A stretch of 64,000 nt of DNA, from the NCBI RefSeq assembly GCF_035594765.1, contig NC_085842.1, positions 255,141,747 through 255,205,746 on the forward strand. The letters are read 5' to 3'. Position 1 is the first letter of the stretch; each line of letters starts with the position of its first letter. This DNA comes from Anolis carolinensis (lineage: Eukaryota). Below, piece by piece: positions 1 to 64,000 of this stretch. The notes beneath the pieces were generated by a model that did no database searches, was not told the origin of the DNA, and was given only the letters and a program-made list of their open reading frames with translations. The position numbers and the translations under genes were made by a program.

Positions 1-631
1 TAGAGTTCAAAGTAAGTCCAAGGCAAGGAATTGAAGACAAGACTGGATTCTTGACACAAAGATGCAAGGCTGGAAACACGGCGAAATAGGACAAGGAACA
101 CGGCAAGGCAAGGCACGATGAGACTGGAAGTTAGCGGACTTAAAACGCAGTCCACACTTGGCTGGAACCGAAGCTAATCCTTCGAACTGACTTGTTGACT
201 CCGCGAGGGCTAGCCAGTGCGGGGAAATTTTAAAGAACTTCAAATCTTTCTACAAAGCAGGTGTCCAGTGCTCCTTTTCCCAAGGGAAAAGAACTGAAAC
301 AACATCTTCATCCAGATGCAATCCTCCCTGAGAATTCTCAGGGGAAACGAGCTAATTAGCACTCTCTCTGGCCGATAATCGGGCGCTTTTTCGTGTTTGC
401 GATTTCTCTGAATGGCTAGCTTCCCAAAACTCCCTTCTCGCAAAGGGGGGAGAGGTGCTGGGAATAGGCGCCTGTTCAAGGTCCTTTTTAATGAGCTCCG
501 GGCTAGAATTGTCAACAAAAGGCATCTGGAAAGGAACAACCACTTGCTGAAACGGCAGAAATCCCATTTCTTCATCACTATGATCCATAATGGTGCCAGG
601 GTCACAACCCAGAGGGCCATGGGACATCACA
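1..631 (-). mobile_element. Probable LTR (Gypsy-like) 5' portion, cut by the window edge
   Basis: Minus strand begins TGTGATG at 631, exactly where the Penelope repeat is interrupted. CpG-richer than its flanks. The other end is not visible. Confidence 0.55.
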
Positions 632-732
632 CCTCACAACCTCTGAGGATGCCTGCCATAGATGTGGGCAAAATATCAGGAGAGAATATCTCTAGAACAT
701 GGCCATACAGCCTGGAAAACATACAACAACCC
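632..732 (+). mobile_element. Penelope-like element terminal-repeat fragment with a degenerate hammerhead motif
   Basis: cctCTGAGGAtgcctgccatagatgtgggcaaaatatcagg...catggccatacagcctggaaaac. Homologous to 4230-4300, 18449-18533, 23520-23590 and 27111-27212. Confidence 0.75.
732..732. other. Right boundary of the Penelope repeat fragment next to the LTR
   Basis: Similarity to the other Penelope copies ends at catacaacaaccc. Confidence 0.4.
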
Positions 733-3700
733 AATGTTCTTATTTCCCCCACTGCAAATCTTATTCTACCCCAGATTCATGAGTATAGTTGCAATGTACT
801 GTCCAAAAAAAAAAAAGCTATGTTTTGTGCATATTTAATGCACATTTTCAAAATAGGTCAATTTTTGCATTTTGCATACCTTTATCAGCCATATTCAATT
901 TGGGATGCACATACTCTTAAAACATATTTCTGTGCATTTTAGAAATACGCACACTATTATTTGGGGATATAAACAATGTATGAATGTGCCAATCTCTCCC
1001 ACCTACTTACCAAAATGTGAATGCACCATAAACCTGGAAATCTATGGACTTTAAGTTGACTCTGTCCTCAGTTTTTGGAGGAGTCATTTAAGAAAACGTT
1101 TTTGTTCTTTTTTAAAAAAAGACAACTTCAATAAATATTTTCTCACAATTCTTACTAGAAACTTCCAAATGAAAAATATGTGTTTCACTACTGAGTCAAT
1201 GTCATTTGTCAGACAGAATGTTGTCATTGTCAACACTAAGTTGCAAGAAACATATTTTACACTTGTTGCCATAGTTTGGTGATAAGTTATCATCTCTACA
1301 ATCTCCACAATCAGAATTAAAGGATCTGTAAAATGAATCCTTGCAGACGTAGGTCATGGCCTTTAAAAATGTTTGCAGAATACTCTATTTATTCTTGCAT
1401 TGATCATGCTGTTCTTGTGGAGACAGATTTCATCCCAGTGCTCCTTATCACCCTGTCAGCTACATAATTGTTGTGAGAAACAATATATTGATATGTTTAA
1501 ACTGTGAACTTTTAATTCCAGTAAAGCATCTGCTTCCATAAACTCTGGTGCAAGATGGACTTAGATGCACATTAAAGCCTTTGTTGTTCAAATCTCAATT
1601 CCCTGACCAACACAAGGTTCCATGAATATAAATTACCACCATATTTATTTTGAGATTAAATTAATGTATCCTCACCCATGCCGCCCAGAATCTTTCATTT
1701 TCTTACTATCGATCCAAGTAAACATTTTGGATGTAGCATTATTCCTGCAATTTCCAAAAATGCATAATAGCACATTATCTTTAAACCTAAAATCATGTAG
1801 TTTGGATTGATTGAGAAGACTTTGTTTTACAGTTAATTATTTAGTATTGAGTAGGTTGGGAAAGTATGATAGGAAATTGGTCTTTTAAAAGTATACTTTT
1901 ATAAACCGTTGAAGTGTGTGCCCATAAACAATTCCATCCTTTACTCACCTTGTCTTAGGAGAAAGATGGGATGTAAATCAATCAATCAGTCAGTCAGTCA
2001 GTCAGTCAATCAATTCAAATTTTAAATAGTATTCATGTATATTTGTCTCTTCCTTCAACTTTTCTTTGCATTGAAACAACAATCTTCAGTCTTAATGACA
2101 GAGCATATGCACATAGCTATAATACAGTTCTACACAAATCTCTATAGTTACAAAATAACCAAGTACAAATTACAGGTGCAGAAATATTCCAGTGTTTATG
2201 AAGACAGTAACCGAAACATTATCATTGAGATACTTGTTAGAGCCTACTATTATTCATAATGACTACATTTAAACAGCTGCACCCTAGTAGATCATACAAA
2301 TACACAAATTTTCTACTTTCTTCTTTCTAATGTGAATTTCATCATCAAGTAGATTTTTTAAAAAAACAATGCTATTTTCTGTGCAAAATAATCACCTGAC
2401 AATTTTAAGAAGAGTAAGTCCTTGTCAGTTTACAGTTCTTAAATCAGAGTTTTTCAACACTCAAATAACATGGTCTTAACCATTTTCTAGACATTTTTAA
2501 TGCTCTCTCCATCCCTAAGCCCTAGTAATATGAGGGTAAAAAACAGCAAGAGCAACTGAGATCTTTCATCTAACATGCCCAGTCATTTCTCTCTTGAAAG
2601 ACAGGCTATATGGGCCATGCACCTCTGATAGCCATATAGACTATCCTTGTGCCTAGTATGTTTTCTCAGATGTGGTGGAGAATGCTGTCTCATTAGCTTC
2701 TGTAGATGGAATGAAGAGAGAAACCATTTGTTCTTTGCCTTAGGCAGCCTTATGTCTTCAACTGGCCCAGGAGAAAGAAATATGATTTTGATATGTTGTA
2801 CCTTCCGGTGAAGTTGGCCTGTCAAAATGAAACACTTAAATTTCTCAATGCTTTAAACTGTGTTAAACGTATAATTTTATATACATTGAAATACTATTTT
2901 CTGACTTTAAGTCACTAATTTGTATTTAAGTTTTCATTAGTATTAACATCAATTTACTGTTTCATCATTCTTTTAACCCTTTGTATCCATTATATGTCAA
3001 AAGGTTATTCTGAACCCTCTTTTGAAAATTGGCTTCAATTTGAATGCTTGAACTACACAGTAAAATTTTATTCAATTATAAATTGATCTGGTCAATGATT
3101 GAATAGATATGCCATTAAAGAACCCAAATTGCTGCACTGTAAGTGATTAACCATACTTAGCTGCATGCATAAGAAATGGATTCATTGCTTCTTATAGGCC
3201 TCAGGGCTGCCATATATTCTTCAGGATTCCAAATCTATCTAATTGACTTATGCAAAACATCAGAGAAGCAAGTGGCTTAACCAGTCATGCTAAATTGTTC
3301 AACCACTGATTCTTATATAAAAATCACTCTACAGTGCAAAATAAAGAGGCAAAGTTAATATACTCATAATTGGAGCGAGACCAGATTAAAAGCACACCCA
3401 TTAAAATCAGTTAAGTAATTGTGAGAAAATTAAATCACATTGAATTCAATAGATCTGTTCTGAAGAAAAATAATTATGTATCCAACCTATAATATTTAAA
3501 AGTAATCTTTTGCCTTTAAAATGATAAATCTATTACTAAGAAGTAAGAGAATTTCAGGGACAGGATCAAAATAAAGGAATGCACAATCTCCCCATAATAA
3601 AGTTCCCCAACAAAGAAATCAAAGAAGCAAATAGATATTTATTGACCCCAGTTGTGATTTGACAACACAGGTTGAAATATATCTGTCCAATGCAAAGGTT

Positions 3701-3848
3701 CACTCACTATTTGGCTAAACAGGGAGGTCTGGATATGCAAATCCTTCATTCTGGGATGCTTTGAAATACACACTAAAGACTTGTAATCCAGTGTAACCAC
3801 CACAGTTAAAAAGTAGCATTTTACTAAACTGCCAAACTAAACTGTAAT

Positions 3849-5117
3849 CAGGGCTGGCCCTAGGTAATTTTCAAGTGTAAGCAAACAGAATTTTGGCGCC
3901 CCTCCCCAAACCAATCACTGAAAAATAAAAGCGTTGGATAAGCGAAAATGCTGGATAATAAGGAGGGATTAAGAAAAAGCCTAAGTAAAGAAGAACACAC
4001 TGAAAACAGGGGAAATCCAGACAGGAAACAATCAGAGCCAGCTAACACCTCTCAACCAAGGATGTCCCCAGGGAAGAAGCAGCCAGGCTTTGAATCTGCA
4101 AGGCCATTAAATGCTAATCAAGCTGGCCAATTGCAACATTCACACTAGCCTCAAACAGACAAGAGCTCTTTCTCCAACCCTGGACTTTCCACAGATATAT
4201 AAACCCTACTTACCTAGCTTCCAACAGACCTCAGAACCTCTAAGGATGCTTACCATAAATGTGGGTGAAACATCAGGAGAGAATGTTTCTGGAACATGGA
4301 GACCTGGCCTCAAGGGCAAAGGCCAGAACAGGCCACGGCCGCAGCCGCATGAAGGCCTCTTACCTGCCAGGGTCTCTGGCGACCCATCCCAAGGCAGCCG
4401 GCGGGACCGAGCAGTAAACCAGTGCTGGTCCCACCGAGGAGAGGAACAGAGAGATAGGCAGCCACTTGCGCCACACAGTTACTTGACCACGCCCCATATA
4501 CTTCGAGGATACAGGGCGGGGCCAAGCACCCTCATGGCGCATGCACTGTGGTTGGAGAGGGCGCCCCACCCATCTTGCTGTTTGGACCACCTCTGGCAAA
4601 TGGGTGAGATGGGCGGAGCGCCCTCTCCGACCACTGGACATGTACCATACGGCCGCTTAGCCCCGCCCCATATCCTCGAAGGATATGGGGCAGGGCCAAG
4701 CGGCCACATGGCACAAGTGACCACCCATCTTGCTGTTCCTCCCCTTGGTGGGGCTGATGCCAGTTTACCGTTCAGTCCCTGCTTCGGGATGGGTCGCCAG
4801 AGGCTCTGGCAGGTAAGAGGCCTTCCTGCCTCAGCAGCCTTGCCTGGTCTCCAACCAGTCCGCCCTGCTGCCCCTTGGGAAGGTGTATTTGGCGGGGAGG
4901 AGACAGCCTTCAGGTGCAGGCCAGGATCGTTTGCCTGTCCTTAAAGGGGCAGCAGGGAAGCCTGGTTGGAGGCCAGGCCACAGAGGCAGGAAGGCCACGC
5001 CTGGGTGGAGGTGCCTCAACGGTTGCTGAAGGCGCTATCCTCCAGCCTCAACTGCACCCCATAGAGGATGGCGCCTTCAGAAACTGCCTAATTTGCCTTG
5101 CGGTTGAACTGCTCCTT
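3849..5117 (+). mobile_element. Composite non-autonomous hAT transposon with captured cargo
   Basis: Left end CAGGGCTGGCCC and degenerate right end GAACTGCTCCTT. 8-bp TSD actgtaat (3841-3848) / agtgtaat (5118-5125). First ~135 bp match 39940-40073 in reverse. Confidence 0.85.
4003..4300 (+). mobile_element. Penelope-like 3'/pLTR fragment nested in the hAT element
   Basis: Contains gatatataaac, followed by the same hammerhead-like block as 632-732. Confidence 0.7.
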
Positions 5118-5596
5118 AGTGTAATATCATCACCCTTCCACTAAGCACAGCATCGGGTGGTTAGTAAGGACAAACATTATCATAGAATAATTGAGTATAA
5201 AAGATCACAAGTGCCATCCAATTTATGAAGCCAAAACCTGACTGGTAAGTTTTTCATGCCATTCCTGTCTTCCTTAATTTCCACTGAAAAGGTTGGAAGG
5301 ATAAACATGCCAATTAGAGATTTAAAAATCACAACATTCATAAAGTTTAATTAGAGGTGGAAAACAGTGTTTCTCTTACTGTTGCTAGTACAAATGTCAT
5401 CATCCCAAGCCATTTCTCAAGCTAGTGTCAGTTGATGACAGGAGGAATCCTATAACATCTGAAGGATTGCCGGTTGTCTCACTGTTATTTAATGTATCAT
5501 TTGTATGCTTCTTTCTAATTTTTCAAAGAGTTTTTTTTAAAAAACGACTGAGGGAAAATATATAAATAAATATGTTTCAAAATGCTATGTAAGCTA

Positions 5597-6082
<486 letters not shown>

Positions 6083-6088
6083 CTATAG

Positions 6089-6248
6089 CAGAGCTGGGCA
6101 AACTTTGGCCCTTCAGATGTTTTGGACTTCAACTCCCAGAATTGCTATACAGCCGATAGGAATCTGCTATGACCTGGGTTATCGGTGTCCACAGTGCCAT
6201 ATAATCCAGTTCAATGTGGATTGTATACAGCTGTGTGGAAGGGGCCTA
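6089..6248. mobile_element. Half hAT MITE plus half palindromic Harbinger-like MITE
   Basis: 6089-6145 matches the arm of 42175-42265. 6172-6248 matches the right arm of 8127-8484. Confidence 0.6.
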
Positions 6249-7430
6249 ACTGTCAATGTTCAGAGAACATTGGGTAGATCAAGGTAATGGAGTGCTAAAA
6301 AAATAATAAAATATAAGCAAATGCTAAATAATTGTTTAGTCAATATATGCAGTCTAAACATCGAATAGCTTTCATATAACAATCAATAACACCTCCAAGT
6401 CAAATATTTATAAATGGCATATCTGTAATTAATTTCCCAATTGTTTATTAGCCTTGATCAATAACTTGCAAAGTGACATTAAAACATAATGTATTTATTT
6501 TTATTCTGCCACCCAGATTCATGCAAAATATCAGTTCAGTAATACTTCAGTTCATTTCTAATTATTTATTATTAATAATTAGTAGACTTTATAGCTGAAT
6601 CTGTTAAAGCAATTAATCACAGAAGTACAGAGTAAGCAAAGTGAAAACTATTTCCAAAACCAGAAAAAATGCCTTTTTTAAAGTTAAGTTTTTGCTAGGT
6701 CTCCTAGCCAGCACAGCATTCGTGAGCAACACAGAAAGGATCAGCAAGAGCATTTCAAAACCAAATGATGAAATAAAGGCAAAAATCAATAATGAATTTC
6801 AACCTCTTGGCACTCCACTGTAAATGACAATCCTTAGATTCAGGGCAGGGCATAATAAAGACTTCCCATTCCAAGATAGAAGGTATAGAATGAAATGCCT
6901 CAGAGTTTCTCCAGAAAAAAAATCTTATTTTAACGTGTGTCCTGATCGTGAGCAGATTCTCCTCAAGAAAATATCTACAGGCAACCATGGATTTGCATGC
7001 TAATCCAATTTGTCAAGCCACTGTGAATCAACAATTCAAAGTCACAGGGCTGCTTGTCATTTATCCGGAAAGACAGGAGATGATGGTGACCCAAGCCTAT
7101 CTATAGATAATTCAAAATCAATGTACAAGTATTTAAATTAAGGATGTTTGCTCAGGCAGAAACAGAATGAGCCACAGCTTCAATATCAATCTCTTCTATA
7201 AATAAGTTTCTTAAACCCATAGCTTGGCACAGTTCATCTGAGAACTGAAGGAGAGTTAGTCACCTTATAAAAGATAAAAATATCTGTGATTATGCCTATT
7301 TACAATGTTATAATTGAATAAGACAAAGTAAACAGGCGTATGTACCTGAAAGACAGGGTTTCTAACTGCATTTTGAAATGGTAAACACATAAATATCATA
7401 TAAAAAGTACTATCTTCATCGACTTTTTTC

Positions 7431-7670
7431 TGTTGTTGTTTATTCGTTCAGTAGTTTCTGACTCTTTGTGACTTCATGGCCCAGCCCACGCCAGAGCTCC
7501 CTGTCGGCTGTTGCTGCCCCCAGCTCTTTCAAGGTCAAGCTAGTAACTTCAAGGATAACATCCATCCATCTTGTCTTTGGTCTGCTCCTCTTCCTTTTTC
7601 CTTCTATTTTCTCCAGCACCATTGTTTTCTCCAAGCTAGCCTGTCTTCTCATTATGGGCCGAAGTATTTT
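7431..7670 (-). mobile_element. RTE-clade LINE 3' fragment
   Basis: ORF 7440..7691 encodes SLEKTMVLEKIEGKRKRSRPKTRWMD...WRGLGHEVTKS (RTE C-terminus), with a (CAA)n-type tail. Confidence 0.85.
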
Positions 7671-7694
7671 ACCTTTGCCTTTATTATTCACAAA

Positions 7695-8098
7695 TTATTG
7701 ATATACAATTTGGTTTTTGGTGCCCCATGGTCAGTTTTTCCCTTATTCTGTTTTTCGTTCCTGCAGCAGAAAGATTTGTTTTTGTTCTGGGAAGATCTGG
7801 CCCATTGGCAGCAATGGGAACACTTCTGGTCATTTTTAGGTCATCAGGCTTACGAAACCACCTTTTCTGGGGTTGTTTCCACTAACTTCCTCCAACTAGA
7901 CCTGGGTTAAGGCATCAGAATTAAGGAAACATGTTTCCTGGGATCCTTTCCTCTAATATCCTCCATCTAGTCCTGGGTTAAGGCATCAGACTTAAGAAAC
8001 CACCTTTTCTGGGGCCTTACCTTAAATATCATTCATCTAGTCCTGGGTTAAGACGTCAGACTTTTCTGGGATCTTTTCCCCTTCAACTAGACTTAGGG
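7695..8098. repeat. Internal fragment of the TAGGG-ended hAT-like family with ~70-bp imperfect tandem repeats
   Basis: ctag(a/t)cctgggttaag(g/a)c(a/g)tcaga occurs three times. gggaagatctggcccattggcagcaatggg matches 52150-52180 in reverse. Confidence 0.6.
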
Positions 8099-8126
8099 AG
8101 GAATAAACTCTCCCCATGGGGACTCA

Positions 8127-8484
8127 GGGTGCTTCCACACAGCAATATAGCTTAAAATTTTATATAATGTGATTTTATTTTGTAATGGTATCTGTTTTAT
8201 ATGAATTGTTGTTTTGTAGATTGTTTTATATGAATTGCTGTTTTTACATTGTTTTTAGGCACTGAATTTTTGCCTATTTACCATAAGCCGCTTTGAGTCC
8301 CCTCGGAGAGAAAGGCAGGGTAAAAGTGTTGTAAATAACTAAATAAATAAATAAATAACTCAGAATATCAAGGCAGAAAATCCCACAATAACTGCTTTGA
8401 ACTGGGTTATCTGAGTCCACATTGCCATATATTCCAGTTCAAAGCAGAAAATGTGGGATTTGATTCAGCTGTGTGGAAGGGGCC
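8127..8484. mobile_element. Palindromic PIF/Harbinger-like MITE interrupted by an L2-type 3' tail (about 8150-8357)
   Basis: TIR gggtgcttccacacagc / gctgtgtggaaggggcc with 3-bp TSD tca/tca. The insert ends in the stem-loop gccgctttgagtcccctcggagagaaaggc plus (TAAA)n. Confidence 0.7.
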
Positions 8485-8732
8485 TCAAGGTAGTCAGGCA
8501 TTCTCTTCCCTTCAGTAAATCACCCCAATATTTAAACAAATACCCCTCCACAAATGCCCTGTCACACACCTCCCCCCAGTGCATACACATCCTCACTTTT
8601 CTAGCAAGATAGTAAAAAAGGAATGAAAGATGTTAAACTTAGAAAAATAAATGAAATTGCCAAAGGAAAAGATTGGAATTGAGTCCAAAAGCTTGGCTCA
8701 AGCAAGCAGCAGGGTTCACAGCCTCACAGGGA

Positions 8733-8786
<54 letters not shown>

Positions 8787-8895
8787 CACTTGGGAAGTGT
8801 TTGACTTGTGGTTTTGTGACACGAAATCCAGCATATCTTTCTTGTTTGTTGTGTCATACTATGTCGTTGTGTCAATAATAATAATAATATAATAC
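8733..8895 (+). mobile_element. (AAT)n microsatellite containing a ~88-bp probable R4/Dong LINE 3'UTR (8786-8873)
   Basis: Unique block cacttgggaagtgtttgac...gttgtgtc flanked on both sides by (AAT)n. Dong/R4 elements are known to target TAA repeats. Confidence 0.5.
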
Positions 8896-10250
8896 TTTAT
8901 TTTTGTATCCCGCCACCATCTCCCCGAAGGGACTCGGGGCAGCTAACATGGGGCCAAGCCCAGAAAAGACAAAGTATAAACAAGTTAAACTATAAAACCA
9001 AACAATAAAATAACAAGCAGAATTCAAGCACAATTATACATAAACTCATAGGGGGAAAGGCGGTCACGAAGTTAGGTGGGTCCCGAACCATGTATGGCTT
9101 TGTAGGTGATTACCTGCACCTTGAATAGGGACAGGAAGGTGAACGGCAGCCAATGGAGCTCCTTAAACAAGGGGGTGGACCTATCCCTGTAAGTTGCTTC
9201 AGTTAGCAGTCTGGCTACCGGTCGTTGGACTAGTTGTAATTTCTGTGCTGTCTTCAAGGGCAGCCCCACATAGAGTGCATTGCAATAATCCATTTTGTAG
9301 GTAACTAAGGCGTGGACCACCATGGCCAAGTCAGACTTCATGAGGTACGGTCACAGTTGGTGCACAAGTTTTAATTGTGCAAAGGCCCTCACCTGAGCAT
9401 CAAGTATCAGCGTTGAATCCAGAAGGACCCCCAAACTGCGGACCTGCGCCTTCAAGGGGAGTGCGACCCCATAGAGTACAGGTTGCCACCCTATGCTCCA
9501 ATCCGCCGAACGACTGACCTGGAGGACCTCTGTCTTGTAAGGATTAAGCTTCAGCTTGTTCGTCCTCATCCAGCCTAGCCCAGTGGCCAGGCACTGGTCC
9601 AGAATCCGAGGGGCTTCCTTGGAATTCGGTGGAAAGGAGTAGTAGAGTTGAGTGTCATCTGCGTAGAGATGGCACCAAACTCCAAAACTCTGGATGACCT
9701 CTCCCAGCAGTTTCATGTAGATATTAAAAAGGATGGGGAAGAGAATGGAACCCTGCAGGACTCCACAGGACAATGGCCAGGGGTCCAAGCAGGTGTCCCC
9801 CAGCTTCACAATCTGGGAATGGCCCTCCAGGAAGGACTGGAACCACTACAAAGCAGTACCCCCAAGGCCCATGCCAGAGAGCCGTCCCAGAAGGATACCA
9901 TGGTCGATGGTATCGAAAGCCGCTGAGATGTCCAAGAGAACCAGCAGGGTCACACTCCCCCTGTCCAGTTCCCTGTGGAGGTCATCCACCAAGGCAACCA
10001 AAACTGTCTCGGTACTGTGCCCAGGTCTGAAGCCAGACTGCAACTGATCCAGAAAATTGGTGTCATCTAGGAACCCCTGGAGCTGCGAGAAGGTTAGAGA
10101 TTGGTCTGTAGTTATTTAACACAGAAGAATCAAGGGAGGTCTTTTTCAATGTAGGTTTTACTATGGCCTGCTTAAGTCAAGTTGGAAATTTCCCTTGGAC
10201 TAGCAAGGTGTTTATGATGGTCACAAACCAATCAACTAGCCAACCACTGC
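8896..10250 (-). mobile_element. L2-clade LINE, 5'-truncated, frameshifted reverse-transcriptase region
   Basis: QSGFRPGHSTETVL, LVLLDISAAFDTIDH, GVLQGSILFPILFNIYM, HLYADDTQLY, DYCNALYVGLP and LHWLP motifs in ORFs 9072-10043. 3' stem-loop at about 8910-8945. Confidence 0.92.
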
Positions 10251-13200
10251 CTGAGTGAACCCAAAGAGGCTCACATCATCCTTAAAAATATACATAGTAA
10301 AATAAAGCCATTAACTAAAAACAGATAATAAAAGATCCAAGAATAATCCCTAACAACCTTTATATTATAAATAATAAAAGTTAAAACCAGTCTAAAATTC
10401 TCCGTACGACCATAAAGTGCCTGGCTAGACTTCAATAGCATGTTGAGTGGGGTGGGGTGGGGGTGTAAGGGAAAACTATGGGAAATAGCAATTGTTATAA
10501 AAATGGGCTTTTCTATTAAAATGTCTATATAGCTAGAGATAAACCTAGATTAAAAGTGGGGTTACAAAATCAAAATTGATATGTCAGGGCCAAACCATAT
10601 TTTTGCACTGTTTCTGCCTCATTCAGATGAAACACAGAAGGATACTTCATTTTTGCATGAAATGAAGCATTTCCTTTTTGCTTAATGACCCATTTCTTTG
10701 GAGAGTGTAATATACAACTCCAGAAACTTCTGTGTAACGTGTCCTGAGGAAGGTCAACTCTGTTTCTGCCAGAAAAGTGTTGGGATTTTAAAAATAATGT
10801 GACATTCTATTAGCATATGGAGCTGGGGTCTCCTGATTTGGTTTGCAACCTTCCCATTCTTCTAGAATCCCCTTTTCAGAATTCCTATTTTCTGTCTCAT
10901 TTTTAGTATTAAAACCAGAATAAGAAAAATGTCTGCTGATGGAAGATGGGAAGTCTGCCAAGGAAGGGAGAGGGTTCAGTTCCCCTCAACCATGTGTTTA
11001 TGTTGAAGTTTAAAGTAAAATCAGACCAAGAAACTTGAATCAAAGTGAGTGACCTCCAAATCAATCCTAGAAGAGCTTAAATGTTTCCCAAATCTCTGAA
11101 CTAAGGTCTAAGCCACATCTTGTTACCCTAAATAGATTAGGCATTTGATTGTACCCTAAATAAATTAGATATGACCATAGCAGCCATGATTATGCATATG
11201 GCAGTCCATTCCTAATTAAATAGGAAAGTGGATGGTCTGATTTTATGACTGTTTTTGACTAGGAAAAATAGTTTACAAAGATTCTTTCTATCCCTACAGG
11301 GCTAAGATAGAAGTTCAATATTAATCTAAATTGTGGAATTACACACAGTTGGCCAAGATTTCTAGTAATTTGAAGCATGGAAGCCATGAGCTTTTAGGGA
11401 AAACTTGGAAGCTGGTTATAGCATATCCGATGGGAGAATTTAAGAAATAAAAACAAGAGGAATATATTGATTTAAAATTATAGAGGGGTAAATAAAATGA
11501 GAATAAACTCCACAAGGATTTGTGACAGAAACCAAGGAGGTGGAACGGCTGGTGGGCTGTCTATGTATGTGTATGGTACATGTTTGTATATGTGTATTAT
11601 AGGTGTATTATAATAAATTATATTTTTGAAAAGATTCATCTAAATCCAAAGCACACCCCTGCCATTTACTGGGAATAACTCAAACTGAACCCAATTAAGG
11701 GTTGATTGTACTGTCATATCAATATTTTAACATAATGTGATCTGGATCTTACTCCCCTCTTTTATGAGGCACCATACTCTTCAATAGCATGTTTTTAATG
11801 TACATCTCTAATGGAGCATCTCTGCATTCATTTTGTTGCCTATGTTGTACTTGTGTTGCTCAGCAGACATAGCAGACCTCATCATATTAAAGCGAGGGAA
11901 GTGGAGAAAAGCGGAGTGAACCGTCTTCTCTCACTCCCCACCATGCATTTCCATCCTCAGGGATGACAGCCATCCCCTATACTTTCAGCTTCTTTCCATG
12001 CTTTCTCTGCAGCTTCTTCAGTTGTCAGTCAGGTAGTGCCTGTCTCCTGAAAATAGAGTCTTCCCTTCATTTCCTTGTGCTGCAGCCATGAAGTCCCACA
12101 GGCAACCACCAGAAGTGGCCATGCATCATGCAATGGCCTCAGTGGGACTCCGTTTTATCAGCACAGAGAAACAAAGAGAAGATTGTGACATGGCAGTGTG
12201 GGATGAAGTCCACAGTATCAAGATAATGCTATGATCTCCACTGCTCTTTTCAAATAGTGCCACCATAGGATCAGCTTTCCTGTATTTCAGGAATAAAATG
12301 CCCTATTGGAAGTCTTTTTCTTTACTAAACAAACGGATTGACATAAATGATTATAACAAACATTAAAACTACTCATATTCTTTTTCCTACATCCAGCCAT
12401 ATGTTTAAACTTGGAAAAGAACATATTAAAATATGTTTCCTACCACTCAAAAAAATGCCTTGGTGGCTCTGCATACTAAGGAAATTGATGGCTATGCCTT
12501 CACCTTATTAGTGCTTCAGAAGATCATACTGAACAGAAAATACTCATAGCTGCTGGAATTTATCTCTGACAGCACTCAGATAAGACATTGTTGCACCCTG
12601 GGGAAACTATGAAAGGTTCAAGCTGTTTCTGTAAACCTATCTTTCTATATACTACATACACAGTTTCTTCATGATCAGGAAACAAATAAACAAACAAAAG
12701 CATTGCCAAGAAACTTGAGATGAAATGAATGTCTGCCAAAATAGAAGACTCAAAATGTGCAAAGGAAACACTATCTCAAACCTCTTGAACAATGTCTGTG
12801 TCACCGTTTTGTTATTCCTGATCTCATTTTCATTAGCCTCCATTGTGGCAGGATGCATAGTGGTGCAACTAATGTCAATTGCACTTTATGATGTAAAAGC
12901 CACAGGTCTGTGCTACCAAGGATCTGTGGATTTGACTCACATCACTTTTTTCTTTGACTTGTTCCTCACAGCCTTTGTAATATAAATCAGGAGCTAAAAT
13001 CTAACACCTTAGACCTAGGAGATATGACTCTGATTGCATTGATACAATTAATGAACATGGCTTTGACGTACCCATAGAAGTAACAAGGAAGCCTAGCTGG
13101 ACATAGGAATCATGAGAAGGGGAGAAGTTTGATTCAACAGCAGCCTCTGAAAGGTGATTTATGTCAATATGAAGGTAGGAAGATAAAGAATTATTTTCCC

Positions 13201-13517
13201 ACACACAAACACATATCTCATGGTTTAAAAAATGTAAATGGGGATACCAATTACATTAATAAACATATGGATGGTGGCTAGAATCCTACTACTAACATAC
13301 ACAAGTGCAAGTCCTCCTTACATCTGTATACATCTTTTTTGGCTGTTATGGAGGTTCATAATTTCCAAATCTCCCCCTGGACTCATACCTTTGCTAAGAT
13401 AGCCCCCCCCCCCCCTTCCCGGCAACACCAGATCCATGATTACATGACTTATAGAAACCATGAGAGGATGGAGAATTTTCTTTAAATGTTCCAATAGCCA
13501 GAGGCAGATTTATTACA

Positions 13518-13841
13518 GAGTCCTTGGTGGCTCAGTGGGTTAAACTTCTGAGCTGCTGAACTTGCTGACCAAAAGGTTGGTAGTTTGAATCTGGAGAGCA
13601 GGGTGAGCTCCTGCTGTTAGCCCCAGCTTCTGCCAACCTAAGAGTTCAAATACATATAAACATAAATAGATCAATAGATCCAGTGGGAAGGTAATGGCAC
13701 TCCATGCAGTCATACTGGCCACATGACCTTGGAGATGTCTAAGGAAACGCCAGATCTTTGACTTAGAAATTGAAATGAGCACGAACTCCCAGAGTCGGAC
13801 ATGACTAGACGTAATCTCAAGGGAAAACTTTTACCTTTACT
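13518..13841 (+). mobile_element. Sauria SINE, near full length
   Basis: tRNA-like head (ggtggctcagtgggttaa; ggtagtttgaatc), characteristic body and (ACCTTT)n-type tail. Confidence 0.88.
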
Positions 13842-14404
13842 ATGCTATTGGCTTTAGAGCAAAATGGGCAATAGTCACTGCTTCACTGAAACTGACCACC
13901 ATCACAAGCCCCAGAATGGCCATGTTGGGGGGGGGGGGCTAACACAGCATCTGAGCATGAAAAGAATGATGATCAGGGTGTCACAATTCCTATGGAACTT
14001 ATGTTTTTCTGGACAATCTACAATCTTAACCTGTAATTTTATTAAAATTTTATTAAAATTTTGCTGAAAGGGATTCCCACCTCTCAGCCATAATATTTGC
14101 GCATTTTAGGTATTCATTTATTTTAACACAAGCCATGCAATTCACAAAGTAAGATGCCTAAAGGGAGGAGAGAGAAAGAGAAAGAGAAACAAAGGGAATA
14201 AAGAGATATATAGACTGAGTTCTAAGAGTACTACCCAACAGAAACATGTAACAATAATCAAAACACGAAACACTAACTAATACACAAAATAACTCTGTTT
14301 TACCAATCCAAGCTGTAATGAACAAGAATGTATATAATTCTACCATTTAATATTACACAAAGTACCTTTTATATCTTCAATCTGTATTCTCTCCCACCCA
14401 CCCC

Positions 14405-14664
14405 TTATTTATTTATTTATTTATTTATTTACAACATTTATATCCCGCCCTTCTCACCCGAAGGGACTCAGGGCGGCGTACAAATTGGCAACAATTCAAT
14501 GCCTACACATAATTAAAACAGCAATGAAAATCCAATAAAACAATTAAAACAATATAAAAATATAAAACATATGATTAAAATCAATTCCTCCAAAATCCTC
14601 GTGCTGTAGCCATAAATCAGTCCGGGGTCGTCTTTACCATTTAATCTTTGAAAGCCTGGGCACA
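14405..14664 (-). mobile_element. L2 LINE 3' end
   Basis: (TAAA)n tail, stem-loop cgccctgagtcccttcgggtgagaagggcg, AT-rich UTR and last codons CAQAFKD*. Confidence 0.75.
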
Positions 14665-16392
14665 TATATCTGTTTAAATGTAGTATTGAAAATTTGGGTT
14701 CACCTTATCATATACTTCTTTATGACCACTGTGTGTATGTTCCTTCAAGGCATCTGGCCACCTGTTCTGAACTCATGAATTTTATAAGGTTATCTGAAGC
14801 AATGAATATGTAGAAAGGGTTTCACAAGTTGCTTCCTCTGAAAAATAGCTTATGGCACCTGATAATCTCCCATCCAAGCCCTAAACAGGGCCAGTCCTTC
14901 TTAACTTCCAAGATCCATGCACTAAACATTACACAACACCTGTAAGATTTACCATAATTCCCATGAAAGACACTATCTCTGTTTTTGTGTGGTGCATTGC
15001 AAGCTCAACATGAATGTGTTGTAAAATCAGAATAATATGACACAAAACACAATAATGACATCAAGATATTTAACAACTGCATTCATCATTTCTCTGAAGA
15101 CGAGATTGCTGTGCAAAGAACTATCCTGTTTTGAGCTGTATTAGTCATTGTGTGTATTCCAATAGCTTTGATTTACAACTAGAAAGAAACATTTGTTTTT
15201 CAGTTGAGCTGAATATTGATTTTTCACTTCAATAAATTTCTCGGTCTTCTAGTAAATACAAGATATTATTTTAGTTCCAAAAGTTTCAACCAAGAGATTG
15301 GCCACTATGTTTCTTTCTTGGACTGCAAGTGGAAGGGTTTGTGTCTTCCACTTCTGTGTAAAAAATCTGTGTAAAATATATTATGAATAAGGAAGAAAAA
15401 AAGAAACTCAAAGGTATGTTACAATCAGGCCTGTGCCTCACGGAGGTGACATTTCTTATCTGCTATGTGCCTATTGTTGGAAAATTGTAATAACTTAACA
15501 GGTTGAAAATTGTTGTTCAAGACTGTCCTTGAAGGCCAATTCTTTGAAACACATTCTTTACAAAGGAATTTCTCCTTTGTGACCCTGGTGGTTTTCCTCC
15601 TGTCCTTTCCCTGCAGGTAGAAGCATCTGACTGTTCTTTCTAACAAATAAAACAGTAAATTTGGCTCATAACAAAAAAAACTTGGTCTGTTTCATTTGTG
15701 AATTCTCTTTCTCATGCAGCATGTTTGAAGAACACTGAAAAAACAATAGAGATCAAAGAATGGCACTTTTAAAAAACTGCACAGAGCTATAAAAACAAGC
15801 TATTCAAAATAAAAGATAAATGTCAAAACAGTCGTAAGAACTGTTATTATTACAGTGCTGCTTTTAAATTATTTTAATGGCCTGTGTGAAGAATTGACAA
15901 AGTCAATAACATAGAGTTGTCTCTAGGAGGGAAAATCCACAATTTGGAAGCAGCCACAGAAAAGGTTGCATGTCACATTTGACATCTACTTAGAAATATT
16001 TTAAACCTACAACCATCTAAAAGGCTAAATTGTTCAGCAATGAGTGTCATAATTATAAGTTCTAAGAATGGCTCTGGCATGCAAGTGGATATATGTTCAC
16101 TTGGAAGTAATGCTTGCTGAAACACAGTTGTGCCCCAATAGCAATTTACATTATTCAATGTTGTCTGCATAGCAGATTGTGTGAGCTTAAATATGAACAA
16201 GGGAATTGTTATCTCCATCAGAATTTACTATGGAGTATTTGCTGGGATTTTCCAAAATCCAGAATAAAAAAATGTTATAACACTGTATAAATGATATTGA
16301 TGTAAGATATCAGCATATTTTACATGTTGAATCTACACTGTAGAATTAATGCAGTTTGGCATAACTTTAACTACCATAGCTCAATGCTATGG

Positions 16393-18350
16393 AATCCTGG
16401 GTTAAAATTAAAGGGGACAGAAACCACAGTGACTTCTTTGTGGGCTCCTAATACAGACTCCCCATCCAGACTGAAGATTTGGTTGATGCCTTCATAAAAC
16501 AAATGACCAACTATTCAAAAAATGAGAGATACAGTAGCAGCGGGAGATCTCCAACCACCCTGATATTTGTTGGAAGTCATATGCCAAAAGTCTAAGGCAG
16601 GGGTCCTCAAACCTTTCAACCAGAGGGCCAGTTCATGGTCCTTCAGGGTAGTTTTTTTTAGGGTGGGGAACTATAGACTGAAAAAAATAACAAATTCCTA
16701 TACACTGCACATATCTTATTTGTAGTGCAAAAATCATGAAAGAAAAATACAATATTTAAAATGAAGAGAAATTTTAATCAACATAAACTTTCCAGTATTT
16801 CAGTGAGAAGTGCGGGCCTGCTTTTGGCTGATGAGATTGTAAAGGTAATTAGGATCATTGTTGTTATGTGCCTTCAAGTCATTAAGTCTAAAGTTTAGGG
16901 TGGGGGCTGGGTAAATAGCCTTGGAGGTCCACATCCAACCCAAGTGCCTTAGTTTGGGGATCCCTGCAAGAGAATCAACTATTTGAGATTTGAGGCTAAC
17001 CAACAGAGATGGTTCAATCGGGTAGAAACTGTGGGATCCTGAGGTAAGAGTGGCCATGTCATCTAGGAATTTGTTGTACAAAGGAAAGGGAAAGCTAAAC
17101 ATAGTGAAATCATCACTCTGGACCTAAAGGGAGCTGACTGTAGTAAGCTTAGAGAAATACTGAGTGAAAACCCTTGATCAGAAATGTTCAAAAGGAAGAA
17201 AGTTTATTGTGCTTGGGAGTTTCTTCAAGAAGACGTTGAAGGCACAGCTGCAAATAATTTCAAGAAGGAAGAAAAGTTGAAGGTATCAAAAGAAATTGGG
17301 ATGGATGGACAAAGAGCTTTCAAATGAGCTGGGATTTAAAAGAGGCATGCATAAAAAACAGAAGAAGGGGAAACCACCAAGAAAGAATACGGATGAATAG
17401 CTAGTATGTGCAGTGGGGAAGTCAGAAAAATGAAAGCCCTGGCTCTCTATAGTGGTTGAAAGAAAATAAATGGGGTTTTGTGTTTGTTTTTGGCTATTTG
17501 GAGTAAGAACAAGGAAATGATAGCATCACTGCATAGAGAAGATGACAAAATGTTAATGGGGGTAGAGATAAGTGCTATTTAATATATTCTTTGCTTCAGT
17601 CTTCTTCCAAATGGGAACTGTTCTAAATGGCAAAAACCATGCAGAAAGGGGATTACAGCCCAGCAAAGGTTGAGAACATAGCTAAAGGCAGTAAAGAAAT
17701 ACTTAGCTACTCTAAGAATGTACCTCTCTGGGACCAGATAAGCTGTCACCAAGAGTACTAAAGGAATTTGGAGATGTAATCTCGGAACCACTCTCTATAA
17801 ATTCATGGAGCACAGGAGATAAAACTGCAAATTAGAGGAGGGCAAATGTTCCAGTCTTCAAAAAAGGTAAAACAGAGGATCCGATCAACTACCAATCAGT
17901 CAGTGTAATGTTGCTGCCAGGAAAGGTTCGAGAACAGGTTGAATGATCACCTGTGTACACATGGAAAGGAATGTGTAATTGCTAAAGGGCAGAATGGATT
18001 TCTCAAAAACAAGTTATGCCATATCAATCTTCTCTCTTTTTGATAAAAACTTTGTATATCAGAAGAGTGCAGTGGATGTAGTACATCCTGATATCAATAA
18101 GACTTTTCACAAACTCCTCTATTATATTCTTGCTGGTATACTGATAAACTTTGGACTCGACAGTGTTACAGTTTGTGGATCTGTAATTGGTTGACAAACC
18201 AAACCCAGAAATTACTCACCAATGATTTCCCTTCATTCAGAGACTAGAACATAAACCAATGAATTCAACAGTGGAATAGATTGTCTGGACTCAGCATCTT
18301 TGGAAATCTGTAAACAAAGTTGAATGGGCATCTTTCAGAGATGTTTCAGG
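16393..18350 (+). mobile_element. Old degraded CR1 LINE (endonuclease to RT), interrupted and internally deleted
   Basis: Recognisable CR1 ORF2 remnants (e.g. ggagggcaaatgttccagtcttcaaaaaagg, aactaccaatcagtcag). Homologous to 52880-53607 and 49005-49195. Confidence 0.75.
16598..16966 (+). mobile_element. hAT MITE inserted in CR1
   Basis: TIR caggggtcctcaaac / gtttggggatccctg. Left flank gtctaagg; right TSD missing. Confidence 0.8.
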
Positions 18351-18448
18351 GAGTTGACTAGATGATTGTTGCTCTAACATGAATAATTTATGGCTCCTTC
18401 TACACTGCCATAAAATCCAGGTTATCAAAGCAGATAATCCACATCTGA

Positions 18449-18533
18449 TCCTCTGAAGATGTTAGCCAAAGAGGCAGGTGAAACATCATGAGAAAATGCT
18501 GCTAAAACAGCCTGGAAATCATACAACACTCCA
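18449..18533 (+). mobile_element. Penelope-like terminal-repeat fragment with hammerhead-like motif (second subfamily)
   Basis: tcctCTGAAGAtgttagccaaagaggcaggtGAAACATC. Confidence 0.65.
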
Positions 18534-21489
18534 AGCAAAAGACTTTTTAAAAAATTAAATGATCTGCAGAAACCAGGTTTTGAACGATGTGATATTCTTC
18601 CTTCCACACTTAGTTATAGTTAAGTATTGGAATAAATAAAAACTACAGCTCACTGGAAAAATCAGTAACATCCTTATTAAGTTACAATCACAATATATTG
18701 GATTATATGTGTCTACACTGTCATATAATCCAGTTCAAAACAGATAATCTGGATTTTATATGGCAGTGTAGAAGAGACCATTGCCTCTATTTTATGATTC
18801 TGCACTTGGACCTGCTCTTATGTTTCATGCTTGTTTTTATATACATAAGGTGTTTTATGAAGCTTATGTTGAAATGTAAGTTTCATAACAAAATCAGTGT
18901 AAATTAACTAAAGACAAGTTGTATAAGAAAAACAATGAATACTTGTTCCATCATGTAAGCATGGATAATGTGGCTTGGCATAAATGACAATCATGAAGAT
19001 TTCAGCTTTGATGCTGACATGTTGGCCAAAGTTTAATTGGTGTCTTGCACATGTGTAGGTCACCTTACAGTAAAAAAAAATTCTGATGTGGAATTGCCTT
19101 AATTTAATTCAAGAGTTACACATGTAGTGCCACTACTATACATGGCAGTGGATTCACATGGATATTGCATAAAGTTAGGCCTGTTGTGGATATGCATTTT
19201 ACATAATTGCATATGGATATCCAACAGAGACTGCATGTGCATAGTGATTCCTGATCCTCGACATAGGATGGTAACCACTAATTCACTTCACCTCTGCATC
19301 GCCTTTTGCAATTCAATTCATTTCTGGGTCTATTACAGTGAAAGCATTTAAGATAATGCTGGGACAGGCTGGAGGAGGGGAGGGAAAGAAAAATAATTAA
19401 TTGTAACACATTTCTTCAAAATGATTTTAAAAATAGATTTAAATGTTTACAAACAATAGTTCTCCCCATTAATTGAACTTGCACAATCAGATACCACAGT
19501 CTTGCATATCTTCTACATTATATATTTTCAGACCACTTATAGACCACTAAGTCACAAATTATGTACTGTTTAAATGTCAATTGATGGAGGGTTTGTTAGT
19601 TTTTGTTTTTGTTTTTGGAAGGGGGAGGAGAAGTTGGAAGAGGTGCATGTTCTAGTTAATTCAAGAGTATCAAAAACAAACCTTAATGAAATATAGTGTC
19701 CCATCATGCAAAATTGTAACAGACACATTCCGTATGTGGAGGTGTATCTTTAAACACAACCTAATGAATGACGCAGAAGTGACAAAACTGACAACACTAC
19801 TTTCCATTTAGACCTGGATAAACACAAAATAATGTACACATAATTAATCAGATATATATTCATATATCTGATGAATTATATATTAATTATTGTAGGCTTG
19901 CCTTACAATTGAGATAATACTAACAAATGAGTTAATTCTTTGAAGACATTCTTGCTTAAACAGGAACTACATAAATATCTTTTTTTTGGGGGGTCACAAT
20001 AAAATAATAGCAAAACGTGCCATCGAAGGATGGAATATAGACAATACACAGTGGATGAAAGCAGCTACTGTGCTTTTTGGCAGTGTTCTATCAATGCAGC
20101 ATGATAAAAATGTGAATTGGGAACTTCATATTTAGATTCAGAATAGAGCAGAGGCAGCTCTGTTCATGTGTCAGATATAAACACTGCACTACTGAATTTG
20201 GATCCTGATATAGAAAGGATTGTTTAAGCTTGTACTTGGCAACTGCAAGCACCATCTGGTGAGAAGGTTGTAACCCTTTTTGACCAGATTAAAAACTGGC
20301 AAGTATGATCCATAATCTCAAGTCTAGACTACTGAAATGAGCTCTGTGAGGGGCTGCTCTTGCCAACTATTGGCATGCTTCAGCTGGTTCAGAGCAAATT
20401 GGCTCTGGCATCTATTTTGGTTTCCTATAGCTTGTCTTCCATGAAGGCACAATTAAGATTGGAGTTTGGAACCATAAAAATCCTAGATAGCTTACTCCAA
20501 AATAGCTTTTGTAAATTACCTCTGCACGATGATAGTACTATGATATGAAAAGGCCTATTAATTAGTAAAAAGATGCCTATTGGCTAATGAATAACCATGT
20601 GTTACATTTGGAAAGCAAGGGCTTCTTTAAAGAATCATGAGCATAAAACTCCCTTTGCTTGACAGAACGTTATGCTATTCAGGAGCACATGTATGCAGAT
20701 GCATCACTACCACCATCATCACACACACACACACACACACATGCACGAACACACACAAAGACAACAGATGTGAAGCATTATTTGTCCCCAGTATACTTGT
20801 GAGGTAAAAGCTTAGTACTTTTGCATATACTTATTCTATCTATATTGTTGTCTGATTCATTACATTAACAGCTAAGAAACAGAGCCAGTATGCTGTAATA
20901 GACTGAACTCAGACTAAAACAAAGTTTCTCATCATAGAGGAAGGCAAAGACAATCTCTCTCTGAACAAATCATACCAAAAAAAGTCAATCATAAGTTTGG
21001 ATTAGGGTCACTAGAAGGCAGAAATGACCTAAAGGCTCACAACAACAACAACAACAACAACCAAACAAAACATTTCATTTTGACACTTGAAAAAGGCAAT
21101 ATTTGTCTGCTGAAATTCTGCTTGTATCCATCAGCACACACAAACGTACACACATGAACACAGTCACTTACACCAAACCCTCAAAGTTCTACATTAATAA
21201 AATAATAGCAACACTCTGCCACTGAGATAAAGGCCATTGAGGCCATACTAGCTCTGCATTAGAGTTACAAAGAATATTCAGACATATTTAAAACTGTTTC
21301 AAATGCTTGTTTTTGACTGCCAGAAAATCCTGACAAGAGAATTCTGGACTGACATTTTCTTTTTTGCAGTTTCAGATGTATTCTCCACAAAACCTATCTA
21401 TGCACAAAGAAATATGTGTGAACCGTGCACAGAATAAGTCCACAACTACAATATGTTTAATACATAAAGCAATATTATATGTATAAAAT

Positions 21490-22345
<856 letters not shown>

Positions 22346-22781
22346 TTTTGTGTTGTCTGTCTGAAGCTTTCTTCATTTTATATTTGGTAAACATACTGAA
22401 TTAGGAGTTGGTTTGATTTGGATGCATGCAGCTAATTTGGGATTTGACTTGCTCCATGTGTCAGGAACAGACCAATACTTATCTGGATAAAGAATGAAAG
22501 GAAAGTCAGGACAAGAGGTCGATGCTTCTCAAAGCTTACCATTAAAGTAATTAGTTGCAATTACAGTTCTAAAATGATAAGAGCTCAAGAATACTTAACT
22601 GTTAGTATAGTTATTCATTTTTATTTATTATGATCACTTAGTTTTTACTAGTTTAAATAGTTTTAAAGGTTTTTTGAAACTATTGTTGATTCAGAAAAAG
22701 AATACAGTGAAAGAGCAACAATAATACAAAAATCAGACTTTAAAAAAATACAATGCTAAAGCTATGCATGTAATTAGCTAC

Positions 22782-23377
22782 TAGGCTTGTACACAGATTC
22801 ATTTTGGATGTTTGCCTTTGGTTTATTCAGAAGCTCATAACAGCATAAGTTCAGGCACCATTTTTAACTGGCCACAACAGAACAGTGGTTGTCGAAAATT
22901 GGCTGCTTTTGGTTTTTTCCAGTTACACATTGAGTGCTGGAAGAGAGGCAGCCACTAAAAGGACAAGATCCCAGGAAGCAATGTTTTTTAACCCCTTTCT
23001 TTAAACCCAGGTCTTGTCTAAAGACAGAAGAGAAAGGATCCCAGGAAGCAAGGTTTCTTAATCCCTTTATTAAGCCCAGGTGTCCTCTACAGACATAAGG
23101 GAAATGATTGCAGAAAGCATTGTATCTTAACTCTGATGCTTTTAATTCAGGTCTTAATGAAGGATATAAGGACAAACAGCACCTAAAATGATGGGAAGGG
23201 GAGCCTGGCACCCCCCCCCCCTCCCCATAATGGGCCAGATAGAAACTAATCTTTCCCAGATTAAAAATTGATTTCTGCCCTCCCGAATTTGGGAGGCTCC
23301 CAAAAAACAGATCAGGACCCTTACCAAAATCTGGAATACCGAAATGGATCACAGTTTACCTGAATTGTACAAGCTTA
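22782..23377. mobile_element. Non-autonomous hAT-like element (TAGG-ended family)
   Basis: TIR taggcttgtac / gtacaagctta. Flanks ttagctac / ctagctat (6/8 TSD). Confidence 0.7.
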
Positions 23378-23519
23378 CTAGCTATTACAATACATTACAT
23401 TACAGGACAAAATCAAAAACAGACACATCAACAACACACACATCTATATTAATATACACATAAAAACTATACTAGCCAACAAACAAAAGCTTTTTAAAGG
23501 CTTTCACAGCCAGAATCAC

Positions 23520-23590
23520 TGGAGTGTTGTGTGGTTTCTGGACTGTATGGCCGTGATCTAGCAGCATTTTCTCCTGATGTTTTGCCTGCA
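23520..23590 (-). mobile_element. Penelope-like repeat fragment, truncated within the hammerhead
   Basis: Reverse match to 18475-18533. Confidence 0.6.
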
Positions 23591-24008
23591 CACTCTGAGT
23601 GCCTCTAGCAAAAGCAGTGGCCACCTGCATCTGAACAGTGCTGGCAGAGAAAACCCATTAAGTTGAATTGACTTGAAGACACAGTACAACAAAAGATCAA
23701 TGTTGATTGAATTAAAAGTCTTGTAACCATACTTATATTGGGCATAGTTCAAGGAGGAGAATGTCACTCAAAAGAGCAAGAGGTGGTTCCAGTATATGTA
23801 AACAGAATGGTATTTTCTAGTACTGATGGCCCTCCACATCTGCAAATTTCACTTTTGAGTATCAGTGGATTTGATTAATATGTTTTCTGTGAATCTCTAG
23901 ATCCTCCAGTGTCATTCTCTGCTCAGCTTTCAGTAGATGTTGATGCTGGAGGATCTAGAAATTTATAGAGGTATTATCTCAAGTAATACATACATACGTA
24001 CATGCCTA

Positions 24009-24184
24009 TCTATATATATAAAAGGGTAATGGCATCACGGCACTGGACAAAACAACTAAACTAAACGCCCCACAACCTCAAAAATTGACAGCACAACCTC
24101 TCATCCACGCCTCTACGTTCATACAACAAAAAGAAAAGAAAAATAAAGTCCTAACCACAGCAACGCGTGGCCGGGCACAGCTAG
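24009..24184 (+). mobile_element. Non-autonomous mini-Helitron (176 bp)
   Basis: 5' TC (TCTATATATATAAAA), 3' CTAG preceded by GC-rich hairpin ccacagcaacgcgtgg. Inserted between A and T with no TSD. Confidence 0.8.
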
Positions 24185-26512
24185 TATATATATATATGCG
24201 TGTATGTGTATATGTGTGTGTGTACACACAGAGAAAGAGAGAGAGAGAAAGAGAAAAGCAATACACTATAAACACAATACAAATATATTATAATTCACAG
24301 GTTTTTTAGCCCCAGTAAACATGGAGGGCTAATTGTAGATTCCTGGTGCCAGTTTTGGCTTGGGCAGGGTAGAACTGTCCCTGACTGGCCTGTAAGTAGC
24401 CTTGGAGAACAGCTTGTGCCTCTGCACAATCTTTGAAAAGGTACAACTATTCATGTAACTGAGAGCTGCATCACCATAATGCAGCTATTGGATCTTCTCC
24501 ATTATTTAGAACTAGTTACTACCAAGTTCTACTCCATAAGAGTCTATAATCCTGGGCATAAGCATTATACAAAATGGAAATGGTGGTAATTTTTTCTCTG
24601 AGTTATCTGAATGAAAAGTTTGCCTTACTATCCTGAAAGTCTGGAAATGCAAGTTTATATTTTGGTTACTAGAGAACTGACAGACATCAGAAACTTACTC
24701 CTCCTTTATACATAAATGGAACTGCTTGCAACTCAAGCTTAGCCTACACTGGATCTGAACCTAGTATCTGCTCCTTAATGTATTCTTTAAGCGAAAAAAC
24801 AAAAAATAAAAAACAAGCTGCCTTGACAGATTTAACTTTCCATTCATTGAGAGTACTCAAGTGCTACATGCCAGTAGTTTCTGTGGCATAAAGCTGGCTT
24901 GCAGGCTGGCTGGTACATCAAAGGAAAAAGTGTGTCCCACAGCATTTTTATCAGCTAATAAACAACTGGATATACTCAGAATATCTAGAATGCCTAGTTG
25001 CAAAGAAAAAAAAAAGTATCTTTGATGGCAGCAGGGGCACTATCATATCTCTAGGCTAAAAACCTAAAAGGAGCTCATGACATACAGCAGGAGCCACTGC
25101 ATACTCTCTACAGCCACAAAGCTTTACTTTTGCAAATAGAGGAAGTATGTGTGTGTGTCTGCACTTCTTTTTCATTACCACTTGCTTTTAATTATCCACT
25201 TGAACACATAGGTACATCTACTCAGCAATTCAGGTTGTAAATATGTGGAAATTAGTTCCATAATGTTTCCTTCGTAATAAAAAAGCTGGTTCAATGACTT
25301 TAGAATCTTTCACAGCATGTGAACTATCACGCTGACAGTCGAACAAGACTAACATATAAAATGTTGAAATGTGAAGGACTGGAATGGGGGCTGGTGAAAG
25401 AAAAAAAATCTCATTTGCCACATTTATGCTTAAAAAACATGTACACTTTGGCTTCCATTATTATAAATGTAAATTGATGCAACTAGCATCTGGAAACATT
25501 AGTCAATTCCATCTGGATACTGGCATCCACAAAAATTTGACACACACAACAAAAACCTTTTACATAGCCAAATAAGCAAGGAGTCAGGATATGAAATATC
25601 CTTTTTTTATTTCCTCCTTTAAAGTATTCTGTACATAGCATTAGGAAGCAATGTTGCTGACATTTTTAAATACTGAACTTACACATGTTTAGCATTATGT
25701 TAGCAGCCATTAGAATGGGGCCCCAAAAAGCAGCAAAATCTGCTGTCTTAAGAGAAATAGAAATGTTGAGATCTTTTTAATGCATTCAGTACAAAGTGAT
25801 TGAATGATATGGCCAAGGAATGGGATCAAAATATATTCAAGTTCACAATAGAGCAGGTTTCCAACACAGCCAACAATCTCTCTCCAATTGACACCTGTAA
25901 ATGGGGTGATGAATTTGGAGTAGAATTTCAGCTCATCCCTAGCATGTCTCCTAACATCTAAGTCCTAGTAACTCAATTTTGTTCAAATTGCATCATATCT
26001 TTCTCCCAAGTTCACAGCAACTCACAACAGATCAAACCAAGGTTAAAAACAAATGTGTTATTTATTTTTGTGTGTGTATATACACACACACATATTGACA
26101 TGCCTACATGGGCAGAAAAATCCAGATCCACCCCAAATTGACTGTTCCTATGACATCTGTCTACTTCTGGTCAACATTGCAGGTTTTACTGGGTTAAACC
26201 AGCTTTCCCCTGCTTTAGACAAATTCAGAGCTCTAGAATTTACTGGAAATTCTGGAATATCCTGCAGGTTTGTCTGGATGATGAGATCAGGTTCAGTATG
26301 GACTTATCTGATATCTATATGGGACACTAGTACTATTTCCCTTTCCCCGAGCTCATCAGCCCTCCTCCTTCTTCCTGGTCATGCAGATGCCTTTCCTGAT
26401 GTTAGATCGGAGTGCCCATTGGGGGAAAACTGCTTTTTGTTTCTGTTTCATATCTATGGTTATGCAACACCCAGAAATCAGAAATGTTATTGATCAAGCA
26501 GTAAAAAAATAC

Positions 26513-27060
26513 TGCTGCTGCTGCTCAGTCATTTAGTCGTCTCTGACCCTTCGTGACCTCATGGACCAGTCCACGTCAGAGCTCCCTGTTGGCCGTCACC
26601 ACCCCCAGTTCCTTCAAGGTCGAGCCAGTCACTTCAAGGATACCTTCCATCCATCTTGCCCTTGGTCGGCCTCTCTTCCTTTTTCCTTCCATTTTCCCCA
26701 GCATCGTGACCTTTTCCAAGCTTTCCTGTCTCCTCATGATGTGGCCAAAATACGTCAGCTTTGCCTCTAATATCCTTCCCTCCAGTGAGCAGCATTATTT
26801 CCTGGAGGATGGACTGGTCGTCACCTTTTCTTGATCGCTTCAGCTTCTGTTAGGTCCCTGCCATCTTTGTTTTTGATCATGCCCATTTTTGCCTGAAATT
26901 TGCCTCCAATGTTTCTGATTTTCTGGAAGAGGTCTCTTGTCCTTCCTATTCTGTTGTCTTCTTCCACTTCCATGCATTGCTTGTTCGAAAATAGTTCCTT
27001 GTCTCTTCTGGCTAGCCTCTGGAATTGTGCATTTAATTGGGTACATCTCCCCCTATTGCT
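26513..27060 (-). mobile_element. RTE-clade LINE 3' fragment with an internal deletion near 26825
   Basis: Same family as 7431-7670, with a (CAG)n tail. 26830-27060 is upstream ORF sequence joined directly to the 3' end. Confidence 0.85.
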
Positions 27061-27110
27061 ATTTCCTTTCTACTACAGGTTCTTGTATTGTAATAGCCTT
27101 ACATTTATAT

Positions 27111-27212
27111 TGGGTTGTTGCATGTCTTTCGGGCTGTGTGGCCATGTTCCAGAAGTATTCTCTCCTGATGTTTCACCCACATCTATGGCAGGCATCCTCA
27201 GAGGCTGTGAGG
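27111..27212 (-). mobile_element. Penelope-like terminal-repeat fragment with the best-preserved hammerhead motif (27164-27204)
   Basis: Minus strand: cct CTGAGGA t gcctgc catagat gtgggt GAAAC ATC agg. Confidence 0.75.
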
Positions 27213-28389
27213 CATGTGATCACATTTATATTATTAGCTTTCCCTTTCCTGCTTGCTGGGGGGGGGGTGAGTGTAATTTACTGACCCCCCCCCCCCAGTG
27301 AAGGAGACCAGTAATCAAGTAGTCTCAGCCAGGACTACTTCTAAGGGGTATTTTCAGTTCATTGCAAGCACTAATCGAGACAACAATGGAGCTAGTGACC
27401 TAGTGGAGGACCCATTCAGTCTGTGAGTAGGGAAGGGAGGGGTGTGCATAGTCTTGCTTGTCCACCAACCCCTTTCCATTAAAGACACAGAAGTGGGGCA
27501 CTGAGGACACCATGGCTCCATTACTTGGAGGTTTTGATGGGGGTGGGTTTGCGTTTTTGCTATCTCCCCCTTGTTTGCTGATCCTTGTTCCCCCATGTTG
27601 GTTGGTGGTCCTGAGGGCTCCCACCTCCACCCTCACAAGTGCAGCCATAGCTGGAGTGCTCTGTGTGGGTAAAGTGTGGGGATCTGGGCCCATTGAGATT
27701 TTCATGTGGTTACCTTGCACAGGGAGATTTGGGTTTTTTCAGACTGTGCAGCTTTATGGCTCTGTGTCGCTTGCACATCGCTGGTCTAGACTTCGCTACC
27801 ATGGGATCACAGCCACCTGCCCCATGTGGACATTTTTGGGACCACATGCTGTTCCTAATTTCACTTCCCTTTGGGCTTGCCAGCTGTCAGAGATGCTGGC
27901 CTATGGAGGCCCATTGCAGCCAATGCTTTTGGGCCATGTGTTGTAACGGTTTGATGGCTTTTCTTTTTTTCTATAGAGGCCTCTGTGGTGGCCATTCTGG
28001 GGCTTAGTGTGCACAAGGCGGTGACGATCTTGGCTCCATTTATTTCTGTGCTTGAGAGGCCATCTTGGTTTCTGCATGCAGAAAATGCCACTGCAGCCAT
28101 TTTGAATGTCGTGTGCTATTCTGGTCACCCTGGATAGATATATTCTTTAATTGTTATGGCCACTGTTTAATGATTTGATAGGTTAATGACAAAGGAAAAT
28201 GCTGTTTTATTTAGCCATCCATTATTGATGGTCTGTTGCAACAACAACAACAACAACAACAACAATGACAACCCACAGTACAGTGGATGACTAAGAGGCT
28301 AAGTGTCTTACATGAAGCCAAATAGGATAGTTAACATGTTAATAAGTTGTTGTAATTGTGAGTAAATAACACCAGGATGTATTGACAAG

Positions 28390-29414
28390 TAGGGTTGTGC
28401 ACGGATTTCATTTCCCCTGTTTCTTGTTTCCTTCAGTATTTCAAGATCACGTACGACAATGGCTTTCCTGGTATGAAAACTCACCCAACACAAAAGCAAG
28501 CAGGAGCCGATCTCAGTTCCTCCTCCCCTATTCGGCATCATAGGGGCCGGGCTGTGGCGCAGCTGTTGAGCAGCTGCCTTAAATCACTCTGACCATGAGG
28601 TCATGAGTTCGAGGCCAGCCCGTGGCGAGGTGAGCACCCGTCAATTAAAAATAAAAAATAGCCCCTGCTCGTTGCTGACCTAGCAACCCGAAAGATAGTT
28701 GCATCTATCAAGTAGGAGATAAGGTACCACTTATAAAAAAGTGGGGAGGCAAGATTAACTAATTTACGACCTGGAATGAGGAAGTGCTGTCAGTGTGGAT
28801 GATGAAGCAGCTGCTCCCCCCTGTGGCCAGAATCGAACATCCTCTCAGAAGAAGGTTAACTTGCCTCTGCGTGTGTCTCTCAGTCTCTGTTTGATGTGTT
28901 TATGGGCATTGAATGTTTGCCCTATGTGTGTTATAATGTGATCCGCCCTGAGTCCCCTTCGGGGTGAGAAGGGCGGAATATAAATACTGTAAATAAATGT
29001 AAATAAATAAATAGTGAAATCTTTTTGATTTTCCTTTATTTTCCTGATTCTTTTTATTTAGAGGGAATGGTTGGGCGTTGAGAACTTGAGGGGCAGTGAG
29101 TGGGGTGCACACACCTGCATTTGGGGGCTTGGAGAGTCATCCTTTTACCATCTTTTTCTCTTTCCCTTCCTCTCTTTCAGAAAATACTTCTAAAAGATAA
29201 TAATTATTGTTAATTATAGTAACCCCACCAAACAAAACGGGAAGCCAACCCCCCCCCCCAAACAAGCCAATAGAAAATGGATCTTTTGGCACTCCCAGAG
29301 CAAAAACAGATATCTGCCCTCCCATACTCGGGAGGCTCCCAAAAATGGATTGGGGCCCCCACCAAAAGCCGGGGCACTAAACGGCTCACAATTTAACTGG
29401 ATTGCACAACTCTA
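28390..29414. mobile_element. Non-autonomous hAT-like element containing a nested SINE
   Basis: TIR tagggttgtgc / gcacaactcta. Perfect 8-bp TSD ttgacaag at 28382-28389 and 29415-29422. Confidence 0.88.
28543..29013 (+). mobile_element. tRNA-derived SINE with L2-type tail (Anolis SINE2-like)
   Basis: A box TGGCGCAGCTG (28555), B box GAGTTCGAGGC (28605). 3' stem-loop ccgccctgagtccccttcggggtgagaagggcgg plus (TAAA)n, shared with the L2 ends in this window. Confidence 0.85.
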
Positions 29415-31441
29415 TTGACAAGTGTGCCTTTCAACCACTCAGGACTGTTTGTTTCTATGGCTTGTAAGTTTTTTATACTCAACTAATGATTTTTCTATTT
29501 TTTCAACAGCATGGCATTGAAGAAGAATAAAGGGCAAAGGCCTAGCTAAAAAAACTCCAGTTAAATGCCCGCCTCCCTCAGTACCTTCTTCCTCAGATGA
29601 CAAATGTAGTGGGCATGCCATAACTGTTCTGGTAGCCCGTGTGAGCATGTTGGAAACAGAGAAGGAGGGCCTAGGACCCCTCCTTTAGTTCCAGGCCTCC
29701 ACAAATATTTATTTTCTCTTTTGTTCAGGGAATTGGAGAAAAAAAAGAAAGAGGATATGGATGATAGAAAGAAAATATTAAAAAGAGAAAGGTAGATCGT
29801 AACTGAGCTAACTAACTTACTGGTTTCCTAATTTATGTTGGTGTCATTGTGAAGATTTATCCGGCTAGGGCATTCTCACTATTTTATTTTCTAAGCATCT
29901 TATACATGGCTTATGTCAACTTCACAGCCAATGCTTGGCTAATGTATGAGAAACATTCAGGTGGCCAAGTATCCCACCCTTAGGTGGGATCTTAGAGACA
30001 GCCAATTATGGATGCAGATGATGACCACTTCTTGTTTTTTTTAATGGTGAGAGGACTGACAGTGGCCACATGATGCAAAAATACAAAGAGGGGCAGTCCT
30101 TTCAGCAAGGAGCCCCCCAACAGCAACAGCAACAGCAGTGACTGCTCTGTTGGGAATACATGGCCCAGGGAGTGTGCCCACATAAACCCTGCACATTTCA
30201 GCATTTCTGCTCAATTTGGAATTGAGTACACTCCAGCAAAAATTGTGTCAAAGGTCATCTTTTCAGGTTTATTCAAGGTGAGAGTCAAACCACAAAAAGG
30301 GAACAGAATTCTTCCACCATTTCAAAAGGGTCCCAGTCCAATTAATTTTCACAAGCTAGGCTACTGGCTATACAGATACCCTAATGCCATCAGAGTTTAT
30401 ATCTTGGTGTGCACCTAAGGCACCCAGCTTGGTGAACGCAAGGAACAGGAAGCTTTTGTGTATGGGCAACTAAGGTGGGGACGAATGGGAATGGCCTTGG
30501 AGCTGTAGGGGAATTCTGGCCCTACTGAAGTCTTGTGACTGGGTTGGAATTCTCTGAGAGCAACTCGGATGGTTGTGCTCAGGGGACTCAGGCACCTCAC
30601 CCACATTAGCTGAGGAGGAAGTCTTGGATGGCCACTTCCTCAGTTTATTCCACACCAAGTTCATACCCTTTATCAAGTTGTTTGCAGGTCATGAAGAAAG
30701 TTAAATAGGTAACATTAATAAAGTTGCTCATAGTTATCCCATGCAGTTGTCTGGTCTTATTATTTTAGTGGTGGAGGAGCAAAGAGTTTCACGGAAAATG
30801 GCACACATTCATTACAATCCCTGTATTTGGTTTTCTCAAATGCATGTCCTATTTCTCCCAGTCATCATGCTGAGAAAGAAATATTTGCTGCTAATTGCTT
30901 AAGCAAACTAAAGGGCCCTGGGGCATGGATACCAGTAGGCAGACACAGCATGTGTACCAAAAATAACTCTCCTTTTCCACAAAACTGTGTGCCAAAGAAA
31001 GAGGTGACTTCTTAGGATGCCTAAGGGAGTGTACAAAGTGATATTAAAGTGAAAGTTCCGATGACAAGATATTCATAGCTGGGCAGGTATATCATCCCCT
31101 TTCAAAAGTGCTAATCTTAGAACTTGTCCAGACTGGCTAAATATATTGAGAGATCAATGTTTATTTTATTACTGTAACTACCACTTTTGTTTCCAAGATC
31201 CATACAGGATATTTGCGGCATTTCCAGATCTTTCTGTGATTCTGTTTATTTCTATCATCCGATAGGATATATTCTAGTATGCCAGTCTCCTTTCTGTTCC
31301 CTTTAACACTCTCCTGATATTATAAGTGGGATCTACAGTTCTCTGTACATGTGTATGTGGATGTGATCATGCATGTGTAACCCTATGAAAGTTAGTTTAG
31401 TCTAATCAGTAAGGAAAATCGAAGGAAGGAGCTATATTTAC

Positions 31442-32232
31442 TGTTTAATTTGTGCTTTTGTACCATACTGTTCATTTATATTGCACGGCATAGCAGACCC
31501 CTCCCCACACGGATGAAGCCGTGAAACAAAAGTGAAAGCGGCATGAAAGCTTTGCTGCTCCACTTGGTGCTCCCCGAACAGCCCTGGGAGCATGTCTACC
31601 GGCTGTGCTTGTTGCCCCTTGCCGGCCTCAGTGCCTGCCTTGCAGCCTGCTTATTCTTTAAGCTCAGGTCTCCTTTGCATATCGAGAGGGAGACCTCTCA
31701 GAATTGGTGGAACCTTCAGCCCAGTCTTTAAGCTCAGGTATCTTGTGCATATAGAGGGAAACCTCTTAGAATCAGTGGTACCATAAGACCTGCCTTTAAC
31801 CTTAGGTCTCCTCCACAGATTGAGAATAAAAGTCTCAGAATTATTGGTATCTTAAGCCCTTAAGTAAGAAGGTGGGACCAGGGGGAAAAGAGGGGATGTT
31901 TTTAAGGACATTTTATTTATAGAAAAAAAAATCCCTAAAATTCGGGGGATGACCCAAACCTTGTAAGAGTTGGAGAGCAAAAAGTGGTAGATATGCCCTC
32001 CATGTGTGGTGATGTTCACCCCTCTAGTACTAAAACTAAGTGGAAGGGGAGCATGGGCAGCCCACCTATTGCTGTCAGTGGGGCAAATGCATTTTAAATA
32101 TTCAGATGGTGAAACAAAATAATTCATTCGGATAGGCACCAGTTTCGGAAGCAGCGGATGGATATGGAAATGGAGCCATACAAATGAAACAAACAGAAAC
32201 AGGAACTGATTTCATACAATTGCACAACACTA
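31442..32232. mobile_element. Older member of the TAG-ended hAT-like family with 3 x ~70-bp internal repeats (31657-31860)
   Basis: Right end gcacaacacta. atatttac on both flanks (31434-31441 and 32233-32240). Left TIR is degenerate. Confidence 0.5.
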
Positions 32233-33439
32233 ATATTTACTGCTGGAGTTCAAAAGGAGAAGAAGAGAGCTAGAGAGGAGTTGCAGTTGCCAGAACTAAA
32301 TGCACAGACTAAGGATTGATTCAGGCTTTTTTATATCTGAAGTAGTCTAAACATTCTAAATCTACCATGCCCTCTTTTTTTAAAAAAATCCAACCCTCTC
32401 TGGAATGATATTAAGGATCTTGCTCTATATTAGGGCAACCTACATTTTTCTGTACACTATTGCTTGGAATGAACATGCTATGTGCATCTGTCCAAAGAGT
32501 GTTTTCACCAGTTCTATTATGAAGATATTTTTTAAAACAACCCAAAGTTCAATATTTAAAAAGTAGTTGCCTCATAAAATTTTAACTATCCCACATACCA
32601 AAAAGTGTAATGAATCCAATAGGAACCCTACAAAGATTAAACTAACATTTTCACTGGATACATGCTCTCAGGTCCACCTTTTCATTTTTTTCCCCAAATG
32701 GCAATCCCATACTTGCTTCTAATTCATGATGTTTTTCCTGAAAATTTAGGCACCAGGCAATGGTCTATTAACTTACAGCATTTTTTCTTCTGCCAACTGG
32801 CATGTGTATTTCCCTCGGAACACTAAAAATTTTCCCAACATTTTTCTCTTGAAACCAGTGCCAAGAACCCGGATTTGGTTTGTCTTCCAAAAATAACCAC
32901 CTTATCTCAATCAATGCTATTAGCTGCTTCTATTATACCTCAAGCAGTTCCACTTTTATTGTCTTGGAAAGTCTAGGGAGCTGATCACATTAAAGGATAC
33001 TCCATTTCTGACCTCGTTTGCATATGCATCTCGACATGTCATATCAAATTACATTTGTCTCCTGTCATCATCATTCTGTTGAAAACTGTGTGCAAAAGGT
33101 GGCAGAGATGGACCATTTGGACACGGGATTCATACTGTGTTTTAAAATATAAATAGCATGAAAATGCTTCTTTCATGTGTGATCAACGAAACAGTAAGTG
33201 AGCTGTCCCCTATGCTGTGATATCCCCTTTGGGTGTATCTGTAGGCAGTCTCTGCAGACACCGGGATTTGTGAGGAAGGGAGCTGTAACCATTGGCCTCT
33301 AGCTACGTGAGGAAAGAAAACCTCAATGATGGCTACTTTGAAGTCTTCAGCCCTTTTTCAAATATGTGTTTTCCTTTTGTGCTGTTGCTTACATTTTAAC
33401 TTTAAAGAATATGTCATTGTACACATTCAAGTGATTTCA

Positions 33440-33630
33440 TAGTTGATGAGGTTTGCAGTAGTCTCTGGATATGGCTGAAAATACTGCAAGTCCCATTGTC
33501 TGTGGTCCATCCTTCCTCAAACCCCTTCAAGTTTGGTCCAGATCCATGGTCTATGGGATCTGCAGTAGTGTCTGGATCTGGGTGGAGGTACTGCAAATCC
33601 CATTGTCCATGGTCCATCCTCCCCCAAGCC
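33440..33630. repeat. Two ~105-bp imperfect tandem units of an interspersed lizard repeat
   Basis: tgcagtagt.tctggat.tgg...tactgcaa.tcccattgtc..tggtccatcc twice. caagtttggtccagatcca resembles 59635-59900. Confidence 0.6.
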
Positions 33631-34813
33631 TTTGTATAGGTGTTTTATTTGTAAGGGCCACCTTTTCTGTTTGCAGCTCTCTACTGCACATGTGTGAGAA
33701 TTACAATTCTTGTGATATCATGCCTATGAGACTTCTCCCTAGCAGCATCACCTAGCAAGTATTTTTAAAAAATGAGAAAGAGAGGAGGGAGTGATATCAG
33801 CAGAAATTATGACGAATTGAGAAGAGCAAAGATTCTGTGGTGTGATGGGTCAAACCAGATTACTTTAAACAGTAAGAAATTCATGTGATGGAGGGTGTAT
33901 GTATCCTGTTGGGATCCTGCATGCATCCTGTTGTAAAAAAAATGTGGATTGCATACTGATTTAGCATTTTAAACTTTAAATGTTATGAGGTCCTAGATTT
34001 GCCTCATGCTGCCTTAAGTCAAGGCCATAGTTAGAAAATTTGGCCTTTTGCATACTGTGGGTAGAAGTGGTGACTAAACCTTTTATTTTCTCAAAGATTA
34101 TGCAGTTCCATTAAGGATCTGTATGTACTACGTCTATGTGACAACCTGATAAGAGTAATAATACGTTAAGTCCATGGCAAGCCTACCTGTTCAGTATCAG
34201 CGTAGAAATAATCCCATGTGCAAAATTGTTTCTTTTATCACTTACAAGGCATTATCAGTTTGTGAAAAGATGGGAAGGGAACAGGCCTGTGTGCTAACTG
34301 TGTACAATTTTCATACAAGCTTGACCTCTCTATGTAGAGTAACTACCACCCTAGCCATTCTACTTCTTTTTCAAATGTGCATTCTTTGTCATGCAGTTAA
34401 AATTCATTATATAATGTTGATCTCTGATGTCTCTAGGAAGATTATTTGTTGTTGTAATGTGCCTTCAAGCCAACACCAACTTATGGTGACCCTTTCATAG
34501 AGATTTCTTGGCAAGAATTCTTCATGTGCTATTTTCCACTTCCTTGTTTAGAGGTTGAGTGTGAAATGTCCATGGATTTCCATGGCTGAAGGGAATGTAA
34601 ACCATATGACCTCATCATAAAGGCCGCCCGAAGTACCACACTTCATGACGATTCCAGTGGTGCATGCCGGGGGTGTGAGGAACCCATTACCCCATGCCCT
34701 GCATAGCTCAACTCACCCAGCTGAGCATGCCACAGGGGAAAGCATTGGTTGTATTAGGAATATCATATAATTACCTATATTGTATGATATGGCTGAAGGG
34801 AATTTAAACCATA

Positions 34814-35160
34814 TGACCTCATCATAAAGGCTTCCAGAAATGCCACACATCATGGTAATTTCAGCAATGCATGTTGGGGGACATGGAGAACCCATCACCC
34901 CATGCCCCGCATCGCCCAACTCACCCAGTTGAGCATCCCACCGAAGGAAGCATCGACAGTCTGGCTTCCCCCCATTGTTCCTGGCGGAACATGGGAAGCC
35001 TCCCATGTTGCTGCGGTAGCAGCATTCTCCTCTTTGCCATCCATTTAAGCACAGGACCCCACCAGAAGTAGTTGTGCATCGTGTACTGGGAACCGGCGGT
35101 CTCTGAGCTTAAAAAGGCCATGGAGCATGCCAATGATTCTTCCCCCATCTGATGAGGTCA
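34814..35160. mobile_element. Harbinger-like MITE, partly duplicated upstream
   Basis: TIR tgacctcatca / tgatgaggtca. Confidence 0.65.
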
Positions 35161-36056
35161 TTAGTCTCTTTCAGTCCAAGTCCAACATTCACACCGCCCA
35201 TATTAGGAATATCATATAATTGACTATATTGTCAAATATAAAACATGCAATTCTGCAGCTCAGGAGCTTTCTTGTATAATTCTCTTGAAGTATTTCTTGT
35301 ATAATTCTTTTTTGCCAAAATTACTATCCCTTTCTTAAAGACTTTATTTCCTTTAGACTATTCTCAGATAAGATAATTTTTAAACCTGCATAATAGCAGG
35401 GAGCAAGCAAAAAACCTTGCAGTTAAATCAACATAGTTCACTGATTTGCCTTCCGCATTTTGGGCATGAACAGTGAAATATTTCAAAATTCCCATTAGCA
35501 CAACTAAATTTTAACATGGACCATAAATTTCCCTTAAGACCCACAGGAACTGCAACTTCATTGGATGCCTCATGGATCAGAATTCATGGATTCTAGTTGA
35601 TATAGTATTACAGTGGTATTAATAAAGAAACCCTTCTGGCTAAGAAAAGGCATTAAAGTAAGCAGTCCAAGAGTTGAGAAATGGGATAAATAGAATGTAC
35701 TTTTAGGTAGCCAATTTTAAATTGCCAGTGGCAATAATATGAATTTTGTCAGAGTCACTGTATGGATGGATCATGCTAAAAGCATAATAGAAAATGCAAT
35801 TGAGCTAGACTAATGTAAGATTACTACTGGCAAACACCATCAAAACTGCCTTGATTTCCGTAACCAACAAGGCAGCTAGCCATTTGTAGGGGTTACATTT
35901 TAATATACATAACATGCTCATAAAGATAATGGGAACTGACTTTTAGCTTTATTTCACAGACATTTCAACAAATTGTGATGAAAGTTAGAATTAAAACAAT
36001 GTTACTTTTGTACATAAAACTACATCACTGTTTGCTACCATCCCAAAATGGTTTCT

Positions 36057-36113
36057 TTTTGCAGAAAGCAAGATATAATCATGTTTTGCAGAAAGCAAGA
36101 TATAATCATGTTT
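36057..36113. repeat. Perfect 27-bp tandem duplication
   Basis: ttttgcagaaagcaagatataatcatg x2. Confidence 0.95.
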
Positions 36114-36931
36114 CATGAAATAGCATTATGTTTATAAAACTGTTTAACTTCAAAGTCCAAATGAGAATTTTCAAGTACTTTTAGTTGTATTCTGTAACCT
36201 GTAGTTTATTGCAACTCTACTGAAATAGGAAACAGGCCATGTTTAACTATGTTATATTTGAAAATCATCCACTTGTACATACCAGGACTCTTTTTCAGAG
36301 ATCCTTATAGCCTCTTATGCTTAATGGCATTGGACAGTACCCAACATGAGTGAAGCACAATGTAAGTAAAATAAAAGTGATAGCATTCAAGTTTCTAAAG
36401 ATATATGTCATCACTTTGATAAATATACCTGCTAGGAAGGGAAAGGAAGTTTTTCAGCTAAAACTTAATTGACTTCTGCGAGGTATTCAGGAGAGGAAAC
36501 AGCAGACTCAGATGATAGAGTAGACCACACATTCTACTGGAAGGATCCCTACTGTAATTCTAGAAAACCATGCTTCCCAGAGCAAGGTATAACAGGTCCT
36601 GGAGTAACTATATGGGTATGTTCCTGCTATAGAAAAATCACAGAAAAATAACGCAAACAGCTCTTCAGAGTCTCATAAATGTCTACTACTGCAGGGAGAA
36701 ATGAAAGATTGTCTGAGGTGCAACAACTTGGCTACTTTTTGAAGAGTATGCATGGTGCCTGGCTTCATGGAGGGACTTTGCGGGAGATATGGAGGTTTGA
36801 CTATCCTCATGAATAATATTTTTGCCACTATAATCAGCCAATGCTGCTTTTTACAGAATGCAGTGATTAGAGTGGGACAACAGAAAACATCTTTTGTCTC
36901 AAATACTAGGAACTCGTGGGATACCTTAGAC

Positions 36932-37245
36932 CGCTGTTTCTTAAACTGTGAGTCCTGACCCCAGATGGGGCCCCCTTAGCTCAGTGTTGCAGTCATGAAA
37001 AAATTGGCAGCAATAAAGGTGTTCTGAATGTCACCTGGTGGCTGTTTTAGATATTTACACAAATATGCGTTTACAGTGGATTCTGCAGAAGATGCTTCAG
37101 CTGTATTTAATAAAAAGGAATATTAGCCTGTTTTAGAAAGTCTTGCAAATGCTGATTTGTTATCAGTAACTGTTTGAATTTTATACCTATTTGATATACC
37201 TATATGTCTGAGGTATTCTGAAGTGGAAAATTTTGAGAAGCTCTG
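36932..37245. mobile_element. hAT (Charlie-like) MITE
   Basis: Ends ...tttcttaaact / ttttgagaagctctg. Flanks ccttagac / ctatagac. Confidence 0.65.
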
Positions 37246-37739
37246 CTATAGACAAATATCGCTGTAAAACTATAATGAATTGTCATGTTTTGAAAATGTA
37301 CCATTTATGGAGAATACATCCCTGAGACTACAAACAATACTGTGGGTAATGTGACTTGATGACTTCTATGGATAGAAACCATAGGTAAAGTATTTAATGT
37401 CACATGCCAAGTCTTGGTATATGTAGGGCTTGGAGCTGTAGGTTATCAAAGGCTAGTTCACCTCAACACACATCCTCCTGCTTTTTTAATGAGCAACCAA
37501 TCCTCCCAGCATCAGGAGGAGAATGTAAGAGTTCAGTGTACACCTTGGCAAAAGTCAGTGCTCTGCAATAGCTTCTTTAGCTTAGGTGTGTGTGTGTGTG
37601 TGACAGAATCTGCCTTTAGAGCTAACTTGGGTGTTTGCTCTCTCTTATAAAGTCCTAGGACTTGGGAGGGAATGCCCTGGGTTTGCCTTCCAGAAAATGA
37701 CAAACCAGGTTCCCTCATGATCATATGTTTTGTCCAAGG

Positions 37740-37981
37740 CAGGCATGTAGCCGGGGGGTGATCAGCGAGAAGGCCTTACATTTATTATTTAAACTGTTAT
37801 GCTTATTCATATCATGATCTGATTACCATGCTCAATATATCCCATATGCATGTGGGTATTGGGATAACGATACAAAAGGTTTGCTAGGGTAGATCCTCTC
37901 TCACTCAGACTCAGCCCCCCCCCCCCCGAACCAAAATCCCAGCTCCCCCCTCCCCAAATCAAAATCCTGGCTACCGGCCTG
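37740..37981. mobile_element. hAT MITE
   Basis: TIR caggcatgtagccggg / cctggctaccggcctg. Perfect TSD gtccaagg at 37732-37739 and 37982-37989. Confidence 0.88.
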
Positions 37982-39246
37982 GTCCAAGGGAAGGTTTAGG
38001 GTGTGGTGATCAATTGACATTGGGCCTTAGTTAGATCCACATCAGATTAACCCCCCTTCCTCTGCTCATCCCCAGGCAGAACTCATATGGGTTATAGGTT
38101 GAATAAAATAACTTTTTTTTCCATTCAATTGTTTGAGTTTGATATTGTTATTTGATGTCAGTCATCAAAATCAAAACACATATCAACTACCTTAGTGTAG
38201 AATAAACACAATGTGTAATAATAATGATTATGATTATGATTATGATTATTTATTTGTATTCCGGCCTATCTCCTCAAGGGGATTCAGCTACACGGCTGAT
38301 TCAATTGAGTGGAAATTGGACTACCTTCACAAAAAGTCTAAACCACACTACAGCTGACTTCATCACATATGGCCATATCAGCTTTCAGCCCACAGAGGGA
38401 TCGGCTATTTTGTCAAAATTCATACAAAGTTTCCACATTCATCCAGAACTGCCATAAAGCTGCTTAGCTCTTGGATATAACAGATAAAATCACTACATGA
38501 AAAACACAACACTGGTCACTGTGACAGGCAACAGAATTGAAAACTGAAAGATCAAGATCTTCCACACTGTTTCCCAGTGGAAGAAGCAGTTACGTATTTC
38601 AGGAAACAATTATGTATTTGAAAGGTTTTATGTACTCATTAGAGACTATTCTCTCTCTGAAAGAAAACCTTATGTCTCTGAAAAAAATCCCCCCTCAGCC
38701 TTTGAATATAAAACAATCCTTCAATCCAGAATAGGCAAGTCAATCATTTTAAGAAGTATAGTAAACAGTGCAGTGAGATGTGAAATGTAGAGCTTTATTA
38801 TGTCATTTCTTTTCTTGGTCCTATCTAAATTGCTCTTACATGTTTGTATTTTTAAGTCTGTATGCTGTTTGAAGGTCACATTTGCAAAAGCTCAGTGATA
38901 TTGATGTGAAATAAAACTGTAAGAAACCTTAAGAGTGCCACAACAATGTGAACCAAAAACTTGTGAAATTGGCCCCACTAGAGAATATTGCCTTGAGGCT
39001 CAATGTCAGTTGCAACCAGAAGCTCTAGTAGATGCTGCTGATAATAAGGCCATTCAATAAATCATCACAGGGTTGATCAGTCAACTGGTATGAAGACGTG
39101 GAAAGGAGACATGTTTGAACTTAAAACTATATTATTAAAAGTTCAACGCTCAAGGCCTCAAAACAGGTCAAAAGAAATGTGCCAGACAGGAAAACAGAAA
39201 GTTTACAATTTCACTAACTATGGAGAGGCTTGAGAAGTCCCTAGAT

Positions 39247-39388
39247 CAGGCCTGCATAACCTCGGCCTTCCATGTGTTTTGATCTTCAACTTCCAAAATT
39301 CCTGACCATTGGACAAGCTGGCTAGTGGCTAGGGATTCTGGGAGGTGGAGTCTTTAACACCTGGAGGATCACAGGTTGTGCAGGTCTT
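39247..39388. mobile_element. Short hAT MITE
   Basis: caggcctgcataacct / aggttgtgcaggtctt. Flanks ccctagat / ccatagac. Confidence 0.7.
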
Positions 39389-39616
39389 CCATAGACAAAC
39401 ACACTTTATACAGAATTATAACACTTTTCCTGGAAGGCTCAAATAGGGCAGCTGTTATACACATCTAGTTAAAGTTACTATTGTAGTGTTCTTTGTAGCA
39501 TCATCTAGTATTGGGACTCTAGATGAAGACAAACACGTTGAGTTCCCATATTAGTGAATATCCACAACAGTTGCTTCTCATTAAGAGTAGAGTTAATCCT
39601 CTGTTTCACATACAGA

Positions 39617-40073
39617 CAGAGGAGGTCCAACCATAAGGCGAAATAGGCATTTGCCTGTGGCGCCATCGTCCCGGGGGCACCATCGTCCTGGGAGGAGGGC
39701 ACCACTCTCCACCTCCTTCTCTTTCGGGCCTTCCAGAGGCCACGCTATCTGGGCTATCTGGGTTATCTAAGTCCACACTGCCCTATATCCCTGTTCAATG
39801 TTTAGTGCTAAATTTGCAAATATAGTAATCCCTACATAACATTATCATGTATTGAACTGCTTTTTCTATTGATTTGTTGTAAAACATGATGTTTTTGGTG
39901 CTTAATTTTTAAAATCATAATGTAATTTGATGTTTTATAGGCTTTTCCTTTATACTTCCTTATTATCCAACATTTTCGCTTATCCAACGCTTTTATTTTT
40001 CAGTGATTGGTTTGGGGGGGGGGCGCCAAAATTCTGTTCGCCTACACTTGAAAAATACCTAGGGCCGGCTCTG
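39617..40073 (-). mobile_element. Composite hAT element, same ends as 3849-5117 but different interior
   Basis: Perfect TSD catacaga at 39609-39616 and 40074-40081. End agggccggctctg. Confidence 0.88.
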
Positions 40074-40296
40074 CATACAGACCCACAGTTATAGGGATGC
40101 AGTTCCTAGTAGCCATTTGATTTTACTTTATAAGGAAATAATAGTTTTCATGGGGCAATAAAAACTGTAAAGGTCTAGATACTAAACCCTGTAGGGTTGC
40201 TTCCCATTGGACAAGGCAGAGCTACTCATTTATAAATTATTTTTGACTAGAATCAGTCAGGGATTAGAACCCTCTGTAAAGAAATGCTGACCAATA

Positions 40297-40575
40297 AAAG
40301 GTAAAGGTAAAGATTTCCCCTGATGTTAAGTCCAGTCATGTCTGACTCTGGGGGTTGGTGCTCATCTCCATTTCTAAGCCGAAGAGCCAGCATTGTCCGT
40401 AGACACCTCCAAGGCCATGTGGCCGGCATGACTGCATGGAGCACCGTTAACTTCCTATTGATCTACTCACATTGGCATGTTTTCGAACTGCTAGGTTGGC
40501 AAAAGCTGGAGCTAACAGCGGGCACTCACACCTTTTCCGGGGTTTGAACCTGGGACCTTTCAGTCTGCAAGTTCA
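40297..40575 (-). mobile_element. Sauria SINE, 5'-truncated
   Basis: aaaggtaaaggtaaag tail. Reverse match to 13555-13841. TSD gctgaccaata / gctgaccgata. Confidence 0.88.
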
Positions 40576-40848
40576 GCTGACCGATATCTGCCTATAACTC
40601 ACATTTTCCATCAGACTGTAAACATGTAATATTTCAGATACTCCAGGGTTGTTCCAGAGTTTTGATCAAACTCTGGAGCATCCCCTGATTTTTCCTAACC
40701 CAGGATTATACTGGTTTAACTCAATTTACCCCACAGTAAGCACTGGAAGTTAAAGAACATCATAAAGACAGCTGAAAGCAATTTCACAGTGAGTACAGAC
40801 TTTTAAGCCCATGTAGATCAGCCTCAACCTCTTTCACAGTCAATCTCA

Positions 40849-40998
40849 GGCTCCTTCTACACTTCCATACAATCCAGATTATCAAATCAGATAATTCACA
40901 TTATCTGCTTTGAACTGGATTATCTGAGTCTTTACACTGCCATACAATGCAGTTCAAGTCAGATAATTTGGATTTTATTTGACAGTGTAGAAGGGTTC
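40849..40998. mobile_element. Palindromic Harbinger-like MITE
   Basis: ggctccttctacact / agtgtagaagggttc with tca/tta flanks. Same family as 8127-8484, 18391-18445 and 18697-18775. Confidence 0.7.
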
Positions 40999-41507
40999 TT
41001 AAAGTTTCCATAAGATTCCTTTGCATACTGATCCATACTAATGCAGTTATGCCTTTGAATTCATTATTCCTTACCTCTGTCTACTTTCATTCTATCATCA
41101 TAAGGTTTGACCTTAATCAACATATTTTTCTTCAAAATAAGTGGCACAATGAAACTTGCACTGTTTATTCTTAATCTCTGGCAGTGAGGTAATTCATCCT
41201 GCAGATTCTATCACATGCCATTCTTCTGTAAAAGGTCCTAATAAGGTGGCATCTACCACACATATTTATGCAAGTTACAGCACACATGTGAACTAAGGCA
41301 CAGGGAGCAATGATTTTTGAACAGCATGATTTCTGCATAACAAGGGGAAGAGAACACTCTACCCACTCTTCATTTGGCATTGACTATTCAGAGACAATTT
41401 TTTTTTGTTACTATGACGTACTCAGAGCTGAAGTGATCATTACAATAGCTAATAAAAAGAGGGGAAGTCAGACAGTGTTTTGACTCCTCCCAGCTTCCAC
41501 AGTCAAG

Positions 41508-41512
<5 letters not shown>

Positions 41513-41555
<43 letters not shown>

Positions 41556-41562
41556 ATCTATC
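41513..41562. repeat. (TA)n / (TCTA)n microsatellite
   Basis: Seen directly. Confidence 0.95.
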
Positions 41563-41576
41563 TCAGGAGCAACTTG

Positions 41577-41840
41577 AGCCCCCATGGAGCAGTGGGTTAC
41601 ACACTTGTTCTGGCAGGACTGCTGACTTGAAGGTTGAGTTGCTGACCTGAAAGTTACCAGGTTGAATCTAACCCAGGGAAAGCTCCCTCTATCAGCTCCA
41701 GCTCCATGCGGGAACATGAGAGAAGCCTCCCACAAGGATGGTAAAAACATCAAAACATCTGGGCATCCCCTGGGTAATGTCCTTGGAGACAGCCAATTCT
41801 TTCACACCAGAAGCAACCTGCACAGTCAAGTGACACCAAA
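41577..41840 (+). mobile_element. tRNA-derived SINE, Sauria-like head with a different (probably Vingi-type) tail
   Basis: Homologous to 44359-44635. Confidence 0.75.
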
Positions 41841-42174
41841 ATTCAATCTGAAATCACTTTCAGATTTTCTATCCTCCCTCCCATTTTGTAACTTGACATT
41901 TAGGAATGCTACCTGGATTTGTCACATCAGACAACCGATCTCTGACTTCCTACAGACCAAAGGAACTAAAGACAAGCAGCACAAATGCTTTTATTTTCAT
42001 TTGTGGAGTTTAGTATTGAGAATATTGAAAAGCAGGCTTTTGACTCTTTCCCATCTCCTCTGAAGCAGAAAAGAATGTTGGCGCTTAATCAAATGGACAG
42101 CTCCATCAAGCCAGCCTTCCTGGAAGTGTGTAGGTGGAATTCAAAACTGCAGAGATTTTCCACTGACTCTATAT

Positions 42175-42265
42175 CAGGCATGGGCAAACTTTGGCCCTCC
42201 AGCTGTTGGGAATTGTGGAATTTGAAGTCCAAAACACCTGGAGGGCCGAAGTTTGCCCATGCCTA
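42175..42265. mobile_element. 91-bp hAT MITE with ~30-bp arms
   Basis: caggcatgggcaaactttggccctccag / ctggagggccgaagtttgcccatgcct. TSD ctctatat / ctgtatat. Confidence 0.88.
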
Positions 42266-44358
42266 CTGTATATCAACATGTTCCATGTATTTCTTGCTAT
42301 GCATGGAAAATTGTTACAGTTGTTCTTCTTGTGAGCCCTCAAATAGAGAATTTTCTTGGCGGAGTCATGCTTCAGTGCTCAAACCATGCTGGCTCTCAGA
42401 GGATAGTTTAATTCATACAAATGAGAAAAAGGAATCATAGCCTAGAATTCTTAATGTCATTTTCTCTCCAGATTAGCTCTTATTTTTCAAATGAAGTTGT
42501 CATGTGAGCATCCGAGTTTTAACAGAACTGACAGTTACATAAACACAGCTGTAGATTCATTAGTGTACAAATGGAAGATTTATAGTCAAGCCTTAAATGA
42601 ACTGATTTGAAAGTAAGTCCTGATTTCTATTGGAGATTTTTCTAGTAAAAGGTTATTATTGTGGTAATATTATCACAGTTTGTGACCAAGTAGTGATTGT
42701 GAATACAAAAGAGTTAGAGATGAGTAAGTCTAGGTACCTGATGCCCATGTCACACAATTGCCACAACTGTAAGTCTCCCTCAAGTCTAGTTAACCAGACA
42801 TCAGCTGCATGAACAGAAAGGGGATCCATTCTGACAATGAGCAGATATTTCTTTCAGGTTTTGTGGGGGAAGGTCAAGGTATTGTTGGTACAGAATTCTA
42901 GCCAAAAAATTTTTTTCTGCACAGAAAATGTAGGTTCCTGCACATAAATATTTTGAAATGTTTTTACTCACAGAAAATGCTGTTTTATGCAGAAAAAAGC
43001 CATTTGTGAAGTCTTTCAGGAGTTCTAGATTTCTTTCCTCATGATTTGACTACACTCAAGAAATACATTGTAATGTTTTGAGGGTATATTTTCCAATATT
43101 ATTACCATTGACATCCATTATTACTAATTTCCTTTCTTGCTGCACCCCTTTTACAACTCCTGTTGCCATACTTTGTCAGTTCTTTTGCTCTCAGATATTA
43201 CTCAATAATGTAGTTCCACTACCAGGTTGTACTGTTGACAGAAAAGGATTATGCTACAAAAACAGAAGTAAGTTTATTACAACAAAAGAGCATACCCACC
43301 AACAGCTGGCACATTTTTTAGTTAGGATTGCATTGCAAGATTGCTTTTTAAATAGTTTGCTATAGAGATCTCTTGTAAACTTGCAGTCCTAAGCATAAAA
43401 ACCATCTTGTTTCAGAAAATGTTTGTTTTCAGATTCTGAAGAATTACTCTCCTATCCCTCTTTATCTCCACAATTGCAATTTCAATGGAGAGGAAGAATT
43501 GCCTTCCTGTCGAACAGAGACCACTTCACAGAAATAAGTGGAGCACTATTTTGTGATCTGTGCTTGTCTAGTTATTACCCTGAGATATTTTCTAACAGAC
43601 TTTATACTTCTAGCACACATTATAAAGTCTTGAATTTCACAAATATTAAATACTTTTGTCCCTTCAACAAGCCTTGAGATGCTTTGACGAGTTAATTAAA
43701 CATACAAGTAAACCCATAAATATCTTTCCTATACTTGGTCTAAGAAAATAGACTTACATTTGCTATGATAAGAATACTAATGTATGAGAAAACATTTCAA
43801 TCAAATAGCAGTAACCCATTATTTGCAATACAGTATTGCAATCTGCAATCATGGGACCAGTATCTATGGTTCTATTTATCCATCTCTTACAAAATAGGCC
43901 CCCCTCTAAGCATTTTCTATGTCCTCCAGCATGACTTTATTGTATTCTTGAGCCAGATATCCTACATTTTAATAGAGTTCACTATTATCCATGGTTTTCT
44001 GTCTCCATCCATAATCAGGAAATGTATCCCCATGGATATGTGGGTCATACTGTATATCAAAAAGCATAGGGTAGGCATCTCCTAGTGAATGTATGAACAA
44101 GCAAGCTAAAACACTCTCCTTAAATTCCCAGGGGGTTAATGAACCATTTTTGGATGTATCCAGAAGCCCCACCCTCATTGTTATCAAGCTAATTAAAGAT
44201 TTATTGCAAGATTGTTCACCCACTCACAAGAAAATGACATATCTGTAAATGTATGTACATAGGCATACTATAGGTCATTTAATTAACTATTTAAACTTGA
44301 ACTCCAAGCATAGTTTATGCTGAAGCAGGAGTATCTTTCCTCGGCAGTATATCAAGAG

Positions 44359-44635
44359 GAGTCCCCAGTGACAAGAGGAGCCTCCAGGAGTGCAATGGGT
44401 TAAACCTTTGTGCCAGCAGGACTGCTAACCAACAGGTGGGTGGTTCAAATCTGGGGAGAGCAGGTGAGCTCCCTCTGTCAGCTCCAGCTCCTCATGCGAG
44501 GACATGAGAGAAGACTCCCACAAGGATGGTAAAACATCAAACATTTGGGCATTCCCTGGGCAACGTCCTTGCAGACGGCCAATTCTCTCACACCAGAAGG
44601 GACTTGTAGTTTCTCGTCATTCCTGACATGAAAAA
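44359..44635 (+). mobile_element. tRNA-derived SINE (probably Vingi-mobilised), full length
   Basis: 13-bp TSD agtatatcaagag (44346-44358 and 44636-44648), B-box-like ggttcaaatc and short poly(A). Confidence 0.85.
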
Positions 44636-44744
44636 AGTATATCAAGAGCAAACAACTCAAGCCCTAAAGCCAGGTTAATAGACCAACTATGTTTTCAGAT
44701 GGTCTACTGTCAAAAAACCTGTACATGCTGACCACCTGTTTTAT

Positions 44745-44751
44745 CCATCTA

Positions 44752-44817
<66 letters not shown>
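44745..44817. repeat. (TCTG)n(TCTA)n microsatellite
   Basis: Seen directly. Confidence 0.95.
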
Positions 44818-44820
<3 letters not shown>

Positions 44821-45199
44821 ATTTGTTTTAAGTTATTTCTGACTTTCTTAATTATCTTGGCAAGATTTATTCAGAGGCAGTTTTGCATTTGCTTTCCTCT
44901 GAGACTGGGAAAGCGAGACTTGTCCAAGGTCACCCATTGGGTTTTCATAGCCAAGGGTGAATTTGAATCAAGCCTCATAATCCAATTACGAAATCATTAC
45001 ATCACATTGTCAGTTAGTAGTGGTGTATATTGGGATTCAGGGCTGCATGTAGTTCCCAGCTGGTGATAATATCAAAATGAAAAGGAATAGAGACTAAACA
45101 TGTTGATTTTGTTTGATTATGCCACTCTGCAATTTGTTATTGCAGATAGCTAGCTTCTTCTCAGGTTCTACTGCATTTTAGGAAACTTTATAATTTTTA

Positions 45200-45380
45200 C
45201 AATTTTTATTGTGATATTATTTGTATTGTTGTTATTATACTTATGTCATATGTTTATACTTGTGTACTTATGCATTGTTGTTTATACGTGGCACTTACCA
45301 GTGCTTCTGTGAGCCGCCCCGAGTCTTGTCGGGGAGATGGTGGCGGAGTGCAAATAAAGATTTATTATATTATTATTATA
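45200..45380 (+). mobile_element. L2 3' tail
   Basis: gagccgccccgagtcttgtcggggagatggtggcgg...aataaag plus (TTA)n, like 8896-8945 reversed. Confidence 0.7.
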
Positions 45381-46916
45381 CAAAAATAATACATTTTTTC
45401 ACACATTTGACAAATCAGCCAAATTTCTGTTAGTGACATCCATATGTTCCTGACAGAATTTGTCCTCTTTTTTGGCTATGATAACTCAGCCAGATATGAA
45501 ATGATGATGTCAACATTGAGATCCACAAAGATCTTCCAGGAGAATTGGTATGGTGACTCTGGGAATGTAGCCAGACTTTTCTCCGATCCTCCCTTCCTGC
45601 TACTTTTAGCATTAAATGGCCATGTGACTTCAGGATCTTTTCAGTAAGTAAAGAGAGGGTATATAGTTCAGTACAGCATAAGCTCACCTGTAGATTTATA
45701 CAGTACAGGGATTATGACTGAGGCCATAGAGATTTTACATAATTGAGTGATTCACCCATTCAGGCAGGGAGTTTCTTAGCTTTTAAAATTTCTATCTATT
45801 AAGTTTACCAGTTTTCTTCCTTTTTCACCTCACAAGCTTATCGTTTTTAGCACCTACATGTAGATATACCATGGTGCTCCCATCCATATTGGGAACATCT
45901 ATAAAAATATTCAATTGTTGTGCAGAATGAAAAGGGACAGATTAGATAATAAGTACACAGCACACCAAGGATATTTGATCACCAATTGCTCTTCACTGTC
46001 AGGCAAATTTTGAAGCATTTCTATACTTCCAAATTCTGAAAAGGCTAGCTGAGATTTTTGATGATTATAAACTATGTTCTTCAAATATGTTTTTCATGTA
46101 ATTATATTCTAACAGTCCTAATAAAGAACTTTTTAAAACCCATTGAAATTCTGCATACACAATGAATATATCAATAAGATCATTTTAATATGTTTTATGA
46201 TTTAATTTGCAATTTCATATTTTAGTCTTTGCTTTCAAATTTCAGACATATAATTGTAGCATTCCAATGGATACAGCAAACACACACAGTCGCTGATAGG
46301 CTGACATGATGTATGATTGTATGCACAAATCCAGAGGCTAACACAATGAATAGCATGTCATAGAAATGCAACAGAAACAATGGTCACATTTTTATACTAG
46401 GCTACATAGAGGGGAAATGGCTACGTTTTTACAAAAGATTTACTTATCAAGTTAATGCACAAATCTTGTTGATAGCAAATAAGCATTTTTCTATATTTGG
46501 GCAAAATTTACCCATTAACTGGTATTAGTCTTTTACAGCACAAGTTCTTAGCCTGCATATGTGGAGTATGATTTAAAAAAGGTTAAGTACTTTAAATAAG
46601 TGAATCATACTGAGAACTGAATGAGATGTAACACAAGATATCTATAATTAAGGTCTCCTATGGTTTCTTAAGTGTTAACAACAAACAAGGAGAACCCAAT
46701 TCAGACTGGAATGCTGACTCTGGGGAAGGGATGGGCTAAACACTTCTGACTCAAAGCTCCAATTAAATCTGCCACACTAAAAACACAGGTATCCAAATAT
46801 TTTTTGCTCTATGGGACAAATAACAGCTGCATCAATTTTAATTGATGACATGGCATACATGGAAATGTTGCCCCTCCTTTGGTGTTACAGTTTTACTTCG
46901 TTAAAGTTGGGGAAAC

Positions 46917-47018
46917 AGAATCATAGAGTTGGATGAGCCATCCAGTCCAACCCCCTGCAAGAAGCAGGAAAATCTCATTCAAAGCTCCCCCGACAGATGG
47001 CCATCGAGCCTCTGCTTT
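46917..47018 (-). mobile_element. CR1 extreme 3' end
   Basis: Matches 21490-21610. Confidence 0.8.
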
Positions 47019-47032
47019 AGTTAATTCTGATA

Positions 47033-47348
47033 TAGGCAGTCCCCGAGTTACAAACATCCAACTTACATATGACTCATAGTTAAGAACTAGGGTGAGACAA
47101 CAGGAAATGAGAAAAATCTACCCTTAGGAAGGGAAATTTACTCCTGAAACAGTTATGGGGAAAAGGTGTCTCAATTCAAGCTTTATCACCAATCCTTATT
47201 TCCACAACAAGCCAAATTTTTCAAAATCCAATTATCACAGGGACAGAAAGTGAGGTGAAATCTTCTGAACAGGGGCACAGACAGCAAAACAAACACCATA
47301 GGAGTGTTAACCCTTCCCTATGCTATCCAAAGATTATACATATATATG

Positions 47349-47379
<31 letters not shown>

Positions 47380-47474
47380 ATACTGAAAAAATGTATCTGT
47401 TCTGACTTACAAACAAATTCAACTTAAGAATAAACCTACAGAATCTAACTTGTTGGTAGCTTGTGGACTGTCTG
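47033..47474. mobile_element. Tigger/pogo-like (Tc1/mariner) MITE
   Basis: ta|taggcagtcccc(g)agttac ... gtagcttgtggactgtctg|ta with TA TSD. Contains (GA)n. Confidence 0.75.
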
Positions 47475-48197
47475 TAGGTTATATTTGACTTCACTCCCAG
47501 ACTGATGTGCAAATTGATTATTAGTTATTCACAACATATTGCATTCCCAAATGCTCTGAGCTACATAAAAACACCTTTTAAAATCTGTGCTTTGGGATAC
47601 TCTTACCGAGATTGTTGGTGTTCTTTTGCCTTCTTGTGTTCATTAGTGGAATAATTTGTAGGGAATTGGAAGGTAAAATAAAACATATCCACAACTTTGA
47701 AGATATCATAGTGTTATAGATGGCTAATCTATGTAGCTCTACCATTTAACACTATTTATTTTACTTCATCTTTGGATGCAACCAGTACCATCTAATGTTG
47801 GCACAAGAAGCCATAATAGTATTTTTAAAGGCACAAAATCTTTTTAGTATTTAAAAGACTTGCACCATAACTATATCTAAAAGTATTGCACAATACAATG
47901 ACCACCATATCCACAGATTCATTATCCATGGTTTCGGTTATTCCACCCCCAAAAAATACACTCCACTGCCACTCCACACCCCTGCCAATCCCCGGGAAGT
48001 GTCTGAAGGCTTTTTAAATCCTCCAGTTTGATTATGTGAAATGTTTCCAGCCAAGGTATATTAAAAATGCAGTTTAGCTATTATCTATGACTAGCAGTTA
48101 TCCATGAAGAGTCTTGGTATGTATCCCACAGCAGATACAGAGGTTGTACTGTATAATGCAATAGTCTATAGTGTACTTTATTCATGTATTATTAACT

Positions 48198-48201
<4 letters not shown>

Positions 48202-48237
<36 letters not shown>
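48202..48237. repeat. (TG)n microsatellite
   Basis: Seen directly. Confidence 0.95.
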
Positions 48238-48241
<4 letters not shown>

Positions 48242-49004
48242 ACAGGATTTTTTAAAAATCTACTTTTCCTCCAATTTTGTTCACAATCAAATGTTAGTTG
48301 AAGCTATTTATTCATTACAACTCACATAAAACATTTCAGTGCACAATTGGGCTATTGAAAACTTAATTTGTTTGCCCTAAATACACAGCAATGATCTCAG
48401 TTTAAAAATTAAATCTGAATTGTGAGCAGAGAACTTTTGTCTTTTACAGAGCCTTGAGACCAATTAAATACATCTCTAAATTGCAGAGTGAATGAATTTT
48501 CACACAATGAATTCTGTTTTCAACCTCCCCTCTCTCCTAACTCATTATTTATTCTCTTGTCTGAACTAGTTTACAACTAGAAGGTTCTCCTTGAGCATTT
48601 GAAGAAATGTAACAAGGTAGGATGTATATTTTATATGACCATACAGTCATGTGCAATAGTTGATGTAACTAAATTCTATGTACATATCACTCAGCAAATG
48701 GACAGGAATAAAGTTCTTGTATAGAAAGATATTTTTCTCTGTTCAGATCCTAGTGAAGAAAGAATATTTTTAGGTGGCCAGCAAGGGTTGGGGCCTGTAT
48801 TAGGTTGCAATTTGTCCACACTCATCCAGTCTATTTCTGACAGTAGAATTTGAAGCTCTGGGAAGATGGCTAAAGGATCTTAATGTACAGGTTGTCTTTT
48901 CATCTTTTTTCCCCAGTTGCACAGCGCAGCCCAGGAAAGGCAGGAAAAATAGTAGAGGTGAATAAGTGGGTCCACAAATGGTGGCATGGAGAACGATTTG
49001 AGTC

Positions 49005-50525
49005 TCTGGACCAGAATTTTATTGTCCAGAAGGTGGAAGAGGCAACAAGGGGATCAACTATTCTAGATCTAATCCTAGTCAACACTTAGTTAATGGAGTG
49101 GAGTGGTGGGATCCTTAGGTGGGAGTGACCATGTGCTCCTGGATTTTGATACAGAGGAAAGGGGAAACTAAGAGAAGTCAGACGTGCATTCTGGAAAACA
49201 TGTGAATAGTGGGGTGCTGCAGGGTTCTGTCCTGTTTTTCAACATCTTTATTAATGACTTGTATGAAGGTTTATAGGGCATGCTTATCAAGTATGCAGAT
49301 GAAATCAAATTAGAAAGGATAGGTCGAGAAAACAGGATCAGAATTCAAAATGACCTTCCACCTCATCACACAAGGGGTTTTTGGCCCCTTACAATGCTTC
49401 AGTAACAGTTCCTGATGGATCCCATTAGATGATGCAGGCCGTGCCGTGCCCCATCTGTGGGTGAAGTGGTGAAGAAGTGTTGCATTCTAGCTTCCTCACC
49501 ATCATGGTAAGAGAATTGAGTTTTGGGTAGCTCTGACTGAGCTCCCCATGGTTTTTGGCCTTTTCTCCTGACTGATGGGGGAAGGGACAGTGTGCTAATG
49601 TGCCTTGGCCTGATACCCCCCATGTGAATGGGGGAAGGAGGGAGAGCATGTGAGTTGTGCAAGGCACCATATGCGCCTTCCACTTTGATGGTGATTGTCA
49701 GTGAAACAGAACAAAACGGAAGGGGGGCATCAGTATGATGAGGTCCCTTAACAGATTAGATGGGCCAAAACTAACAAAAGGAATTTCAACAAGGAAAAAT
49801 GTAGGATATTTACTTAGGCAGAAAAAAATGAAACACACAGATACAGGATGGGTAATGCCTAGCTTGACAATAGTACATATCAAAAATGGTCTGACCTTCT
49901 TAGTGTACACCAAGTTGAACATGAGCCAACAGTGTGATGCAGTAGCTAAAAAAACCCAATGGGATTATGGGCTGTATTAAAAGGATTATAGTGTCTAGAT
50001 CAGGGGAAGTAATGGTGCCCCTCTGTTCTGCTTTGGTCAGAGCTCACCTGAAATACAGTGACCAATTCTGGGCACTACAATTTTAAGAGAGCTGTCAACA
50101 AGCTGGAATGTGTCCAGAGGAGAGTGACTAAAATGATCAAAGGTTTGGAGACCATGCCCTATAAGGAGCATCTTAAAAAGCTCAGTTTCTGCAGAAGACA
50201 AGGTTGAGAGGAAACATGATAGCCATGTATAAATATTTGAAAGGATGTCATAACGAAAATGGAGCAGGCTTGTTTTCTGATGTCCTGGGGACTAGGACTC
50301 CAAGCAATGAGTTCAAATTACGGGAAAGGAGATTCCACCTGAACATTAGGAAGAACTTCCTAACCATAAGGACCTTGGGGTGTGTTGGAAACCTTTCTTT
50401 GGAGGCATTTAAATAGAGGCAGGATAGCCATCTGGCGAGGGTACTTTGATTGTGCTTTCCCTGCATGACAAGGAGCTGGACTGGATGGCCCATGTGATCT
50501 CTTTCAACTCTATGATTCTATGATT
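49005..50525 (+). mobile_element. CR1 LINE with a large internal deletion and a nested MITE
   Basis: NFIVQKVEEATRGSTILDLIL (endonuclease), GVLQGSVL, KYADEIKL, RFHLNIRKNFLT and a (TATGATTC)n tail. Confidence 0.9.
49358..49747. mobile_element. Harbinger-like MITE inserted in CR1
   Basis: acctcatcacac / gtatgatgaggt ends. Splits the CR1 sequence aaatgacctt|aacagattaga. Confidence 0.7.
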
Positions 50526-51006
50526 TTAAAAGAATCTCTAGGCTGTCACAGCCACCCAACTTTAAGTACACATGTTCAAGCCCAGTGAGATGGAGCACCT
50601 AGTAAGGGTGCTCATTGCTACAGAAAGCTGGGAGAAGTTATTCCTACCAGTCAACTGCATCCAACATCCATGTTTAATCAATTAATTCATACTTAAATAT
50701 TTAATAATTTAGAATTTTTAAATGCAGAATACAGAACTTAACAATAAACTTTGTTGAAGGGGTGTACCATATAATTAAGCTTTGCAAAAATATTTAGAAT
50801 GGGGATTCATCTGAAGGCTTAAGCATTCTAGTAATTAGGGAGAAAAGCATCAACTGTTTTTAATTCTGAGTGCTCCAAGGTCATTGTCTGAATGCATTAG
50901 TATGCTATGTTGCTTCTATTATACCTAACATTGATTCCATAAATATTGAAAGTTAAGATTGTGACTTTGACTCTGAAATGGAAAGTTAACAACTATTGCT
51001 ACTTAT

Positions 51007-52326
51007 TAGGGGTGTGTATGGTGCCGTTTTTCAAAATGGGATCTGGGAAATCTGGCAATTTCAGAAACGGAATCCCCGGAACCAGAATGGATGGCAGGGC
51101 TTGGACTGACTCAGCCAAAATGGGCCACGCAACTGCTGATATTAGCTGCTTTCAGTTGCTTTGGAGAGCGCCATGGCAGTAGCCATGCACATTTTTCTTC
51201 CTTAGCCTTGCCTGAGCACATCAGAGCAAGAAAGAGGATCACGTGTTTTTTCACCAAGCTGGTCTATAAATACCAGGGTGAGCCCATTTTGCTCTGGTGT
51301 CCTGTCTTCTGAGAGAGGGAGATCGTATGCTAGGTAGCTCCATGTTTTATCTTAGTGCCATCACTGCTTAGGATTGCTTTTGGACTTAATTCCAACCCTT
51401 TCCTTCGGCAATTTTATTAAATTTTATTAGTTTAATATCTTTCAGTCCTTCTTTTTACTATTCCTCTAGGGAGGTGAGGGTGGGCATGTGTTTGCGGGGC
51501 AGTGAAAGGACATTTTGGGGGGTGTTTGTTTGAATATCTTTTACCTTTGTGGGGAGGGTTGGATTAGTGAAGGGAGGGGATAGCCTGACTCTCTTTTGTC
51601 CCCACGAGGAGAATTCAATCCCTCCCCAGCCCTATCTATCTTTTTGTTTCTGTACTCTGTCCTGCACCTTTCTCCCCTCCCAGAAATATATTTTAGTTTT
51701 AAAAAGTTCTTTCCTCTTCTCATTCAACTCTTTGACTGACTCCTTTATTCCACTCCCTTTCCCTATCTTCTTGCTTGTGTGTACTTCTGCCCCAGTTCAC
51801 CTGGCTTGACAATCGTGTAGAAATGCAAAAGCTTAGGAACAGTATTTGTTTTTATTAGTAATTTTTTAAAAAATCCTATAAATTGTGGAATGTGTGGATA
51901 TTTATGAAAGTTGACAGGAATGATGCCCTGGTGCTCCTCCTATACTGTCACTGTGGAGAAATTCCAAGGGATACCTTTTGGGGGTTTTTGTAAAGGAGAT
52001 TTTATTTTTAGAAACTTTAGGATTTTCCTAAAAATCAGTGGATGACTCAAAAGTTCTGAAGGACTTGCAGTGGTAAATATATCTTCCAAGTACGGCCATT
52101 TTTGTCCCAATAGCCCAAAAATTGACGGAAAGAGGACCCTCGGAAGTTCCCCCATTGCTGCCAATGGGCTGGATCTTCCCAGAGTGGAAATGGAACTTCT
52201 GTCAGACTGATCAATAAATAATATTTCTCCCCTCCCAAATTCAGGTACTTCCTGAAAAAACTGAAGGGGCAGCCGAAGATTGAACACTAAAAATGGCACA
52301 GAGTTTACCTAAATTGCACACCCCTA
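51007..52326. mobile_element. 1.3-kb non-autonomous hAT-like element
   Basis: TIR TAGGGGTGTG / CACACCCCTA. Perfect TSD ctacttat at 50999-51006 and 52327-52334. Confidence 0.9.
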
Positions 52327-52879
52327 CTACTTATTCGACCAACATCTGAGTGTCAACCTGACAAAACAATGTCATCAAATGGGATTATTTTGCTTCTAGG
52401 TGAATTTTCTTACAGTGAATCAAAACAAAGTATCATACACAATTTAGCTGGATAATTAAATCTGCTTAAATTCATTTTTGGTGATGACCCACTCTAAAAA
52501 AATCTCAAAAGAAACCTAATATTTTGTGCTATTTTTACAACATTGTTCTAAGCATGATTATTTACAAGCATCTTTCTAGGTCAGTGCACACAGATCACAG
52601 CATCCAAAATTTCATAGGTATTTTAAACTTTTATACTGGATTTATTATTCCTGTGCAACAATATGTCAAACTACTGTTGCTGTTTGTATGTCTTATAAAA
52701 TTCCAAATACCACGTGAAATTCCAAATACCTCTGCTGTGAGAGGAATTATTACAGTTATCTATTTTCACTGGTTGATAATAATGACAGAACTATTAATCC
52801 AACCAGATAGTAATTGGGCTAATTAAACCACTTCATAATTATTTAAGCTGTAGTAATTAATGAAGAAAGAGTAATGGTG

Positions 52880-53607
52880 GAGTACATGGTTATAAATGAT
52901 GTAATTTGTTCAAAAATAATAGATGGGGAAGAAAAGGAGGGAGAAGTATTAAATGTCAAAGAAAAATTCTCTTGTACAGAAATTCTCACAAATGAACAAT
53001 TGGAGAGCATTTGGATAAAAATAAATGGAGAAAAAACTGTAAGAACAACACTGTGGTAGGAATTAACTGCAGGCCACAAAATCAAGACATGGTGGAAGAT
53101 GATGTGTTTCTTAAACAAACCTCAGAAATCTTTCAGAAGCAAGTACTGACAGTTATGGGGCATGTCAGTTATCCTGATACCTGTTGGGAGCTCTGCTCAG
53201 CATTGTCTCTCCAAGAAATTCCTGATGTACCTTGCAGGTAATTTTCTCTTTCAAAAGATAGAGAAAGCAACAAGGATCAGCAGTCTTGAACTTGATCCTA
53301 ACCAATAGGGAGGAATTAATCAGTGAAATCAAAGCAATTGATACTTTAGTGACCACATAACACTCAAATTGTGGGATGGGTCAAAGAATAATATAGTTAA
53401 ACACAAACCTTGGATTTAAGGAGAAAACTGATTTTATAAAATTCAGGAAAATACTGGGCAGAATTCAATGGCAAGAGATTCCACAAAAGAAGAATAGAAA
53501 ACAACTGGAAAAGCCAATGTGGTGGCACAGTAAAGTGAAAAGATAAAAGAATATGGTCTGGATGGCCCTTGTGGTCTATTCCAACTCTATGATTCTATGA
53601 TTCTATG
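52880..53607 (+). mobile_element. Old CR1: endonuclease region joined to the 3' tail
   Basis: ESIWIKING, VVGINCRPQNQD and VMGHVSYPDTCW remnants. Tail ccaactctatgattctatgattctatg. Confidence 0.8.
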
Positions 53608-55096
53608 TACTGTCCCCAAACTAGGTGTCACCTATCCTATTTCTATGCATTTTATTTTTTCTGGCTAAGCATAGAACCTTTTGTTTGTGAAAAATCATGC
53701 TTTAAAGGTACTTGAGGGTTTTTTTAAAAAATGTATTTTGTGCAATATATACTGGTTTTATGCAAAAAAAAAAAAAAAAAAGCTCAGGATTTTGAATTTG
53801 CTGCATGTCCAGCATGGCAAGCCATGACTATGTTTCCTGTATTTGAACATAACTATTTGAAGTTTCTATCCCTGACAAAGATAAAATGTTCTCATTTGGA
53901 CTAAACTGTAATTGGCAATTTGTACCTATACATCACCTACATTTTTTTCCCAGATGTTCAGTGTTCTCTGCCTAAGAAAGGGGCTTGTGGACAGAAACAG
54001 CTTGAATCCTCAGATACGTTATTTTACAAATACTAATGGAATTTAATTTTAATTGTCCTTTGTCTCATCCCCACATGTCCAAAAAGTGCCCTTTGCCCAC
54101 ATTGTGATCTCCCCTCAGAACAGCTGAACTACAACAAAAACTACATCCGATACAAATCGTAGGCCCATGACTCTATCATTATCACTTCTATACTCGCTGT
54201 ATTATTTTAATATCTTTTGCCTGATGAAGTCGGTGGAGCTTTGAATGCTTTCATGACATATGGGTTGAATTTTGGTTGAGAAGTAAAGGCTTTGTGAATG
54301 TTGGATTTTGTTGCATTTTGATTTTATGCAAAAACATTTATTTTAGGAAAAAGAAACAATTGTTGGAATTAAGAATTAAGAATTAAACAATTGTTGGAAT
54401 CTGTATTCACAATCACAATTGTGGTAACTTTTCTGGGCATTAGACAAAAAGAGAGAATGGGATCCTTTCTGTTAGTGATTGGGATGCGAGTAGATGATGT
54501 TTTCACTCTGCACCCACCAAGACCCCTGAAGCACATTGTTGTTGCAGCCATGCTTCCTGCAGCAGAGTTGTAGAAATGGTATCTGTCCATACCCTCATTG
54601 GCAGTAAAATGGAATATTTTTTTCTCTCCACATAGATGATGCCTTGCAGAGTAGGCTTGTGAGGCTAGGCCAAGAGATGCTCTTTAGCTAAGCAACTGAG
54701 GGAGTTCTGTAACAAAGTAGAACATTTAGAATTCTAGCCAGTTTTTTTTGTACAAATTGATTTTTATGCAAGGAAGTCCTGAAGTGTGGATATGAATATC
54801 TCACAGGAATTGACCTCCTCACAATCCCAAATATTGCATCAAGACATCCTTTCTCATGAAACACACAAATTTGGGTCATTCTCAATCATATGGACCTACC
54901 AAAGATTGGCAAAAAAAATTGCATTGAGAAGTGGGTTTCCCCCCCTTAAAGTGCTTGTGAAGCTAGTATGCTGCCAGATAAAAAAATGACCAAGTCCTTG
55001 AAAATTGTACTGCTGTATAACTTAATCATGAAGTAGAATAAAATATTGATAAATGCATGCTTACAATTTAAGATTCTAGAGGATTCACACTATTCA

Positions 55097-55291
<195 letters not shown>

Positions 55292-58105
55292 TCACGCTTC
55301 AGTCTCGCACATTTAAACAAGAATTGCTGTAAACCATATCTAAAAACAGAACATGGACAAACATCAGAATTGACCTTGTATGCCTCTGATCACGTCCACA
55401 ACAGTGTTTGCCTTGGGTCTATTACAACTACCAGTACTAAGCTGGCACTTTTTATTTGATCAATATTTCATCAGATTACCATGGTGTAAATTACTGGGTT
55501 TCACGGCTCTTTCTGTGCTCCTTGTTCTAACCTAACTTTGAAGACAGGCTTGATAAATGGGCAGGAGCTTATGAGGTACTATTTACAGCTATAGCAATTG
55601 ACATCTGCCAGTATAGTGTCAGTTTGAATAACACAGAGCTAGGTATGGCCTGAATATACTATCTATAGAGGGAGGGAGGAGGAGAGAGATCAGTGATAAA
55701 GTACTATCTTGCTGTAACAAAGAACAATCTCTATACATTTTATTTTTATTTTTTCAGGAAAGCATACATTAAAAATGCCCTGGGTATTAAACTAACTAGC
55801 CTATTTTTGTTGTTTTTCTTTCTTTCTTTCATCTCCTTTTTTCCTTCTTTTTCTTTTGGTATGCATGAGGTACAGAAGGGCCATGAAATCATTATTGGAC
55901 AATTATTAGTATGCAAGTCTAGGGCTTTTTACACAAAGAGGCAACAGTGTTTCAGAGAAAAGGATTTAACAACGGTTCCCAATCAATGGCACATAAGCAA
56001 GAAAATTCCAATCAATACTTTGGGTTGTTAAATTCTTTTCCAGCTTGATTGGTAAACAGGACAAGCACTCTTTTCCCATTTATATTTGCAAAAATAAATT
56101 CTAAAAAATAAATTGAGAATCAATACCTGCCCTAATTTCAGAAAAAAATAAAACTGAACGAAAACACAAAGAGAAAGGGAAGGGGAAAATGATGCACTGA
56201 TTATGTTCCGCTAGCATTTATTGTTTAGCAAAAATGGGGAATTATGCAAAACATCATTATTTATAGAAGGGCCAGGAGATCCAAAAACAATGAATAGCTC
56301 AAAAGTTGCAGTCTTTCTGATTGCAATCCAAAGGGGAATGGGAAGGACTGATGATGAATCTTATCTTGCACCTTGAGATGTGCCCATTGAAGGTTTTACA
56401 CAATAGCACATTTGTCTTTAAAGAAAGGATTAATTCTAATTCATTGAGCATCCTTCCCAATGTAATAATGTATCAGGAAGTTAAGATACAAGAAAACAAT
56501 TATCTACATCCAACAAATCATGATGAGAACTATTAGTGCGGATTCTTTCACAATTTCTATACCATCTTTATTTCTCCTTGTCTGTTGAGATTATGCTCAT
56601 ATAAATCAGCTCATATCCCAAGTTCTGACATAAAGACCATTTTGCCATCAATCGCTTTGCTGCAGGGCATCCATTCTACCAGGATATTCATGTGTGCAAA
56701 TTCTTTTGAAATATGATTGTAAGAATTGATGGTGCACTGTCCACCTACACTGCCTTAGGCAGTGCTGAATGAGGAGCCACTCAATTAATATTTAGCTAGA
56801 GTTCGAAGCTTTTAGAGGCCAAATAAGATTCACTATGTCACCTTATTCTTCCTAAAATAGTCACTGTGATGCAATGCTGCAGTAAATTGCCACCATGACT
56901 CTACAGCACATGGGAGTACAGACTTATTGCTTCCTTCTCCAACAAGCTACCATGATAGTGGAAGGTGGATACCTGAGTCCAACAAGGGAACTGGGATCTC
57001 TTTTAGTTCAGTTCTCAATACACAGTGCTCTTAATAAATGTTATGTTTGCTGTCAAGTCATCTCAGAATTTTTATTCTTATTACATCCTCAACTCCATCA
57101 TGGTTGACAGCACACCACTTTAATTTATTTATTAGTTCATTAATGTACCAGACATGAGAGTTAGGCCTGCAAGGGAAGTGAGATTTATAGGAGATTTAAG
57201 GGCAAGAACAGAACAGATAAATATGGTTGATTTCTGTGATCTGAGACTCTAAATGCTTTTTTAAAATGGTAAGAAGTGAGGACTACATCCATAATAATAA
57301 TGTAGAAATATAATAATTTGCATGCTTCTAGCATTTACTCAAGTAGAAACAAAACATCCATATGTATCCTCCAAAGTTGTACTTCCTCATTGGGATGCGA
57401 ATCTGCAAGCACTGTAGCAAATCTAAAGCAGACTTTCAGACTTCAGGCCTGAAGAGTGAACAGGTTGCAAAGTAAACCCAAAACAGTCTTCAGGGGAAAA
57501 GAAAAAGAAAGGAAAAGAAGGCAGACAGTTGCTTGTGGTACCAGTGGTGCCAGGGGCTGATGGAGCGGTATATTGACTTTACTTATAATAGTAGCAGTTT
57601 AAAAACCAGATGTCTGAAAATGAGCAGAGCAAGCCAAAAGAGGAAAATCAAGAGAAAACACTGACTGGAAGGGAGGGGGAAGATGAAATGCAATTAAAAT
57701 GAAAGGCCTGGGGGAGACAAAATGCAGACACAAGAGAGAAAGGATCAACACATAAATAAATATTGGCCCATCAACCACATTAAGGCTTATTCGAGTTATC
57801 TAAAGCCTAATTCCACAATATACTGTAATCTCCCTGGAGATTTAATAAGAAAGAGATTCTCCTAGATGTATGGCACCAGATTTTGCTATGCAAAAAGTAA
57901 AGAAGATGATTTAGCTCTTTCCCCTTTAGAATACAGAAAATATGATGGTGCTTGAAAAACTTGGCATCTGCAACAGTAAAATAAAAAGATGTCTATTTAC
58001 ATGCAGAATTCCATGTTTTGCTAGATCATGCATTCTGGGCAATGTTATAAGCAACAGTTATAAGCACATTTTTAACGTTAGCATGCTCCAGAATAGTTCC
58101 ATTTT

Positions 58106-58583
58106 TGAGGGTTATCCAGAAAGTACATTACGTTTTGGATTTTAAAATGAACAAAGTATAGGAGAAAACATTTACCATATGCAGTTGAAAGCCACACTCA
58201 AATACCACATCTCACGTAGTCAACCATTCAAATCTAGGCACTTATAGCAATAAATTAGTTTGGAAACTCCTTCCCCACTAAATTCTGCTGCCCCTGTCGT
58301 CAACCCTTCCCCCTCCTGCAGCTGCGCAGCGTCGCCAAAATGCTGCGTTGCCAGCCAGGCCCATTGTTGGAAACAAGTGATTGACGATGGAGGCAGCAGA
58401 ATTTAGTGGGGAAGGAGTTTCGAAGCTCATTTATCGCAATGATAAGTGCCTAGATTTGAATGGCGACTATGTTAAGAAGTAGTATTTGGGTGTGGATTTC
58501 AACTGCAATATGGTAAATGTTTTTCTCCTATATTTTGTTCATTTTTAAATCCAAAACATAATGTACTTTCTGGATAGCCCTCG
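58106..58583. mobile_element. Fold-back mariner MITE with ~200-bp inverted arms
   Basis: gagggttatccagaaagtacatta / taatgtactttctggatagccctcg|ta. The arm encodes mariner C-terminus AAEFSGEGVSKLIYRNDKCLDLNGDYVKK* (58393-58482). Confidence 0.9.
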
Positions 58584-59269
58584 TATGACTGCAGCCAGAA
58601 TAAGCGATTTAGGCTTTAATCTCATTGATGTTTACTTGGGAGTACCACTTAATAGACAATCATACATAAGACTGCAATGCAAAAACTGAAGTCAATATTG
58701 GATGTCAACTTCTGTAAAGAGTTACAAAATAAATAAATAGGCAAATAAATATACTACACATGGAAACGTCAGCCATCCTAATGATTGGGAGAAGCAATGT
58801 TTTTAATAAAGGCAGGATTGGGTGCCACAATATTTTAGAAGAGGAGAATGTACAACCACACTTGCACTAACAACTGTTTGCCTACAGGGGCAAAAGATGA
58901 AGAAACATATAAGTTGAGTTCCTTGTTGTCTTGTCTGTTTCTCCATTGCTAAAGATTCTTGAGTCTGATTTCACTTCCACTTGCCTCTCTTCCTCAGTAT
59001 TCTATGCTATAGTCAGTTGCTGCCCAACCTGACAAACCAGTCCCAAGGACAGGAAAGTTTTCCCTAACCCCAAGACAGCATGATACACAGCAGTAGTTCT
59101 AAATCCCCATCCTACACAAAATGTATCACACATTTCTTGAATACACTCTCATTTTCCTACAGGGTGAGTAGCATGGGGCCCACAGTGAAGAAAGCTTCTT
59201 CCTAAGAGGTCCTCACTGCCTTGGTCTCCCCCTTCTGCGGTGCCACCATCATCCAGTTGTTGCCACCTG

Positions 59270-59625
59270 CCAGGCTAAGCAGAGGCATGAGCCAGGCAAA
59301 AAGCCACCCACTGGGCCCGAGCCCTGCCTCGGTGCCTCCGTCGCTTGGCTCTCACCTCCTGCTGGCCTTGGCAAAGGCATGAGCTGGATAAGAGGCTCCC
59401 CGCCAGGGCTGGAACCTGCCTTGGTGTCTCCATTGCCCAGCTCTTATCTCCTGCCTCGCTCGGCAGAGGCATGAGCAGGGTGAGAGGCTCCCTGCCAGGC
59501 CCAGGTCCAGCCATGGCACTCTCACCGCCTGCTGGGCTTGGCAGAGGCATGAGCGTCTCCTCACCAGATCTGAGCCAGGGCCTTGTTGTGGGGGCCCTGG
59601 CACCTGGCTCTCACCGCCTGCCAGT
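59270..59625. repeat. GC-rich imperfect tandem array (~80-90-bp period)
   Basis: gca(g/a)aggcatgagc occurs near 59279, 59371, 59463 and 59541. Confidence 0.75.
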
Positions 59626-59629
59626 TAGT

Positions 59630-59917
59630 ATGTTAAGTTTGGTTCAATTCCATTGTTGGTGCAGTTCATAATGCTACTTGATATAATCGAAGCAACCGCA
59701 ACTCCCAAATGTCAGGGTCTATTTTCCCCAAACCGCTTCAGTATTTTCTGTTGTTCATGGGAGTTCTGTATACCAAGTTTGGTTCAATTCCATTGTTGGT
59801 GCAGTTCAGAATGTTCTTTGATTGCAGGTGCAACTGCCACTCTCAAATGCCAGGGTCTATTTTCCCTAAACTCCATCAGTGTTCAAATTTGGCCATATTG
59901 AGTATTTGTGCCAAGTT
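59630..59917. repeat. Two ~140-bp tandem units of an interspersed lizard repeat
   Basis: aagtttggttcaattccattgttggtgcagttca...cagggtctatttt x2. Confidence 0.8.
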
Positions 59918-60153
59918 AAATATTTCACAATATAATTACATATTGTTTTTGTGATTAATCATTATTCTTTAATTACGTTCAATTTGTAACAATGAAAATA
60001 CATCACGCATATCAGATATTTACATTCTGATTCATAAAAGTAGCAAAATAACAATTATAAAGTAGGAACAAAAATAATTTTATGGTTGGGGGTCGCCACA
60101 ACATGAGGAACTGTATTAAGGGTTCACGGCATTAGGAAGATTGAGGGCCACTG
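59918..60153 (+). mobile_element. SPIN (Space Invader, hAT) right end
   Basis: cagatatttacatt...ttttatggttgggggtcgccacaacatgaggaactgtattaag...cattaggaagattgagggccactg matches my recall of the SPIN/URR1 3' end. Confidence 0.82.
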
Positions 60154-60678
60154 CCTTAGACAAAACCGGACTATAGTGAACTGTTTTGTTTAGGTTTTCT
60201 CTCCATTCTCAATATCAAAATTAAAGGCAAAAATTGATTTCCTATGTTTGTAGAAATTTTATTCAAATATTTGCAGCAACAATATTTTCCCCAACACCTG
60301 GAAATATATTTATATCATCCTTAGCCAATTGTTCAATTCTTCATGATAGTGCAGATTAGGCAAAAAAAAGTAAAAAGGGAAAAGGAGAGAGGAATTCTTC
60401 TTTGACCTTGAAGGAACCAATGCTATTACACTGTGTAAGCAGATGGGAAGGTGGATCGAAGAATTCCAAGAAGGAAGATGGAGGGCAAGGCTGTCTTTTA
60501 AACACTTGCTCAGCCCTGCCTCCTCTTACCTTGAATGGAGAATATTTTTGCAATTGACCTCCCTCCTCAGGAAGCACTAAAATGCTGTCACACAGATCCA
60601 CTTTAGGGTAAGATAGGGTTCTCAAAACTTTTTCAGCCATAGAGCCCTTTTTGAAGCAAAAGTTTCTTGTGGATTTTC

Positions 60679-60752
60679 TATGTTATGTTATGTTATGTTA
60701 TGTTATGTTATGTTATGTTATGTTATGTTATGTTATGTTATGTTATGTTATG
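60679..60752. repeat. (TATGT)n pentanucleotide microsatellite
   Basis: Seen directly. Confidence 0.95.
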
Positions 60753-60856
60753 CTTATATATGTCAGGCATGTGCCGGGGCAGTGGCAGATTAATGGAGAA
60801 TATTTGTGTGAACGAAAAACAGTGCAAAAAAAGGAAAGAAAGAACAATAAAATATT

Positions 60857-61598
60857 TAGAATAGAATCACAGAATCATATCGTTGGAAGAGACCTCATGG
60901 ACCATCCATTCTAGCCCCCTGCCAAAAAGCAGGAAAATTGCATTCAAAGCACCTCCGACAGATGACCATCCAGCCTCTGCTTAAAAGCCTCCAAAGAAGG
61001 AGCCTCCACCACATTCTGGTACAGAGAGTTCCACTGCTGAACAGCTCTCACAGTGAGGAAGTTCTTCCTAATGTTCAGGTGGAATCTCCTTTCCTGTAGT
61101 TTGAAGCCATTGTTCCACATCCTAGTCTCCAGGGCACCAGAAAACAAGCTTGCTCCCTCCTCCCTATGACTTCTTCTTACATATTTATACATGGCCATCA
61201 TGTCTCCTCTCAGCCTTCTCTTCTGCAGGCTAAACATGCCCAGCTGTTTAAGTCGCTCTTCATAGGGCTTGTTCTTTAGGCCCTCGATCATTTTAGTCAC
61301 CCTCCTCTGGACACATTCCAGCTTGTCTACATCTCCCTTAAATTGTGGTGCCCAGAACTGGACACAGTATTCCAGGTGTGGTCTGACCAAGGCAGAATAG
61401 AGGGGTAGCATGACTTCCCTGGATCTAAACACTATACACTTATTAATGCAGTCCAAAAGTCAATTGGTCTTTTTTGCCACCACATCACCTTGTTGGCTGA
61501 TGTTTAACTTGTTGTCCACAAGGACTCAAATATCATTTTCACACATACTGCTGTAGAGCATTTCATTTTTTCTCCCTAAGTGGAGTATCATGCATTTG
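60857..61598 (-). mobile_element. CR1 LINE 3' fragment
   Basis: ORF 60944..61456 ([20 protein letters not shown]...RRLRGDM...FKQRLD). Confidence 0.95.
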
Positions 61599-63646
61599 AA
61601 GAAGAACTTTAATCAACATAAATGTAACAATATTTCAGTGGAAGACTGCATGGGCCATCCAGTCTAACCCCCTTCTGCAATGCAGTAAAAGCACAATCAA
61701 AGCACCACCAAAAAAGATGACCACCCAGTCTTTGTAACAACAACAACAACAACAACAACAACAGAAACCCCAGGGGGAAATGCAGTTTTGGAAGCCAAGA
61801 AATTGTGTTTGAGGGGATCTGGGTGGCAAGGAAAAGAGTCTGGGCAGTGAGGGAAGCAGGGGGAAAGGGTCTGTGCTCTGGGAGGACCTTGCTGCTGCTG
61901 TTGTTTCATTTTTCTGCATTTCTCAGGAGGAGGAGGAGGAGGAGGAGGAAATCATCATGGTGCTGTGGAGCCCTTCACTATCACTCATGGACCCCTAAGA
62001 ACTCCGCAGAGCACACTTTGAGAACTTCTGGTGTAGAGATTTGAAATATGTCTAGATATCATATATCCTCAGTATCAAATATGCATTCACTTTGGTTAAC
62101 ATAGTCGTTGATACTGATTTCAAACAGCTATATTTGCAAAAGTTCAAGAGTATGTTCAGTTTACACCCCCTCCCCCTACAAAATTTAAGGACACTAAAGA
62201 ATCTACTATTATTTCCATCAACATTTATTTATTTAATCAGCCCAAAGACACCTTACAGCAAGGAGAAACAATCTAGATTTCAATATTAGTTCTGATATTT
62301 ATAAACTAGAAAAGAAGATTTTTTATATAGAATTTACCAAACTATTAAGAAAATAAGGCTCAAGAATGTTTTAAAGCAAACCTGGAACTGTATGCAGAAA
62401 ATGAGTGATTTGAGTTAATCTGGATATTTAACAACTAAAGGCAAGGATTAAGGGCTCTGCTTATTTATCTGCGCCTGGATACCCACATCAAAAGCAGTTT
62501 TTGCTGCTAAAATAGTTTGTTCTTGTAAATATTTCAAGTTCATATATAAGTTACACTCTACCAGTACACATTGGCATCATTGCTTTCTAAAGCAGTTGAA
62601 CTACATACACTCATTAGATTTTTTTTTTCAAAATGACAAACTTGCGATATTCCTTTCTTCAGAGATACAACACAGTCCAAATAGATAATGCAGCATGAGA
62701 GATTAATTTGTTAGTAATACAGAGATTCACATCAGATATTGGTTATCATTTTAAAACATGCAGACATAACTCTTGCCAGCTGTCTTAGATTTTTTAAAAA
62801 GTGCTCTGTGTAATAAGATAACCTGTGTATTTTGAATATTCAGGTAAGAAGTCATTTACTCTGTCTTGGGGAAATGTTAAGCCAATTCATTTAACATCAG
62901 ATACACCTAGCAGGGATGTTTAAACAGCACAGTCCTTCTTCCATTAAAGACAATGGTAAATCTGGCATTGGTTTTAAGAGCTGGATTACATCCAAAATGA
63001 GTATTACAGTGTGAACAGAATTTAAAAATAATAATTTTTGTTATCCTGTACAGCCTAGTCAAATTGTACACAGTTATTGTGATTCATAGTGAAGTATTAT
63101 ATGGTGCCATGGCTCAAGCCAGATCCATTTCTTGTAAGACCTGGAAATATATACATTAATTAGAGCTACATCATGAAAGGTGAACCCTTGAATGACTGTA
63201 ATCCACCACACTATTTTTTCTTTTTATGCCTCACATCTGAGATGTGCCATTGAGAACTGGTTCAAGTAATTTCTGGTGATCCTGATAAGAACAGTGTGCT
63301 GTCTTTTTTGGTTTGGGGGAAAGCTCTCCCTGGCACTAACTCTCTCCAGGATCTTAACAAGTTAAACATTTTTAATTTTGACAAATAACCAGAGTAGCTC
63401 AAAAACAAAAAAAATAATCAGATTGAAGTCATTTTGAGGCAAAAACAATCATTTCTTTATTAAGAAGACAGAAAAAAATACCAATAGACGACACCCACAG
63501 AATAGTCTGTGTACAGTACAAGCTGTTTCTCAAAGGAAAAAAGTTGCTTCTGCTTGCTTTGGGAATCCTTCTGATCCTCCTGCTGTTTCCCTGCCAATAT
63601 AATCCTTTGCAAATTCTGCCTTGATGTATCACCTTTCCTATATTTA

Positions 63647-63915
63647 CCATATATACTCGAGTATAAGCCGATCCAAATATAAACCGAGGCACCTAATTTT
63701 ACCAGAAAAAATGGGAAAACATTGACTCCAGTATAAGCCGAGATACCAATAAAATTACATTAATTGAGGCACCAGCTGTTTAAATGTTTTTGAATCTTTA
63801 CATCAAACTGTAATTTAAGATATCACTGTCCAACTCTGATTAAATCATTATTTTCATCTTCTTCAATGTAAATGTGCTTATGTATACTTTTAATAATAAG
63901 AGTGAAAAAAGAAAT

Positions 63916-63969
<54 letters not shown>

Positions 63970-64000
63970 GCAGTTAAATAATAAATGTAATAATAAAATA
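63647..64000 (+). mobile_element. Tc2/pogo-like DNA transposon left end, with (AAT)n at 63917-63968; runs off the window
   Basis: ta|ccatatatactcgagtataagccg terminus with repeated agtataagccga subterminal motifs. Confidence 0.7.

What the first reader, a model, noticed from the sequence alone, without database searches (positions are those of the whole stretch)
27164..27204. Minimal hammerhead ribozyme motif, sense to the CNTNAP pre-mRNA
Seen: the minus strand reads CCU-CUGAGGA-U-GCCUGC-CAUAGAU-GUGGGU-GAAAC-AUC-AGG. This gives an intact CUGANGA and GAAA core, a 6-bp stem II, a 3-bp stem I (CCU/AGG) and an NUH triplet, with no room for a stem III loop. Known: Penelope-like retroelements carry minimal type I hammerheads thought to act as dimers. 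Inference: the ancestor read GGGC-GAAACGUC (palindromic ACGU), and two CpG transitions degraded this copy. It would be transcribed within intron 2 of a neuronal adhesion gene.
Basis: partly seen in the sequence, partly recalled or inferred. Interest (0 to 1): 0.7.

Follow-up and report, generated by a model that had tools for sequence, protein, structure and literature searches.

The report
Decayed anole Penelope-retrotransposon hammerhead fragment
This is an ordinary 105-base scrap of a known lizard jumping gene (Poseidon/PAc), one of over 28,000 copies in the genome; its published hammerhead ribozyme motif is present, but two CpG mutations have likely disabled it, and it likely does nothing in the CNTNAP intron where it landed.

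Summary
The motif is real and correctly read. It lies in a 105-bp, 5'-truncated insertion (27112-27216, minus) of Poseidon_Ac/PAc, the anole Penelope-like element whose hammerhead is already published and assayed (PMC11167929). The copy differs from the printed consensus at 6 of 105 bases. Its ATG, cut site and 3' end match the paper, and an 11-bp target-site duplication flanks it. The genome holds at least 28,166 copies; this exact 40-mer occurs 1,384 times and the CpG-intact one 12,921 times. The core is no better conserved than its flanks, so the copies decay neutrally. Here G10.1-C11.1 has become G-U and the helix III palindrome ACGU has become ACAU (constrained dimer -2.2 versus -15.5 kcal/mol). 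No same-strand partner lies in the intron. Published PAc hammerhead cleaves only with PAc protein, is dispensable for insertion in vitro, and left no RNA-seq ends. The position, sense strand in CNTNAP coding intron 2, is confirmed but looks incidental. Verdict: already known, likely inactive, low interest.

The parts
27112..27216 (-). 105-bp 5'-truncated fragment of Poseidon_Ac (PAc) Penelope-like retrotransposon, pLTR/ORF junction, positions -21 to +84 relative to the ORF start; tailless class
   Evidence: 6 differences in 105 from the consensus printed in PMC11167929 Methods (compared by eye); boundaries from genome matches; +84 is one of the family's two 3' end peaks
27164..27204 (-). Minimal type I hammerhead motif (stem I 3 bp, core, extra U, stem II 6 bp, no loop III)
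   Evidence: architecture as in PMC4209133 and PMC11167929
27195..27201 (-). CUGAGGA box, intact; A9 (27195) is also the A of the PAc ORF start codon
27175..27193 (-). Stem II and 7-nt loop; 11.1 (27175) is U instead of the family's C, so G10.1-C11.1 is now G-U
   Evidence: hairpin -4.4 versus -5.8 kcal/mol
27167..27174 (-). GAA box, helix III half-site and H17; 16.2 (27169) is A instead of G, so ACAU replaces the self-complementary ACGU; nominal cut 27167/27166, 26 nt after the start codon
27222..27232 (-). Upstream copy of the target-site duplication (11 bp perfect, 13 bp with one mismatch)
27101..27111 (-). Downstream copy of the target-site duplication, directly after the +84 end
55165..55275 (-). 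CNTNAP-family coding exon 2 (111 bp, start of the discoidin domain); host context
5792..5985 (-). CNTNAP-family coding exon 3 (discoidin domain), in frame with exon 2; host context
   Evidence: PF00754 E 2.9e-15; best PDB match is the CASPR2 discoidin domain, E 2.7e-21

Best explanation
This is a dead-on-arrival, 5'-truncated copy of the anole Penelope-like retrotransposon PAc whose inherited minimal hammerhead is likely inactive and likely neutral inside CNTNAP intron 2. How it arose (inferred from PMC11167929 plus the anatomy here): PAc protein nicked an AT-rich site on both strands about 13 nt apart and began reverse transcription inside the element RNA at ORF +84. It stopped after about 105 nt, just past the hammerhead, and repair left the target-site duplication. 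Methyl-CpG deamination then changed both CpGs (the pattern is shown, the chemistry inferred). How the family ribozyme works: two motifs would pair through their ACGU half-sites to form helix III (inferred, PMC4209133), and cleavage needs PAc protein (shown in vitro, PMC11167929). This copy would form only two isolated A-U pairs in that helix, has a weakened core-closing pair, has no adjacent partner and lacks ORF +85 to +172, part of the RNA region PAc protein needed in vitro.
For: Identity with the PAc consensus; ATG and cut-site spacing as published; 3' end at +84, a family peak; TSD typical of the family, 37 of 92 copies with a duplication of 10 nt or more versus 0.2% in shuffled pairings; copy numbers 28,166 / 12,921 / 3,735 / 1,561 / 1,384 with controls 0; in 154 copies CpG columns differ in 117 of 611 cells, core 49 of 1,536, stems 88 of 2,604, loop 28 of 1,227, downstream 92 of 3,663; core versus downstream p = 0.19; all four CpG decay products also appear in 4 of 4 DNA contig sets; constrained dimer -2.2 versus -15.5 kcal/mol; in 264 kb scanned the nearest same-strand copy with a whole motif is about 49 kb away in the next intron; no cleavage without protein, no need for cleavage in insertion, no RNA-seq ends at the site (PMC11167929).
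Against: The double-CpG form is 3.1-fold more frequent than independent decay predicts (1,384 versus about 451). Age or methylation differences can explain this (doubly changed copies carry 2.3 other differences on average versus 1.1, and sit on several subfamily backgrounds), but some spread from an already mutated source copy is not excluded. All single-stranded core bases are intact in this copy. Inactivity is predicted from secondary-structure energies, not measured. A mixed dimer with an intact copy keeps 3 of 4 helix III pairs (-7.6 kcal/mol).
Confidence: 0.92

Rival explanations
1. The copy is a residually active ribozyme: helped by PAc protein, or paired in trans with one of the many intact PAc RNAs, it cuts CNTNAP intron 2 at a low rate.
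For: Core CUGAGGA, GAAA, U16.1, C17 and stem I are intact; sense orientation; 53 of 154 sampled copies keep an intact core and palindrome; PAc is expressed and its hammerhead is protein-assisted (PMC11167929).
Against: In a mixed dimer the C-A mismatch sits next to the A15.1-U16.1 pair of the strand to be cut (geometry); ORF +85 to +172 is absent; the paper found no RNA ends at the site in RNA-seq; a single intronic cut usually need not block splicing (recalled).
Confidence: 0.05
2. The copy was exapted as a host regulatory element of CNTNAP and is kept by selection.
For: Only its position, sense in an intron of a neuronal adhesion gene. No empty-site joint was seen in 4 of 4 DNA contig sets, which is weak.
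Against: Both changes it carries damage the fold; 1,384 identical 40-mers are spread on both strands (727/657); nine PAc pieces lie in the 264 kb scanned around it, 5 plus and 4 minus; the core is not conserved above background across copies.
Confidence: 0.02
3. The motif is a chance arrangement of letters, or only a by-product of the ORF start.
For: The bare pattern is near the chance level; no Rfam hit; fold z 0.07; no two-sided covariation, and an A-A mismatch in a sister variant.
Against: It is the published PAc hammerhead: C3G and G8C abolish cleavage and the double change partly rescues it (PMC11167929); the extra base after A9, the G10.1-C11.1 pair and the palindromic 15.2-16.2 pair match PLE hammerheads in general (PMC4209133).
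Confidence: 0.01

Closest known systems
Poseidon_Ac / PAc Penelope-like element of the green anole and its hammerhead (Frangieh et al. 2024, PMC11167929)
   Same: 94% identical over 105 bp; same core, extra U, stem II, ORF start overlapping the core, cut site 26 nt after the start codon, 3' end at one of the family's two end peaks, AT-rich target
   Different: Fragment only (-21 to +84), no RT or endonuclease, no tail; C11.1 is U and G16.2 is A; four further differences outside the motif, three of them at sites shared with many other copies
Minimal hammerheads (min-HHR) of metazoan PLEs (Cervera and de la Pena 2014, PMC4209133)
   Same: Type I topology, no loop III, unpaired base after A9, long helix II, short helix I, dispersed single copies from truncated elements
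   Different: The conserved G10.1-C11.1 pair and the palindromic 15.2-16.2 pair are lost in this copy; no tandem partner
Ultraconserved intronic hammerheads of amniotes such as HH9 (recalled, not tested here)
   Same: Hammerhead motif, sense strand, in a large vertebrate intron
   Different: Those are canonical, monomer-competent, low-copy and conserved; this is minimal, high-copy and decaying

Membership tests
Poseidon_Ac (PAc) Penelope-like element | Sequence identity to the PAc pLTR/ORF junction | tested here: met
   6 differences in 105 bp against the consensus printed in PMC11167929 (by eye)
Poseidon_Ac (PAc) Penelope-like element | ORF start at the base of stem II, cut site 26 nt after the start codon | tested here: met
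   ATG at 27195-27193, cut after 27167
Poseidon_Ac (PAc) Penelope-like element | 3' end at one of two internal sites about 33 nt apart (with or without tail), 5' truncation, AT-rich TSD | tested here: met
   End at +84; family ends peak at +82 to +87 and +116/117; TSD
Poseidon_Ac (PAc) Penelope-like element | RT plus GIY-YIG ORF (autonomous element) | tested here: not met
   Only 28 codons of the ORF are present: a non-autonomous fragment
PLE minimal type I hammerhead | CUGANGA, GAAA and NUH core | tested here: met
PLE minimal type I hammerhead | Unpaired base between A9 and 10.1 | tested here: met
   U at 27194; 148 of 154 copies
PLE minimal type I hammerhead | G10.1-C11.1 pair | tested here: not met
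   G-U in this copy; G-C in 99 of 154 copies
PLE minimal type I hammerhead | Palindromic 15.2-16.2 allowing a dimeric helix III | tested here: not met
   ACAU in this copy; G at 16.2 in 119 of 154 copies
PLE minimal type I hammerhead | Compensatory changes in the stems | tested here: inconclusive
   Only one-sided changes in 154 copies (5 with a fully Watson-Crick 3' stem II strand); at 10.4/11.4, 1 of 100 listed variants is A-U and 24 are A-A; the family is too young and too homogeneous for this test
PLE minimal type I hammerhead | Self-cleavage | not testable with these tools
   Shown for the consensus only, and only with PAc protein (PMC11167929)
Rfam hammerhead families | Covariance-model match | tested here: not met
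   No hammerhead family among 3 matches at E <= 10 in 26000-28500

The most novel reading that the evidence does not exclude
Thousands of intronic PAc hammerheads, about a third still intact, form a latent genome-wide network of pre-mRNA cut sites that PAc protein or PAc RNA switches on in trans, and this copy cleaves CNTNAP intron 2 as half of a mixed dimer.
Probability: 0.04. Interest if true: 0.6.

Novelty: already known. Interest (0 to 1): 0.1.

Why it matters
It matters little as a locus: it is a decayed copy of a published ribozyme in a very high-copy repeat. It is a useful reminder that in anoles a hammerhead motif in an intron is expected by chance, at roughly one flank-intact copy per 66 kb. 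It would matter only if intronic copies were cut in vivo, because then an active retrotransposon could affect host pre-mRNAs in trans. The by-product that may interest PLE specialists is the count that 36 of 38 inverted PAc pairs under one TSD join a tailed and a tailless arm.

Tried and rejected
Rfam scan: no hammerhead hit; the models did not recognise this minimal motif. Single-strand folding: no signal at 41, 66 or 121 nt. Second core-like match at 26342-26359: not pursued; it shows no PAc similarity. RNA ends at 27167/27166: no RNA holder listed; four guessed-RNA runs are contigs only and cannot show ends, strand or level, and the repeat part draws contigs from all copies; this is no evidence either way. 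Empty-site polymorphism: no skipping joint in 4 of 4 DNA contig sets; contigs reach both junctions but with only 25-30 letters inside the element, short of the tool's 31-letter rule. Covariation at stem II 10.4/11.4: not found. Naming the CNTNAP paralogue: the Atlas gave no answer; CNTNAP3/4-like is from recall only. Pfam found nothing for the two neighbouring LINE-like frames. Earlier scan findings by sequence: none. Supplement figures of PMC11167929 (Fig. S2, the GenBank file) could not be seen; they bear on the exact RT start positions and on whether the tail asymmetry is already counted there.

Full report
Observation. It has a 3-bp stem I, CUGAGGA (27201-27195), an extra U (27194), a 6-bp stem II with a 7-nt loop, GAAA (27174-27171), and C-A-U-C with H17 at 27167. 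Three of the six stem II pairs are G-U. Taken alone the motif is weak: the bare core pattern matches 11 times in the window against 7.1 +/- 2.5 expected, with 5 of 100 shuffles reaching 11; the 41-mer folds at z 0.07; Rfam lists no hammerhead among its 3 matches at E <= 10.

What it is. A search of the own genome with 27085-27260 returned 1,264 candidates, 40 scored, and the matches share about positions 45-149 of the query, that is window 27216-27112. This 105-bp piece differs at 6 bases from the Poseidon_Ac (PAc) consensus RNA printed in the Methods of Frangieh et al. 2024 (PMC11167929; compared by eye). That paper puts the ORF start at the base of stem II and the cut 26 nt after the start codon; here the ATG is 27195-27193 and the cut follows 27167, which agrees. 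The fragment spans -21 to +84 of the ORF. Among 244 hits in the fetched loci, 3' ends cluster at +82 to +87 and at +116/117 (129 tailless, 100 tailed, 15 unclassed), the two classes the paper links to two internal RT starts. An 11-bp direct repeat (13 bp with one mismatch) flanks the copy at 27222-27232 and 27101-27111. Such duplications are typical: 37 of 92 copies have one of 10 nt or more within 250 nt upstream, against 0.2% in shuffled pairings; 8 of the 37 come from tandem arrays rather than target sites. The host is inferred to be an anole from this near identity.

Copy number. Exact genome counts, all with reversed-pattern controls of 0: 28,166 copies with both flanks intact and 41 nt between them; 12,921 with both CpGs intact; 3,735 with only the 11.1 change; 1,561 with only the 16.2 change; 1,384 identical to the window 40-mer, 727 forward and 657 reverse.

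The CpG inference. I fetched 60 stretches (600 kb) of contig C1, most of them placed around listed flank-anchored matches. They gave 209 hits, of which 154 span the motif plus 15 nt; 55 partial hits were dropped. The majority has C at 11.1 (105 of 154) and G at 16.2 (119 of 154). CpG columns differ in 19% of cells, against 3.2% for the non-CpG core, 3.4% for stems, 2.3% for loop and 2.5% for downstream sequence; core versus downstream p = 0.19. Both C-to-T and G-to-A products occur at both CpGs, also in 4 of 4 public DNA contig sets. Against a pure independent-decay model, the double change is 3.1-fold too common (1,384 versus about 451). Doubly changed copies are more diverged elsewhere (2.3 versus 1.1 differences; 7 and 67 copies) and lie on several subfamily backgrounds, which fits age or methylation differences; spread from a mutated source is not excluded. 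Covariation was not found: changes in the 154 copies are one-sided, and among the first 100 of 1,287 stem-variant copies 24 have an A-A mismatch at 10.4/11.4 and 1 has A-U (counted by eye).

Would it cut? PLE minimal hammerheads are thought to work as dimers through a palindromic 15.2-16.2, keep G10.1-C11.1, and showed no monomer activity and low dimer activity in the motif tested (PMC4209133). This copy has lost both features. The constrained double-hammerhead scores -2.2 kcal/mol for two window copies, -15.5 for two intact natural copies and -7.6 for a mixed pair; in all three cases an alternative fold is lower in energy (secondary structure only). In 264 kb around the site there are 9 PAc hits, 5 plus and 4 minus. 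Intron 2 holds this copy, one antisense relic (18450-18509) and one sense relic without a recognisable 5' core (about 23497-23582); the nearest same-strand whole motif is about 49 kb away in the next intron. For the consensus, the paper reports cleavage only with PAc protein, loss with C3G or G8C and partial rescue by both, no need for cleavage in insertion, and no RNA-seq reads ending at the site; insertion needed ORF RNA to +172, which this fragment lacks. Inactivity of this copy is therefore inferred, not measured.

Host context. Minus-strand exons at 55165-55275 and 5792-5985 join in frame and encode a discoidin domain (PF00754, E 2.9e-15; best PDB match CASPR2, E 2.7e-21). A candidate signal-peptide exon lies upstream, and further discoidin and laminin-G-like exons lie downstream (the domain names for those are recalled). 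The motif is sense in coding intron 2, 28 kb from the donor and 21 kb from the acceptor. The paralogue looks CNTNAP3/4-like (recalled, not tested). RNA evidence at the locus could not be obtained.

Literature seen. PMC11167929: main text parts 1-3 of 4, a term search, and the text layer of supplements 1 and 2; figures and the GenBank file were not visible. PMC4209133: parts 1-2 of 4. PMC3846280, PMC8557442, PMC8969392 and bioRxiv 10.64898/2026.07.22.740005: passages only. Searches.

Verdict. Already known; a correct identification of an ordinary, decayed copy. Interest 0.1. The boldest reading left open, intronic PAc hammerheads cut in trans, has about 4% probability.

Noticed in passing
fetched loci L002-L110, e.g. 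L005:463-1605, L006:1468-1718, L025:1374-1615, L028:1468-1709, L085:4473-4704: Of 74 candidate head-to-head PAc pairings, 38 share a flanking duplication of 9 nt or more (mostly 10-15); 36 of those 38 join one tailed arm (+117) and one tailless arm (+84), 2 are tailless-tailless and none tailed-tailed. This suggests each nicked strand is primed at a different RT start. A tail on one arm is known qualitatively (PMC3846280, PMC8557442); the term search of PMC11167929 showed no passage on it. The sample is not random.
   Followed up: partly
window 632-732 (+), 4110-4299 (+), 18450-18509 (+), 23497-23582 (-): Four more PAc-related relics in the window, older and more decayed; two in intron 3 and two in intron 2.
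   Followed up: partly
L008:2051-3118: Tandem array of about ten 112-bp PAc hammerhead units, head to tail, resembling a retrozyme-like array in which dimers could form; several units carry core changes. A six-unit array with about 141-bp spacing appears at G000:C1:60536524-60537260.
   Followed up: no
G000, listing: A sister PAc-like subfamily has N7 = A and an A-A mismatch at stem II 10.4/11.4 (24 of 100 listed).
   Followed up: no
window about 26520-27070 (-): Rearranged, high-copy LINE fragment beside the insertion; RTE/BovB-like by recall, no Pfam hit.
   Followed up: partly
window 27256-27298: 21-bp inverted repeat of G and C runs, 40 nt upstream of the insertion; weak Rfam miRNA-like match far below its gathering score.
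   Followed up: no
window 31655-31860: Three-copy tandem repeat of about 69 bp.
   Followed up: no
window 60947-61459 (-), 21478-22377 (-), 9075-10044: Long open frames resembling LINE reverse-transcriptase ends (CR1- and L2-like by recall).
   Followed up: no
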